Shown: positions 1 to 64,000 of the stretch, in pieces | Layout of the letters: the number at the start of each line of letters is the position of its first letter | How positions within the stretch are numbered: the stretch's first letter is position 1 | NCBI GenBank assembly: GCA_024679065.1 | Contig: JAGIQG010000009.1 | Location: 100,812,001-100,876,000 of the forward strand | Direction of reading: 5' to 3' | Length of the DNA stretch: 64,000 nucleotides | Source: Sphyrna mokarran | Lineage: Eukaryota | Position numbers and translations under genes: made by a program | Notes under the pieces: generated by a model | What the model was told of the DNA's origin: nothing | Seen by the model: only the letters and a program-made list of their open reading frames with translations | Databases searched by the model: none

Positions 1-1130
1 GTCTTGCTAGATTCAGGATGAGGTATCTAAATGGGTACAGAATTGGCTTTCTGACAGAAGCCCAAGGGTGTTGTAGTTAACTGTTTTTTTTTCAAACTGG
101 ATGCCTGTGAACAACGGTGTGCCTCACTGATCAGTACTGGGTCCACTGTTATTTATCATTTATATTAAGCATTTGGATGAGACTATAGGTGGCATCGTTA
201 ATAATTTTGCAGATGAAATCAAGATTTGTGGCATAGTGGACAGTGAAGAAAGTTATCTCCAATTGCAATAGGGTTTTGATTAATTGGAGCAGTGGGCTGA
301 TGAATGGCAGATGGAGTTTAATTTAGATAAATGTGAAGTGATGTATTTTGGTAGATTGAACCAGGACAGGAATCAGACAGTTAATGGCAGAGCGTTGAGG
401 AGATTAACAGAAAAAAAAAAATCGAAGGGTATATGTTCGTAGATCCTTTGAAGTGGAGTCATAGATGGACAGAGTGGTGAAGAAGGTGTTTGGAAATATT
501 TTGCAATCGGTCAGAATATTGAATACAGGGGTTGGGGCTTCTTGTTAAAGTTGTATAAGACATTAGTAAGGCCATACTTAAAATGTTGCATGCAGTTCTT
601 GTCACCATATAATCGACATGATATTATTAAACTAGAAAGAGTGTAGAAAAAATTTACTAGGATGCTACTGGAACTTGATGATTTGAGTTAGAAAGGGAGG
701 CTGGATAGACTGTGACACTTTTTATTCTCTGGAGGGTAGAAGGCTGAGGGGTGATCTTATAGAGCCTCTATAAAGTAATGAGGGACACCGATCAGCTGGA
801 TAGTTAGTATCTTTTTCCCAACAATAGCGGAGTCTAAAGCTGGAGGACATAGGTTTATGGTGAGAGGGGAGAGACAGGAAAATGTCCAGATGGGCATTTT
901 TTTTTTCACAGGGGGTGATAAGTATCTGGAAGAAGCTGCCAGAGGTAATAATAGAAACCGGTACAATGCTGTATTAAAAAAAAATAGATAGTTACATAAG
1001 TACGATGGTATAGAGGGATATGGGCCAAATGTGGGTCATTGGGATTCGCTTACGGATTAAAAAAGGATGGCATGAACAAGTTGGGCCGAAGGACGTGTTT
1101 CCATGCTGTAAACCTCTATGACTCTGTGAT
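1..1130 (+). mobile_element. CR1 LINE, 3' part of ORF2 (RT C-terminal) plus 3' tail, degenerate
   Basis: Disrupted RT motifs (..FADEIKI.., LYKTLVRP, RLRGDL) and a CR1-type tail ttgggccgaagg...ctctatgactctgtga; runs off the window start. Confidence 0.9.
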
Positions 1131-1286
1131 CTGAGAAAAATAATTTCCATGCGCAAGAAAATCATCACTGATCCCGCAGTACTTGCTCAGAAGAAATTAA
1201 AAATGCTCATGTTTCTCACTGTGACATGAAATAGTGTTTTTTTTAAGAAAAGCACGCAGTATCATAATAATTTCATATTCGCTTAC

Positions 1287-1316
1287 TTGAAGGAGATTTC
1301 ATTTTCCCGTGGTTTT
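1287..1316 (-). pseudogene. Exon, 30 nt (KPRENEISF), phase 2-2
   Basis: tttctgtttcag|...|gtaagc; phase matches the end of the 4546-4834 exon. Confidence 0.6.
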
Positions 1317-1689
1317 CTGAAACAGAAATTAAAAATTTTAATCACTGCATCTCATATTAACGTTTTTAAAAGTTTGAACGTTTTTTCAGTTCTGTTTTGC
1401 TGTTAGATAGTAATGAATCTACTTTGAAACTAGCCTTTGCAATGTTTTCGACTGCTTCTCAAAATTCTTTCAGCGAGAATATCTGTAGTTTCATTTAAAA
1501 AAAAATGTCCGCAAAGGCCACATTTCTCTTATCAACTAGACATTCAGAATTTCGTGATACGCAGTGAATAAACGTTGAAAAATTATTCCTTGGGTCCTGA
1601 TGGAATGCGGCGAACCAGTCAGATTCCTGGGATGACGAGATTGACGGATGTGGAGAATCTTTAAAACACACAATATAGAAGGACGGCAT

Positions 1690-1880
1690 TCATCACTGAC
1701 TCGCCCACAGAACATTTTACTAAGTTCCTATTACCGTATACTTCTGTGTATGTCAAACTCATGCTTCATCACATCTTGGGACATTAAGGGTCAATTTAGC
1801 CAAGAAAATGACCCTTAGGCAAGAAGATGCCGACGATGCGAGGGTAGAACCATGGGTCATTGTCCAATGGTACGAGTTAG
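1690..1880 (-). mobile_element. Degenerate V-SINE/HE1-like fragment
   Basis: acatcttgggacattaagggtcaatttagcc resembles the better-preserved copy at 52.1-52.5 kb. Confidence 0.4.
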
Positions 1881-2004
1881 ACCATTTTTGCACTAAGATG
1901 AGGAGAAATACATTTAGCCAGACTGCGATGAGCCCGCCGAAATCCCCACCACAATAAACAACTGAGGCCAGAATACTTGATGTTTTCAGTAATAATTCAC
2001 TAAG

Positions 2005-3540
2005 GAGAGCGAACTATTGTCAGGTACTATTTTGGAAGGACTTGAAGACCCGTTAGAGGAAATACCTATTACGAGGGAAGAAGTGTTAGGGTTTTTAGGT
2101 ATTATTAAAACTGATATATTTCCGGGCCCTGACGGCATTTATCTTAGGCGACTTAGGGAGACGAGGGATGAAATTGCTGGGCGTCTGAAGCAAATCTTTG
2201 TCTCTTCTTTGGACACAGGTGACGTCCCAGAGCACTCGTGGATAGCGAATGTGATATCGATGTTTACAAAGGGTAGTAGGGACAACCCGGGTAATTATAG
2301 GCCTGAGAATTTGACGTCAGTTGTAGGGAAGATGTTGGAAAGGATTCTTAGGGATATGATGTATAAGCACTCAGAGTGTGCCTTACGAATCTGGTAGAAT
2401 TTTTTGAGGAGGTGACAAAAACTTCGACGAAGGACGAACCGTGGATGTCGTCTGCATGGATTTCAGTCAGGCGTTTCACAAAGTTTCTCATGGTAGGTTG
2501 GTGGAAAATGTTAAGGCTCATGTGATACAAGGGGAGGTTTCTAGATGGATAGAGAACTGGCTTGGTAATAGGAGACAGAATTTAGTAGTGGAAGGGTCCT
2601 TTTCTATCTGAGGTCTGTAACTAGTGGTATGCCACAGTTCTCAATACTGTGACGTTTGTTATTTGTAATATACATAAATGACTTAGAAGAGGGAGTAAGA
2701 TGGGTGATAAGCACGTTTGCAGATGATACGAAGATGGCTGGATTTGCTGGTAATGAGCAGCAGTGTTAGGCCATGCAGCGGACATGGATAGGCTGGTTTA
2801 GTGGGCAGAGATATGGCAGATGGAATTTCATCCAGATAAATGTGATGTGATGCATTTTGGAAGAAATAATGTAGGGGAGGCCTACGATAAATGGTAGGCC
2901 TATTAAGAGTAAGGAAACGCAGAGAGCTCTGGGGGTGCAAGTACACAAGTCCTTGAAGGTGGCAGTACAGGTGAAGAGGGTGACAAAGAAGGCCAATGGT
3001 ATGCCTGCTTGCCTTTATAGGGCAGGGTATAGAGTATAAAAGCTGAAGCCTAATGTTGTAGTTGTATAGAACATTGGCTCGACCCCATTTGGAGTACTAT
3101 GTTCAGTTTTGGTTGCCTTACTGCCAGAAGGACGTGGAGATCCTGGACAGAATGCAGAGGAGGTTTACCAGGATGTTGCCTGTTATGGAAGGGCTGAGCT
3201 ATGAGGAAAGAATGGAAAAAATGGAGCTGTTCTTCTTAGAAAGGCAGAGAATGAGGGGAGATCGAATAGAGGTTTATAAGATTATGAAGGGCATAGATAA
3301 AGTGAATAGTGGTAAGCTTTCTCCGACGTTGGGTACAATCATTTCGAGGGTCCACGGGTGTAGGATGAGGTGGCAAGGTATAACTCGGGTGTTAGAGGGA
3401 TGTTTTTCAGAGGCTGATGGGAGCCTGGAATGCACTGCCACTTAAGGTGGTGGAGTCAGGCACGCTATGGTTGTTTAAGGCTTACTTAGACAGGCACATG
3501 AGCGGAGTAGAGATGGAGGGATATAAAAGACTTTTCTAAA
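2005..3540 (+). mobile_element. CR1 LINE ORF2 (RT) fragment, 5' truncated and internally deleted
   Basis: PGPDGIY..LRE, KGSRDNPGNYRP..LTSVVGKMLERILRD, DFSQAF, FADDTK, LYRTLARPHLEYYVQFW. Confidence 0.95.
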
Positions 3541-3699
3541 TAAAGATTACAAACCTTGGGACATCCCTAGGAATCAATTGATTCCTGTGGACCTTCTAAA
3601 ATATTTCATGGCTAACTTGCTTTATTGCTGCACTTCTGGAGCTTCAGTAAATGTCTAAGTTTTGCAAGTCTATTGATGTATTTTCTTTTACTTCGCAAG

Positions 3700-4160
3700 C
3701 GATTTGATCCACCTTGTTGACCAACAAGGAGCATACACGCGGTGGGTCGTACGATGGCTGCTCTTGGATGTTGCTTCGAGAGTTGCCTAGTGCTTCACAC
3801 CGTTAGCGTTTGCTTAAACTGGACCATCTGACGAGCAACATGACAGCTCAGTGACTATCACTGTTTGCTGTGCAGATACATGGATTTGGGCCGGTGTCTG
3901 CGGGAGCTTGTACATTCTCCCCGTGGTTGCATGGGTTTTCTCCGGGTACTCCGGTTTCCTTCCACATCGAAAACACGTGCTCTGAGGCTGATTGGTGTTA
4001 ACAAATTCTCCCTAAATTAGTCTTCCCTCAATCTTCTCCGATAGGTGTAGTCAAAGTTCATAGGTAGAGGAGAGCACTCATAATGTTAAAATTGCGGCAC
4101 AGGCTCGTTGGGCCGTATGGCCTGTTTCCCGTGCTGTGTTTTTCTTTGTTCTTTGTTCTT
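3700..4160 (+). mobile_element. 3' tail of the CR1 copy, containing a V-SINE (V-domain) core
   Basis: ttctccccgtggttgcatgggttttctccgggtactccggtttcc core, then ttgggccg..ggcctgtttcccgtgctg and (ttctttg)n; homologous to 62900-63325. Confidence 0.8.
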
Positions 4161-4545
4161 TATAAGTTGCATATACCTCTGGAAGCTAAATGGATCAACC
4201 AATATGGGGGACAGGGGAAACAGGTTCCTGAGTATTGTGATTTGCATTCACAATAAATGGCAAAGCAGGATCGAAGGACTTAAATCCACATCACAAATAC
4301 AAGTGATGTTTTCATGATCAAATTCCAATTCTTGGGTGCTTCTGTGTCTATTTTCTTCGGCGTTCCTGGCGTAAAATTGGAACTTTACTACAAAAATACT
4401 TTACAATAATGAAGTGGTGTATGTTTGCTAACACGCAATAGAAGACGGACTTCATTTTTCCAAACTTTCGTTATTTCTGAATACGCAATATTTCGTAACT
4501 GGGAAATGACAGTAATCTGTCAATAGGCCGCAACATTTTATTCAC

Positions 4546-4834
4546 CGTGCGATTTCAGGGAGAGACTGGGTAATATATTTGCATAAATTGAACCTCATGC
4601 ATTGTTTTGCTCTAATCTTCTTTAATGAGAGTTTTGCAAAGTTACACTTGAACAACGACATGTATTGCAAGGAAGCATTTTTTTCTTGATTTTTTTTTAT
4701 TTGTTTGGTATGATCCAACGTGATAGGGATCCGTACAAAACAATGATGTTGCGAAGAATTCCATCCTGGAGCTGATGGGGTAAATTGATCTTCTAACATG
4801 TGACAATGAACGGGGATGTTTTCATTCCTTTTAA
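4546..4834 (-). pseudogene. Exon, 289 nt, open frame (KRNENIPVHCHMLEDQF...CMRFNLCKYITQSLPEIAR), phase 1-2
   Basis: tttttttctctctcatcag acceptor, cacg|gtgaat donor; coincides with ORF 4542-4871. Confidence 0.7.
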
Positions 4835-5454
4835 CTGATGAGAGAGAAAAAAATACTGTACGTATCTGCACGGATCCTCATTCAGTCATTTAGTTTTACG
4901 AAATTTGCCACTTTTGCTTTGAGAAATGTTGTGCTATTCTGATTATATGCTAAACATACTTCAATATGATCAGTCCAGCTTGAATGTTAAACGCATGAAA
5001 AATGAACTGATTGTTGGTAAATACCCATCCTCTACTTTGAGAACAAACGAAGTAAATTTCATTAAAATAATCTCAAGATACATGTCACAGAACGTGAGTC
5101 TTGTATTTGCATTATTTTGAGCAATAATTCCAAAGGCAGATTTGATCATTTTGACGATTTTTTTTTATTATTTAACTTTATTTGTACTTAGTTTTTTTTT
5201 TGGTAAGTAATGCATATAACTTGTGAAGTAGAGAAAAGGTGAATGCATTTCGTACGTGAATGAAAAGTGTTAATAGATTTTGTAGTTAGAATATGTCACA
5301 AACATGGCCTTTCATCATGACTGATGCTCTCAAACTTATGCTGTTCCTTGGATTAATATGAGTTATTTGTTTGTGTCTTATATGCTATAACTCTCATTTG
5401 TATAAAGACAGATAGATTAATGTGCTCTTATTTTGTAGACTTTGTAAATCTTAC

Positions 5455-5764
5455 CTATTTGTGTAAGTTAGACATTGTTACACAGATGATTGTTAATGAT
5501 ACCAGTGTTTAATAGCTGCTGACGGCAGATAGCGATACCGGCTTTTAACAGGAAGACTCCCGCTGGGACAGCTGCGATCACACACATAAGTTAAATGACA
5601 GGAATGCTGGTACTGCTGCAGAAGGAAGAACTGTAGGTCTAGCAGGAATTGGAACTTTGAATCGTAATTCTTGCTGGAGCTCATAATGTATAAAAACCCT
5701 CTTGCATTTCTGTTCTATGAAAAGTCTGGTAATCCATTGTAAGAAACCAATTTCTCCCAAATTT
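5455..5764 (-). pseudogene. Exon, 310 nt, disrupted (IWEKLVSYNGLPDFS*NRNARGFLYIMSSSKNYDSKFQFLLDLQFFLLQQY...)
   Basis: cttattccag acceptor, atag|gtaaga donor; in-frame stops and an implied 1-nt frameshift. Confidence 0.6.
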
Positions 5765-6665
5765 CTGGAATAAGACTCAGAGTTTTGTAATAAAAAAATG
5801 TGTTTTGACTCAGTGTCTCAGCTGTATTACGTTATCAACAACACTTGAATGTGGATTGAACGTGTTATGAAATTAATCTGATTTCTATGTGCACTGTACT
5901 TTTAAATTGTTGAGTGCACAATGAAATGGAGTATAAGGTATAATTCTTGGAAGCAATGACTTTCAATTGACATGGAAATCACGTGTTACTACATTTCCCT
6001 GCAATGTTCACATGCCAGTTGGCAAATCCATTAAAATATCATAAGCAGTAACAATATAAATTAAAATAAAATGTTTGTTTTAGTTGTATACAACGTGATA
6101 ATTCGCAATATTAAACTTGTTCAAAATCTACTCTGCTGTTTTTATTACATTGCACAAGTGAATATCAATCCGATTGGGGTTTTGAAAAATGAAACAGGGA
6201 ATATTGGTTTATGTTTCCATTGTTACTCATGGAAAGATGTTTGAAAATTGAAGGTGGTGTCACAATAGCATTGCTCCATCGTGAAAAGGAACGCAATCTT
6301 CCGCATGCTGCCCGTGATTCTAATTCGTTAGATTCCAATTCTGACTATATGAGTCAGGATGTTTGCATGCATTGATTTATTCAATGGAGGCTCTCGAAAA
6401 AAAATCAATGTGCAAGGTGCATTAGTTTTGATGTTATCCGAGGTTGAAAAATCCATTTTGTTTGCAAAATTAAGACAATTTATGTGTCTTCCAATTACTT
6501 ATTTCCGTTATAAGTTTGTATGAATAGTTAATGATGTAAGCGACAGTATTCAAAAGAGACCAGCTAATTGGTGCACGAGACTAAAATCAGATGCCTCTGC
6601 ACGCAAAGACGGAAAATAAAACGCCCTGTCTCTTTCAGTTTGCAATAATAACAAAAAGTTTTTAC

Positions 6666-6683
6666 CTGATGAACAGTGTGTTC
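6666..6683 (-). pseudogene. Possible 18-nt micro-exon (THCSS), phase 1-1
   Basis: ttaatcttcag|gaacacactgttcatcag|gtaaaa. Confidence 0.35.
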
Positions 6684-7597
6684 CTGAAGATTAAGTTTAA
6701 CTGTGTTCTTTTGACATAATGGTTGCACCTCCACATTGTGAGGATAATATTATCTCAACAACTACCTAGAATCGTTAAACAGATCAATGTTAAGCCAGAA
6801 ACTGTAAAAGTCTACCTCGCTTACGTTCGTGGTAGTTGACAAATCGACGTTGCGAAAATGAGTGGCGATTTTGTACAGAATGCCCGTATTAAATCGTTTA
6901 TAAGTAACAATTGCACAAGGCAATTGTGCTGCACAGCTGATTGAGGGAAATTGATGAAGAAGATTGTTTTTCCTATGTCATGAGGTTGATGGTGGGGGTG
7001 GGGGGAGGGGGAAGAGCGGGGCTAAGTAAATCTAGGGCAAAATGCATTCTTTATAGTTGACAATAAAGTTAATTTTTTGAAATATTTACATTGTGCTTAT
7101 AATTAGCAACATCGCTAACCCAGTAGAAAATATCAGAATCCAATTTTATGCAGGTTAAATGATTATGCAATATACAAGGGATGCTAATAAGCATCATTGG
7201 AGCACTTCTTACGCCACATAATTATTTTGATCGTTTCTTATGCAACAAAATAAAACAACATAGAAAAAAAACACAAGCTCATATTCACGTAATTATTCAG
7301 GTGCATCTTGCTGTTTTTAACTAGCAAAATGATTACACCTCAATTTCTAGATATTAAAATTGGTGCAAAGTTCAATAATGGCAGCTTTTTCACAGAATGC
7401 TACAACTAAAAGGCAATGTGAAAAAAAAATCTGATGAAAAGCCATTTTGCAGAATATGCATCGCTAACCAATGTTCACGAATTAGAAAGGAAACAATTAT
7501 TCACGCTCACATGTGAGAAGTCAAAAATACACATCTTCAATAATTAATATGAATGTTAGCAGCAACGAAAGAAACAATGTTGGAGGAATTATTTTAC

Positions 7598-7630
7598 CAG
7601 TCTCTTGCTGATTCGGGGTTGTATCATTCA
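7598..7630 (-). pseudogene. Exon, 33 nt (NDTTPNQQET), phase 1-1
   Basis: Pyrimidine tract ...taaaag acceptor, actg|gtaaaa donor. Confidence 0.45.
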
Positions 7631-8129
7631 CTTTTAATATTAAGGAAAACAAAGAATTAGTTCACTAAATGCTAAAATATCTTCTCCCCGCCGAGACTTC
7701 CAATGATTGAAAGAAGGGCCAAACAGAAAATCATTCACGGTACAAATTCAAGTTTGCACATTTAAATATATCGCTAAACGCATTAGAGCTCCCTAACTTT
7801 TCTCCATATGGTAATCAAACACACAATAGTGTTTACTTAAATGCAATAAAACAGTATGATAATAGCTTCTGTAATCTCATTCAGTACATGAAACAGGGCA
7901 GGGTGCGCACAGCAAAGTAGGAAAAAAATGATGAAATCCCGATTTTAGCTCTTCCATTACTTCAAATTTAGTAGTAATTTCAAACTACCTAATTCAGAAT
8001 AACTGCCCAGAAAATTACGGTCAGCTATGAAAATTAATTGGCATTCTAAAGCATTTGATCGGCATTAAGTTTTTTTTTAATGAAGTTTGTGTGATCGCAA
8101 GTGTTTGATGTCAAACATAATTGAGAGCA

Positions 8130-8600
8130 CGTGTTCTTTATATTTCCCTGGTCGTAATCGTTGCACATCCTTCCTCCTTGACTTGCCAAATAGCTTCCTT
8201 CAGACTATGAGAATTTTGATTTGCTGTCTCTGGTGGAGACAGATTCTAAAGCTCTTTTGGAACTATGTCAGTTTTCGCCCTTAACTACTCTGATTTGCAT
8301 CAAATGCACCTGCCATGAACTCAGACGGCACAAATCCTCCATTACTCCCTTCTTTCCTCAGATCCCTACAGATTTGGTACGACCACTTCTAACTGTATTA
8401 ATCACAATGCACTCAGACTCGTGTATGTTCCACAGTATCGCTAACCATAGTTGTGCTTCGAGAAGCTCCCGGGAGCTGCAGATGAACACACTTTTTGAAC
8501 ATATGTTGGCTCTGTGCCCTGAAAATTTATGTCGTCCGCAAAATGGAGCAAGAGGAGCAATGAACGGTTTCGAGCTGTCTGGTCATACCTAAACACTTTT
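8130..8600 (-). mobile_element. CR1 ORF1 N-terminal relic
   Basis: Minus-strand HMFKKCVHLQL resembles the CR1 ORF1 zinc-finger/leucine segment. Confidence 0.5.
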
Positions 8601-11319
8601 AAGTTTTAAAAACCTTGGACCACTTTGAACAAAAATCAAACATTTACCGAACGTTGATTTTTTTCAACTTATATCACTAGGTTTTACCTTCAGAATTTTT
8701 GTTTCCTACCTAGACTTCACTTCCAAAGTCTGACATATAGATTACCATCTCAACATTTGAACTGTCTCCTCATCCCAGTGCTATATGGATGCCGTCACGT
8801 TGGTATTGACGAGATGGTCCCTTAAATATCTCATTTTGCTTTTAGGTTCCACAACTTAATTTACTTTTCGATCTCAAAATTTAACAACTTGCTTTCTTCT
8901 GATTCTTTTTTTTTAGGCATGTGTTTCACTTTATTGTGGCCAGCATTATACATCATTCAGTATGCTTGTTCCTCAAAATCTATAAATCAAATATTTTCTT
9001 CAATGTCTATATTGCAGATCGTTTTCTAATGCAAATACACCGCTACATTTTCAGATATTCTGTTTCTTTTTCACATCTTTATTTTTATAACATTCCCGTT
9101 CTCTGCATTACAATGAAAAAAAAAACATTTTAAACAAACGCATCAATTCCAGGTGGATGATTGTTTCTGCAATTCGGTAACGTCAAAAGTATATCAGTTG
9201 TTAGATGTTTTGGTCCATCTTGGAAGCTGCATTTGGAAGCCCCACCGAATGCAATAAAATGTCAATACAATCAGGGAAAGAAAACCAAAGACTGACAATT
9301 TCGAAATTTCACTTGAATATTTTTTTTTTAACAGTGGTCAATTGAAAAAAAAGAACCATTATGGAAGTAGTTCAGCAACGGAAAGAAACTTCCATCTTTT
9401 TCTAATCACAGGACAACTACTTTATTGGCTGTTGCAGAAGATATTTTGTGTATATTTGAGTCATTTCAGGAGGCATTTCCGAAGAAAAAGTGGTTCTCAT
9501 TAGGCACAACCATATGCATTGTGATCTTGCAATTTTGAACAGATTGCAAACATGCATCTCATGAGTAGACTATTTCACACTTTTTAACTTCCTTACCCAT
9601 CCAGTAACTTTATAACTTATCGTCTTGTAACTTCAACCCACATTCGTTCCTACTAATACCTTCACCTTCTAATCAAGAATCAATCTAGATCTGCCTTAAA
9701 AGAAAGGAAATAAAAAAATTTACAGTTCAATTGCAAATGGATACAGCTGTGGGGAGTTGCAAACCACTGAGGGAAATAACATTCATAGTCTCCGACAGGA
9801 GGAATCGTCTACGTTCACCGTGTCAGTATCCCTCGGGATCTTTAGGGCTTTTATCAAGTCATGCCTTACTGCTTTAAACTCTAGAAACGTATTTCTTTAG
9901 TGTTTCCTTTTCAGGCAGCCTACTCGTTTGCAGGAATAGACTAGTAATATTTCTCTGAATTTATTTCAATGCATGTAATCATTTATCAACTGAGATGCAT
10001 TTACTTAATAAGCAAGTAAAAAAGCGTATTAATAGATATTTAATCATGTATTGAGATCCATTTTCAACGGTAATCAAGTTAGTATATATGATAGTCCCGG
10101 AAATATGATTTGATGATAATCAAATCAATGTACTTCCCAAAATATCAATGATCTTCCCTCATCGACGCATATCAGACCCCTAACTTGAATAACCAGCGAA
10201 CAGTAAAATATATATTTTTTTTAAAAAAAATGAGCAAACATATAAGTGTTTACACTGTCAAGTGTTTCCGCTAACAGTTATCTGTTGTACGTAGGATTAG
10301 TGCAGTGTACAATTTATGCAGTCACTCGTGTCTTCTATCCGGAAATTTATAAAGTATACCTAGAAAAATATTAGTTATAATTGACAATCTTCGTGTAATT
10401 GGATAGATCTAAAGAATACACTGTTTTGTTTCACGAATGCCAACAAACACTGTTAATATAGATATATTCCATTATTTTAAGTGAATGTTTCCAAAGTATT
10501 CATAACTTTCAGGACAAGTCCTGTGCTCACGTAAATTTTCCATACTTTCAATTGGATAGTGTGGTTCTGGAATATAAAGAAACAAATATACTTATATTGC
10601 TGAGCCAAAGCTGTTATCAACTGAGCCTCTGAAAGTTTGTCAAGTCGGAGCTACCAGGTATGGAATATTAAATCAGCATTTATATTAGACTCAATACCGA
10701 AACTTGTTTTTTTTATTATTATTATTATTCTGCATGCACGGTGATGGACGGGCCTTTCAACACTAGGTCCAACCACAAACTAATGGTATATCTCAATATT
10801 CATATGTTAGAATGCAAGGAAGATTTGCAAATTGCACTGATCCAACTTCTCCTGCATAAGTAGGATATGCTCTGTTGAGGTAGAAAATGAAATGATAGAC
10901 ATTCGCTATGTGGAATAAAATTTCTGAACTGGCGTGCACTGGATTGTAACATAGGCGGCTAAGGATTGTGTGTTGTATATTTTTCAGCTATTGTCATCCT
11001 TATACATTTGAAGTGTATTTGCTTAAGAACAGATTTGTCAGTAACTCATTCTTCTGCCATTTTTATGGTCAGTATTAATACAATGATCTTCAAGAAATCG
11101 CGTTCTTAATCCAGCAAAACGGCTCCTAATTGGTCACAGGTGTTATATCAGAGCAGTTATCCGTTTATGCATCAGCAGTTGAACTTTGTTCTCTTTCTCC
11201 AGTTTTGAACGATAAGGTTGAATAACCATTTGTGTTCTCTGAGGAAAATTGGGCTTTTAAACATGTCATATATTTATTTTAAGTTGTGATTTTTAGAATA
11301 TACATTTGAATATATGAAA

Positions 11320-13560
11320 TATAAGTAGGAGTAGGCCACTACGACCCAAGATTCTGCTTCGCCAATCAATCAGAACATTGTTGTCCCGATGGCATCTTAT
11401 TGTCCTTCTCGTTCACTCCCTTCTTAATCAATAAAATCATTTTTTTAAAACGCTGTCTTAAAGACATCCAAAGATTCTGCTATTACAACATTTACCTGAA
11501 GAAAGTTTCAGGGAATCGCCACTTGAAGATAAATAAAATGAACATCCTCATTTCCATCTTTATTGACCTTCGATGTGATTTATATCTTAGTATTACATTA
11601 TCCGAAAACAGAAAATGTCTGCTCCACATGCAGCCTGTCATATTTAACTTATTAATCAATTTGCTTCTTGCTCATCCACATTACAATGGATATAATCCTA
11701 AACTGCCCAGATTTATGAGATAACCCATCTATTCATACAATTGATTTAATAAATTGTGTTGGGATTGTATTAGGTAATTTCTGAACAAAAAAAAATCTTA
11801 TTATTGAATTACTGTACACAATGATCCAGAAGTGGACTCAGTAACATCCTGTGCATGTGACGCATAATTGGCATGCATTTTAATTAACTCCTCTCATAAA
11901 AACAAGTCAGTAGCTTCAGCGTAAAGTTCCTACATAGTCCTATCATCTGCACATTGGAGCCTGTCATTCTGTACATTGACATTCGACTGTGTTCCATATG
12001 CATGCAATATACATGCACACAAGTTGTTTTGGATTCATGAATTAGCACACCCAGGTAAACCTGGACCTCAAAGGTTTGCAGTATGGATATGCAATGTGAA
12101 AAGATCTGCCATCTGGATTGTAGACGTTTGTACTATATCTTCCTAAGCATTTAATGTTACAATCCCTCATATTATAATACACTTGCTAAATTCTGCCAGC
12201 TCATTTAATGTCCTCCTCAGTTTTCGTAGATATTCTTCACAATTTGTTTTCCTGCTCGTATTTAGGTTATGAACAAATTTAGCAAACAAATGTGTAATTC
12301 ATTCAAATGAGTCCTTCATAAAAATATATAGTGTTTAAAAGTCAAACCTGATCACTGTGGAACATCAGTCCTCACAATGCCAATATGGAACGCACACATT
12401 TGTGTTAACTCCCTATTTCCTGTTATCTCGCAAATTCCTATTCCATCCCTTGATCATTAATTTTATGATCCATAATAATCCTTGATTCGGATCCTTTGCA
12501 AATACTGACTGGAAATCTAAGTACGCGAGTTTTCTCTAGCTCCCCGCACATGTGACTTCTTCAAATAAACGACATACATTGTTTAAAACTTTTGAAAAAT
12601 TGTTGACTCTGCAAAATCTGGCATAAAATCCATTTCCAAATTGCACTGATCTAACTCATTTACGAACTTTTTTTATTAAGAGATTTGTTAGGTTAAATTT
12701 CCTGCAGGGTTCAACGTTATGTCTTCTTCCACAATTTGCAGGGTTTGATGCCTTTCAACCAAAAAAGAATCTCATACCTACAGAATTGTGTACAAATACT
12801 GTCAACCACATTTCGAGGAACTAGAGTGATGTTCATCCCAACCAGAGAAGATATCAGCCCTCAGACCCACATTTTTTACTGAATACAGTTGGTCCTATTG
12901 ATTATAATTTTCTTGATTTCCTCTCTCCCTTCCATTCCTTGAGTTAATATTATGTATTTTATGTATTAATTGTATCGTTTATTGTGACAATTTAAATACA
13001 CCTGTGTAATTAACCTGATTGCATTATCTATTTTATCAATACATTAGGCACATTTTCTTTAGTCCGAACTTTCACTTCTTGTGAAATGAATGTTACTCAA
13101 GCTATTCATTTTCATTCGTCGTTCAACCATATTGCTTTTTTTCTAAAATATGCCCCTTCTGATTGTTTCTAATCTTCTGACCCTAGGCTCATACTTGCTC
13201 AAATAAATGAGTTTTACTACATTAAATATTGTTTTCAACTTTAAGAATATATGCTGGTGTCAGTCCCTCCATTTGATTTTTTTTTTCTCAACGAAAAACA
13301 TTTTTTCCATGTATTCAGATACATTATATTAAACAGGCTCCATTGTTCTACTACTTAAGAGCATTTTTTTTCAGTTTGTTGATCTCCACTTTTGCCCATC
13401 ATTATCGTTCTTACTTAAACTTGAAATACTGGCCTTTGATGCAGTCTTTATTTTTCCCCTCAAACAGAATGCAGCATTCATGTTATGACCCGCCAAGACG
13501 GTCCTCATTATAACTTGGTCGGTAATTTTTACATATCTCCACAATACCACGTGCATTAAA
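11320..13560 (-). mobile_element. Old, highly degenerate CR1 fragments
   Basis: Reverse tail (aaatataagtaggagtaggccact) followed by decayed RT-like sequence. Confidence 0.5.
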
Positions 13561-13949
13561 TCCGTCGTTTTGGAGGCTCGAGAGCGCGTTGTTCTGAGAA
13601 GCTACCCGAAGACACACTAGAAAAATGATAGATCCAAACATTCCTTTCTGCACCCACTCAATTTACTTTTGATAATCTGGAAAAAAATGATGAAAGATAA
13701 TTTGGGCATCACTCCTTCGTGAATCTTGGTATACAGTAACATGCTCACAGAAGCTAGAAGTGTTACGACCTGGATGACGACATTGTGAGTTCACTGCAGC
13801 CTAGGCTGAAAAAAAAAATGGCAGATTGAATTTAATACTACAGGGTAGATTCGAGAAACTATCTTTGGGATAAAAATATAGATGATGAAATGTGACGTAC
13901 AGAAGCATTTTGAAGGCAAGTGTTTGGCACTGAGTCCAGTTACATTATT

Positions 13950-14520
13950 GCCCGAGAGTCAAGAACGTTCAGCTATTTCATCTATGAGGTGTCAGCAACT
14001 TGCAATTTTCGGGCATGGCTGCTCTTTATAGTCCGGTAACGATGATGGACAATGGCCGCACTGCGGCTGCCACTGTTAAAACTATACAAAGCTATGATGC
14101 TGAAATTGGGAATGTTCGCTGATTAATGCAATGCATTTAGTATCATGCACTTCTGCTCAGACAGTAATATGAATCTTGATCATGTAAGTAAAGTGGGACA
14201 GCATGCTGCGTTAGCCTGATAAATGCCAATTGGCAATTTGCCAGCCAAGTTTTGTTTCTGGCAAGAAGAAAAAAAAAGTCATTCTCCCATATCTGTCAGT
14301 GGCATTGCCTTCACGAGAAGTCATTTCCATTCTTAATCAGACATTATTACTGACCAAGAGATTAACTGCACAATAAAGAAAATGCTCTAGCAAAATCATA
14401 GTGTTAGCAGTCAGGAATTTTGGCATAAATTATTCACCTCCCCCCACCAAAAGGCGCATTTCAGGAATTTGGCGGCTTACTAGATATTTGTCTGGATAAG
14501 TGTAATACCCAGTCAGTTTA
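13950..14520 (+). mobile_element. Degenerate L2-like LINE RT 3' fragment
   Basis: gttcgctgatt, gcctgataaatgccaattggcaattt and ggcattgccttcac motifs resemble L2 RT ends. Confidence 0.4.
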
Positions 14521-14589
14521 CATAATACAAAAGAGAGCAGTGTCGGCATTGTGAAAAAGACATAAAAGATGCAATCCAACGATTCGTTA

Positions 14590-14830
14590 AATCTACTTTT
14601 GCAACATGGGCTCTCTCCAACTCAAAATACTTGGAAAAAAAATTCGAACAACACCACCTACAAGTATGCCGGCAATCGGATCAGCACCCTAGTTGTCTTT
14701 CTGAATGCGTCACTGAGTCGAAATCAGAGCACACCTGTCATCACAGCGCATACAACCACAATGCAGTTTTTCAAGAAATGGACTCGTCAACAGCTTCAGG
14801 GCAATTCGGAATGAGCAACAAATGCTGATC
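14590..14830 (+). mobile_element. Degenerate RTE-like LINE 3' fragment
   Basis: TWALSNSKYLEKKFEQHHLQVCR resembles the RTE motif ETW...LE.FHQRCLR. Confidence 0.4.
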
Positions 14831-15231
14831 TACCATACAATTATTACCATGATTATTGATACTGATAAGAATAATAACATGATATCTAACAATTGAGCAA
14901 TATTCAACATTTTGCTTTGTTCTCTGTTTTCACTGATTTACTACAGGCATGAAGGAATGACGCTCGAAGAACTGAAGGCTGCACAAAACCTAGTACTGCA
15001 TTGTCAATATTATTGGAGAAATTCATATCGTTTGCAATTCATGCACCCATCCTTCGAAACATTCATCCAAAACCAATAAAACAAAAGTTGCACAAAATGC
15101 CTACAATTTACAAAACACACACCGCGTGCCGATGTCACAAGGAAGTAAAACAAAGAAAATCCAGTGAGGTGATTTGAAAGAAACAACAATTAATTGTCAT
15201 CCATTTATTTGTTAAACATTTTTGTTTTTAC

Positions 15232-15258
15232 CTTCCTCTAACGCAGTCAGCAGGCTCC
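15232..15258 (-). pseudogene. Exon, 27 nt (SLLTALEE), phase 1-1
   Basis: cttttctcctattag|...gaag|gtaaaa. Confidence 0.6.
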
Positions 15259-16729
15259 CTAATAGGAGAAAAGTTATACATATTCACAATCAGCAAATCA
15301 GTATAATCGCTTCAATTTTCTCGTAACTGTGAAATAGTCGATTTCCGTTTTGTTTCAAACGTTGCAACATTAAGTTACAAACAAACACAAGATGTGAACG
15401 TTATAACATAAATAACACTATTATCGTTAAATAGAACTTGCTGAGTAGATGGAAGATCACGTACAAGCTTCATCAATAGATTGTTATATTGTTATTGAAA
15501 TAAAGCGAAAGATATTTCAAGTTTAACTGTACATCTTTATGGGTACATGTTGATGTGTTTTTTAGCAGCCTTTCTTAAACTTTCCAGCACTACTTAAATT
15601 TTGTAACGAGAAGTTAGAATAGAGATGTCTTTTTGAACAAATGGCCTATATTGTTTTATTCATGTTTTAGTCCAATTATTTGGTAGTCCTTCTGAATAAT
15701 TTTATCATTGTAGTGAAAGAACATGAAAGTAAAGCCATATCTAAATTTGGCGTATGACTCACGTCATGTTCCTGCATTAAATTCGAGTAGCTCCTCATGT
15801 ATTGCTGAACTCAAACGATGAGTTATTTATGGTTGTCATTGCTTCCTCGCAAAAAAAAAATCATAATGCATCATTTATGAAATTTGGGATCCAACAGACA
15901 CTGTGCACATACAATTATCAATTTCAATTTAATTTAATTTCCATCTTAAAAATGTTGTTTATATTAAATACTTGATCCATAATTCCACATTTCATGATAG
16001 CATTTTGTCAATGGCCTTCTGCCAAGAGCCATATTGTTTACAATTTTGGGTGGGTCAATTGAAACAATACCACAATAAATGAACACAGAACTGTTCACTT
16101 CATGCACAATGTTGCCAAAGAAGGGCATCCCCTCCCCCCAAAAAATTGAACTCCACGGCATTTTTCTTGGCGAACAAAACCTGAGAGCAGAAAGTGTTTA
16201 ATGTTGATGCACAAATAGATATCTTCACGAAGTCATCAACAATCTTCCAGACTGCTGGCACGATTTTTTTAACCGAATGGGGGATAACGCTGAAATTTAA
16301 TGTATGCAAATTAACGGGCGTAAGGAGACATACAAGTTAAATAACCTGATCTGAGTTATTCTAATAGACTGTGCGTAACTTTGCCCACCATCTAGATCCT
16401 AAAGATTCTGAAGCAAGTACCAAAGAATAAAACAAAACATTCGTGTTAACCATTGGATTTGGAATTCATTTGGTATCCAATTTTCCAAAACTTTTTTTTT
16501 CAAAAACAATGATAAGCAGCCTGTGAGTATCAATTTGGAAATGATGATGAAGTTCATGGTAGCCTCAATTGTGTTACAAGTAACAGTAATCCAGTAATTC
16601 TGATACTTTGTTACGATAGATATTTTCAACTGAGATTGTTTCTTTTTTCTGGGAAATCATAAGGTCGCTGAAGTTGATGTATATCAGTTACATTTTTGCT
16701 CGTCAGACTTGTTTTTCATGACCACCGAC

Positions 16730-17260
16730 CCTCGCCTATTCTCCGCAGGCAACATGGATAAGATGGAGCGGCGGTTGCATGCACTTAAGAGCATGAAGGT
16801 GGTGGAAAGAGTCATAGACAGTTTTTTTTTTTGGTGATGTGGTGAGCCCCCAGTTGCAGGCAGTTAGATGAGTGACTGCTAGAATGAGTTGGATGCCACT
16901 ACGGGAATCACCTGTGATTTTTTCCCTCTCAAACAAGGATACCGCTTTGGAAACTGTTGGGGGATGGCCTCTCAGGGGAAATCGGCAGCAGGAACCTCAC
17001 CATTGGTGCCACATCTGAACCTGTTCTGAAGCAAGGAGGGAAAAGTGCACTACAGAAATAATTATCGGGAAGTCTGTAGTTAGGGCTACAGATAGGGATT
17101 TCTTTTGACGTGAAAGATACTCATTGGTGGCATGTTGCCTGTCTGGTGCGAGTGTCCAATATGTCTACGAACAGGAGGGAAATATTCTGAAGGAAGAGAG
17201 AGAATAGCAGAGGTCGTGTTTTTTATCGATGCTCACGAATTAGGAAGGAAGTGTAATCAG
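16730..17260 (+). mobile_element. CR1 ORF1 fragment (SGNH/esterase-like region)
   Basis: Decayed match to PLSN.Y.ALETVG, G.S.VR.TDR.F, CCL.GA.V and EVV..I...E.GRK. Confidence 0.75.
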
Positions 17261-17629
17261 GCTCGATGCATACAGATTATGCGCATAATTCAGAAAATCA
17301 TGCGTTCATAATCGACTGTTGAATACGTATTTTTCCAGGTAATGTTAGCATCCCTTCATGACGCATTGACATTCTTCTGTCCGCCACATACCGCGTATGT
17401 TGATGCATTTTTAAAGGGCAGCCGACTGTTAACAACAACTTAGCAGCCCGGAAACAAATGCAGACAGATCTCAACATAACAAAATAAAACTTCTTGAGAC
17501 TTGATAAAGAAACGTCTTAAAATGTTGGTAGGATGAAGTCAGCTTTCCCCATTTAAATTATTTTGTGATTGAAATACATTGAATGCGCATAGATAAATAA
17601 CCGACAAATCAGCAAAGCAACGTTAGAAA

Positions 17630-19400
17630 TGGAAAGGCAGAAAATTGAAAGAGAATGTTGTTCTTATCTCAGTCCAAAATGGCCTACTGTATCCTAAGGC
17701 TGCTACCCATTGTTTAACACCCTACAGATAGAGGAACATAACTTCCGTGCATACAACCTGTCCATCATTTCAGACTATTAAACCTTCTCAAGAAATCATT
17801 GTTATTCGTATTTCAGTGAATACAGACATTTTCCAACATTTTTTTCTTCATATAAGTATTCTGTCTTTTTTCAGGATTTTATCCCTGCACTCACCCCATC
17901 CTAATAAACTCCTTTATTAGATACGGATCAAACAACTGTGCACAATACTGTGATGTGATCAGCCATATCCTGCATATCTATAGGAAATCCACCTATACTC
18001 AAGTCCACTTACTTTGAAGGCAAACATACAATTTTACTTCCCATGGCTGGTTGTACCTAAACGTTTACTTGCACTGACAGGTGTTTGCTTACATCGAGTG
18101 ATGCACCAGAACGTCCATGTCTTCTATCAGGCCATCATTTGTCAATTTATCATAATTTATGTAATGCTTGCGTACACCTTCTTCATCGAAAATAGATAGC
18201 TTCATTTTTATTCCCATTATACTGTACTTGCCGTGCATTTTCCGATTCACTCACGGTATCTAATTTCGTGGAACCGTTTTAAAATACTCCACATTGCTCA
18301 CATTTCAGAAACTTTTGTGTCATCAGCAAGCTTAAAAATACACTTTTATCTCCCTCATGGAAATTATTAATTCACATTTTGCATCGCTTCGCCCTAATAT
18401 CCACGACCTTTTGAAAATAAATGCTGATCTTTATGCAGATTCATTAGTATCTTGCCTGCTAAGCTATTCTTAATCCATGCCAACATGTTATCCACAATCC
18501 AATGTGCTTTAATTTTGTGTGCTAACGTTTTATATGGAAATTTAGTAAAAAGCTTTTGGAAACTTTATCTGAAAGAAATACACTGATTCATCATTGTATT
18601 GGTTATGAACTGAAACATTTCCTGACTGTTGGTCAAACTTGATTTCCCATTCAAACCGGTACATCGAATTTATCTAGTTATTTTGATTATTTGGAATTGT
18701 CCAGTTGTCAAAGCTTTTACAATAAACATATTCATTTCTGATCACATTAAAGTGGCAGTTCTACACTTCATTGCTTTCATCTCTGACCCCTCGCTTAAGT
18801 TTTATTAATGGATTAACATGTGCTAAACAGCAATCTGATAGATCTGTTGCACAATGTGCAAAACTTTGGAAAATGACATTTACACATTCATTGTTTCAAT
18901 TGCCTCATTCTTTTGTGTATTGCAATGTAAATGATAAGGCTTTGGAAAATGTTTGACTTCCAGCCAAATTGATTTCACCAGTATTATTTTCTGGTAATAC
19001 CAACTTCGTTCAGCTCCTCCATCTCGTTGGACGTTTGATGCCTTAGCATACAAGTCATGTTATTTGTACCATCTTCTTACTGTTATAACTTTTAATGTTC
19101 CACACTGTGAAGCACCAATATTCCTTTTTCACTGATAAATTGTCTTTTATATGCCTATAGAAGCTTTCTGTTGTCCATTTTCATATTAGTTATATGTTTA
19201 ACACCTTCCTCTGAATCAAGACCTTAGTGCACATTGGCTGACTTACAAACTGAACTTTACCCTCACAATTTCTACTTTCTTTCAAGCAAATTTACCTGAC
19301 TCCTTTTTGAAACTAACACTGCCCTCAATTGTTTCGATAACAATGGTTGGGGATGTTTTAGTGTGTTCCTTGTGAGACAAAAATGAACGTATATTTATTG
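17630..19400 (-). mobile_element. Old degenerate CR1 ORF2
   Basis: Reverse-strand RT motifs, e.g. tttgtgtcatcagcaagctt (FADDTK), aaaagcttttggaaa and tgatttcccatt. Confidence 0.65.
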
Positions 19401-19453
19401 CATCACCAATTTGCGAAATTGGCCCCTACCGATCCTACAGAAAATATACTTAC

Positions 19454-19552
19454 TGTAAAGGAATTGTAAGTGATAAGTTTCAGGCATGTTCTATTTTGTG
19501 TGCTTTAGTTGAATGGTCAAGTGCAAACATATTGAAAACTCAAGGATTGTTC
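19454..19552 (-). pseudogene. Exon, 99 nt (TILEFSICLHLTIQLKHTK*NMPETYHLQFLY), phase 1-1
   Basis: tttattctcttgttgcag acceptor, taca|gtaagt donor; one stop. Confidence 0.7.
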
Positions 19553-19966
19553 CTGCAACAAGAGAATAAATTACATCTGAAAAAAAAAACACATTCAGAA
19601 CTTTTCCACATTAATATTGAGAGGAGATACACTGGTCTTTAAGGGCAAAGTTGTGGTAACAAACTGGCACAATCGACTTGATATCGGATTTTTAGAATGT
19701 CAACTTGCATATTTTGCAAGGCCACGGTTAATTCAATGGATCAGAGATTGCAAATCAAACATTCCATTATATTTTGAAGAGGGTAATACGTTTAATACGT
19801 GCAACAACACATTACAAAATTTCTGAATCTATGATGTCTTACTGAATGATAGTGCCAATCACCAAAGTAAAAAACATTTGCAAAGGAGTAGTGTTTTATG
19901 CTACTTGTGAGTCAAATCTTCGCTTTCAGAATTACAATAGATTCTGACAATCTATTACATTCTTAC

Positions 19967-20023
19967 TACCCATGAATGACAGTCGTGCAGGTAAAAACAT
20001 GGAGGGATGATTATTCAGATCCC
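19967..20023 (-). pseudogene. Exon, 57 nt (DLNNHPSMFLPARLSFMG), phase 1-1
   Basis: tttattctag acceptor, ggta|gtaaga donor; open frame. Confidence 0.6.
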
Positions 20024-20429
20024 CTAGAATAAATATGTTCAGAAAGGTAACTCATGGAATTGTGACACAATGACTGTTTTCAAGGTTTTGCGTTTGCTAT
20101 CCAATTGAACGCCCTCTTCGGATCATGTCAATAACCTCTCTAGTCATCAAATTATTTCTCCTCTGTCTTTGCTTTCGAGGCTTTTTTAATAGAAATATGT
20201 AATATGTTTATGTAGCTATGTTAAGATTGATAAACAAATGCGCATTTAGATGGATTAATAAATAGTTAAATGCATACATAAATAAATAAGCATATATTTC
20301 ATAATTCGTAGGAGTTATTACGTCAAATCTTAATTCTCAGAATCTGTTAATGATAGTTTCTCTTTATGAGAGTGCTATGTAGAATTTAATGTCCATCAAC
20401 ATTCATTCGTCAAACATGCAACAAACATG

Positions 20430-21690
20430 AGAACAAGTATCAGGATTAGGCGTCCCAAGACTTTGAGCCTGCTCGATCAGGTGATAATATCATGATTGAC
20501 ATGATATGAACCTAACGTCTGCATCCTGTCTACACCTGCCAATCTTTCACTTATCTGTTACCAACATTGCAGCCATCATTGTCATCAAAAACATTCAGAG
20601 AAACTGCACTCCCACCTTTTATGGAGATTTGTTCTGGATAATCAAGACATTCAGAGAGAAAACAAAATCGCCTAAACAACTTCTTTTTTTTAAAAAAAAC
20701 GAGCGACTGACCTTCTGAACAATGAAAATTCGCTCTAGATTGTCTCACATCACAAACAGCCTTTCCACATCTGCATTGTCATACATCTCTGGGTCTTAAA
20801 TATTTCAATCACAACGTGTCTTATCTTCGAAACTCTCGCTGACACAAATATAGTCTATCCGACATTCATTTTAATTAAATAATCAACCCAGTCAGAGTAT
20901 TTACTTTTCTTAAAAAGAAACTACCATTAATGTATTTGCGCAATTCTTGACGTAAGGACGAATAGTCAGCACATAACACTCCAGTGATGTCGACTCATGT
21001 TGTGCACTAATGACACGTTACTTTTCTACTTATATATTTAATTCGTCTTGGATTACCAAAAAGCTTTATTTATTACGTTCTGCACTTGAATAATAACGGG
21101 TTCTAAATCATTCAATAGAACATCGAAATCCCTCATCATTCAGTACTCTGCAATCTGTTACTATTTATATACTGTGCTTATTAAAAAAAAATCACAAAGC
21201 GCTGTTTCGGAATTTACCTCTTTCTTCTTCAGTTATCAGATTTCGAAACACTAAATTAAAGTATCTCAATATTTTCTAACATTTTTATGCCCTGTTCATA
21301 TTTTACCACACCCCACCCATCCCCCGTGCTTTGTGGTAAACAAGAATTTTGGCAACCACCTCTTCAACCGTTCGTCGACTTTATTTAAATAATGTGTAAA
21401 CCGTACCTGTGGTGCCTCATGTCTGACCGATTGCCAACCAGAGAAAAAAAAAGTTTTGTTTTTTGGCATCAAGCCCGTTTTCTACGCATAAAAAACCCTA
21501 TTTTGTGAGTTTTTTTTTTCAGAGAAAAAACAGTGTTGTTGTTTTCATTCTAATGTTTTCAGTAAATATAATTCCATAACACCCAGCTCCTTTCCTTTAT
21601 CTGCAGCGGACACTACTATCTTAAATCACTTGATGAAATATGATTTGCATTGCGGAAACCCGTGGTGATTATGCAAGACTACATTCAAGT
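20430..21690 (-). mobile_element. Old CR1, left part; interrupted by the R2-like insert
   Basis: Reverse tail at 20430; near 21560-21690 the decayed RT segment cctttatc...atgatttgcattgcggaaacccgtggtga. Confidence 0.55.
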
Positions 21691-21716
21691 GGCGGGAGTA
21701 ACTATGACTCTCTTAA
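21691..21716 (+). rRNA. 26-nt 28S rRNA fragment (upstream half of the R2 target); not an rRNA gene
   Basis: ggcgggagtaactatgactctcttaa is identical to the conserved 28S sequence that precedes ggtagccaaatg. Confidence 0.95.
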
Positions 21717-21850
21717 ATAGGGAAGGAGAGTCATAGTTACAATAGCTGTGTGAATTTTATCGCTCCTATAACACAGTGAGTTGCGCCTCCCCGATGGCCC
21801 CGTCGGCAACATCACTACTATTTGGGCGAGCAGTGATGGCTAAAGCAACT
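21691..21850 (+). ncRNA. HDV-like self-cleaving ribozyme 1 (intact-looking)
   Basis: P1 ggcggg 21691-96/cccgtc 21799-804; P2 agttgc 21779-84/gcaact 21845-50; P3 gcc/ggc with L3 tccccgat; P1.1 cc/gg; P4 catcact/agtgatg; J4/2 gctaaa with candidate catalytic C21840. Confidence 0.88.
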
Positions 21851-21914
21851 GGCCAAGGAACGAATCGCGGATGTAGTTGCATGTCTGTACCCAGTCAGAC
21901 TGCAGTTGCAAACT

Positions 21915-22086
21915 GGTGGATTGAGATTGGCTTTCATCCATTCATGCGGAAGAAGGGTCCATCCAGAATTGCCTATCTCAAGTAATTGTGCGAATCTTCT
22001 GGTTTCTATAACACAGTGAGTCAATCCCTTCCGCGGGACCCACCTGGTGTCGTCTCCAAGGGCACAGGAGATGGTATTCCATGACT
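21915..22086 (+). ncRNA. HDV-like ribozyme fold 2 (diverged)
   Basis: P1 ggtgg 21915-19/ccacc 22040-44; P2 agtca/tgact; P3 ccc/ggg with L3 ttccgc; P4 tgtcgtctcc/ggagatggta; J4/2 atypical (ttcca). Confidence 0.7.
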
Positions 22087-22099
22087 GGCCGAGAAACAA

Positions 22100-22305
22100 A
22101 TAGCGGGTGCGACTCATGCCCATACTATGACCACTCTCACCGGACTGTCAGCCAGGAGTGGTGTTGCTAGAGTAGTACTTGGTATGTTTAGCATAACTGT
22201 GGTTATCTTGGCGTTCTAAACCACAGTGAGTAAAACCTCACTGAGGTCCCGTAGGGTATTCAGGACTTCAAGCTAGCAGGTGATTGTCCTGAAGGGAATC
22301 TGACT
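22100..22305 (+). ncRNA. HDV-like ribozyme fold 3 (more degenerate)
   Basis: ctgtggtt/aaccacag stem then tgag; P3 acc/ggt with L3 tcactga; cccgta-gg; P4 ttcaggac/gtcctgaa; tgact. P1 5' strand uncertain and J4/2 non-canonical. Confidence 0.55.
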
Positions 22306-23060
22306 AGTCGAGAACTGCCAACGCCATTCTGTACCTGTAAACCTGGTAACCTGAAAGAAACTATGACTTGACAGGTCCCGTGCTGTTCCCGGGATAGTTG
22401 GTGAAATGCAGGTGACCGATGCGATCGCGCCTATCAAGGTAGCAGAAGCCTTACCGAGACATCCAGCCCAGGCGACTGGCTTCGACGGGAGACGATTGTA
22501 CCCGTATCTGGAGTGACGCAGCAAATGGACTGTGGTGCCCCGGCTCGTTCCTGATGATCGCTGGTCAGACGATGATGAAAAGGGGAAGGTTCGCGCGAAC
22601 CTCTAGAGACTCTTGTAAATTGACATTTGTCTTCTATGCCCCGAGAGATTGGGTGTGGTTAGACAGCGATGGGTGCAGCTCCCGGGTTGTGCGAGCGAGC
22701 TTCATACCGCGGTTGCGTTTTCGGTATTGTTCGGTTGTTCGTTGTACGTTTGTGTGTGTTACTTAATAAATCCGCTTTGTAACCAGATGATGTTTTATGG
22801 GTAAACGGCTCGGAGCAAACGAGCAAAAACTAACATACACGACAAACGCTTCCCAGTGATGTAACTCAATCCGCTTGTCTGCACTTGTGGTGGTTGTGGC
22901 TACATCGTTCTGAGATCAATTCCCCGATTCTGCCAATGGCCTAAGGGCTGTGATACCATCTGGTGGAAGACACTCTGATTCCCTTCAGAAGTGCGTGGCA
23001 CATGTCGATGAGCGACAACAAAACTCGAACAAGACGGTCTCCGAGTTTTTTCTCGAAAAT

Positions 23061-23900
23061 TAGCATATGTAATGGCGACGACTGCCACATATGTTCTCTG
23101 CGACATATGTTCAACTATCTGCCCTGCAGTTATGCCCTTTCTGCAGAATCCATCTTTTTTTTTAAACGGGGCGACATTGTTCCATTTCAAATAAGCTGTA
23201 CCTGTTTTGCATCTAGGAAGTTTTACAAAATTAAATCTACACATCCTCAACAAGTAATTTAAGAACGTGGAGGTTGTGCATTTGTCCTTGCATTTGTCAG
23301 GCAGCAGCTCTCACTATTCACTGAATGCCACTTCTCTCGAAATTATAATTTCCTTCGGTTTCTGGTCTTTTTCCCCGTTAAGTCAGTGTGTCACAGATCT
23401 TTCTGATGTTTTCTACAGAAATAACTGATGCAAAAATATATTTGATTCATTTCTCATTGTCCTGGTTTCCATTAAATGTCCTTCAGCTTCAATTTCTATT
23501 TGGGCAACGGACACACTGTTAACAATTTACTTTTCAGTTAATTTCTCACCGTTGATGTTCATTTCACTCACTTCCTTTCTCTTGCGCATTAATTATTCCA
23601 TCATTTTTAATCGTTGCATCGTTGGTCATCTTTCATGATATCATTTATTATTATTTTAATGCGCCAATTCAGCTTGCACAGTTACATGACTCTTTGTGAA
23701 GAATTTATTCTAGCTTTAACACAATTTATTAAACACGTATTTAAACTATGTCTATCGTACTTTCCTATTGTTTCTGTGAAGGTATTATGTGCATTCTGAA
23801 ATGATTTCTTAATGCTTTGTTACTGCCTCCCTTATTTTTCCCCCACCAATTCTGTTCAACGAGCCTAATTTTCAAGCGCTCACAATCGCTCTTATTGATG
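23061..23900 (-). mobile_element. Old CR1, right part; continues the copy left of the insert
   Basis: Decayed reverse-strand NYRPVSLT-region sequence (atgttcaactatctgccctgcagttat, aaacggggcgacatt) follows on from the segment at 21640-21690. Confidence 0.5.
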
Positions 23901-23953
23901 TGTTCAAACTGTAGTGAAATTTAGGAATAAATGGGCCATGCAACCTCGAGTAC

Positions 23954-24026
23954 TGTCAACCAGGATCGTTCATTAAGCTTTTTGCGCTGCATAATAGTAG
24001 TGCATAATAGTAGTGCACATATATGC

Positions 24027-24058
<32 letters not shown>

Positions 24059-24200
24059 GTGCATGTAGGCATACAAATCCAGATGGGCAAAAACATATCT
24101 TTTCAGGATAATATTTTCTCTAATAGCATGTTCACGAGACAGTAATAAAGAACTACTATTATGCAGCGCAAAAAGCTTAATGAACGATCCTGTGTTGACA
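23954..24200. mobile_element. MITE-like element with ~48-bp near-perfect terminal inverted repeats
   Basis: tgtcaaccaggatcgttcattaagctttttgcgctgcataatagtagt (23954-24001) is the reverse complement of 24152-24200 with one indel; (TA)n inside and on the right flank. Confidence 0.7.
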
Positions 24201-25394
24201 TATATATATATAAATATATATAATCCATGATTACCTCGAAGTCTTTTTGAAAAGATAAATGCAGTGGACGGAAAAACAAGTTAATCAGATCCAGATTTAT
24301 GGCAATAGTTTCACTGTCATCATTTTACACTTAATTCTAGATTTTTATTGATGAGAGTTTCGAATACAGGCATGAAACTCATTATATTGGTCTCTGAATT
24401 ACTTCTGTTGTGAAAGCATCACCATGCCTTCTCTCCAAATAATGATCCAAATCTGCACTTAATTTCTTCTATGGCACCAATAAACGACTTCATAAATTGG
24501 CTTTTTGTCTTTACCCTTTTTCACACCTGTCCAATCATTTTTCTAAAATGTGTTTTCCTGAATGGAAACCATCAATCTCTAATGTTGGTCGGTTATTGTT
24601 AACCATCACAGCGAAATATCTATCACTTCGTCGCTTTCCTCTTTCATTAAATATCCAGGTCCAAACAATATAAATTTCCAGCCATAAGCCTGGAACAGCC
24701 ATCACATCGTACATTAATATGTCAATAAACCCTATCAGTTCAAATGTTTCATTCAAACTGCTACATATATTGAAATACGTTTTCCGTTTACATTTTAATT
24801 CTGTTTGAAAAATCTCTTCCCGTTTATTTGCATATTGTTAGATTTAAATTCGTTATCCCTTCACTTCATGATCTTATTTACATTTCCATAATTCTGCATT
24901 CCTCTCTTAACTTGCACAGACCATTTGAGATACAAAAAACTTCCAAATCTGAACCATTGTCCAGCACTTAAACAAACCTCCTTAACCATAATCATGCAGC
25001 TCGCATGAACAAAATGCCAGGTGCAAACCATCCAAAACATGTAGCTTCAACTTCCTCGAGCTATCAATTTCCAAATTCGTCCCACTTCTGAAAGACTTGT
25101 CGTTGTGCCACAAATTTACTTTTCAATTTTGTCCTCATCTCGAAGAATTGTAACGCACCTGAAATAATAATCCATGGATTGCAACATTTGAGTCCTTCTT
25201 CATGTTCACCTAAGTCCTCATATTGGCAATGCAGAACCTTCTTCTTTTCCAGCCACTATCATTGATACAAACATAATCACGCCAACTAGGTTTTCTCTCG
25301 TGATTAAAGCGGATGTCAGGAAACCCCGTCAGGGAACAACTTAACACCAGTTGCTAATTTGTTGAAGATTAGTAAAGAAAGCTTAGTTACTTAC

Positions 25395-26207
25395 AGATGC
25401 TGACCAAGGGAATGCATTTTTTTCTTGTAGCAGAACATGTCCGAAAGGCTCAAAAATTTCAATAGCAGTACCCAAATTTGCACTTCTTTCTCTTCCTCAC
25501 TTGAGCTCAATCATTACCCAACACTGAATATGTTTTGCCATATCCATGCAAATGACAAATCGAACTAAGCCTGCTGACGTAATCAGCTACTAAGACAAAG
25601 GCTTGCCTCACTAGTATTACGTCGTAATGGTACATTTAATTAGTAACATTACTCTACTTCTGTTTACTGCTTGATTTAGGCACACAGAGCAACAGAGGAG
25701 AGCCAGGCAACAAGTCCTCTTCTGAACAATCGAATCAGTTAGTCATCTCTGAGATTTCTCAGTAAAATGTTTCATAACAAATGCTGTTAGATGAGTTGTG
25801 TCGAAACAGGTTGCACCAGCGATGAAGACAAAGGACGCTTCTGCGAGATGTTAAAGAAAGCTACATTTGAATGCCGAATTGTCTTGAGTGTTGAGATGAA
25901 ACTGGTGACAGTGATGAATTATTCGACACCTTGTCCTTTCATCATGATTTCACTCACCTCTATAAAATTTGGTATCATGCTACGAGAAACTGCATTTATC
26001 GCCGTCTAATGTGGACTTTCTGCACAGGTTCAGAGTTTATTTGACATATTCCCTTTGTAAATGAAGCAGATTCTGACAACCTTCGCTGGTGTTGCTGACT
26101 TCCCGTAAGTCGCCAATGTTGTCAACGTAATATTAGTTTGAAGACACTGACAAATAAGCTTGTTGCCATCGTCTTTAGAAGTGGTTTCCTCTGTTTGAAC
26201 GTGATTA
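25395..26207 (-). pseudogene. Large disrupted exon, ~813 nt (NHVQTEETTSKDDGNKLIC... / ...ANLGTAIEIFEPFGHVLLQEK...)
   Basis: ttttgtattgtttatag acceptor, atct|gtaagt donor; multiple stops and frameshifts. Confidence 0.45.
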
Positions 26208-26749
26208 CTATAAACAATACAAAATGAAGGTCAATTATGTAAATGTCCATAAACTCAGAAGTGTGGTTGACTCATTCGTCCTTGTGATCTGAAATTTATA
26301 CATGACAACATTTCCAGAACTTACAGGACTGGCTGATTTGTGACCTCCATAGAGAACACTTGCTATGATACGATTTTGGAGAATCAAAAATGAAACACAG
26401 GTGAGATGCCACCATGTCCATGCAGCCATATATCACATAGTGCACAGGATGTATGGATTTTAAAGTCACATTTTCAATGTTTGCACAGGATTGAGTTCAC
26501 CTTACAGTATGCAGATGATATGGTGTCAACGAGCTTCTAAATATACAGAGCATTTCACAATTTTAAACTCGATCCGCTTTGCAGTAGACATGGGGCAGTT
26601 GGACGTGCGGAATGTAAATCCAATGTAAAGATGCTTCCTACACAAAGTGTGGATCCCTCGGCCCCAGTACTGCGAAGGACAGCTCGACACCGCTTCGCCG
26701 CGGCTGTATTTCTACATTACATTTAGAAATGAACGAAATGCGCTTAACT

Positions 26750-26930
26750 GCCTTCCTGCCTCATTCTTTCTTCTCCCCTTTCTATCCTTTCTCGTCCCTC
26801 CCTTGTGCTATTTTGACTTCCTTTCTTTTCCCCTCCCTCATTTCTGACTTCCCTCTCTCTTCCAACCTTCTCCTCCCCTCACTCATGCCTGTATTCCCTT
26901 CTTCGCAGTTTTTTTTTTCCTTTTGTTATT
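26750..26930. repeat. CT-rich polypyrimidine low-complexity tract
   Basis: Composition visible directly. Confidence 0.7.
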
Positions 26931-27075
26931 CATTCGTGAGACACACGGCAGGCCAACATTTATTGTGCATCCCTAACTGCTGTTGAGAAGGTGACGGTGA
27001 GCAACATTCTTGGATCGCTGCAGTTCACATGCAATTTGTTGACCCAAAATGCTGCTGAGGAGGGATTTTTTTCAA
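26930..27075 (-). mobile_element. L2/Deu-SINE-type 3' tail fragment
   Basis: aggccaacatttattgtgcatccctaactgctgttgagaaggtgacggtgagc; related copies near 44300, 48950 and 50460. Confidence 0.65.
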
Positions 27076-28459
27076 ACGTAAGTCGACATGACTGACGGGA
27101 TAGAATCTGAGGCAACATTTTATTGCTACAAAACTAACATGTACGCGCATGTTATATAATATATCGTCCTCGTTCAAATGACGTAGCCTCTTTTATTTCC
27201 CCAAATTGAGCTCCAGTTTACCCAACACCAACTGCCTCTTAGCTGGGACGCTCTGGGTGAAAGCATGAGACCGCATGTATTCGCAAGCATTGGAAATTTA
27301 CGGCAAATGTTTTGTTGGTTCATCAGCGCATATTCCTGCACCAAAATCGCTTTGTACTCTTTACCAAGCTGAATCGATTTCTGAGAGATCCAGATAATTC
27401 TATTATGATCTGAGAGGCTCAGTTGATTCCTATTACAAATTTCATAGTTCAGCCTTTTCAGTTAGAGATTAACAAAATGCAAAAAGTGTTAGACTTGCAT
27501 TTGGTTTTGCTAATTAATGTTTTTTTTATTAATATTTACACATTATTGACTGGTTCACTACAAGATTTCAGATCATAATTAAATATACGATATGTATGCA
27601 AGATGGCACAACTGATCCAATTAATAGAAAAAGTCTGAACAGAAAATTTAGGCATTCAAACGAAAACAAAAACACATATCAAAAACAGCATCTTAATTCA
27701 ACAAACTACAAGTTACAGCCAAGTAGTAATTAGATATAAAATGAATAAGCACGCGACCTAAAAATATGGTATTCATGAGTTATATTCGCAAATGTTGGAG
27801 AGAGATAAGAGAATCCTGAATCATTCCACGTTGCCACTAGACGCTTTCCTGTTCAGATGACGTAAACGTCACTATCCCAAAAGACCCACCTAACCCAACA
27901 CCAATGTTCAATGAAATAGGGGGAGGCCCTGTGCGAGTGGATGAGGCTGCAGATGTCAGCATGCATTGGAAATCTGTTTCATCAAAATGCTTCATCAAAA
28001 TCTCATTCTGTTTAAACGAAGCTGAATCGATTCATGGAAGCTTGCATGTACTGTGCATTGACATCTGTTAATAATTGTACATACTGAGACACATTATGTA
28101 AGACAGTATTTGGAAACATATGTTGACATCACACCCTTTGGATGCCTGTGCAACATAATGATTTATGTGTTGAGATATCAATGAAGCATGAACGACAAAA
28201 TCCACAAGATCATCAAATTATCGTCATGCACGAATGGGATCCCTTCCCGCTGACTTCGTAGCTTTATCAGCTGCTGAAGGATCGACTTTCCTGCTTCCAA
28301 TAATGAAGTGACACTATCAAGGGCTTCACCCTCCGCCCCTCAACTATCCCAATGCCACTTCTCCTCCAACACCTCTAATATAACATTGGATATAACATGG
28401 GACAGTGTCCCATAAAAATCTGAAATATCAGGCTGCCGATTGGAATCACCAATCATCAT

Positions 28460-29280
28460 GCCAGCCATTCACCTACCTATCCATCCATCCATCAAACTNN
28501 NNNNNNNNNNNNNNNNNNNNNNNNNNNNNNNNNNNNNNNNNNNNNNNNNNNNNNNNNNNNNNNNNNNNNNNNNNNNNNNNNNNNNNNNNNNNNNNNNNNN
28601 NNNNNNNNNNNNNNNNNNNNNNNNNNNNNNNNNNNNNNNNNNNNNNNNNNNNNNNNNNNNNNNNNNNNNNNNNNTCTGTCCATCCATCCATTGACCCATC
28701 CGTCCATTCATCAGCCAGCCATTTAACTTTTCATCCACGCATCCATCAGACCAAGCCATCCCGCCATTAATTCATTCATCCATGCATCCACCCTCCCATC
28801 CATTGTCCCATCCATCAATCCATCCATGCATTGATCCATCAACCCTTCCATCTAGCCCTCCATTATTCCATCCATTCTTGCATGCGTTCTGTCGTTCCAT
28901 CCATGTCACCATCCATCCGTCTATTATCCTTCCATTCCTCCATCCATCAATCCATTCGTCCACCTCTCCATCCATTCATCCAACTCACAATGCATCGATC
29001 CATCCAACCAATAATCCATCCATCCAACCATCCACTCCCCACCGGTCCAATTAACCATCCATAAATCCATCCTCTTTCCATCAATTCATCCATCAGTCCT
29101 TATGCCCATCTATCTATAAGTCCATTCATCCATCCATCCATCGAACCATCCATCCATCCATTCATGCATCCACCCTTCCATCCACGGATCCGTCCATCTG
29201 TCATCCGTTCACCACCCATCTATTCTTTCATTCATCTATGCATTCATTGATCCATGCATCCATTCTTTCACCTATCCTTT
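28460..29280. repeat. Degenerate (CCAT)n microsatellite containing an assembly gap (N 28499-28674)
   Basis: Visible directly. Confidence 0.95.
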
Positions 29281-29734
29281 CAGTGCCTCCATGATTATTA
29301 TTTTATGGAGTGCGACCCTTGCCTTGCGATTGCATCAACAAATTTTGGCCAGCCACGTGAGTGAATTGTTCCAACCAATTTTGACCCACTCATCTGTCCC
29401 TGTTCCAACTGTAAGTATGCAGCATTTAATAGCTTAGAAAACACATAATATGCTGATTAATCTTCTAGCGCTGTCACTGTTTCCACCGTTTCTTCGCACG
29501 TCATGCAACTTATAGGAAGTTCACAAGTGATAAAGTCATTGGCCCTGTTTTCCATTTTGATAACAATTTGCATGCCTTATCATGCCCATGTCTGCTTGCG
29601 TGTGATGTGATCGGCTTTACTGTTGTTTTATTTCCTGTTTAAAGTTTTTTTTTAATTTTCAAAGTCGTTCTCTATCATCAAATTTATGCGAGTTCTCGTA
29701 AAAAAAAAGAGTTCTCGTACCTCACATATTTCAG

Positions 29735-30025
29735 AGAATCTTAGAATTCTGTACTCCAGACCGAACAGAAGGAACTCATTTGGTCGTTTGCCTGGAAGGC
29801 ATCAATCTCACAAATGTCCGAAAAATTTAACCTCACACATTCGCCCTGCAGGTCCCGCATGGTAAATCTTCTAACCCGGACATCTTTAGACTATCGGAAA
29901 TCCAGGAAAGCCGTGCAATCATGGGAAGAACTTGAAACGTCATGTGGTCGGTCACCCAAAGTCAGAACTGAACCTGGATCCCTGGAGATTTGAGATAACA
30001 GTGCAAACTTTATGTCGCTGTTCGT
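29735..30025 (-). mobile_element. Degenerate V-SINE/HE1-like SINE
   Basis: acatctttagactatcggaaatcc...gaactgaacctggatccctggag (reverse B-box end). Confidence 0.6.
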
Positions 30026-31039
30026 CATTCGTTTTATGCTATAACCATAACATTATCTAAAAAGACCTTACTATGGCTCCAGATATTTCGCCATGTTTGG
30101 CTGTTAATAGAAGCATTTAAAATATCTGTTCGTTGAGAACATTACCATTTTTCTGTCAGTCTTAACCTTCAATTTCTAGTTCATGTATTCCCTCTTACAC
30201 TATTGATTTTTTTTTAACTTTTGGAAATGTAATTTGATTTTTTTTTGTTTTGTTATTCACCTTTAGTTTGCATCAGTTGGAATGACCAAAGGCTTGGAGT
30301 AATGCTCAAAGCCTTCAAATTAATGTTTTTTTAAATACAATTATCTTGCATTAAATGTTTTAATGTTAGCTAAATCAGAGACAGAACAGTGGAAAGCATT
30401 CAGGAAGAATATAGGTAGAAGGCAGAATCACAATGTTCTGCTTAAAAAGTTGGACTAACATATCCAATGAAACCTGAATATCGAAGGGCATCCAGCATTT
30501 CGGGGTGCGTGGCAGCCATTGAGCCTTCGAACAGAATATAATATGCAAGATTATATTTTAAAAAAAATGTCCTGTGAGCGAAAACGATGCCTGGAATTAT
30601 ACTGGCAATTAAAATTCAGTAAAATCTTGAACTGTTTTATAATACGTTAAAGGAAAGCAGTTCACTAACATATTTTTGTAAGTTCAGCAGTGTTAGTTTG
30701 TGCATGGTATTGCAGGATGTTGATAATATTATAACTGAATACATTATGCTGGTATTCAAATAGTGTGATCGACAATGTTGGTACAGTTGACGTAGACAAG
30801 GGCTATGATGCAATTAAAATAGTGAATATGGACATGTAAGTGGTAATGTGGACCGGCAGGCTTAAAACTTAACAAATCTTCAGAGCCTGATGAAACATAT
30901 TGAAAAGTGTTAAGTATTTGAAGTGAAAAATTGGTTGGAATGCTGGAAAGTAATAATGTTGAAGACTTCTCTGGTCAGAGGACAGTTACTTGAATATTGG
31001 ACAACAGCTAATTAGTTACAATCAGTCTACTGGGGAATG

Positions 31040-32310
31040 GAATGAAGCAGGAACCTAAATATCAGTCAGTCTAAACATTGGGTTGGGAAAGTATTGCGTG
31101 GAATTCTGCATTTGCAGAGATAGGGATGTATCAATAACACTCAACATGTTTTTGTTCAAGGGAAAAAATGCCTGGCCTTTTTGAAAAAAAGTAGCAATTT
31201 GTGCCAATGAATGCAACATATTTGGCATAGTTTACAGTGGTTTCCGCAAGGCTTTTAGGAGCGTTCAACATGCGAAACTGATGGAGAAGACAAAAAAAAA
31301 ACGATAGTATCCATGGGAATATGTGCAGTGAAACCAGAATTGGCCGAGTGGCAAGACGCTGAGGGTGACGGTTGAGAGGGATTATTTTCTTTTCATAGGA
31401 ATGCCATTCTAGTTTGGTCCGCAGGGATCAGTGCTGTTTGTGAATGAAGGAGGATTTACCTAATTCGCAGATAGTATAGAATTTTTGGTGTGAGAGTCAA
31501 ATAATAATGGGGTGTAACCTTAAATTACAGGAGAATAGAAATGGACTGGAAAAGGGTGCTCATTATTGGAAGATAGAATTCAAGCTGGACAAGTATGGGG
31601 TGATGCAATTGGGCGGAGCAAACAAACCGATTGAACACAAGATAAATGGACGAATTTTGGGAAGCAGGAGGTCTTGGTATGCCTGTACCCTTGGGGAATA
31701 AAGTACTTAACAATGCAAATGTTATACTTGTTATTATAATGTGAGACATATGTGTTTAAGAACAGAGACCATATGCCTTAATGATAGAGAGTGATTTTCA
31801 TGCTACAGCTTGATTATTTTGTGGCGTTCTTTAATACATATGATAGCAGGAATGTCATCGCATTGCAAATGTTAGAGAGGAAATTTAGTAGCACAAGCTT
31901 CGACTGACAATTTGCATTTCAAGAGGGATTCGAAATTTAGGGTTTGCCTTCGTTGGAGCCGAACGTGGCATGAATAGCACACATAAAATCAGAGTGTCCT
32001 GGATAGACTAGAAAGCAATACATACTCATTATTGTTAAGGTATCACTGGCAAAGGGGGTCGATTACAGGGAAAGGACAAATAGGATTAATGGAGATGAAA
32101 GGAAAATTATTTGCAGCCAGAAGTTGCGTTTCTGGGATTCACTGCTTGAAAGTTTGATGGAGGTACTTGCATCAAACTATTTAGATGTCTACTTGGGATG
32201 TAAAGGCGTATACGGCTGGAAAATGGGAGTGGAGCAATTAGATGGCTTGTCGTTCACTGCCACAGAGGCGATGGATCAAAATGCCTTTACCAGTGTTGCA
32301 TTAAGTCTAC
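31040..32310 (+). mobile_element. Degenerate CR1 ORF2 3' half with tail
   Basis: ggtccgcagggatcagtgctg (PQGSVL), ttcgcagatagt, WKIEFKLDKYGVMQLG. Confidence 0.75.
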
Positions 32311-32888
32311 GACATGAGTTTGGAGACATTCTGTTCGTAATAAGTCTGTACACATACACACTTGTATTGGTTGTCATTGCAATGATTATGGATTCTTGTA
32401 AGAACTAATCAGTTTTCCTTTTTCACTTTACGCATATCATTTACTTCTCTTGTTTATATTAAACATCAAATGTCACAGCCGTGAGGTTGATAATTACCTA
32501 TATTATAAAATAATATCGAGCCAGATTATCAAATTAGGAGACATTACAACAGCGAAAACATAGTGAAATGCTCAGCACTTCCTGTTTTTCGTTCAGGTGT
32601 TCACAATTATTGTCCGACCAACTGAGATTTTGTGGGAAGCATAGAAAGGAATTGCTACCATATTTTTAAAACTTTTTTATTTATTATTTTATCTTGTCGA
32701 TTTGAAGAACAGAAGATTGTTCATATTTCGGACGGTTGGGTGGTTAAAAAATGTTTTGGAATATGATCCAGATGTCATTCAGCAAATAATGGCCTAGAAA
32801 AAAATAAACACAACATGGTCAACAGAAGGAAAATAAAGCATTTAAAAGACTTATGGAAAATGCAAACCACAATGTTGGCATAATTTAC

Positions 32889-32952
32889 TTGAAGGAATAT
32901 ATTGTCATTTTTCAGTAACATTGCGGCACGGACGGGTCCACTGCAACAAGGC
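32889..32952 (-). pseudogene. Exon, 64 nt; reading frame ambiguous
   Basis: tttttttgttattatcttctag acceptor, tcaa|gtaaat donor. Confidence 0.55.
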
Positions 32953-33899
32953 CTAGAAGATAATAACAAAAAAAAAAGAGAGTAACATGCTCATAATTCC
33001 CTTATGCCTTCTACATCATAAAGTATGATTGTCATTGCTTTGATCTTATTTTATTTTTACCTTCCTTCCCGCTTTCCATAATAGTTCGACACGGTAATAA
33101 ATAAAGAGCACCATAACCTCCTCCCTAGTATTCCTGTGCTCAGTGTAGATTTACACAGATTCATGGTAATTTGAATGGAGAAATTCTTTGTTGCTTCTGT
33201 TTTAAATGTGCCATCCTAAAACTATGCCAACTAGAATGTCCAGCGACCGAAAGATCCATCAGCATCGTATATAGATTTCCTCTCTGAAATCTAAAATCCA
33301 CCGACTAAAAACTTATACTGTTGATTTTTCTTCTTAGGACGAGTAGTTCAACAGTGGAATTAATCGGCCAAGATTTTTTTTTCAATCACCACAAATGCAT
33401 TCACACTTTTACTCAAATAAGAAGACATAAGCTGTCCATAGAATTCGGCATGCGGCCTTAGGAATGTTATTTAGCTTTGCAACAGCAAACCATATTTCTG
33501 TACTGTATCCAATTAAGAGGTAATCCATTTGGTTTCCTTATTGTCTGCTTCTCTTGTGATTGATGTTGAACGACACCCGCATATCTCTCTAACGAAATAT
33601 TTTGAAGTTTTAGGGTAAAAGATTGGCAGCCCAAGGCTTACTATGAAGTCATATTGAGCCATGAGAACTTTAGGTTTCGACATTAGGGTGAGAATAAGCA
33701 CTTCCACTCCAGGCGTAATACTACTGACACATTAGGAAGATGTTCTGAAAGCAAACTGTAATTAAGCACACAGTTTAACTATGCAAATAAAGTTATGTTA
33801 ACTTTCAACAATTGAGCCGTTCTTAATCAGGACAAGAAACAAAGAGGCCTTAGCTGATAAGCTATTGCTATGTGTACAAATTCAACATTATTTCATTTG

Positions 33900-34345
33900 T
33901 AGAATATAGCATACTACAGCACAAATAGGCCCTTTGGCTCACAAGTTGCGCTAATCATATCCATACCTACAGGCTATAGAACTATCTACAACTCCCTATC
34001 CCGTTAATTCCCATGTACTCATCCAAAAGTCTTTTAAAAGACACCAGAGAGTTCCCCTTTACCGCCCCTGACGGCAACAGATTCCACTCACTCACCACAC
34101 TCTGACTGGAAAAAAAAAACTCTCTGACATCTCCTCTGAAACTCCTCCCCAGCACCTTAAATCTGTGTCCTCTCTTACCGACCATTTTAGCCCTGGGAAA
34201 TTGCCTCCGAGAATCCACGCTATCTATACCTTTCAACATTTTATAAACCTCTATCAGGTCGCCCCTCAACCTTTGTCCCTCCAGGGAGAAGAAACCTAGC
34301 TCCCTCAACTTATCATCATAAGGCAAGCCTCCCAATCCAGGCATT
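33900..34345 (-). mobile_element. Relatively young CR1 3' end
   Basis: MPGLGGLPYDDKLRELGFFSLEGQRLRGDLIEVYKMLKGID...WNLLP, plus tail. Confidence 0.95.
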
Positions 34346-36232
34346 CTAAGTCTAAGTCCCCTAGACTTAAACCTCTCCATTGAAATTAGGCAGTAAAAAG
34401 CAGGCATAATTGTTTGCCTTAGATTAGCAGTTCTAAAACTTCCGAAATTTCTAAGCAGAGGGTGAAAGATTTTTCTTCTAGCAAACCCAGGCAGCAAAGG
34501 CTTTTATGACAACATGAACATGAGCCTGGTTTTAATGCAGGCTTAACTTGTCACACTAAATCGTTTCCGTCAACCATCCAGACTGAAAACTTACATGACT
34601 CTGCACGAGTCATCCAAAATATCAAGAGAACTTAAATAAATAACAGGTCAACTAACTGTACGAAGTAATACAATGATGGCTAAAATCAGTTATTAGGTCG
34701 TATTCTGCTTTTCCAGTTTAACAAGCAAATCGATCCATGTAGCAAAACACGGCCACTAAAAATCAGTCTACGCTTCGCATATAATGTATCAAAATTGTAC
34801 AATACTATCAGAGGAGTTTCTCCTTTTTAATAATAACGTGTTTTATATCAATCTGACCATAACAGACAACTCAACGGCCATTCCCTTTACATTAGGTCTG
34901 ACAAATATGCAAGGACTCGTTTAACCTATGCATTTGCATTTTTATTCATTTCATGATTGAAATGTATGTTCTAGAACTCGAGAAATCCGTATATCATCGA
35001 CATCCTTCATCCAGGTTCCTTGTTACGACTACAAATAATTTTATCAAATTAGTCAAACACAACTTGCACAGCGTAAAACAAAGTGATGCTGATGGATTGG
35101 ACACTTCAAATATCTGCTACTGCTTCTTCACAATTAATTATCAACAATAGAATTTAAGCAAACTAACCTACGTTTCCTCTTTTCTGCCATTCTTCCTTTC
35201 TGAACAGGCTGACTACGACTGTTATTTTTCCAAACCACTCAAACTTTCTCTAGGCCCTTTGGATCGTTTTCTAATATTAACATTTCCACTATTCATCTGC
35301 CCCTTTCATTAAAATTCTAGGATGCCTGTCGTCAGGCTATGAGGACATGTCAGATTTCATCTGATGGTTAGCTTAGCGCTTTAACACTAGTGTTGATGAT
35401 TGTTTTAAGTTGATCATTTTCAACAATATTTGCAGCATTGTTGAAAGATTTTAGTGCGCTATACGTGGGAAACAGAGGGAAAGTCCGGAATTCGTGTTGG
35501 TGTCATTTCATATTCTGCATTATTAATTCCGCAATCTTATCCTTCTAAAGAGCAACGTTGACTGTGACTATTTTCTTTTTTTATGATACATTTATAGACT
35601 AATTGCGCAGAAACAATTTCATTATGTGTTTTCCTTTAAAATTCCAGTCATCTTTTAAGCCCTATTGGCTATGTAAATGCTTCTCAATTCTGCAGATTGC
35701 CACTAATCGGTGTAGTACAAAAGGCCTTATCTATTTTGTCTTTATATTATCTTTCAACTCCATGCATTGCCTTACAGGAATTTTCCCATTTAGGAATATT
35801 TCTTCTTCTGTGCATCATATTTTAATTGGGAGGAATGGAGCGTGTCCTCAATGACTGTCATTGCTCTTAAACTACCCAATCTTCTTAGGATTTCTGCGCA
35901 ATTCACTGTGATAAATTTGCCTTCATATTTATATACCTTATTTATAAAAAAAGGCCACGTGTGCAATATAAGATATTGTTATCAAACTGAATTTGAAATC
36001 CAAGATACAATAACCCTTCTCCCGATAGAATCATTCGTAAAATATCATGTAATATTGTTAAGAAATTCCATCAGATCAGAAGACTAAGTATAAAATACCA
36101 GGAAATCTGGTTTTGTGCGCACAAAGCTGTTCCAAGAATTCTTATCTAACTTATGACCTCGAGATTACGCTTACAGTGTGCTTAATCTGGTCTGTAAATA
36201 CAAATGAAAAACACACATGATTGTTAGCATAC

Positions 36233-36652
36233 CTTACTTCCAAACCCTTACATGTCATGGTTTGTACTTCACCCTATTGTAAAAATATTATTTGGAGTAG
36301 AGATTACTCCCACCAGGGAAGTATTTTTCCTTTCTAATTGCTATTTCCAACCAGTCTGATTCACCATCTTGATATCCATTTTCAATATAATTTCTCACTG
36401 CAACATTGAATTATTTCTTTACTAAAGTTTCTGAATTACACGGAGTTTCCCAAGACAACACACAACATTTGAAAAGTAAATACAGAGATTGATCCTTTGG
36501 TGTAATGAAAGAGGTTTCTGAAGCGAATCTTTCCTTTCATGAAATCTAAATTGACCATCGAAATACATGATGAAACTTTCGGAGACGATGCCAGTGTTCA
36601 TCCGTACGCTGCAACACAATCCCCTTCTCGTCAACTCTGCGGACAATGTGTC
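36233..36652 (-). pseudogene. Exon, ~420 nt, with several stops (HIVRRVDEKGIVLQRTDEHWHRLRKFHHVFRWSI*IS*KERF...LYLLFKCCVLSWETP...)
   Basis: ttttatttttgcaaaaatttag acceptor; protein-like single frame interrupted by stops; exact donor uncertain. Confidence 0.6.
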
Positions 36653-38089
36653 CTAAATTTTTGCAAAAATAAAACTGATCAATAACTCCAGGTGTGCTCT
36701 CCTAAGTATGGGATAAAATGGCCACGTGTAGATCAGAAAAGAACCAATTTTATTAGCAATCAAGGATAACATTCAAGCTTTACCTTGATCCGGAATTTTG
36801 AAAATGCGCAAGTATAGTATATAGGTAACTAAGCATGTTTGGTCACATTATCAGTTGGAACATCACTTGCCACGTTCCTAAAGATGGGCTGATGTCGAGT
36901 TTCCAGGTCCATTTACAAGTACTGATGATCCTAAATAGACATGGATCTTGATGGCATAACTTCATCGAAAGTATTATAAGTGCATTCTTATGGTCCTAAA
37001 TTACTGCATCTCCTGTCTGATGGTTCACTCTTTCTTCCTTGAAGATTTTCTGTTTGCCTCAACGTCACAGAGATCCCTGTTCCCGATTGACATGAGCCTG
37101 CTCATCCACATTCCTTCCTTCATTCTGACAATATTTCCTACTTGATGCCTCTCATGATTTAAGTCCACACATACTGACAATAGATTTATTAGTATTGTGC
37201 GAAACAACCGATTTCCAACAGTCTCTCGGGACACTATTCGTAGATTTGCTTGAAGTTAATGGCGAGCTGGACATCCGTCCAGAAAATTTCAATCTACCCG
37301 AAACATGTCCTCAGTCTATTAACGTTTAGGTTCCACGATAACGTGGGCCAACTCCTTTCTCAAACAGCTTAAAGATTGTCATATGTTGAAGTTTGAGAGA
37401 ATTAATTTCATTTACAAAACCCAAATCCGTAGAAGAGGCGCATAGATTATTAATTTGAATAATCGTCAGCCAGCATTGATGACTTCCTAGGAATGCCATT
37501 TGCCCGTTTTTCTTTTTCTTTCCATTTTTGACTGCTGGCTGGTTGCATTTATTCCATTGATGTAGCTAAGGGCATGCATTCGATTTGAACACGCTGGGGA
37601 GTATCCTATTGACCTTTGCTGATGTTGAAGAGAACTATCACGGAAGATATATCAACATTCTAAATGAAATCATTGTTGCGAATTCCGTTAGATTAAACTA
37701 TCTCTTCATTGATTAAATTGCACATAGTAACGCTCAGCGTAATGCTAAATTTCATGAACTTCCTCTGCCTGACAAATTGAGAATTATGTCAGTCATTGTT
37801 TGGATCGAGTTATGCTTAAAAAAGGCACACACACAGGCTAGATACATTTTCTTGCCAGGTCGTCGTTGCATAGATTTCTGAGAGATCTAAACTAATCCTA
37901 ACTCACCAAGTTCCATCCCTTCAGTGGAGATAAGGTGGGAAGACAGAAACGGTCTCAATGTGACAGAAGTAGCTGCTGTACGGTAGACTTATATTGACCC
38001 TGGGTGTGTCTGCGTATCCTGATGATTGCCGGTGAGTGGCCAATGCGTCAGTAGAAAGGTGAGTGCGTGGATATGGCATTACGAAAGAG

Positions 38090-38750
38090 AGAACATAGAA
38101 CATAGAACATTACAGCACAGAACAGGCCCTTTGGCCTTCGATGTTGCGCCGACCAATATAAAAAGCAATGACCCTCCAAACTAAATCATTCCCTTCTCTT
38201 CCATATACTTATCAACTAACCTCTTAAACGCCACCAAACTTGGCGCATCTACAACTGCTGCAGGCAGGGAATTCCACTCCCGAACCACCCTTTGGGTAAA
38301 GAACCTACCTCTGATATCCGTCCTATAACTATCACCCCTTAATTTAAAGCTGTGTCCCCTCGTGCTAGCTTACTCCATCCCAGGAAAAAACCTATCACTG
38401 TCCACCCTATCTAAACCTCTAATCATCTTATATGTTTCGATAAGGTCCCCTCTTAGCCGCCTCCTTTCTAATGAAAACAACCTCAAATCCCTCAGCTTCT
38501 CTTCATAAGATCTGCCCTCCATATCAGGCAACATCCTGGTAAACCTCCTCTGTACCCTCTCCAATGCCTCCACATCTTCCTTATAATGTGGGGACCAGAA
38601 CTGCACACAATACTCCAAGTGCGGCCGCACTAAAGTTTTGTACAGTTGCAATATGACGTTGTGGCTCCGAAATTCAATCCCCCTACCAATAAAAGCTAAG
38701 ACTCCATATGCCTTCTTAACAACCTTATCGACTTGACTGCCTACTTTCAG
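38090..38750 (-). mobile_element. Young CR1 3' end
   Basis: [40 protein letters not shown]; tail (agaacat)n. Confidence 0.97.
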
Positions 38751-40369
38751 GTATAGAAGGCTGAACTAAAAGGAAGTTGGCAGGGTATTGATAAAATAAG
38801 TAATTTGATAGATGTCTCAAGTGGATAAAATTATTAATCGGGCGATTGCTAGTAACACGAGTGCACACGAGGACGTAAATGATTTGTATGGTCCGAGGTG
38901 GATGCAAAATTCGAAAAAATAATAAATATGTGAAGGTAGGAGGTGAAGTTAGCAACTGAGAGGCGTCGCAAGTTGGTGGTTGGCGTTTGGGCGATGAAGT
39001 AGAACTGTGCGTGAATTATTCGGGCTTAGAATACAATGTTTTGGATGGGTAATGTGCTATTGATAACTGGTGACAGGATTATGCAGAAATGTCGTTGTTT
39101 TGGGAAGATTTGGAGACGACCTGATAGCATAACTCTGCAATTAATTGATTAAATCTGGATAGTTTGCAAGAACTCTTTAAGTCAGTATTTTTAAAGATAA
39201 TAAGACAATTAATAGTAGACTGGTTCTTCACAGATTGACACAATGATTTCAGTTCAGACCATCGTGCTGAAAAGCAAACTCAAATAATCAGAAGCACGAT
39301 ACGTGGTCTATGAGTTCTAATCTGAGAGTTATTTTTTCTCTCAGCATAGATGGCCTTACATGTAGCTGATATGAAAAATATGCCCGTCTTATTTCCCTTT
39401 AGATTCTGATGAACCTGCTTGTTTTTTTTTTCTTTTTTTTTCAACATCTGAAGAATTACTTCTACGAGCACCTAATCGTTGGCAACAGTTCTGCAAGACT
39501 ATCACTTGATACCCGACGTTCACTCTCTATCATTATCCCAATGCTCACTGATCAATTGAGTATTTTTTCAGCATGTGCTCCTCTTAAAACTGGACATGTG
39601 TGTCGCAGTCAACATTTCCGTTACATTAGAATGTGAGACGACTTCTCTGTTCTTTCAACTGTCCATGTCCATGAAGGTAGCTCCAAATGAATGCACAAAT
39701 ATTATTGGCGCTTGACACAGCAGGTGTTATGGTATTCTTTTCTCAGCCACTCTTAGCATTCCCATAGCACAACTTCTGCAATTTACATGGCAGCAGTATT
39801 TAGATTTTTTTAAAAAAACTCCTTTTCCACTGTGCTAAGATCTGCTTCCCAAGGAATATTGGCCAAAAGGAAAAACAAGCATTCTAATATATTCATGGGT
39901 ATTCGTTGCTATGTCGCTTGTGTAAACAATTCTGGGTAGAGATTTCCACAGTTATACAAGCCATCTTATCAGCAAACATTCACAGGCCTAAAATGTTACA
40001 TTTGCAGCAATTAATAAGTCTGCAAGTGAGTTTTATGAAAACAACGATCATAACAACAAATTATGCCAATTTACATCGAAACGGCAATGGTTATGAATGA
40101 AGGGTATGGCTCGTACTCAAAGAACAAAAGTGATAGATTATTAAGAATTGCAATAGTAACATGGGAAATGAAAGAACATGTACGAAACTTGCGGATACGA
40201 GGAGACAGGTTAACATCAGACGAGATTTTTCACTGTGTAACTATGTAAAATTAATACTGCAATCACAATACTGAGAATAGTATCAACAACTCTTGATGAA
40301 AATGGGAAAATGAATTTTACACTTTTATTACGTAAATGCGTTAGCGATATGACAAATTTTGGTTAATGT

Positions 40370-40810
40370 TTGATTTATTTGATTTGATTTGGTTTATTAT
40401 TGTCACATGATTTAGCATACAATGAAAAGTATTACTTCTTGAGCGTTGTACATACAGACGATACCGTTCATGGAAAAGGACACGAGGCAATGCAAAATGC
40501 GTGTGCATTCATAGCTAGTGTGCAGAGAAAGATTAACTAAATGCAAGATAGGTCCATTCAAAAGTCTAAAGGTGGCAGATAAATAACTGTGCTTGAATCG
40601 GTTGGTACGTGACCTCAGACTTCTGTATTTATCCAGGGAAGAGAGTGGAAGAGAGATTTTCCGGGGTGTGAGGTGTGCGTAATTATGCTGCTTTGCTGAG
40701 GCAGCAGGAATAATAGACAGAGTCAATGGATAGGAGGCTGGATTACGTGATGGACTGGGCTACATGCATGACATTTTCCCGTTTTCTGAAGTCTTGGGCA
40801 GAGCAGGAAC
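40370..40810 (-). mobile_element. Rex1/Babar-type LINE 3' end
   Basis: KYRSLRSRTNRFKHSYLSATFRLLNGP and a (tttga)n tail with tttattattgtcacat. Confidence 0.85.
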
Positions 40811-41709
40811 TACAAAATATTATTTGACTCGTGTCTGACGTTGATGGTTGTTCCAGAATGCATTGAAATCATCTGCTACGTGTAATTAAGATAATTATAT
40901 AATCAGATGATTAAATGTGGATAATACGTTCACGTGTACATAAAAGTCAGACTCGTTGTGCAGCATTTATAACTTATTAAATTCGTAATTCAAAATAGTC
41001 ATATCTGATTTTCAGCATTCGGTGTGCAAATGATTCGTAATACATATAATGAGCCAAAACAATACATCAGGGTGTAAAATGGTGCAATTATAGATTTCTA
41101 ATTTCGCCTTAACGGATTGTCTGATAATCTAAATGAAATCCGTTGTCTGCGATTGATGAACATGGAGAGATCAATGCAAGACTATAATTGTTGCAACGTT
41201 CAAAGGCGAATATTTCAAACAACAATTTTATGTATATATTTGCGTATCTATATGCGAAGTTCGAATGTACTTGATGAAAAAAAAAACGACATTTATATGA
41301 TTCTGGCTTCATTTGGTCTTTGCCATTCACGGAAGAAAATTGTTGAATCATGTATGTCTTCCTTTTGGTTTTGTACAATTGTGGAATTGGTCTAGTTGAA
41401 CCAAACCCGCCTGCGGGAAAACTGACGGGATTTGTGCAGTGCGACTAATCTGATTAGATAAAGATATCTAATTTTACTCTGGGATGACTTTCTATAGAAA
41501 ACAAACAAACAAAAAGTGTTTCTGACAATTAAATTTGCTTTCCTGGCTGTAAGTTAATTCCAAGACCCTGCTGTATGATACATGACAAGCATTTCTAAGG
41601 AGGCAGTTTACAAAATACTCCTACCCAATCTTACTGGGCTAAATTCAATTCCTCCATTACAGTAGACAATGAAACGCTGCCGACTACCTAACGGTGTCTG
41701 TGGGTATAC

Positions 41710-41892
41710 CCATATTGTTGACCACTACATTTTGCATATTGCGTTCTATGCCAATGGTGATATCCTCTTTAACATTTACAAATAACTCATTATATAACGA
41801 CTGGCTCAACGTCACTAACGTTGGAACATCAACACTAAACAAAGGAAATCCATTTCCGCGAGGAATTCTAATGCATTTTTGCATCACTTCGA
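41710..41892 (-). pseudogene. Exon, ~183 nt, open (EVMQKCIRIPRGNGFPLFSVDVPTLVTLSQSLYNELF...NNM)
   Basis: ORF 41684-41887; plausible phase 1-1 boundaries, both splice sites weak. Confidence 0.55.
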
Positions 41893-44800
41893 CTTGAAAT
41901 TAAGCCTGATCACATTAATTTGGATAATACGAATAACACACAGGTCAAAAGAGTCAGTTCACATAGCCACTGTGGTAGATACCAGATAATGTTAACTGTA
42001 CAAGCAGCATCACCAAGGAAAGAAAGATTATACACATACTCCCTGTTTTCTTCATTACCCTTCATGAATGATATCCAACAGGTACAGTCAGCGATGTCAG
42101 TTTTGTTTGAGGCAACGACCCTGTTCGAATATTTTCGATGCCTTATTTTATATCACTTCAGGGATAATCAACATCAAAACATTTTCAATCATGCAATTTG
42201 TTCAATCGCGTGGATTCGAAAAATTCAAACTATTCATTTAATGGGACATTAAATCCACTGACAATAAAAATTGCATTTGTATCTTAGGGGCATACTTAGC
42301 AACTCTCCTTACTTTCAATTTAAAATTCTCCATCCTCTTAAAAGGAACTTATCACATATAGTTTGCACATGACGGTAATAACGTTTTAGGTTGCCATTGA
42401 AGATTGTCAGTCATAGATTTATTTTAACAAACATAGATGATTGTGTTAATATATTTTTCATATTTATTGAGTTCGAGATCTACTTTCGAACAATGGAAGA
42501 ATCAAGAACGACGTTGTCTGTAATATAAAAAATAGTAAAATTAGTAAAATGAAATGTACAGTTATATACAGATTGTTGAATTAGATTATCAATTATATTA
42601 AATTATTGTAATTTACAATTTAATGAACTTTTTCACTGCAATGTTCATATGTTTCTAACTTTTTTTGTGGCATATAGTCAAGTCAACTGACTCTCTGAGA
42701 GACATGGTAGCTTGAACTATGCTAGGGTTCTCCACCAGCTTGGTCCACAACTCAATTGGATCATTGCTGATGATTTAACCTAACAAAATGTTCAGATGGA
42801 AGATGACAGCTTTCTTCACCCATAATCACAAATCCTTTCCGAGGTCAGAAAGGATAACCCATAGTATGTTCCAATTCATGTGGTGTCCATGGGGGATTTA
42901 AGGGCGGAGAAAAACAGGGGTTGAGGGTTGAAGGAGGCATAAGATTGTAGGCAGTATCTCCTCATCACTTTATTATTGACTATCTTGAAACCCATCATCT
43001 ACTGTTTTCAACCTATTGAGTGGCTGACTACAGCACTCTGTGATAAGCAAATACAAATGGCTAAATATACTGAATAAATAGTTTCTTCTCGGCTCAGTTT
43101 TAAATTCTTGTAATTCGGAGATAACATGCCATGACTCAAGACTTCCAGTTAAGAGAAACATCTGCCTGGATCTACCATCTTGAATGTTGTTTCGTTAGAA
43201 TAATCCTCTATTCTTTTAAAAGCTGCGGAATGGGGGTTCAGTCAGACTACATGTTTTTTTGGACAATAAATATAGTGCAATTAGTAAAGGTCTTGTAATG
43301 CTCCTGCCAGTCCTAATTGACACGCCCTATTTATTTTCATCATGCGTCAAAGGTCGAGAGCACTTTTCTACATGTTTTCTCGAAACAGCTCAATCCAAGT
43401 GTAGTGCATGCTAACCTACATTCGCAAACGATCTTTCTGTAAAGCTGACATATTTCATATATTTCAATTACTGTTGTGCCTTTTTTGCCTAAATTTCAGT
43501 GACTCAGGAGCTTGAAAACCCAGGTCCCTTTTGGCATCAGCACTTGCCAGTTGCTCTCTACTTCATCGCTTACAAGGCACTGAGGAAAACTGTATAAAAA
43601 TCCATCTACTAAATAAAACATGCTTCTGCTAACCAACAAAGGTCAGCTTGAGTGAGCACAGATTCCCCAAAACGTTTCATTCCAAAATTTAGTGAGTAAT
43701 ATTATTCAGCAGGTTCAGCAATTTGGCAGTTTTTGCGATCAAAAACATGGCTGAAAAAGGGAAGCGAGGGATACCAAGTCAAGATGATTGTGGTCTGGAG
43801 ATAATATAAAATCAAACCAGCGCGGAGACTATAATCTGAAGCAAAAACAAAATATTAATAACAGTTCTGACAACGTTATTTTTTTCCCCAGACGCGAAAT
43901 GTTGGACCTTCTTTTTCTTCTCTCACTGCAAAACTCTCAGACTAACTGAGGTCTTCCTCTATTTAATGCTTATGTTTCTGGAGATAACTTACAGGTTAGA
44001 ATATAAGTGATTGGTGACTTTTCATGCGTTCTCTTTTTTGAATACTCTTAAAATTGAAGCATGCTAGAATATTTTGATTAATTATCTAATTGCAAATAAT
44101 TTAAAGTTGCGCATGGAGGGTCAGAAGTGTTTCTTTGATGAATCACCCATTGGTAGCATTTACAGAAGCAAGATGGTCCTTCGTGCTATATACATATGTA
44201 ATGTTGTGAATAAGATGTTCTTGTGTTTGGACGTGTAGAGCAGGTTCGTTAAGAATTCTATAGTTTAGAAATGTAAATGTAAGTATTTTTTTGTTTACTT
44301 ATGGGATGCGTTTGTCACTGTCATGGTCGGTATTTATTATTTATTGCCCATTTCTCACTGCCTTTAATTTCAGAGGGTGTTTGAGAATCAAGGTCACTGT
44401 TATGGACCAGGGCGGTTCTGAAGTTCAGGTTTATAAAGTAGTAAGAAACATTAAGCATTGCAAAACTTTCTGTTTAAAACGTTGGGTGTTTTTATTTCTG
44501 TACTGGAGAGTTATAGGCGCATCCGGTAGAGACAGAAATAATGTATCAAGGGTGAAAACAACAGGGTTACTTTGATAACTTTCCTTAGACATTTGATGAG
44601 AACATGCTTTAGAATTTTAACCAAGCTCTTCGAAATAGTCATTTTGATGATGACAGCCTATCAGACGTGAATTTGATGTTTTGATAACCTATAAACCAAT
44701 CATATTGTGCGAGTTTTGTCATGTCATCAGTAGTCTAAAAGCAACTACAAGCTCCAAAGTGCCAGATGATGACTTCCTGCCATCGAGTGCCACAGATCAC

Positions 44801-45369
44801 TGAACTGACAGCTATGAAGAAACTCTCACAGACAGTAACTTTCTGCCAGTGTAGCAGCCACCTGTTACCTTGAATAACCCTCGTCTCAATCGTGTAGATA
44901 GCAAAAGAATCAGAGAGGAATAGAACATAGAAAAAGTTAGCAAAGTCAGGAAGAAGAAGACGACAACCCTGATTGCATTTTGACTGTGGCAACTGTAAAT
45001 ATTGGAACAACATTCCATTAGAACAGTATTTATTAAGCTTGATAATGATTTAGTTACTCAGTTTACCGTTAGTTAGAATAAATAGGTACCAACAAATTGT
45101 TGGTTTTTTGTTCGATTTGACCACAAAAAGCTGTTGAGTTGCAGACAATCCACCTTCTCACAAACTCCTTGCAGATTGTGAAGGGATACATATCTCTTTG
45201 AGTGGCTGAGTGTTAGTACTCAGAGAGGATCAACCGAAAGAATAAAAAAATGTATTAGTCTCAAGTGAGGCTTATGTTAACACTGGAATTTATTTACTGT
45301 GAAATTTCCCTAGTCCCTACAGGCCGGCACCTGTTTGTGCCAATGCAGATGACGAGAACGCATTCTGAA

Positions 45370-45505
45370 TGTGTGAAGAAACCCACACAGTCACGGGGAG
45401 AACATGTAATCTTCGCATAGATAAAGACCCAAGCCAGGAATGGTCTCGGGTCCCTGGCGCTATGAAACAGTAATACCAACCATTCTGTTAGCATACTGCC
45501 CTCTC
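45370..45505 (-). mobile_element. V-SINE 5' half
   Basis: gaaacccacacagtcacggggagaacatgtaatctt...cgggtccctggcgctatga. Confidence 0.75.
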
Positions 45506-45519
45506 CACTTCATAGTATA

Positions 45520-45760
45520 CGTCACATGTAGTTCAGAACAAGTAAGATTGATTGAATTCATTTCCTAAAGGACATTATTGAACCAGATTTAGTTTCAGAA
45601 CAATTGATTATAGTTTTAGGGAGATCATTAGAATGTTAATTTTCTGATTGTCTTTTTCAATACAAATGGTGTGATTGAATCGAGGTCCCCTGATCTTTCC
45701 AGGGATCTCTTGATTAGTAATGACAATAACAGTGAAAATACCACTTTGTCACTGCCTTAC
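45520..45760 (-). mobile_element. tRNA-derived Deu-SINE/SacSINE-like fragment
   Basis: ttcctaaaggacattattgaaccagat...gattgaatcgaggtcccc; homologous to 49030-49275. Confidence 0.6.
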
Positions 45761-45995
45761 CGTATAGGAAAGCATACGATTTTTGGCGGACGGGCCAGGT
45801 TAGCTGCGAAGGTGGTTTTGGCTTCGTGGATGAATCAAGAAGCAAAGTAGCAAAGTTTAAAGCAAAACGAAAAAACTGTCTAATTTAATATTGAGAGATG
45901 AAAGTTTCCCTTCTCGTAGAAAATCGGTGGTTTTTGAAAATGTTTTCCGAAATAAGTCATGAATGTTGTGTTTTAGAAGTCCTTTTGGGCATTAC

Positions 45996-46079
45996 CTAAA
46001 TGCTCTGGAGCTCAGTTTAAAACGCAGGGATCTGGACTGTTCCTTTGGATGTAGAAGACATAACAATCTCCACAGGTGT
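45996..46079 (-). pseudogene. Exon, 84 nt, open (HLWRLLCLLHPKEQSRSLRFKLSSRAF), phase 2-2; acceptor reads AA
   Basis: tatttttttctctgtgtcaa|...ttag|gtaatg; phase fits the 48564 exon. Confidence 0.55.
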
Positions 46080-48563
46080 TTGACACAGAGAAAAAAAATA
46101 TAAAACATATCCCATTTGGATGCTAATATATACATAATACTTTAATATTGTTGAATCGGTAAATATCCGACTCCCTCTGATTATTTTCGTAGCATGCACA
46201 CGCATGATTGCAGCCTGTGTGTGTGACGATTTGTAAGAAAAAAAGTTAATGTCACAGCAATTACTCAGTGCAGTATATTGTTCGTACTTCTACTGAAAAT
46301 ATTTAGTCAGTAAAATTCTAATGTTCCTCTACTTGCAATCAGTTGAACATCCCTTAGTTATCCTCAATCTCTGTAGTTTTCGCTAAAGAACGCAGCATGA
46401 ACTAAAAAAAAAAGCTTATTTCAAAACCTGAAGTCGAACTAGAGAAGTGCAGATGCCAACAGAAGCAGACGTGTCCACATGCGTATGACTTGACTCATGC
46501 AGATTCTAACTCTCGTGTTGACACGCCAAATGTAAAGTAATTATTTTTGAAAGAAAACAATTTACCAGCGCTTTGGTCCCGTTCCTCTGTCGGTGCAAAA
46601 TAGAACAGTTAAATCAACTGCTGCCTCTATATCGCAACTCTATATCTATGAGAAAAAATATGCAGGACACCCATTCCAATTGTTTCAAAAGCTCGTTTTA
46701 CTTACAAAAATGTCTGTAGAGAAGACAAATAAAAAAACTTTCAAGTCTCACACGCTAATGTCTGTAATCCACTGGTGTATTCTCCCATTGTTTGCATCAA
46801 ATTATGAGACTGACCAGAGCCACTTTCAAGATGTATTTATCTAAAATGGATTTTTTTCAGTTGATGTTGACATTAGCGCTTTTAATAATCGCAAGGGTGC
46901 GTAGGTTTTGAGGATATGTGTTTGAAAGCTGTGGACGAGTGGCTGATAAAATGTTTTCTTTTTAGAGAGCAGGCACCAGTTTAATGGGCCGAATGCCTAC
47001 ACTTCGGCACTATAAGCATTTCATGATTACATGAAAATATAAATCACAGGTGCTGCGAGGGTCTTATTTATTAAAGATGCAATTGATTGAATATTAAAAC
47101 AGCGAGGGCTAATTTAGCTGCTGTTGAAGGTAATAATTGTCAGGGAACTTACTGCCGATACCTGATGTGTTCCTTATGTTGAACAATGAACGTTTCAGTA
47201 TCTAATGAACAATCTCCGGCAATAAGTGGACTTCCACACTTTTCACGTGATAATGAAGAGTTTGAAGGTTGTTGCAAATTACAACTTTATTTCAGTGACG
47301 ATACTGTTTGACCATGACCTCCTGTAGTGACTTCGTGGCACTCAATTAACTGGCAACCAGATGCAAAGTTTTCTTTTTGACTACAAGCCACAATTCGTAC
47401 CAATAGAAAACAAAAAAAAATGCCTCAGATTCAAAGTGACAGCAGTCTTGTTTGGCTCTCTGCAATAAATTAATGACTTCTTAACAAATAATTGCAAGTT
47501 ATATTCAAATTGACATTTCCGAATAGTTTCGTTATTGTTAGACAATTATAGTAAATGGACTGATTTTTGTACATAAATCCATTGCACTGTATTTACTCTA
47601 TTGATATTAATATAGGCTATCTCACAGTGACCATTCATCAATTTACCAGTGTATTTGTTTGCTTCTTTTTGAAGTACTCTGTATCCCAATGAACTTAACG
47701 AAATCGGCCAATTTGGGTACTTAGATTGTAAGTGCTTCTCTCAGTCAAAAACAAGTATAATGGACGTTTTCACTGAAGTCCTCTCATGACATACATCTGC
47801 CATTTTTTCCCCTGTCTTCCTTACGTAAGGCTTCAGTCCGACATAACCACGCCTGACTAACAGCACTTCAACAATCGTGGAATAAGCAATTTAGTTACAT
47901 TTTACCGCAATTAACTATGTAGTAGCACAACCAATTTGATAACAGGGATTGCATATTAAGCTTTCGATCTGTTTTCTCACACAACATAGCTCCAGATAAA
48001 TGATTTGTCTACCATTTTCCCTGACGATACATCAGCAAGCAAATGCCGCCGTCGATTCTTTGTCAATATTTTCGGAAACATATTTTATCTATAACGAAAT
48101 CGATTTCCCAGAGGGCAAACAACGTTCAATTATTGGTCCCATGGCAATACTCTTAAATATGAATACATGAATTTGAACTATAATAATGACGCATGCGCGT
48201 AAACCTTACTCTCTGCATTTCAGTTCATGCACCAAAAACTATTTTTTTTCGGATAAATTTGAGGCCCTCGGTAAAATAGCTAACTGCCGAGGTCAATTAA
48301 TTAATAAATTTGGAATTGATAATTAGTTACAATAATGTTATCTTCTGAAACGTCCTCCTTTGTCGTACAACACATTCCATTTTATTAAAGACCTTTCATG
48401 AAATGTATTTCCCATTATTTTCTACGTCTTCTCTATGTAGATTCTCAGTCCCACATAACCGCTAACACAACACTTCAACAATGGCGGATTTAGCAACTTA
48501 GTTGCTTTAAACCACAAGATTTTAAAAATAAAGTGCAGCAAACTAGAGTTCAGCGAAACTTAC

Positions 48564-48835
48564 AATTTGACACTGAACTCTGCCAATCCTGCAGAATATT
48601 CCTTGTGTACGTGTGGTTTTGTCTCAAAATTTGGAAAGCTGTCCCATGTAAGATTCAAGCAGCAGACTGGTATAGTTCCTGTCAACAAATTCTATGTTAC
48701 TTAACTATTTGAAACATTGCCATCAGCATCGCTTGCTGTGCACTTTGCTACTGGCAAGGTAAGGCAGCATAGTATATATGGTCGGGAAGAATTTCCTTTG
48801 GCAAGCATCAACATTTACTCTGGATTCCAAAAACG
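48564..48835 (-). pseudogene. Exon, 272 nt, disrupted (LPKEILPDHIYYAALPCQ*QSAQQAMLMAMFQ / LLTGTIPVCCLNLTWDSFPNF...EYSAGLAEFSVK)
   Basis: tttttcgtctaattttattag acceptor, aatt|gtaagt donor; stops and one frameshift. Confidence 0.6.
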
Positions 48836-48929
48836 CTAATAAAATTAGACGAAAAAGTACACAAGAGGACATCCTTCTAATTGTTACGTACCCACCCAAA
48901 CTCTTCCATCGACCGCAGCTGAGGATTTC

Positions 48930-49280
48930 TTTTCTTTTCTCATTCATGAGGTATGGATGCCGCTGGTTAGCCAGCATGAATTATCCATTCTGAGTTGTCA
49001 AAAGGCAGTTGAGAGACAACGAGATTGCTATGGTTCTGGACTTGCACGTCGTTCAGACGAGCTAAGGATAGAAAATTTCCTTCCCAAAGGGCATGAGTGT
49101 ACCAAATCAGTTTTTCCGTCAATTGATAAAAGTTTCATAGTCATTAGTAATTCCTAATTCCAGACATTTTGCATTCAATTCAAATTCAGCGAACTGCAGT
49201 GGCGGGATTCGAACTCAGGTTCCTAAGACATTAGTTGAATTTCTGGATTAATTGTGGAGCAACGCTACTACTCGTTGATT
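48930..49280 (-). mobile_element. tRNA-derived Deu-SINE/SacSINE-like element
   Basis: gtggcgggattcgaactcagg (reverse B-box), central conserved block, L2-like tail. Confidence 0.7.
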
Positions 49281-51003
49281 GAGGCTGACACGGTCAGAGA
49301 ACGAAAGTTATGTGTAACGAATAAATACATAATATCAAATATGTATCAGCAATGCCACTACACAACAAGGTGACTGATTCCGGTATTCGGTTACTGCTTG
49401 ACTTTGCTTGTGCATGGTGCTGATGGAAGCTACAAAAGATAAAACGCTCCTTGAAAACTTCATCAGTAATTAAACTATCGCTGCTGAATGTACCAATGAT
49501 TCAAGTGCTGAAGTAAAAACCAAGCATCCGTTTCGAGAAAGTGTATTGTTTTCACATTCAATCGTCCCGTGATTGGGCTGGAAGGACAGGAGAAAGTACT
49601 AATTGCTGAGGTTTAGAGAAGATGTAACAATTTATTTCTGGTCATCTGCAGGGCATTAAAATCAGCAAAATTGTATTCAGCCATAATCTACAATGGAATG
49701 ACTCGAACATTAACCTGAAAAACTGGATTGATAGCGTTACAATGAAGACATCAAGTCGGTATTGTAGATGTAGCAGCATGCACAATTAATTGAGGTGTCA
49801 ACCTTGTTTATTTACAGGGCATGGCTGCTTGCATTCTGGGCAGTTGAAGCAGCTGGTGATCTACCTGCAGATGACCGATTTGGTTCAATATGTGTACTCC
49901 TGATTCATTCAATCGTGAGTAATGGTGAAAAATTTAATAACTTAAGAGAGAGAATAGACTAATCCCCAGAGTACTCCAAACATGGATGTTGGCCCAGTGT
50001 ATCAGACCAAATGACGAGGCAGAAACATTTTTTTTCAGACAGAATGGCCATAACCTCTATCTCGTTCTTGGTTTCCTAGCATCATCAACGCTCGTCTTCA
50101 GATAATTCAATGCAATTCGGGAGGAGATGGCTGAATCAAGCCCTGGCAACATTCTAGTAGTATGTAATGGCTGTCATACGTAAGGACAGTTCCCAAAGTG
50201 CTAGCCTGTCATTAGTTAGAATATTACTGGAGCAACAAATCACTGGAAGCAGGGCAACAATGAAAAGGGAAATAACCACCTGACCAGTCTATTGCCGATC
50301 ACAAGTATAGACATTACGTGTGCCATCGACTGAGTTATAAAGGAACGCTTAGAAGTTGATCATATAAAGACTGACGTCATAATTCACCAGCGCAACTCAG
50401 TTCCTCGCATAAGTTTAGCGTTTCTCCTAGTATTGTTCAACTGAAAGATGTGGGCTTTCATGGCTCATCGAACATCTGGCACAAATTCATGTTTTCCATT
50501 TCCCTTGAGCAAATGGTGATGAGCTGTTTTCTCCAAATAATGTTACACCTGTGGTACAGCTACAGTATCCCCACTGTTAGGACTTTCTTTTTTAAGTACA
50601 CTAATAATTACTTACTGATTTTTTCACGAAGCCGTCCAAGTTCTGGAAATGTGCGAAAATATATTGGAAATAAGAATTCCAAACTACATATGGGATGGCA
50701 TCGCACACGATTATCTCTGTGATATACCATGTAACAATGCACGAAAATAAATGATTATTTGGAGATAAACTATACATGTCAACAGCTTAAAAAAACGAAA
50801 AATGAAGGTGTTACTATGAGGATCGTATCAGTCCTTTCATCAGTTTATCATCTGATGCAACACTCATGAAGAAATTTAGGAGAGTTAAATGAATGTGATA
50901 GTGCCTTAGGGTTGTATGGTCTGGCGGAGAGCCACACTGCTCTGAGGCAGCAACAGGTATTATGACTATTTATTTTCATGATTCGTGCGAGTAGTAAATA
51001 TAC

Positions 51004-51095
51004 CTCCTTGTTGATGTGCATGAACCTGAAGTTGGGCATGAGCATGTCATGGTTCATGTGGAAACAACCAGATGTACAGATGTAAGAATGATATT
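51004..51095 (-). pseudogene. Probable exon, 92 nt (ISFLHLYIWLFPHEP*HAHAQLQVHAHQQG)
   Basis: ttgctttcag acceptor, ggag|gtatat donor; phase does not link directly to the next exon found. Confidence 0.4.
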
Positions 51096-52111
51096 CTGAA
51101 AGCAATTTCACAATTCTGGATGCAATTTTATAGGCAGAACCCAAAATTCAATTAACTATGGGCCACAGTCACAAATTACAATTATGGTTGACTCGTGGAG
51201 GTTTGGGGAATAATATTGTATTTTTTTAGCAGCGCATGTCAATCAACACATGAAACGTTTCCTGTCAGAGGCAGAAGTGTGTTGTAAAGATACAGTGAGG
51301 TAGCGCATTAGTGCTGAAGGAGGTGTGTGCGGTGGGGTAGGAAGCGGGCGGCGGGGACAGGGGAAGGACTAAGCAAAATCCCTGTGGAGTGATTATTAAA
51401 AGTCATCTTAAGAACGAAAGATTTTTCAACTCAATGTGACAGTGCAGATATATCAAAGCGAACCACATTTGGACGAAATGTGATGACTGAGTGAACGAGA
51501 ATATTGTATGCATGGATCAGAGCTAGGCAGACATGTTTCTTAAAAATATCCCAGTAGAAATAAATGGTTTAATTCCAATCTCTATTAGACATGGAAAAAA
51601 AAAAATGAAGTTTGAGCGATGCCTATTTACGTGCCAATGAAAGTTTGAAAGAAAACAAAAGAAAACAAAATAGAATAACCCGTGGAATAAGGCATGTAAT
51701 AAAATATAATGGAATGATTTTTATTTTCAAAAGAATCTTCCTTCATAGAATGAACAAAGACGAAGAATGAAAGGATAATGGAAACAGAAAATTACGATCT
51801 TGTGGGTCAATAAGAAAACGAAAATATACACGAGGATATGAGAATATAGATGTCCTGACATATTAATCATAATATTTCATACAATATATTTATTATTTTC
51901 CATAACGAATTACCCAAAAAGGAACGGTTTGCTGTGACATTTCAGAATGCATTTGGGAGTCAAGAGGCAAGAACAATGCATTTCACACTGTGGAGCACAA
52001 AAAAGTAGGATTTTCAATTTAAGGGCTAATGCTATTGAAAAAAGTATGCTGGAATATCGACAGAGATAGAGTAAAGACATAATATTAGAATCAGGGCATT
52101 GAATTTGGGAG

Positions 52112-52470
52112 ACATAGAATCTTTTCAGTGTAGACGGAGGTCATTTCGTCCATCAAGTCTGCTCTGACAGTCTAACAGAGTACCTTGCACAGGTCATCTT
52201 CCAGCCTTATGCACAGAAACCCACACATTTATCGTGACTAATCCATCTAATCTACACATCTGTGAACGCTAAGGGGCAATTTAGCCTGGTTTATCCAAAT
52301 AAGCTGCACATCTTTGGGCGGTGGGAGGAAACCAGAGAACCAGGAGGAAATTCATGCAGAGAGGGGGAGATGGGCAAGCTCAACACAGTCAGTCATCCAA
52401 GGCTGGAATTGAACTCGGGTCGTTAGTGCTATGAAGTATCAATGCTAACTATAGTGCCACTGTGTCATCC
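52112..52470 (-). mobile_element. HE1-like V-SINE, near full length
   Basis: gtgggaggaaaccagagaacc V-core, ggctggaattgaactcgggtc tRNA head, CR1-type tail. Confidence 0.85.
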
Positions 52471-52569
52471 AATCTGCAACAGCGGAGTGCTGCATTAATC
52501 AGAGTTACAACCTTTACATTTTGAACCAAACTTCACGACAGTGCCGCACGCCATGATTAATTTACGTAC

Positions 52570-52920
52570 TTTTGTTGTTAGTGCAAATTTAATCGTTAAT
52601 GCAGAGCATTAAGGGTGGAAAGAGAGAATGCATTCATGAATGAGAAACACGTTTGAACGGTGTAAAGTGCATAGAAATCCAAAGTAATTCAGTTCCGAAC
52701 ATGGGAAATAATTCATTCAGCATGGATTTTGAACATAATTTAACAGGAACTTCATTGTCTGCGGATTCAAACCATAAATATTTAAGCAAATCAGAAAGAA
52801 TACTAGATCCGACCAATAGACGTGGAATTACATCATTTATTTTAATTTCTGGCTTACTTGTTGTTGTAGTCACTTCAATGATGCACCAGATACCCAAAAT
52901 AATCTTACGTCATTTTGATT
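52570..52920 (-). pseudogene. Exon (GIWCIIEV...KINDVIPRLLVGSSILSDLLKYLWFESADNEVPVKL...); boundaries uncertain
   Basis: Protein-like ORF 52634-52897 in non-repeat sequence; possible donor aaaa|gtacgt. Confidence 0.5.
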
Positions 52921-53089
52921 ATTAAAATAAAACATTAATCGAAATGTTATGTGCCAGGTGTCAAGTAATTCATATCAAAGACACTGCATCAGGATATCGT
53001 GATTCTTTTTCCTCTGACATGTAATCCAAAGGCGTCAAGATGCATTGGAAATTGTAATATGTAAAGATCGATTATCTTTCGTTGTCTTT

Positions 53090-54005
53090 TTGAGTAAATG
53101 ATTAGATAGACGATTTGGAGTTCAGAAACAAATTAGTGTGTCAAATTTCGTCGATGACATGAAGATAAGTGGCGGAATAAAGCGTGCAGAGGACACTGGA
53201 AATCTGCAGGGGGACATCGTTTAAATTGGTAGGTAGGCGTTTGGCAGATGGAGAACAATTTGAAAAATGTGAGGGCATTCATTTTCGTAGGAAGAGCAGC
53301 AAAATAAACCATTAAAATGGTAACATATGCAGCATACTGCATGGAGGGTAACCTGGTTTTCCCTGTATCGAAAAAAGTCAATTTGTAGGTGCAGCAAAAA
53401 ATTAAGAATGAAAATGAAATATTGTTCTTCATTGCTAGAAGGATGGTGATTACAATCAGGGAGGTTATGTACCAGGTGCATAAGGTACTGGTGAAGTCAC
53501 ATTTGCATACTGTTTACAGTTTTGGCCCCCTTACTTGAGAAAGAATGTGCTGAAGGGATTTCAGAGCCGATTCTATCGATTGATTCCGGGGTTGAGAAGG
53601 TTGGCTTATGAGGATAGACTGAATAAGCTAGGAATATACTCACTGCAATATGTAAGTATGAGGGGAGGGGGGGGGTGCTTAAGAAAAAAAAAATCCTATT
53701 TAGGAAGGGAACAGGTAAGATAGTAACAGAGAGGCTTCTTCCACGGGATGGAGGAACTAGAAGTAGGAGGCATCATCTGAAAATAAAGAGCAGCAGATAT
53801 TGGGTGTGTGGAATTCCTTGCTCAGTGTTGTAGCTAAAGCTTGCCTTAGTGACTGTATTTGGGCAAATATTGACAGATTTATGAGCACTGAAGTAATTAA
53901 TTATTACACGTGGGATAATGATAGGAGTGGAATCTAGGAAATGATCAGTCATAAATGTACTCACATTGAATGACGGAACAGGCTCTAGGGGCCATATTAC
54001 CCACG
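53090..54005 (+). mobile_element. Degenerate CR1 ORF2 3' end
   Basis: caaatttcgtcgatgacatgaagata (KFVDDMKI), KVLVKSH..YC.QFW.PYLRK, RLIPGLRRLAYEDRLNKLG. Confidence 0.85.
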
Positions 54006-55479
54006 GCCCCCACCCCCCTCCTCCCCTCTCCCCCTCCCCCAGTTGCCATGTTATGTTATGTTGTATTCTGTTGTGTCATGTTTTGTTATGAATAGACATA
54101 TAAATGCAAATATACAGTTGAATACTATACCCAAGTCTTTCAAACGCAGCAGTGCCTCTATAAATCAAAGCACAGCATGGGGCATAAGCATCAATGTATT
54201 CGTATTACTTCACATTGTTAGGAGAATAATATATTGAAGAGGGAAGTTTGTAACCACTTAATACGTTTTACATTAATACACACATTATCAAAAAAGTTGC
54301 ATATTCTGAGCTCATAAGCTAATGAGACAAATAATATGGATGCAGTAAGAATATTAAACAAGTAAATATGATTTAATATATACGCATATACAATTTAATG
54401 TATTTTAAGTATTGTGTGAATCATTGCTCATTTCACAGAAAACAGATTACCGACAGAGATGATGGGGAAAAAGACGATTAGTTCAGTGCCAATGCCTATA
54501 AACTATGTAGTTGGCAAAATTCATTTCAGAAAATTTCTTATGAAGTAATATATTTCGCAAAATTATGGATACGTTTATTCGTTGTGCAGACTCAGAATGA
54601 AGAAGTGCCCGTACAGACGGTCACGTATTTTATCAGCTTGACAATGAACCCTTGGGAATGTTCATTCTGACCCCTGTAGTAATTGTCTAAGGTAACCCCA
54701 AAACCAGGAAATGACTGTCGATAAAACAATTAATTCAAATTATCTCCAAATATGCATTTTATTGCACAAACGTTTGTCAGCGTTTTGCAAGACGACTGAC
54801 CATGATGTCTATCTGAACACCGCTTATATTTCTGTGTCAACTACGTATTGATTCTGTTTCCGCATAAGCAATCACCTCCAAAGTTCGTTCTGTGTAATTA
54901 TTAAGTATACCGTTTCTATGAGACTGCTTGTTTTTCAGAAGGATCAATGTTGTTTGAAATAATTCAACGCCTTGTACTTTATTTTATGTATCACATCCGA
55001 TGATGGTGCATTGTTAATCAGCCTTCTGCTAAGCATCATTCAAATAATGTAGAAAACCATGAGCCGAGTATTCAGATTTGAACTGGGCAGCATATTTCCA
55101 TTGTTATATTATCTGACTGTTTGCCTCACTATCCATCTATTCGGATATGTAGATGCCAGATACTTGTATTTTTTAAGTCTTTTTATTCTGGTTTAGCGAG
55201 ACATGCAGAGCAATATATTGGCGTTTTTTGAAGCAAGTGCATGCTATGTTCTCACGAGTTTGAATGTGATGGGGGGAGGGGGTAAAATTCATTTTCCATT
55301 CTCAAATTATAGAAACAAGAAAAGTTTATATTGAGAGACAAAAATGCTCACCAATATCTTTCCGAATTATTTGTAATTCCTTTAATTCTAAAATAAAACA
55401 GCCAAATTTGTATATACTGTGACTGTAAGCCAAAAAAAAAACATCACTAATTTGCAAAACTCCCCTAAACTATCTGCAG

Positions 55480-55950
55480 AAAGAGGATACGGGGAACGAA
55501 CGGGAAATGTGTTTGGTGATGGAATCACGCTGAAGCGGTTGTAAATGGCGGAGGATTCTGGTTTGCAAGTAGAGGCTGGTGCGGTCACATGTGAGGCCGA
55601 GGGGAAACGATCCGTCTTCTAGGAGTTTATAAAGGGGGACAGAGGTAAATTTGACGGTATGGGGTTTCAAAACTATTGCGGGTTTCTGATGTGCTTATGA
55701 TCGGTTGAAGCTCAGATTCGTCGTTTTGGAAGCTTGTGTCGCCTAAAGAAGAATATCTGCAGTTGGTTTGGGATCTACATGTAGAGTTGGGCTGTAGCGG
55801 GGATTGCATGGGAAATTCTATTTGAGTTGGGAGATTGGGAGAAGTGGAAGATATTATGTGGTAGAAACCATAGAGATGTGATTTACACTGAGCGAGAGGG
55901 GCATTTGGAGATTCCTGGGAATCTTAAATGTCTGACAAATCACACGCCTG
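55480..55950 (-). mobile_element. Penelope-like element fragment
   Basis: PLGLTCDRTSLYLQTRILRHLQPLQRDSITKHI..FPVSSFCR resembles the fish Penelope motif PLVLTYHP...ILRHF..LQ.D..TK.IFP..P.SAFR. Confidence 0.65.
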
Positions 55951-56593
55951 AATTGGTCTTGGCGCTGCAAACGGCTGGATTTTTTACCAGTAAAGATTGC
56001 ATTATTATCACAGTTTTCTTTGCGATTTTTAGCATAACGCTGTTAGAAAAATCAAAGTTAAAAATTTTCAAAAGTGCCGTGGGAGGCACGAACATTAAAA
56101 GACATAATTAGACACGCAAACATATCAAAACTTGTAAAATATAACAAGGAAAATTAGAAAGCACCATCAAATATTCAATATAATATGAACATTTGAAACA
56201 GTGTGCGACAGAAAACGCGAAAAAATGCAGATATTAAGGTTTCGAATCGAATGATCACAAAATAATGTGAGGTGACATCAAGAGAAGCATTGAGAAATGA
56301 AACATACACCGTAAGTGTTCAAATTAATGGAAGACACTTAGCACATCCTCGTTGGACAGAAAACAGAAAGACAAACGGTGATAAATATTAGCTTATCTTC
56401 CATATTTGTGTGAAATTTAAATTGTGCATGTATTTTTGTTGTTGGTGGCAGAAATGTTGGCGGGTTAATTGATGGCACATGGGGCAGTATTTAGTGTCGT
56501 TTCCTATTCCTGTGGACGTCTCCCCCACGGATATATACTATGACTGAATTTGCAGATCGGTGCATTTGTTCTTGTTTATAGCATACGAATTAC

Positions 56594-56767
56594 CTAATCT
56601 TGTTTGTTTTTCATGTATCACTGATGAATGGTGATCCAGAAGAATTATTAACTTTGCTTCTACCTGTAAGGGCACGGCAAGATCTAAAACGAACTTCCAG
56701 TATCTTCCATGTAAGATTTCGGAAGTTTCTAGTTTGGATTGTAACTGTTCTCTTATTCAATTTGTTT
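56594..56767 (-). pseudogene. Exon, 174 nt (TN*IREQLQSKLETSEILHGRYWKFVLDLAVPLQVEAKLIILLDHH...RL), phase 1-1; acceptor reads TG
   Basis: ttttttcttctgctg|...ttag|gtaatt; one stop. Confidence 0.55.
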
Positions 56768-59386
56768 CAGCAGAAGAAAAAAACAAGTGCTCACCAGTTT
56801 TAGAATGCAAAATCCGTTCTTCTGTCGATAAACAAACAATACTAAACAATTGGAATGAACATATTACAAGATTGTCCTTAGAATTTAACATTAGACCAAC
56901 AATATCAGAAATATTTGTTTTACTACTTAATGCCTATTTTCCAGCACGTATTTCTTGCCACGAATTCGTACTTATGCACGTTTTGATTATGTCATTTATT
57001 TGTCCTGAAATTCATGATCGCATCTAATTTTACTGGAGGTAAAATGACTCTCCTGATAAATATGTCCTCATGACATTCCATGATTTAGTCTTAAAATTAA
57101 GTCCAACATTTCGTTTTGAGAAACAAAATGAAGTTGGCTTTCCTCGTAATAAATGAAAATGGTTGAAGAACTGCATGTACTGCAATTTGTTTTGTTCAGT
57201 GATGAGCTTGATGAGAAAACCTTTGAAAACGTTGCACAATATCCTCCGAAGGCGATATGCAATCACAATGAAAGTTCATTTGAACAAAGTGTCGGCTTTA
57301 TCGGTGTATCCTGTGAAGGAAAAGACCTTTCACTACTTAGACGACTTGAGAGGAGTTATATCCTCCAGTAAATAAATGCTAATTGAAGTCAAGAATTATC
57401 CGTGACAATGTGGTGATTTCACGCATACATGATTTTGTCTCAAAGTCCTGTATATTTGGAATGTTTACATCTTTTACACAATTCTCTCACTGGTTTAGTG
57501 GCAAGACCTGCACTCAGTGGCTCACCACTTTTTTTTTTCTGATGGCAACATTTATTTTTGTCGCAAGACCATTCTAAACCCATTTGCTTTGATATCGCAA
57601 ATATTTTCTATTGTCGAGTCCCATATTGTAATTAATGGGAATACAATCAAGTCTACAAAATGCATTATTAACTATTTGCACTTAGTTCCATATGATTCAA
57701 TTTATAGCTCCAATCTTAGGAAAAACAGGAGGGGTTGAGTGACTTACAGTTGCAGTGACGATACCGTTTTTTAACATCACACTGCTCACTCATCTACTGA
57801 AACAACCAATCTTTCATCATTCAAAGCGTTACAGAACTTGGCAAAATAATGTTTCCAAGTATGTCATTGCAGAATTATGATGATCTGCTTGATTCATGAC
57901 ACTGAAGACATGTCAACATGTATAGATACTAATAATCGAATTAATGCCACGCTTAGTAAAATGTTATATATTTAAACATGTCCCAATTTTAAACCCTTTT
58001 TGACTTCATTCTCCCACATAAAGGATGTTGCGGTGATAGGGGGAGGGTCGGGAGGGACGGGGGTGTGCGTGAGGAGGGGGCAGCTCTTGGAAGTTCCCAG
58101 GTAAGCATATGCCATTTGATTGCTGAGCAGGTTTAACTGAACCTGAGCAATTCTAGCAAGTATCAAACAGAACAATTTAAATCATTAACTTGTGAAGATT
58201 CAGCAACTTTGACACAAATACAGCTCGGCTCATAGGTCCCTAGTGAGTCATTTTGTGTGGCATTGATGTCCTGGGGAATTACTGCAGGAAGAGTTCATGC
58301 ACAGGCCTTCCTGGAATTGTGCAAGAAAGCTAACTTTCTCTGGGTAACTTTTCTTGGCCAAAAGCATATAACAAAGCGATTAAGGCCATTAACCATTGAG
58401 AACTCTGCCATTTCCACCGTGACATTTTTTTTTCCTGAAATAGCATGAAGACACGAACTTTTAACTTAATTGTAGTTCTACTCAACTCCATTACCGAGCC
58501 CTACACACTCAGCGAAGACACGGCTATACCGATCTTAATGCCAACTTCAAACTCACAGAACATACAGCAGAACTCTCACGTGACACCAACCCCAACATTC
58601 AAATGGATGACAGTTACCTTCCACGCCTCGCCCCACAAAGAAAACACACCTGCCGGACAGATTGAACCCAACAATAAACATCTACATATACCTGACCTGA
58701 CTTATATTATTTACCCTTGTCTGAGTGAGGAAAACCTGCCTGCTGATCCAAAATACTGCTTGGGTTCAACAACACCTTACCCTTCAAAACTCAAACCTCC
58801 CAACCCCACACTAGCCCCATTATAATCCAACTGCGACAAACCCTCTGGTCCTTCTTTGGCTCCGAGTCTGGGATATGTTTGGCGTTCATACCCAAAGGCC
58901 TCAATATCACTTTATGACAGGAACATACTGCGATTGCCGGTTGGACATTGGCCACGATAGGTTCGGTACTTTTCTTGGATTATCCAAAGTTAGTAGCTAA
59001 ATACTTTTGAGCAGTTTAAATTATTGACAATCATTTGCCTGCTGATTGTCAGAAGTGTCATTTCCAAAAAAAAGAACATTGTTGCAATTTCTGTGTAATA
59101 GATCAAGTATGTCACTTGTTTAACATTTCGTAAGTTCATATTTTCAAGATATTATTTTTAGTATTCCTTTGTTTCAGAAAGAGCTGTGAACTGCAAAACA
59201 ACGAAATGTTTAAAACTGAAATTTGGTCATAAGTTTGATTTAGTGGCTTCTGGTCATTATCACATTTGCCTTAATTTGAATGGAAACGAGTTTCAGCTCA
59301 GCTTCACTCAATCCATCTTTTTATCAAGAAACAATCATTGGTAACCACATTTTGCTCTATCCTGCATTTTATTCATCGCTACTCAC

Positions 59387-59413
59387 CATCTACTTTGACG
59401 TGCTCCAGAAAAT
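59387..59413 (-). pseudogene. Exon, 27 nt (FLEHVKVD), phase 1-1
   Basis: tttccttcag|...gatg|gtgagt. Confidence 0.65.
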
Positions 59414-59556
59414 CTGAAGGAAATTATTGAACAGGCGTCCATCAAAATATTTATTGCTTGAAGAATGTAAGTAAAGATTCTTATTTAGCAAATTCAATAA
59501 AAAAAAATGCCGGAAACATACTTCCGAAAGCCGAAAATCCTGACAGGGCAGTTTAC

Positions 59557-59583
59557 CTGACTCGTTCTTCTTCAGTTGTTTCT
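59557..59583 (-). pseudogene. Possible exon, 27 nt (KQLKKNES), phase 1-1
   Basis: Weak acceptor, tcag|gtaaac donor. Confidence 0.4.
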
Positions 59584-60172
59584 CTTCAATTGGACAATTA
59601 TATTGTTATTGCATAATAATGACGTTAAAGCACAATCTATTACCGAATTTCGTCATTTCAACCAAAACACGGAACAAGGAATTTGAGGAAGAAAATATAC
59701 ATTAATGGAAGTTGGCAGCATTCCAGAACGAATGACTGCGGAAATAGATGGTATTATTGATTCAGAATGCATTAACAAATTGACTGATAAAACTTAATCT
59801 AGCTCACTTTTTCCACAAACATGTGAATCAAGATCAAGAATTCGATTAACAGCTCGCACGGGCACAAACGGGTCTGAGATACATATTTCTTAACTGTGTT
59901 TAATAATTTATTTAACAAACGTTTGTCATTATAGCTATCACTTCAGGTTTTTTTTAGAGATTTGTCGAAAATAATTTCAGTTAGAGGGTGGCGAAAATAT
60001 ATTGGGGGCGTTCAAATCTTTAAAGAAGAATTTTGATGAGAACGTGAAATACTGCAAAGTGGCAGACTAAGTGTTGGAAATTTACTAAAATATGCAGTTG
60101 CTTGTTCAAGGCACGATCGTCCGAAGGGGCACTTTCTATGATGAAGACTTTGCCTCTATTACATCTTCTTAC

Positions 60173-60208
60173 CTGCGCTCTGCAAGGCTTCGTTGGCATG
60201 GTCTAATT
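60173..60208 (-). pseudogene. Exon, 36 nt (LDHANEALQSA), phase 1-1
   Basis: gtttttctttttcag|...gcag|gtaaga. Confidence 0.7.
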
Positions 60209-60867
60209 CTGAAAAAGAAAAACAAATTATTATCGAAGTGCAGCAAAATGCACAACAGTAATGCAGTGCTTATTTTATTGCAAGCTAAGACTATATTATC
60301 GGACAACAAATTTTATGAAATTGGGCACACAACATGGAAGCAGACTAAAATTACACTTAGAACCTCCCCACTAAAGGTCACAAAAGAACAGACACAGACT
60401 AGCAGGAAACAACATGCTTTTAGAATGCAAATGAGAGCTAGCACACAAGGAAAGCTGGACAGGATGGCACCTACAGGAACTAAATTAAAAAAAAAACACA
60501 TCCCTACCCCATTAAATCAGAGTTCTTTCGGCACAGTTCGATTTTATGTCCTGCCTGCACCTCCGTCGACGTAAAAGAAAATAAAGCTGTGCCATTATTG
60601 AAGTAAACTCAGGGTCCGTAGTGGTCGTTTTGCCCACTCGCGCTAACAAATACGTTAATTATTTGATGGCAAAGGGCATATATTCAAAATAGATACAACA
60701 GGGAATTCTCGGTATTGGACAGGAAGGATTAGTTTAATTCAGTAATATTACTTGTATTATTCGATTTGCTAACATTCGATATGAATATTAGCATTATTTT
60801 AGTGGACTAAAGCCTATGAACTGACAAGAAACAATTTTTTCCCTCCCCACCCCACTCCCAACCCGCC

Positions 60868-60868
<1 letters not shown>

Positions 60869-60946
<78 letters not shown>
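60869..60946. repeat. (AC)n microsatellite, ~39 units
   Basis: Visible directly. Confidence 0.99.
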
Positions 60947-60948
<2 letters not shown>

Positions 60949-62271
60949 AGACGAAGATTACTAGTTGAATAAAGCCCGACGAAAGCTTTAAAATTATTGC
61001 AAATTTATCGTAGTAGACCTGTTTGCCAACTGAGATTCCTATGGCTCCTCAACGAAATAGTTGGAACTATCTAAGGTGAAAGAAGTATGACTGAATATCA
61101 TAAATCTCTAGATATGTCTTTGAGGCCGCTGTATGAAACTGGCAAGCAAGAACTATATATTATGAGGAATAATTTGGAACAATCAATAGAAGTAACCTCA
61201 CGGAATGCTAAGAAATGAATTGTTGCATGCATGTCCTTGTCCTCTAGAGTGATTATGAGGTATATAAAGAATAACATAGCAGGTTTTAAAGTTCACAAAA
61301 CGTCCCTAGAGGTTTATATCAGAATACAGTGTATGATAGTGAACTTTAAAAAAAAAGATCATCATTAAATGGTTGATGTAACATAACTCCTTAAATGAGG
61401 AATCTAGAATAGGGAGCCCAACAGGTCTAATGATTTGGCAACCTAGGCGACTGGTGATAAGCAATAGAGAAACAATTAAAATACTTTAAGGGCAGTGATC
61501 AAATTTATACAAACACCAAGATTTCTGAGGTTTGCAATTCTCGGAGAGATGGCAAGAAGAGAATTGATGACTCATGGAAGGAATTTTAGGTAGGATTTTT
61601 TTTTAAATTTGTTGACTGGCTACAGAATAGTAGAATTCAGGGATCAGTGGGCTGACAGATGAATGAAACTTTCAATGCAATAATATAACATGAATGAATC
61701 TATGTTTTCATTTTTTTTGTATTTTTCACGATAAACAGTAAATGAAGACAAAAAATTCATGGCAAACTGAAAAGTGTAGCATGATCAACCAATGTTTTCT
61801 AAAAGTAAAAACTAAATCACGAATATGGAATATAATGCAATGGCGGATTGGAACTGGTTGGGCTATTTAAACTTTACTCCGAACGATTAAGCACAATAGG
61901 AGACTTTGATTTTAAATACCTGAAAAATCAATAAGAAAATGTCTAGACATAGGGACTTGGAATGTTGTTGAGCAGCGTCTGGATTTTTTTGGGAATAAAA
62001 TTGAGAAATCAATGAAATCTGCAATAAGGTGATGAGCCTGCAGAGACGTTTGATTGCTGAGACGTTTGCACATTTATTACTCGTGTTCGACTGAAGCGGG
62101 GGAGTGGGTGGGCTATGTGCTGATGCAAAACACAGTTGGACCAGATTCTATGGCTCAGAAGCTTACTTCTGCTTGAATTAATTAATTTGAATACAACTGC
62201 CCTTCCTCATGAAGGTGGAAGTGTTTTCAGACACTTCTGATTGAATTTGATCATCTAATCCCTCGGTTTAC

Positions 62272-62880
62272 AACTTGCAGGTTCACAAGTCTCTGCAGGT
62301 GTCAGTACAGGTGGAGAAAGTGATAAAGAAAGTGTGTGGTATGTTAGCCTTCATAGGAAGGGGTATAGAATACAAGAGTAGGAGTCTGATGTGACAAGTG
62401 TATAGAACGTTGGTTAGGCCTCACTTGGAGTACTGCGTCCAGTTCTGGTCGCCGTACTACCAGAAGGATGTGGAGGCCCTGGAGAGAGTGCAGAGGAGAT
62501 TTACCAGGATGCTGCCTGGTATGGAAAGGCTGTCTTACGAGGAAAAATTGAACGCACTGGGGTTGTTTTCCCTTGAAAGATGTCGGCTGAGAGGGGATCT
62601 ATGAGAGGTATATAAGATTATGAGGGGTATAGATAGAGTAAATGGTGGTAAGCTTTTTCCACCAGTAGAATCGGATAGAACGAGGGGTCACGGCCTTAGG
62701 GTGAGGGGGGCTATGTATAAGACGAATATTAGAGGGCATTTTTTCACACAAAGGGTAGTGGGGGTGTGGAATGCGCTACCGAGTGGGGTGGTAGGAGCAG
62801 GCACGCTAGGGTTGTTTAAGGGTCTCTTGGACAGCCACATGAGCGGTCTGCAGATAGAGGGATATAGGACGACTGTTTAA
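62272..62880 (+). mobile_element. CR1 ORF2 3' end
   Basis: [40 protein letters not shown]...FFTQRVVGVWNALP. Confidence 0.97.
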
Positions 62881-62899
62881 ATACTTTGTTTGTTTCCAC

Positions 62900-63325
62900 A
62901 GGCTATTCGGTCCACCTTGTTGACCAATAAGGCACATGCATTCGGCAGGTCGTGCGAGGGCTTCTCTTGGATGTTACTTCAGGAGTGGCCTAGTGCTTCA
63001 CGTCGTTAGTGTATGCTTAAACTGGACCATCAGATGGACAACGTGACAGCTCAGAGACTATCGCTGTTGCTGTGCAGACACATGGATTTGGGCCTGTGTC
63101 TGCGGGAGTTTGCGCGTTCTCCCTGTGGTTGCGTGGGTTTTCTCCGGGTGCTCCGGTTTCCTCCCACATCCCAAAAATGTGCTCTTAGGCTGATTGGGTA
63201 ACAAATTGTCCCTATATTGGTCTCTATATGTCATTAAGACGTTAGGACGGCGGCGCGGGCTCGTTGGGCCGAAGCGCCTGTTTCCCGTGCTGTGTTGTTC
63301 CTTGTTCTTTGTTGTTCTTTGGTTT
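62900..63325 (+). mobile_element. 3' tail of the CR1 copy, containing a V-domain
   Basis: Homologous to 3700-4160; ggagtttgcgcgttctccctgtggttgcgtgggttttctccgggtgctccggtttcctcccaca. Confidence 0.85.
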
Positions 63326-64000
63326 ACCGTTGAAGCAATTAATAAAACATGTCCAAATTGCAAACGTGACAGTTCAAAAATTGTGCGTGAGTTCGTATTT
63401 ATGTCAGGCAAAATGTTTAGACAGGATATTGCAGACATCTGTCAGCGGTTCAGGATTTGAACAACATGTAACAGGATTTGATCAGTAATGAATGTAATGT
63501 TAGCTGTCCTTGGATGTGGTCTAGGACAATGACGGATTGCGAATGGTGCTGGCTTCCCCTTGGCCTCCCATTTGGCGTGGAAGAATAATGAAAACAGACA
63601 TCTCGGACTATTTTGTTTGATTTTGTTCAGTAATCTTTTTTTTCTAATTTAAAATGTGAAAGTTTATGCTTTAGCTTTTATTATAAAAAACGGAATTCAG
63701 ATGTATTTTTTAAAATGTTTCAATTGTCTTTGAATATCTGAAAATACGCAGTTTCATGCTTGTGGGATGTAACATCCTTCCGATCAGTCAGGATATCACT
63801 CGAATAGTGGAACCGTCTGATGATAAGGCATGAATAAACTTTTCAGGAATGTATTAGTCGTGAAACAATCCATGCCAGGCAGTGTTGCATATTAGACGTT
63901 GCCTGCATTACTGATGGCCTGAATAAAATTTGCAAAACTATGTTTGCGTTAAGTGTTTCATGATCATTTCATACAGAATAGCTCATTCTAAGTGGGTTGT

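Follow-up and report, generated by a model that had tools for sequence, protein, structure and literature searches.

A decayed non-coding element outside the rDNA

The window, a 64,000-nucleotide stretch of the Sphyrna mokarran genome (contig JAGIQG010000009.1), carries at 21691-23059 an old copy of a repeated element. At non-CpG positions this copy departs from the majority sequence of its family by 6.9%, at CpG positions by 14%. An earlier note on this DNA had described a GC- and CpG-rich island here. GC content is indeed raised (0.50 versus 0.36-0.38 in the 5-kb flanks), but the CpG excess is only modest (observed/expected 0.84 versus 0.65-0.68). As the note proposed, the island opens with 28S rRNA sequence: a 26-nt leader (21691..21716, on the plus strand, as are all parts of the element) corresponds to -28 to -3 of the R2 site and is identical in its letters to 28S/R2 junctions. 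Behind the leader stands a three-copy repeat, anchored by cacagtgag at 21772, 22012 and 22222 with spacings of 240 and 210 nt, just as had been described; the motif occurs once more in the window, on the minus strand. Unit 1 occupies 21745..21850, unit 2 21914..22086 and unit 3 22103..22305.

The units are followed by a middle segment (22306..22620), common to the sister subfamilies described below (nhmmer E 2e-35 to subfamily B1) and with no nhmmer match to autonomous R2, and by a segment specific to family A (22621..23003), in whose place sister family B has ~540 nt resembling the 3' UTR of autonomous R2. An nhmmer search with 22621-22990 found no match to either autonomous R2 or B. The last part, 23004..23059, comprises a pseudoknot, a 6-nt hinge, a stem that is partly decayed in the window copy, and an A-run, and is the predicted binding module for R2 protein. 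The hairpins previously noticed at the 3' end form this pseudoknot-hinge-stem, but the TAGC that had been assigned to the element belongs to the host target: the element stops at the A-run (23059), and the flank at 23060..23066 resembles 28S downstream of the R2 site.

The absence of an R2 open reading frame was corroborated. No overlapping frame exceeds 136 aa, a Pfam search with three frames of the element gave nothing below E 0.16, and tblastn of the element against two R2 proteins gave no significant match. A zinc-finger remnant suspected near 22405-22470, in the middle segment, found no Pfam or tblastn support and was rejected. The copy also lies outside rDNA, as had been stated. Judged by its sequence, the window copy is a decayed, old fossil of a dispersed non-coding family.

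Elsewhere in the window, a 173-aa open frame at 33982-34503 (minus strand) resembles the C-terminal part of a LINE found in other flanks and has no Pfam match. A degenerate TCCA array spans 28679-29263, a 16-bp tandem duplication lies just 3' of the element (23082-23112), and a 13-bp repeat with a TA run (23988-24060) was the source of most weak Rfam matches.

A multi-copy family with a younger sister

A DNA search of the shark's own 2.77 Gb genome, in which 40 of 585 candidates were scored, yielded at least 46 matches. All 30 loci that were fetched carry the element at 80-89% identity, and most have the same two ends in unrelated flanks; the element is a multi-copy family with shared ends. 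The genome contains 190 exact matches to a 21-nt leader pattern, most of which begin a younger sister family, B: 40 further leader matches, when fetched, comprised 30 B copies, 9 A-type copies and one 28S scrap. The B 3' motif has 267 exact matches. Over the first ~900 nt, including all three units, B and A are alike at 72-77%, and the 3' half is different.

Clustering of 93 copies, with 5'-truncated or odd loci omitted, gave subfamilies A1 (which includes the window copy), A1b, A2, A3, B1 and B2. Three clusters of one or two B copies were left out of the consensuses, and 34 of the 93 copies were used for the pair counts below. Pairwise divergence is 2% in B1 and 5% in B2, and a further subfamily, B3, emerged in a sample of loci anchored at the 3' end. 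When sequencing runs were searched with a young B copy, 10 runs were listed, one of them with half of the words.

Some loci depart from the common layout. At three (L150, L176 and L208), B copies stand head-to-tail in tandem, the second copy starting inside the leader. An apparent fourth unit at another locus, L048, was ruled out, this being an older three-unit copy with an insertion of ~300 nt. One intermediate, L031, is A-like in its 5' part and 77% like the R2 3' UTR in its 3' part, a mosaic that suggests repeated exchange of 3' halves.

One canonical ribozyme and two conserved look-alikes

The order P2-P3-L3-P3'-P1'-GG-P4-J4/2-P2' was found in all three units, as claimed. The proposal that the units are three HDV-like ribozymes was supported for unit 1, which has canonical L3, P1.1 and catalytic-C context, and not for units 2 and 3, whose active-site features are non-canonical. 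In unit 1 the P1 5' strand (21691-21696) is part of the 28S leader; a J1/2 hairpin (21745-21777) is followed by P2 (21779-21784/21845-21850), P3 (21785-21787/21796-21798) with L3 (21788-21795), P1' (21799-21804), the GG (21805-21806) and P4, and the catalytic-C position is 21840. This canonical HDV-like ribozyme is predicted to be active in source copies and to cut just 5' of the first G of the leader (21691). Cleavage at 28S -28 is the commonest arrangement among the R2 elements treated in PMC3774820.

A strict HDV descriptor, with P1 taken from the 28S leader, was satisfied by unit 1 in the window copy and in 6/6 subfamily consensuses, and unit 1 was its sole match on both strands of the window. 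Unit 2 was found only by a relaxed descriptor, and unit 3 by neither, the relaxed form requiring 7 contiguous P4 pairs. The descriptor also missed the ribozyme of autonomous R2, so failing it is not proof of inactivity. A comparison with Rfam, which the earlier note had recommended, gave no HDV-family match for the element at E<=5, and scans of the element region and three younger loci returned no ribozyme family; the ribozyme of autonomous R2 likewise had no Rfam match.

Unit 2 has its own P1 strand (21914-21919) and keeps the hairpin, P2, P3 and P4. Cytosines are retained in its J4/2, yet the J4/2 is non-canonical, and the full canonical set of L3/P1.1 plus C-N-R-A in J4/2 is not present. 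Unit 3 consists of a P1 strand (22103-22107), hairpin, P2, a weak P3 and P4, and likewise does not show this canonical set. Its L3 CC is absent in 6/6 subfamilies and its catalytic C in 5/6 (B1 has it), and the subfamily of the window copy lacks both. Units 2 and 3, in which canonical active-site features are missing, are predicted to be non-cutting.

Across the six subfamilies, the fraction of invariant columns is 0.83 in unit 2, 0.73 in unit 3, 0.67 in unit 1, 0.58 in the middle segment, and 0.32 and 0.53 in the J1/2 linkers. The core of unit 2, with 28/29 columns invariant, is the most conserved part of the element, and the P1 strands of units 2 and 3 are both invariant. Over 34 copies, 13 helices are 95% paired, compared with 30-47% when slid, in a structure drawn from the same sequences; the helices of unit 2 are 89-97% paired. 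Two-sided changes number five in unit 1 (hairpin, P2 and P4), two in unit 2 and none in unit 3, where P4 was left out of the count, and the total, 7/77 pairs, shows no excess over a shuffle mean of 8.1. We regard units 2 and 3 as strongly conserved look-alikes that are probably catalytically dead, and their conservation suggests a non-catalytic job.

An autonomous lineage-A R2 with the same 3' end

With a query R2 protein that came from a 28S junction in a metagenome, we found 86 R2 protein matches on chromosome-scale contigs of this genome. The 16 loci fetched hold copies of one element of 4.96 kb that resemble each other at 85-98%. In 9 of them the ORF spans 1345-1358 aa, the intact frame being 1355 aa; none of the 16 has rDNA flanks. 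The best PDB match of the protein is R2Tg (E 3e-215), and the bird and turtle lineage-A enzymes are its closest relatives among solved structures. Its three zinc fingers and Myb domain are intact and align to those of bird and turtle R2. At its 5' end this autonomous R2 starts with a partial 28S leader and has, by eye, one ribozyme-like unit.

The dispersed autonomous copies (L124-L139 and L264-L270) fall into at least two age groups, ~98% and ~89% alike. Three loci (L261, L262 and L263) are one-ribozyme internal-deletion derivatives of the autonomous R2, ~0.85-0.95 kb long; L262 and L263 have common breakpoints at different loci, so a deletion-derivative SIDE has also multiplied. A 3' UTR segment of R2 and B (L130 ~6600-6720; L063 ~6490-6610) matches a very common short flank repeat, a candidate SINE core.

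The earlier inference that the element derives from R2 is upheld by a 3' module and a target preference that it has in common with the autonomous R2 of its own genome. A, B and R2 all end in a pseudoknot, a 6-nt hinge and a stem, which is the 3' architecture given for vertebrate lineage-A R2 in PMC12180492, and the commonest hinge of B (19/30) is identical to the avian hinge reported there. In 37 A copies the paired cells amount to 133/145 in S1, 137/146 in S2 and 201/222 in the stem; single-strand folding of the 3' end, by a method that cannot form pseudoknots, gave a z of -0.54, which is not significant. The last ~55 nt of the element match the 3' end of autonomous R2 (nhmmer E 7e-5), and B is 74% alike to its 3' UTR over ~540 nt.

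Of the two element ends that were to be compared with the UTRs of the species' own R2, the 3' end agreed in sequence and structure. The leader, hairpin and core order at the 5' ends are alike by eye, but blast and nhmmer found no match for the first 900 nt. Because neither these 900 nt nor the A-specific segment match present autonomous R2, the parent lineage was not found. The element is multi-copy and hence no one-off deletion of an R2, and no autonomous R2 with a three-unit 5' UTR was found in a search that covered 30 + 40 of the 100 listed among 190 leader sites, plus 10 R2 5' sites. At two loci (L278 and L287), older R2-like 3' ends, 69-77% alike to the young R2, are joined to 28S; such diverged ends imply that more than one R2 lineage has been active.

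Target sites and 28S junctions

At 151 junctions, from which 2 of 30 A loci were omitted for having no clear 3' end, the flank after the A-run matches T, A, G, C, C and A in 137, 120, 105, 84, 89 and 58 cases, respectively, with A, B and R2 alike. Positions beyond the sixth are at background (83 junctions tested). As many as 34 of the 151 insertions lie in two sites inside LINE reverse-transcriptase genes, used by A, B and R2, where membership means likeness to six seed flanks and the seeds are counted. Both junctions were available for 106 copies, for 22 of which an empty homologous site allowed a comparison. Targets reconstructed in this way have deletions of 0-9 nt in 17/22 (one being a tandem artefact) and overlaps of 1, 15 and 49 nt in 3/22. 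From these junctions we infer an R2 insertion pattern with relaxed specificity.

The assembly has no match to an intact 28S R2 site, and intact rDNA is absent from it. Eleven exact sites join an A-run to 28S downstream of the R2 site. Ten of them were fetched, three being identical noisy copies, and in every one the 28S is preceded by an end of A, B or R2 type. These junctions carry ~40-550 nt of 28S and then unrelated DNA, and one has 28S on both sides. On the simplest reading these would be retroposed read-through transcripts from rDNA source copies, although they could be insertions into 28S scraps. Because the element ends join 28S exactly at the R2 site, source copies are likely to reside in rDNA. 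A 63-kb contig (L271-L277) contains a B copy after a 46-bp tandem repeat, followed by ~550 nt of 28S; there are two identical noisy copies, and the rDNA unit is incomplete.

5' ends of the copies

Among the 106 junctions retaining leader, 39 start at the G of the predicted unit 1 cut. In B3 only 7-8 nt of leader are left, equivalent to the P1 strand, and 11/17 copies start at its first G. A further 68 B loci were fetched by way of their 3' ends, and 48 of them still have unit 1. The autonomous one-ribozyme R2 is often full length too, with 53 exact 5' motifs versus 80 exact 3' motifs.

Of 21 truncated B ends, none coincides with a cut predicted for unit 2 or unit 3. Eight, drawn from three subfamilies, cluster 3-40 nt before the P1 strand of unit 2 (scan p 4e-4, for a cluster that was spotted after the first batch; the second batch contributed 2/5). 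A score-ranked sample gave 8 truncated A copies, none of which ends in this cluster. Some truncated ends show microhomology to the target. The B cluster hints at a nuclease (decay) barrier at unit 2; it could also reflect target microhomology or stalling of reverse transcriptase.

Proposed life cycle and alternative explanations

In our interpretation the locus is one decayed member of a multi-copy family that encodes no protein and probably depends on R2 for its copying in trans; it carries one predicted ribozyme and two predicted dead inner folds. We put the probability of this reading at roughly 0.78. The common 3' module, target and hotspots make a lineage-A R2 protein the likely agent of trans-mobilisation. 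Source copies in the 28S R2 site would be co-transcribed with rRNA. P1' of unit 1 would pair with 28S -28..-23 and the ribozyme would cut there, so that the leader forms the start of the RNA. R2 protein would then bind the 3' pseudoknot-hinge-stem and prime reverse transcription at 28S or, because the specificity of this R2 appears relaxed, at chromosomal sites resembling TAGCC. Insertion would delete a few nucleotides of the target and duplicate none of it. The inner units may be former 5' ends that later gained a new ribozyme module in front of them, for instance by R2 template jumping; since any inner unit still able to cut would detach the part upstream of it, only dead inner units would persist.

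The most likely job of units 2 and 3, in our view, is to block 5'-to-3' decay of uncapped RNA, a suggestion that we make with less than even confidence. PMC11331408 posits that the fold and not necessarily its activity protects the R2 template RNA; the same source reports a strong drop in insertion when the C of the catalytic site was itself replaced by A, which counts against our reading. The wider scenario, in which a lineage-A R2 with intact DNA-binding domains relaxed its specificity to 5 nt of 28S-like sequence and dispersed along with a SINE-like parasite that piles up ribozyme modules at its 5' end and whose dead inner HDV folds were exapted as nuclease barriers, is more tentative still.

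Alternatively, units 2 and 3 might be relics of duplications at the 5' end that evolve neutrally and have simply had little time to change; we consider this rather unlikely. R2 5' ends are known from PMC3774820 to grow by duplication, few compensatory changes were seen in the inner units, and both the one-ribozyme R2 and its simple one-ribozyme deletion derivatives have spread too. Against neutrality, the cores at 0.83 and 0.73 stand well above the adjoining linkers and also above unit 1, and both inner P1 strands are invariant.

It is less probable that dispersed copies, having their own P1 strand, are self-releasing sources and propagate independently of rDNA. In favour of it, unit 1 is complete in each full-length copy, dispersed R2 copies in many cases have intact ORFs, and only part of the leader is kept in B3 and in autonomous R2. 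However, a target deletion in an rDNA source explains a shortened leader equally well, and ends of all three types (A, B and R2) run into downstream 28S at the canonical site, as read-through from rDNA predicts.

That all three units are working ribozymes, the inner cuts yielding shorter templates or backing up unit 1, is doubtful. All subfamilies keep the stems, the separate P1 strands and the GG, the core of unit 2 is nearly invariant, and 8 truncated ends are found shortly before this unit. Such an array is at odds with the non-canonical J4/2 of unit 2 and with unit 3, which has no L3 CC and mostly no catalytic C; moreover, 0/21 truncated ends fall at predicted inner cuts, and most 3'-anchored B loci have unit 1. 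Dispersal by another LINE (CR1-like or L2) is very improbable: the genome is rich in LINE reverse-transcriptase copies and 34/151 insertions lie inside them, but the element has no LINE-like tail, and its 3' module, TAGCC preference, hotspots and lack of duplications fit the autonomous R2.

Relation to known R2 systems

The closest known counterpart of the element is R2Dwi_SIDE of Drosophila willistoni, which as described in PMC3414825 is non-coding, with a 5' HDV-like ribozyme, an R2 3' end, an unrelated middle and a 5' end diverged from the co-existing R2. That element is 529 bp long, has one ribozyme and is described in the rDNA of an insect, whereas the shark element measures 1.4-1.7 kb and has three folds, a leader-based P1, hundreds of non-rDNA copies and successive subfamilies. 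Set against the features that define an R2 SIDE, the shark element has no R2 ORF, a 5' HDV-like fold, a 3' end matching a co-existing R2, R2-type junctions and multiple copies. With regard to the 28S site, the window copy and most others are elsewhere, and ends of the A, B and R2 types each occur in exact junctions with 28S. The element appears to work like a Drosophila R2 SIDE, with most of the defining features, and differs in dispersal, size and stacked folds.

The R2 HDV-like ribozymes that cut at 28S -28 in PMC3774820 form P1 from 28S -28 to -22 and show growth of the 5' end by duplication, as proposed here; the duplications reported there are of short 28S pieces, whereas here whole ribozyme modules would be kept as inactive folds. 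R2-lineage elements outside rDNA are described in flatworms (R2NS-1_SMed and R2NS-1_CSi; PMC5035012) and in the cockroach Blattella germanica (BLAG; PMC7650587), in both cases as non-specific or random. Unlike these, the lineage-A R2 of this shark retains its zinc fingers and Myb intact, prefers 5 nt of 28S-like sequence and still has junctions at the 28S site. Vertebrate lineage-A R2 (R2Tg and PlaMe; PDB 9dou and 9nl2) has the same protein architecture and 3' pseudoknot-hinge-stem and is described as 28S-specific (PMC12180492; PMC13188248).

A literature search, with Repbase, Dfam and supplements outside its scope (the tables of PMC13188248 may hold shark R2 UTRs), returned no paper describing this element. 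PMC13188248 defines its R2s, those of Chondrichthyes included, by 28S insertion, and the word 'non-autonomous' does not occur in it; PMC13580325 leaves non-autonomous forms unmentioned.

Implications

The conserved, apparently inactive inner folds offer a natural test of the value of an HDV fold to R2 RNA beyond catalysis. Lineage-A R2 proteins, whose specificity for 28S is described as strict, are under development as tools for inserting genes at defined sites. In this genome, hundreds of what appear to be off-target insertions, made in nature by such an R2 and its passenger elements, make a minimal target readable, and the intact R2 proteins can be compared with the specific bird and turtle enzymes. 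If the proposed scenario is true, the family would represent the exaptation of a ribozyme as a structural shield, and its copies, with those of R2, a natural map of R2 off-target sites.

Follow-up and report, generated by a model that had tools for sequence, protein, structure and literature searches.

A dispersed, non-coding R2 passenger in a shark genome that probably starts at a ribozyme cut within 28S RNA

Positions 21691 to 23059 of a 64,000-nt stretch of the Sphyrna mokarran genome (the window, meaning the whole stretch analysed; all features lie on its forward strand) hold a whole non-autonomous, R2-dependent element of 1369 nt. It has no tRNA head, and none of its five ORFs, of about 100 amino acids each, matches Pfam. 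Our preferred reading, to which we attach a probability of roughly 0.78, is that this non-coding R2 passenger was part of a ribosomal co-transcript that cut itself at position -28 of 28S relative to the R2 site, and that the RNA so released was copied through to its last base, likely by a lineage-A R2 protein, at a non-rDNA site with a loose likeness to 28S. Self-cleavage in vivo at G(-28) is well supported by comparison of the element's copies, and it is likely that the genome records the ribozyme cut.

The course of events would begin with a master copy in 28S, transcribed by RNA polymerase I. In this transcript an HDV-like fold, with 28S itself as the 5' strand of its helix P1, would cleave 5' of G(-28). 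The R2 protein would then bind a pseudoknot-hinge-stem at the 3' end of the RNA, read a degenerate motif at -25 to -19 of the target, nick it, prime on T-A-G-C-like DNA and run off the RNA's 5' end, often with one base added. Finally, the cDNA would fail to anneal to the poor target and would be end-joined within about 0–8 nt of the nick. Because it was end-joined and not annealed, the 28S-derived leader would have stayed visible, whereas in rDNA annealing would hide it.

The leader, at 21691–21716, is identical over 26 of 26 nt to 28S on an rDNA contig of the same genome (L031), corresponding to 28S positions -28 to -3; the distance of G21691 from the R2 site was counted with the downstream half of 28S taken from L090 and L107. 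In the rDNA contig this match is preceded by GTAAAC and followed by GG, whereas the window reads CAAGT before G21691, which bears out the proposal of a first-pass annotation, made from the sequence alone, that 28S identity begins abruptly at this base. The identity stops at -3 and not at -1, and the second nick of lineage-A R2 proteins, described as falling 2 bp upstream, fits a leader that ends near -3. Chance is rejected as the source of the match, its expected number of occurrences between the window and 4 kb of 28S being about 1e-7. An assembly artefact at the junction is likewise rejected, as 21500–21795 is covered with zero differences by a 16-kb contig from the public run X1, although X1 is possibly the assembly's own sample.

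The first six nucleotides of the leader (21691–21696) form the 5' strand of P1 and pair with 21799–21804 through one G.U, so that G21691 is the first base of P1, as had been annotated, with predicted cleavage immediately 5' of it. As far as the available parts of the source go (and the same holds for the other PMC entries cited here), -28 is the commonest cleavage site of R2 5' HDV-like ribozymes, the P1 5' strand of which comes from 28S -28 to -23, and 28S duplications of 13–28 nt at rDNA junctions have been reported as a trace of the cut (PMC3774820). The P1 5' strand of the element has the same origin, -28 to -23; unlike those ribozymes, the element leaves its cut trace at dozens of non-rDNA sites, is ORF-less and has two more folds behind the first. 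The next part of the leader (21698–21712) is 100% complementary to an element-encoded arm at 21726–21740, an inverted repeat that would form a J1/2 hairpin (RNAfold gives -28 kcal/mol for 21691–21760). The perfect 15-bp pairing annotated earlier is thus real in the window copy but confined to a minority of the family: position 21735 is G in 18 of 22 copies, which puts a G.U into the family arm, and most copies have one or two G.U pairs in the leader-arm helix, pairing being kept through G.U.

The HDV-like core occupies 21779–21850, its helices having been read from the sequence, aligned and tabulated in three families. It comprises P2 (21779–21784/21845–21850), P3 (21785–21787/21796–21798, with L3 at 21788–21795), the 3' strand of P1 (21799–21804), P1.1 (21789–21790/21805–21806) and P4 (21810–21816/21832–21838), followed by J4/2 with the putative catalytic C21840. 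The window and 63 heads from the three families have P1, P1.1, P2, P3 and P4 in the correct order as a nested double pseudoknot. The P1 5' strand is 28S from -28 onwards, as in R2-type -28 ribozymes. The catalytic C in J4/2 is present in all 63 parsed heads (64 were examined, one of them unparsed), in families that differ in the sequences of P2 and P4. Searches with Rfam at gathering and E-value thresholds matched no HDV-like or other family in the window or the element. The window copy is 8.5% off the family majority, with changes in P1, P3, L3 and J1.1/4; T21803, which makes the G.U in P1, is private to it (20 of 22 aligned copies have C), and the purine after P1 is lost. Because this copy has decayed, the present activity of its ribozyme is uncertain, which does not bear on how the copy was made.

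Behind this head lie two more HDV-like folds, seen in the family majority sequences. The second (21914–22086), found as a repeat, D1/D2, has an atypical L3 and J4/2, and its head has drifted; the third (22103–22305), identified by eye, has no C at the catalytic place. The two folds help to weigh a reading in which the RNA's 5' end was set without catalysis, by a 5'-3' exonuclease stopping at the P1 pseudoknot or by an internal promoter at that G. R2 folds are described as protecting RNA 5' ends (PMC11331408), and both internal folds have been conserved although they apparently do not cut, as this reading would have it. However, the catalytic C and the motif G-C-T-A-A-A are kept in the first fold only (63 of 63), and an exonuclease should also have stopped at folds 2 and 3, yet among 30 copies selected by their second fold not one starts at the predicted cut of that fold. 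Avian lineage-A and other -28 ribozymes, moreover, cut in vitro, and we regard a start without catalysis as very unlikely. The second fold likely does not cut, judging from these 30 copies, and the same is likely for the third, whose start is absent from 24 truncation points.

Copies were collected by searching the genome with the head (the best 40 of 205 candidates were scored), the tail (best 40 of 92) and the second fold (best 40 of 504, sister families included), and conservation between families proved highest in the core of the second fold. Alignments of the copies extend over about 1370 nt, at 75–89% identity, and, among the matches listed, end at the base matching 23059; the window copy and 57 other sampled places all lie outside rDNA. 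Among the rows listed for contigs from three DNA runs, none breaks off loosely at 21691 and none joins the two sides of the whole element, and hence they showed neither a junction with rDNA nor an allele lacking the insertion, a result uninformative as to absence.

Pooling the window family, its sister families and the autonomous R2, we obtained 69 leader-bearing copies, 31 of which start at G1, that is, G(-28), and 38 at positions 2–14. Extension into upstream 28S amounts to 2 bases at most, with no clearly earlier start, and the edge is therefore one-sided, with nothing upstream of G1 and a tail downstream. The search for the window family gave 58 distinct places; 34 of them pass the filter for the leader, with 17 starts at G1 (window copy included), and another five copies, which begin at leader positions 5–14, lie outside the filter; the second fold led to 19 new places, of which 14 carry the leader and six start at G1, with one scored at an inner duplicate; and 21 of 40 fetched copies of the autonomous R2 have the leader, eight of them starting at G1. 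Since the 5' flanks differ copy by copy, the start must have been re-made at each insertion. The one-sided pile-up at G(-28), together with the invariant catalytic C, favours the annotated claim that the start was set by a ribozyme active in vivo, as far as sequence can speak to activity. Starts elsewhere than G1, which form the majority among copies with a leader, count against a cleavage-set start. The first-pass annotation had asked whether other copies share the start and had taken varied starts as refuting the cut; sharing holds for the 31 copies and fails for the 38 that start 1–13 nt later, and refutation by varied starts was too strict a view, because end-joining would give starts 1–13 nt downstream.

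A T precedes G1 in 19 of the 31 copies that start there (p 5e-4 against 31%), and non-templated addition at run-off of the reverse transcriptase has been described as a mechanism (PMC3774820, in the part available). By a register test, the window has one such extra T, at 21690, likely a non-templated addition or else a 1-nt target duplication. Stalling of the reverse transcriptase at the fold was rejected as the cause of the start by reasoning, as a stall would be expected on the 3' side of the helix. Two sister copies that start at G(-28), L102 and L103 (G000:C993 and C882), carry a tandem duplicate of leader and hairpin in which the inner unit has lost G1-G2, an arrangement like that of the 5'-extension model in PMC3774820 (Fig. 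8).

At its other end, the element closes with an R2-type 3' module (23003–23059) consisting of a pseudoknot (23003–23027), a 6-nt hinge, a stem and an A tract. Its pairing was read by eye and includes one two-sided change relative to R2. The last 55 nt resemble the end of the R2 copy L107; beyond them, the 3' halves of element and R2 align no better than shuffles (110 vs 107 ± 11), and the 3' stem of the window family differs from that of the young R2. Pseudoknot, hinge and stem are the 3' architecture of lineage-A R2 (PMC12180492; PMC12222951; both in part). That the element extends to an R2-type 3' end at 23059, common to other copies, agrees with the earlier view of a full-length cDNA. A piece of 100–200 nt in the 3' UTR of R2 and of sister family B (L107 at about 5035–5235; L102 and L110) recurs in many unrelated loci and is absent from the window's family. 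This piece resembles a V-SINE core.

The insertion site of the window copy looks like a degenerate R2 target. Its upstream half (21662–21689) matches 28S -28 to -1 at 15 of 28 positions, including five of the seven at -25 to -19, T-20 among them; the other eight registers give 6–9 matches, and 15 is reached at 18 of 4541 nearby positions when the best of nine registers is taken. The downstream half, TTAGCA at 23060–23065, resembles TAGCCA from 28S +1 with a 1-nt slip. Across the family the consensus of the 3' flank is T-A-G-C-C: 28S +1 to +5 is matched in 46, 39, 33, 30 and 26 of 51 copies (one of 52 dropped), with a mean of 3.4 of 5 against 1.2 in the control, and in 36, 32, 24, 23 and 18 of 40 once clustered sites are removed. 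The corresponding counts for R2 copies are 31, 27, 23, 22 and 26 of 39. Positions +6 and +7 of the element flank match in 17 and 16 of 40, slightly above background, and were not counted as proof of an rRNA tail. Upstream, -25 to -19 is enriched in the flanks of both the element (4.38 vs 3.60, n=37, p 5e-5) and R2 (4.30 vs 3.65, n=23, p 4.5e-4), as tested on 60 of 68 singletons with clustered sites removed and the best of 11 registers taken for data and controls alike. Neither set of flanks is enriched at -18 to -11, and -38 to -29 shows at most weak enrichment (p 0.02–0.17). The rare off-target insertions of R2Tg are reported to have the same two features, at -25 to -19 and +1 to +5 (PMC12222951, in the part available).

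Two hot spots, with 6+4 and 4+4 insertions of element and R2 respectively among 90, are common to both, and together with the shared target signature they point to mobilisation of the element by the R2 protein, on the evidence of insertion sites. The repeats that host these hot spots are presumably CR1-like. Empty sites in host repeats show deletions of 1–8 nt (15 of 51 copies could be reconstructed, only about seven of them cleanly), and comparable deletions are described at end-joined R2 junctions (PMC11331408, in part). Two R2 copies, L138 and L158, have long target duplications of about 16 and 25–30 nt by eye, unlike the usual small deletion.

The same sites bear on the idea that CR1, L2 or RTE enzymes moved the element as they would any common SINE, or that it is a DNA fragment of rDNA, its -28 start having been inherited from one old event. 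Several copies do sit inside CR1-like repeats, as a SINE of this kind might. There is, however, no tRNA head, no poly(A) or simple-repeat tail and no regular target duplication, the 3' module and the target signature are of the R2 type and common to R2 copies, and the separate 5' flank of each copy speaks for a start renewed at each insertion; the common hot spots and flank consensus largely refute this idea already, and we consider it most improbable. A Pol III SINE was rejected outright, as the element has neither a tRNA-, 7SL- or 5S-derived head nor a match to any Rfam family.

The presumed source of the enzyme is itself dispersed. An autonomous R2 gives at least 120 matches in the genome (683 candidates), several with open frames of 1345–1358 amino acids. 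The frame of one copy, L139, has 1355 amino acids and three N-terminal zinc finger motifs by eye, two of which Pfam scored weakly; its best PDB matches are R2Tg and a turtle-type entry, at E 3e-215 for R2Tg against 5e-83 for 8gh6. By its single frame, finger motifs and PDB matches the dispersed R2 is a lineage-A R2. Flanks are non-28S in 40 of 40 fetched R2 copies where readable, and strict 28S site specificity is absent in R2 of the L139 type, though rDNA, too, contains an R2 end. Element majority, R2 majority and 28S agree in all of the first 21 nt, and the rest of the element and R2 heads is identical at 98 of 172 positions.

Whether the source copy sat in rDNA, as had been annotated on the strength of the leader, is a separate matter. 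Because all full copies carry the leader, it cannot tell an rDNA parent from a dispersed one. Other loci make an rDNA source likely for the lineage, as we hold with good confidence, and with somewhat less for this copy's parent, on which they say nothing directly. In the assembly the rDNA unit breaks at the R2 site: contig C1259 ends 2 nt past the site, and contig C1614 opens with 15 nt of an R2 3' end, after which the remainder of 28S follows. This junction belongs to the autonomous R2 and rests on the 15 nt at the contig start. A search for 28S from +1 onwards gave 23 places, 12 of them dispersed and located behind a 3' end of R2 type, recognised by BLAST or by eye. In ten of the 12, the 3–9.5 kb fetched contain no upstream 28S, and the tails measure 41–429 nt, with one longer and broken; among the ten dispersed relatives with a 28S tail only is an older member of the window family, L203 (74%). 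Such tails are rare, since none occurs among 90 sampled dispersed insertions (at most 9 of 12 matches) and the ten came to light only through the targeted search, and another reverse transcriptase could have copied them. L104, L107 and L110, from the targeted 28S search, have upstream as well as downstream 28S (L104 without the P1 strand) and are either uncut co-transcripts or insertions into 28S fragments.

Set against an rDNA source is a dispersed parent with the same ribozyme and R2 protein, in which the captured 28S leader makes a self-contained ribozyme that cuts any read-through transcript at the same G. P1 is present in every full copy, no rDNA-resident copy of the window's family was seen, and many dispersed R2 copies have intact frames (about 1355 amino acids), which makes dispersed sources possible. 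Yet the leader is unchanged from 28S in three diverged families while the partner arm, P2 and P4 drift, as did the head of the internal second fold; insertion flanks keep 28S +1 to +5; and there are the ten relatives with 28S tails. Non-28S 3' transductions were absent from 90 insertions, a sample too small to weigh much. We judge a dispersed parent unlikely and retain the ribosomal co-transcript as the source.

Beside these loci, L088 and L108 hold 245 nt of upstream 28S, 100% identical, that reach as far as -9, where sequence with no likeness to R2 takes over. A short frame in this stretch looks to us like a piece of a GIY-YIG endonuclease. The spacer on rDNA contig L105 contains long low-complexity and repeated frames.

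A broader possibility, which we put forward tentatively and with some doubt, is that a lineage-A R2 escaped rDNA by way of the captured 28S ribozyme strand: promoterless and able to cut itself from any read-through transcript, it could have spread dispersed copies, some intact, and three-fold passengers genome-wide at degenerate R2 sites. Were this true, hundreds of off-target sites and of 5' ends cut by the ribozyme would be preserved in the genome as a natural library.

Published work covers -28 cleavage, SIDEs and non-specific R2s one by one; the three combined, outside rDNA and in a shark, did not turn up in our literature searches. Like Drosophila R2 SIDEs (PMC3414825, in part), the element is non-coding and has a ribozyme head, an R2 3' end and an unrelated middle; those SIDEs lie inside 28S genes and are cut at their own 5' end, whereas the element, at 1.37 kb, has a 28S leader and is dispersed. 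It works like a SIDE and, lying outside the 28S R2 site, with only older or sister copies touching 28S pieces, is not filed as a canonical one. The genome's R2 resembles the lineage-A R2s of birds and turtles, R2Tg and PlaMe, in its three zinc-finger motifs and RT match (PMC12222951; PMC12180492; PMC11331408; as far as available), and shares with them the 3' pseudoknot-hinge-stem and the off-target signature at -25 to -19 and +1 to +5. R2Tg is reported as >99% on target in cells; here, a germ-line record holds off-target copies at least in the hundreds. R2-type elements outside 28S are described in flatworms, including R2NS-1_SMed and R2NS-1_CSi (PMC5035012), a cockroach (PMC7650587) and sponges (PMC13188248). 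In the parts available, these invertebrate R2s are described as non-specific, whereas the shark R2 is a vertebrate lineage-A element with a degenerate 28S preference, one that is still present in rDNA, retains its leader from 28S and is accompanied by dispersed passengers. Flanks of 28S served to identify the shark R2s reported so far in one study (PMC12247875, in part), and a 2026 review counts few R2s without specificity and calls for graded measures (PMC13580325, in part). In the literature searched, Repbase, subscription journals and supplements aside, no vertebrate R2 of lineage A is described as dispersed together with passengers that are dispersed as well.

Lineage-A R2 proteins are under development for gene insertion for their strict rDNA specificity, and this genome holds a natural relative of relaxed specificity with hundreds of insertion sites. 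These form a data set on what the protein reads in DNA, on 5' junctions made without annealing and on residues that tune targeting, and they offer many-copy genomic evidence for a -28 ribozyme cut in a vertebrate germ line, a cut mostly hidden in rDNA.

Relatives and older copies extend the picture. The R2 protein matched proteins of catshark and bamboo shark in a sequence search. With the stretch divided into 30 bins, contigs from public runs of two other organisms (X2 and X3) cover 24 and 22 of them, mostly at <95% identity, which indicates that the element family is common to relatives. Remnants of older R2 lineages, 65–73% identical, also lie outside rDNA (L109, L197, L198 and L202), and R2 dispersal would on their account have been recurrent over a long time.

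Follow-up and report, generated by a model that had tools for sequence, protein, structure and literature searches.

Three ribozyme units, the inner two likely non-cutting, at the 5′ end of an R2-derived retroposon of Sphyrna mokarran

R2 ribozymes, R2-derived SIDEs and the compensatory changes between their ribozymes are already known (PMC3774820, PMC3414825). According to the accessible part of PMC3414825, Drosophila R2 SIDEs are ORF-less and combine a 5′ HDV-like ribozyme with the R2 3′ end, and their ribozyme differs from that of the helper by compensatory changes. The Sphyrna element described here is alike in these respects. The Drosophila SIDEs, however, carry one active ribozyme, are confined to rDNA and are rare, whereas the Sphyrna element has three folds, hundreds of dispersed copies and at least 13 successive subfamilies. 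The R2 ribozyme of PMC3774820 resembles the first of the three units, in which P1 is likewise formed from 28S bases and L3, P1.1 and the catalytic C are canonical, and leader duplications in a related family, family II, match the model in Figure 8 of that paper. In its accessible text, however, only the 28S leader is duplicated and not whole ribozymes, and no helix between a loop and the 3′ tail is described. Among large HDV-like ribozymes with J1/2 (P1.2) domains, drz-Agam-2 has a structured J1/2 beside P2, as here; the available portion of that report (PMC4908430) presents the distal P1 and P2 ends without a locking tertiary contact, whereas here a pairing of the J1/2 loop with the 3′ tail is predicted. 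R2NS elements are also R2 outside rDNA, but the reports, in the parts available, concern invertebrates and describe no non-autonomous partner. R2Br-deg likewise retains an inactive fold but, in the text available, is a single decaying ribozyme thought to have spread by recombination. Our literature search, conducted mostly outside subscription papers, supplements and Repbase, returned neither tandem HDV-like folds in an R2 derivative nor a loop-tail helix. The present analysis adds a distinction between covarying and frozen helices, a count of start sites, a P1 extension and the loop-tail helix.

A dispersed R2 SIDE-like element and its likely helper

We examined a stretch of 64,000 nt (the window) of contig JAGIQG010000009.1. 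An earlier note, made from the letters of this stretch, had proposed that three ribozyme units in it show compensatory base changes, that selection acted on their folds after duplication and that the second and third may be non-cleaving. The region concerned is the 5′ part of a 1,370-bp retroposon with the following overall features.

21691..23060, + strand: ORF-less R2-derived retroposon (SIDE-like) of subfamily IA, with ends common to dispersed copies
21691..21716, + strand: 28S-derived leader, starting at the -28 position
21698..21740, + strand: leader hairpin of 15 bp (inverted repeat) in unit 1 J1/2
23004..23060, + strand: R2-type 3′ terminus, and then a degenerate R2 target half-site

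Across the element (21691-23060), no ORF on the + strand reaches 120 aa, and similarity to the R2 ORF was found in 0 of 148 copies in the 1.3 kb downstream of the three units. The leader matches, at 25 of 25 nt, the 28S of the same genome in the part immediately upstream of the R2 site; the first 6 nt of the leader are the 5′ strand of unit 1 P1. The -28 position is the commonest R2 cleavage site in the accessible part of PMC3774820. At the other end, the 3′ terminus is 73% identical over 48 nt to the 3′ end of autonomous R2. With no ORF, a 5′ R2-type ribozyme and a 3′ end common with autonomous R2, the element has these traits in common with R2 SIDEs; we class it as R2 SIDE-like, with a spread beyond rDNA. 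Hundreds of copies are dispersed in the 2.77-Gb genome; the best 40 of 570 candidates are mostly near-full-length, 77-89% identical and located on many large contigs. A few relatives (L104-L106 and L113) end at the exact 28S R2 site with downstream 28S attached; for most of these passengers the site is degenerate (of 114 junctions, T 103, A 84, G 82, C 60 and C 65). The window copy belongs to the oldest subfamily, departs at 43 positions from the consensus of that subfamily and folds poorly in structure prediction. A peak of about tenfold in contig depth lies over the unit 2 core, as would be expected if that part is the most alike between families.

We also considered the R2 elements of the same genome. 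The downstream 28S 18-mer occurs in 16 places, and an R2-like 3′ end lies immediately upstream in 11 of them, which include the triple-unit relatives L104-L106 and L113 and the end of one R2 ORF (L111). The L111 protein matched a solved bird R2 protein with an E value of 3.8e-43, and a search with it gave at least 151 matches (the best 150 of 613 candidates were scored), several of which have intact frames of ∼1,350 aa. One canonical ribozyme core, the same as that of unit 1, was present in 11 of the 13 autonomous loci examined, and unit 2/3 motifs were present in none of the 13. A TAGCC-like 3′ flank is common to the passenger (114 junctions) and the helper (28 junctions). The dispersed, single-ribozyme autonomous R2 is likely the element's helper, and the common 3′ end and target bias point to probable mobilisation in trans by the R2 protein. 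We also considered an autonomous R2 with three ribozymes; none was found, with unit 2/3 motifs in 0 of 13 loci and 0 of 148 triples reaching an ORF, in a search restricted to R2 lineages other than the older ones.

The autonomous R2 elements at L154-L166 (e.g. L155) belong to a dispersed set of at least 151 places, where the sites are degenerate and TAGCC-like. Their proteins have three N-terminal zinc-finger-like motifs, and the open frame extends through the ribozyme. A SINE-like insert, which we take to resemble a V-SINE core, is common to family II passengers (L099) and the helper 3′ UTR (L155); the window's family has no such insert and a different 3′ body. This distribution suggests that 3′ parts may have been swapped beneath a constant 5′ triple. 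L104, L105 and L113 are dispersed and carry 40-100 nt of downstream 28S, L105 also 60 nt of upstream 28S; these flanks were possibly copied from rDNA read-through RNA.

Unit 1 and a predicted loop-tail helix

Loci were retrieved by exact core patterns (128 matches to the unit 2 word and 375 to the unit 3 word), and conservation was counted at sites outside the patterns. Removal of 37 partial and 29 duplicate loci from a set of 214 left 148 distinct copies in 13 subfamilies that run from IA (6.8% decayed), which holds the window copy, to IV (1.3%). Single dead copies can mislead claims of covariation; differences between subfamilies were taken as changes in the source lineage and singletons as neutral decay. 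The background for double changes was 4.1% over all pairs, and all P values are optimistic because the subfamilies are mutually related. Unit 3 P4, where gaps misregister the helix, was excluded from the consensus double-change test and enters the private-change comparison with 8 subfamilies only; by eye it is still paired. CpG decay as the only source of the doubles was rejected, since 4 of the 18 lineage doubles are CpG opposite CpG. No Rfam family reached threshold.

21691..21850, + strand: unit 1, canonical HDV-like R2 ribozyme, with covariation and a catalytic C
21746-76, + strand: unit 1 J1/2 stem
21779-84/21845-50, + strand: unit 1 P2
21785-87/21796-98, + strand: unit 1 P3
21799-804, + strand: unit 1 P1′
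21810-38, + strand: unit 1 P4
21839-44, + strand: unit 1 J4/2
21760-67 with 21856-63 (21760..21863), + strand: PT1, loop-tail helix of unit 1, one pair broken in the window copy
22000-07 with 22092-99 (22000..22099), + strand: PT2, putative loop-tail helix of unit 2, 6-8 bp
22208-17 with 22311-21 (22208..22321), + strand: PT3, putative loop-tail helix of unit 3, 10-11 bp, one double change

Unit 1 keeps L3, P1.1 and the catalytic C, the last in 145 of 148 copies. At family level P1-P4 and P1.1 give the nested double pseudoknot of the earlier note, with the catalytic C in J4/2; the window copy has lost one G beside P1.1. Among the subfamilies, 5 of 14 derived pair states in unit 1 helices are doubles, compared with 0 of 141 private changes (P=0.00017 against the background), so that in a larger alignment the covariation of this unit is significant. 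In real copies, two-sided changes occur at 7 pairs of unit 1 and its loop-tail helix, and the covariation score exceeds that of all 500 shuffles. Full-length copies start at or immediately after the -28 G, and from these junctions unit 1 likely cuts RNA at the 28S -28 site.

An additional helix was noticed post hoc, in an all-against-all complementarity scan, and joins the loop of each J1/2 stem to the strand just 3′ of P2. For PT1 (8-11 bp) it scores above shuffles in every one of the 13 subfamilies (P 0.002-0.03), prefers the cognate over permuted partners (P=0.0001), shows two doubles and appears in RNAalifold. The pairs of PT2 are invariant and not significant against shuffles, and PT3, with shuffle P values of 0.006-0.09, failed the test of cognate versus permuted partners (P=0.42). 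One homologous loop-tail pair is C-G in unit 1, U-A in unit 2 and G-C in unit 3. In autonomous R2 the helix is possible and no better than shuffles (P 0.47-0.85). The helix, which would close an extra pseudoknot at the far end of P2, is well supported in unit 1 only. We also tried a pairing of unit 3 L3 with a segment near 22345 and rejected it; changes in L3 are unmatched there. Further conserved helices lie 3′ of unit 3 at window 22325-22550 (22325-36/22437-49 and 22370-75/22382-87), with one double change each.

Subfamily III (L221, L233, L255 and others) is young and has a minimal leader. It lacks the 28S leader hairpin and has lost the unit 2 J1/2 hairpin as well; all three cores are kept, with two mismatches in unit 1 P2.

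Units 2 and 3: lost active-site bases and a nearly invariant core

21872..21910, + strand: hairpin between units 1 and 2, pair probability ∼1.0 in 13 of 13 consensuses
21913..22086, + strand: unit 2, ribozyme-derived fold, L3 and J4/2 non-canonical
22103..22305, + strand: unit 3, ribozyme-derived fold, first P1 pair A.A and P1.1 lost
22115-22186, + strand: unit 3 J1/2 hairpin, covarying

The departure of J4/2 from the catalytic consensus in units 2 and 3, which had been seen in the window copy, holds for the family: with the register set by counting back from P2, the catalytic position is A in 146 of 148 copies of unit 2 and G in 139 of 148 copies of unit 3. Neither unit has an intact P1.1, the CC of L3 being replaced in both. 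Unit 2 P1 has two extra pairs upstream that span the would-be cleavage site (21913-19/22040-46) and use the would-be P1.1 bases in 13 of 13 consensuses; such an extension of P1 would block cleavage. Two observations count against a loss of catalysis: unit 2 J4/2 retains two C residues near the catalytic position, and in III and IV, the two youngest subfamilies, unit 3 carries a C displaced upstream by one base. As an indirect measure of cutting, we counted 5′ starts at 71 anchors in 70 loci (of 375 unit 3-word matches); 40 of these loci came from matches not previously retrieved, a choice that biases the set toward truncated copies. None of the 71 starts lies within 8 nt of the P1 of unit 2 or 3; 60 anchors reach the leader (9 of them, by reading of the junctions, in the short-leader subfamily) and 11 are truncated at scattered points. 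The lost active-site bases and the absence of such starts fit the suggestion that units 2 and 3 are non-cleaving. A slow or conditional ribozyme in one or both, with residual catalysis as the object of selection on the core, would explain why unit 2 L3 and J4/2 are nearly invariant, and R2 active sites are flexible, the catalytic C and four bases excepted, as far as the accessible part of PMC3774820 describes them. We regard such activity as improbable: the 0 of 71 starts set an upper bound of ∼4%, the P1.1 bases of unit 2 are engaged across its scissile position in every consensus, and unit 3 has an A.A first pair and no C in register. Because P1.1 is disrupted, a true double pseudoknot in units 2 and 3 is doubtful from their sequences, and the protective HDV architecture may not form.

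Of the 11 5′ truncations, six lie 18-40 nt before unit 2 P1, inside the hairpin that separates units 1 and 2 (equivalent to window 21867-21900; L213, L214, L225, L249, L251 and L267), as if reverse transcription stalls there.

The motifs quoted in the earlier note were found at their places (unit 1 P2 21779/21845 and J1/2 stem 21746/21771; unit 2 P1 21915/22039 and P2 22019/22082; unit 3 J1/2 stem 22197/22219), but several of the bases compared belong to the window copy and not to its family. The P3 pairs are present, but the G-C in unit 1 is private, all subfamily consensuses having G.U, and ccc/ggg in unit 2 is the adjacent register, the homologous one being UCC/GGA. The G.U quoted in unit 1 P1 is private as well, with G-C in the consensuses, and in the J1/2 stem of unit 3 the 8th pair depends on a private G>A. 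The change of C-G to U-A in P1 is present, but it is CpG opposite CpG and two deaminations could yield it. Pairing is not kept throughout: the top pair of unit 2 P1 is mismatched (A.C in the window, A.G in most subfamilies), unit 3 P2 has an A.G mismatch private to the window copy, the first P1 pair of unit 3 is A.A, and 8 of 13 subfamilies have a broken first P3 pair in this unit, which leaves a P3 of 2 bp. Using the IA/IB consensuses, we found 11 derived states at 21 pairs homologous between units, namely 6 doubles, 1 single and 4 breaks, every break at a helix end. The compensatory changes between units are real, though thinly based: doubles are more frequent than under neutral decay (9 among 544 private changes), in a comparison of three sequences with helices picked for pairing and baseline copies that are far less diverged. 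The sixth J1/2-stem pair is U-A, C-G and G-C in units 1-3 and A-U in the helper. Common possession of both P2 doubles marks units 2 and 3 as sisters.

Covariation among the 13 subfamilies is a separate matter. P1, P2, P3 and P4 occur in HDV order in units 2 and 3, and 96% of cells are paired across subfamilies, without covariation. Of the 51 pairs proposed for these units in the earlier note, 44 are invariant, 1 is a double and 6 are breaks; covariation is not significant (P=0.32) and 325 of 500 shuffles reach the observed count. A larger alignment with no significant covariation was the outcome that the earlier note had named as refuting its proposal; for units 2 and 3 this outcome occurs, through a lack of variation and not broken pairs, and for unit 1 it does not. 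In contrast, the peripheral hairpins in and between units 2 and 3 have 9 doubles in 40 derived states (P=3e-5 against the background), and their covariation score was reached by 0 of 500 shuffles, but the pair count by 120 of 500; 4 of the 6 helices were recognised with the alignment visible, which makes this test partly circular. The hairpin at 21872..21910 has 96% of cells paired and 2 doubles. Outside the search patterns, only 2 of 52 sites of the unit 2/3 core vary among the 13 consensuses, compared with 64 of 109 sites in loops (P=1e-12) and, in the unit 1 core, 12 of 36 sites (P=0.0003), while private mutation rates are similar across classes (0.013-0.014 versus 0.017-0.021). Copies retrieved by the pattern of one unit retain the core of the other. 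By these counts the inner units are under tighter sequence constraint than the working ribozyme. Selection on the folds after duplication is supported, mostly by this near-invariance and by the peripheral covariation, and less by the evidence on which the proposal had been built.

The same counts bear on whether units 2 and 3 are mere relics, in which compensation dates from the period when each served as the active 5′ ribozyme, the subsequent constancy being due to brief divergence, biased retrieval or gene conversion. The between-unit doubles cannot be dated, exact core patterns were used for retrieval and the P1 change is of CpG type. Nevertheless, loops vary at 59% of sites between the same subfamilies, the constancy extends outside the patterns and to copies retrieved via the other unit, and hairpins of units 2 and 3 went on covarying after the subfamilies split; this reading was already disfavoured and we give it quite a low probability. 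Invariance without covariation, together with many copies outside rDNA, might instead point to DNA elements (promoter or enhancer) that enable transcription of dispersed copies. A TGAGTCA heptamer in both units resembles an AP-1 site, and both also have B-box-like words. However, unit 2 of subfamilies IA and IV carries an altered heptamer, there is no conservation of A-box-like words, and changes in the P2 3′ strand match those in the 5′ strand, a sign of pairing; a DNA function of the cores is very improbable.

Since unit 1 tolerates compensatory swaps, the constraint on units 2 and 3 goes beyond pairing, and their invariance suggests base-specific contacts or several partners. Invariance cannot reveal which strands pair. 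Nested folding gives unit 2 P1, J1/2 stem, P3 and P4 probabilities of 0.9-1.0 in most subfamilies; in single-sequence folding those of unit 3 P1, P2 and P3 are low or inconsistent, and the all-against-all scan found 68 alternative conserved helices. A different, shared or switching structure, with strands exchanged across units (J4/2 of unit 2 pairing with that of unit 3, and L3 of unit 2 with either an upstream GCGGA or P1 of unit 3), would account for the frozen loops. These cross-unit complementarities are invariant, a 5-bp match between two 7-mers has a chance of ∼0.9%, and the pairing of GCGGA with L3 reaches 0.5-0.7 in subfamily IE and the window copy. No cross-unit pair shows a double change, however; the pairs were chosen post hoc among many candidates and RNAalifold favours helices within units. 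We consider strand swapping unlikely.

Origin and possible use of the inner units

We favour, with some confidence, the reading that unit 1 cuts and that units 2 and 3 are former, non-cutting ribozymes kept by selection as folded RNA modules of a retroposon that borrows R2 protein. Source copies would be co-transcribed from rDNA-like sites, unit 1 would free the RNA from a co-transcript with 28S, and the R2 protein would copy it. New ribozyme modules would be added at the 5′ end, displacing the older units 2 and 3; in family II, duplication of the leader is ongoing. Since a cut inside the RNA would take away the 28S leader, loss of cutting in units 2 and 3 would be favoured. The likeliest role left to the two units would be to keep an uncapped template intact and compact, or to dock R2 protein (PMC11331408, PMC12222951), with the template thus competing for the helper; the loop-tail helix may clamp each unit. 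According to the accessible part of PMC11331408, a stable HDV-like fold helps R2-mediated insertion, possibly without a need for cleavage, and a catalytic C-to-A change lowered insertion. An inactive core, then, need not stabilise well. Autonomous R2 needs one ribozyme only.

A more ambitious version, which we hold only tentatively and think somewhat less probable than its opposite, is that an R2 parasite repeatedly stacked 5′ ribozymes and exapted the inner ones as non-catalytic modules, each clamped by a loop-tail pseudoknot new to HDV-like ribozymes, held more tightly than the working ribozyme and raising template fitness for an R2 protein of relaxed rDNA specificity. If the favoured reading is correct, units 2 and 3 would show, in nature, a ribozyme fold put to new use with its chemistry gone. 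The 13 dated subfamilies amount to a built-in mutational scan, and the dispersed helper and passenger record a relaxation of R2 target choice. In the available portions of PMC11331408 and PMC12222951, the 5′ modules of R2 templates limit R2-based gene insertion; naturally selected non-cleaving modules and a 3′-tail clamp would for this reason be testable parts.

Several minor features were observed as well. L241 consists of two passenger copies head-to-tail, and L100, L107 and L108 are noisy repeated copies beside 28S pieces on a small contig. Elsewhere, the window contains a degenerate TCCA-type tandem array at 28679-29263 and an AC microsatellite at 60869-60946.
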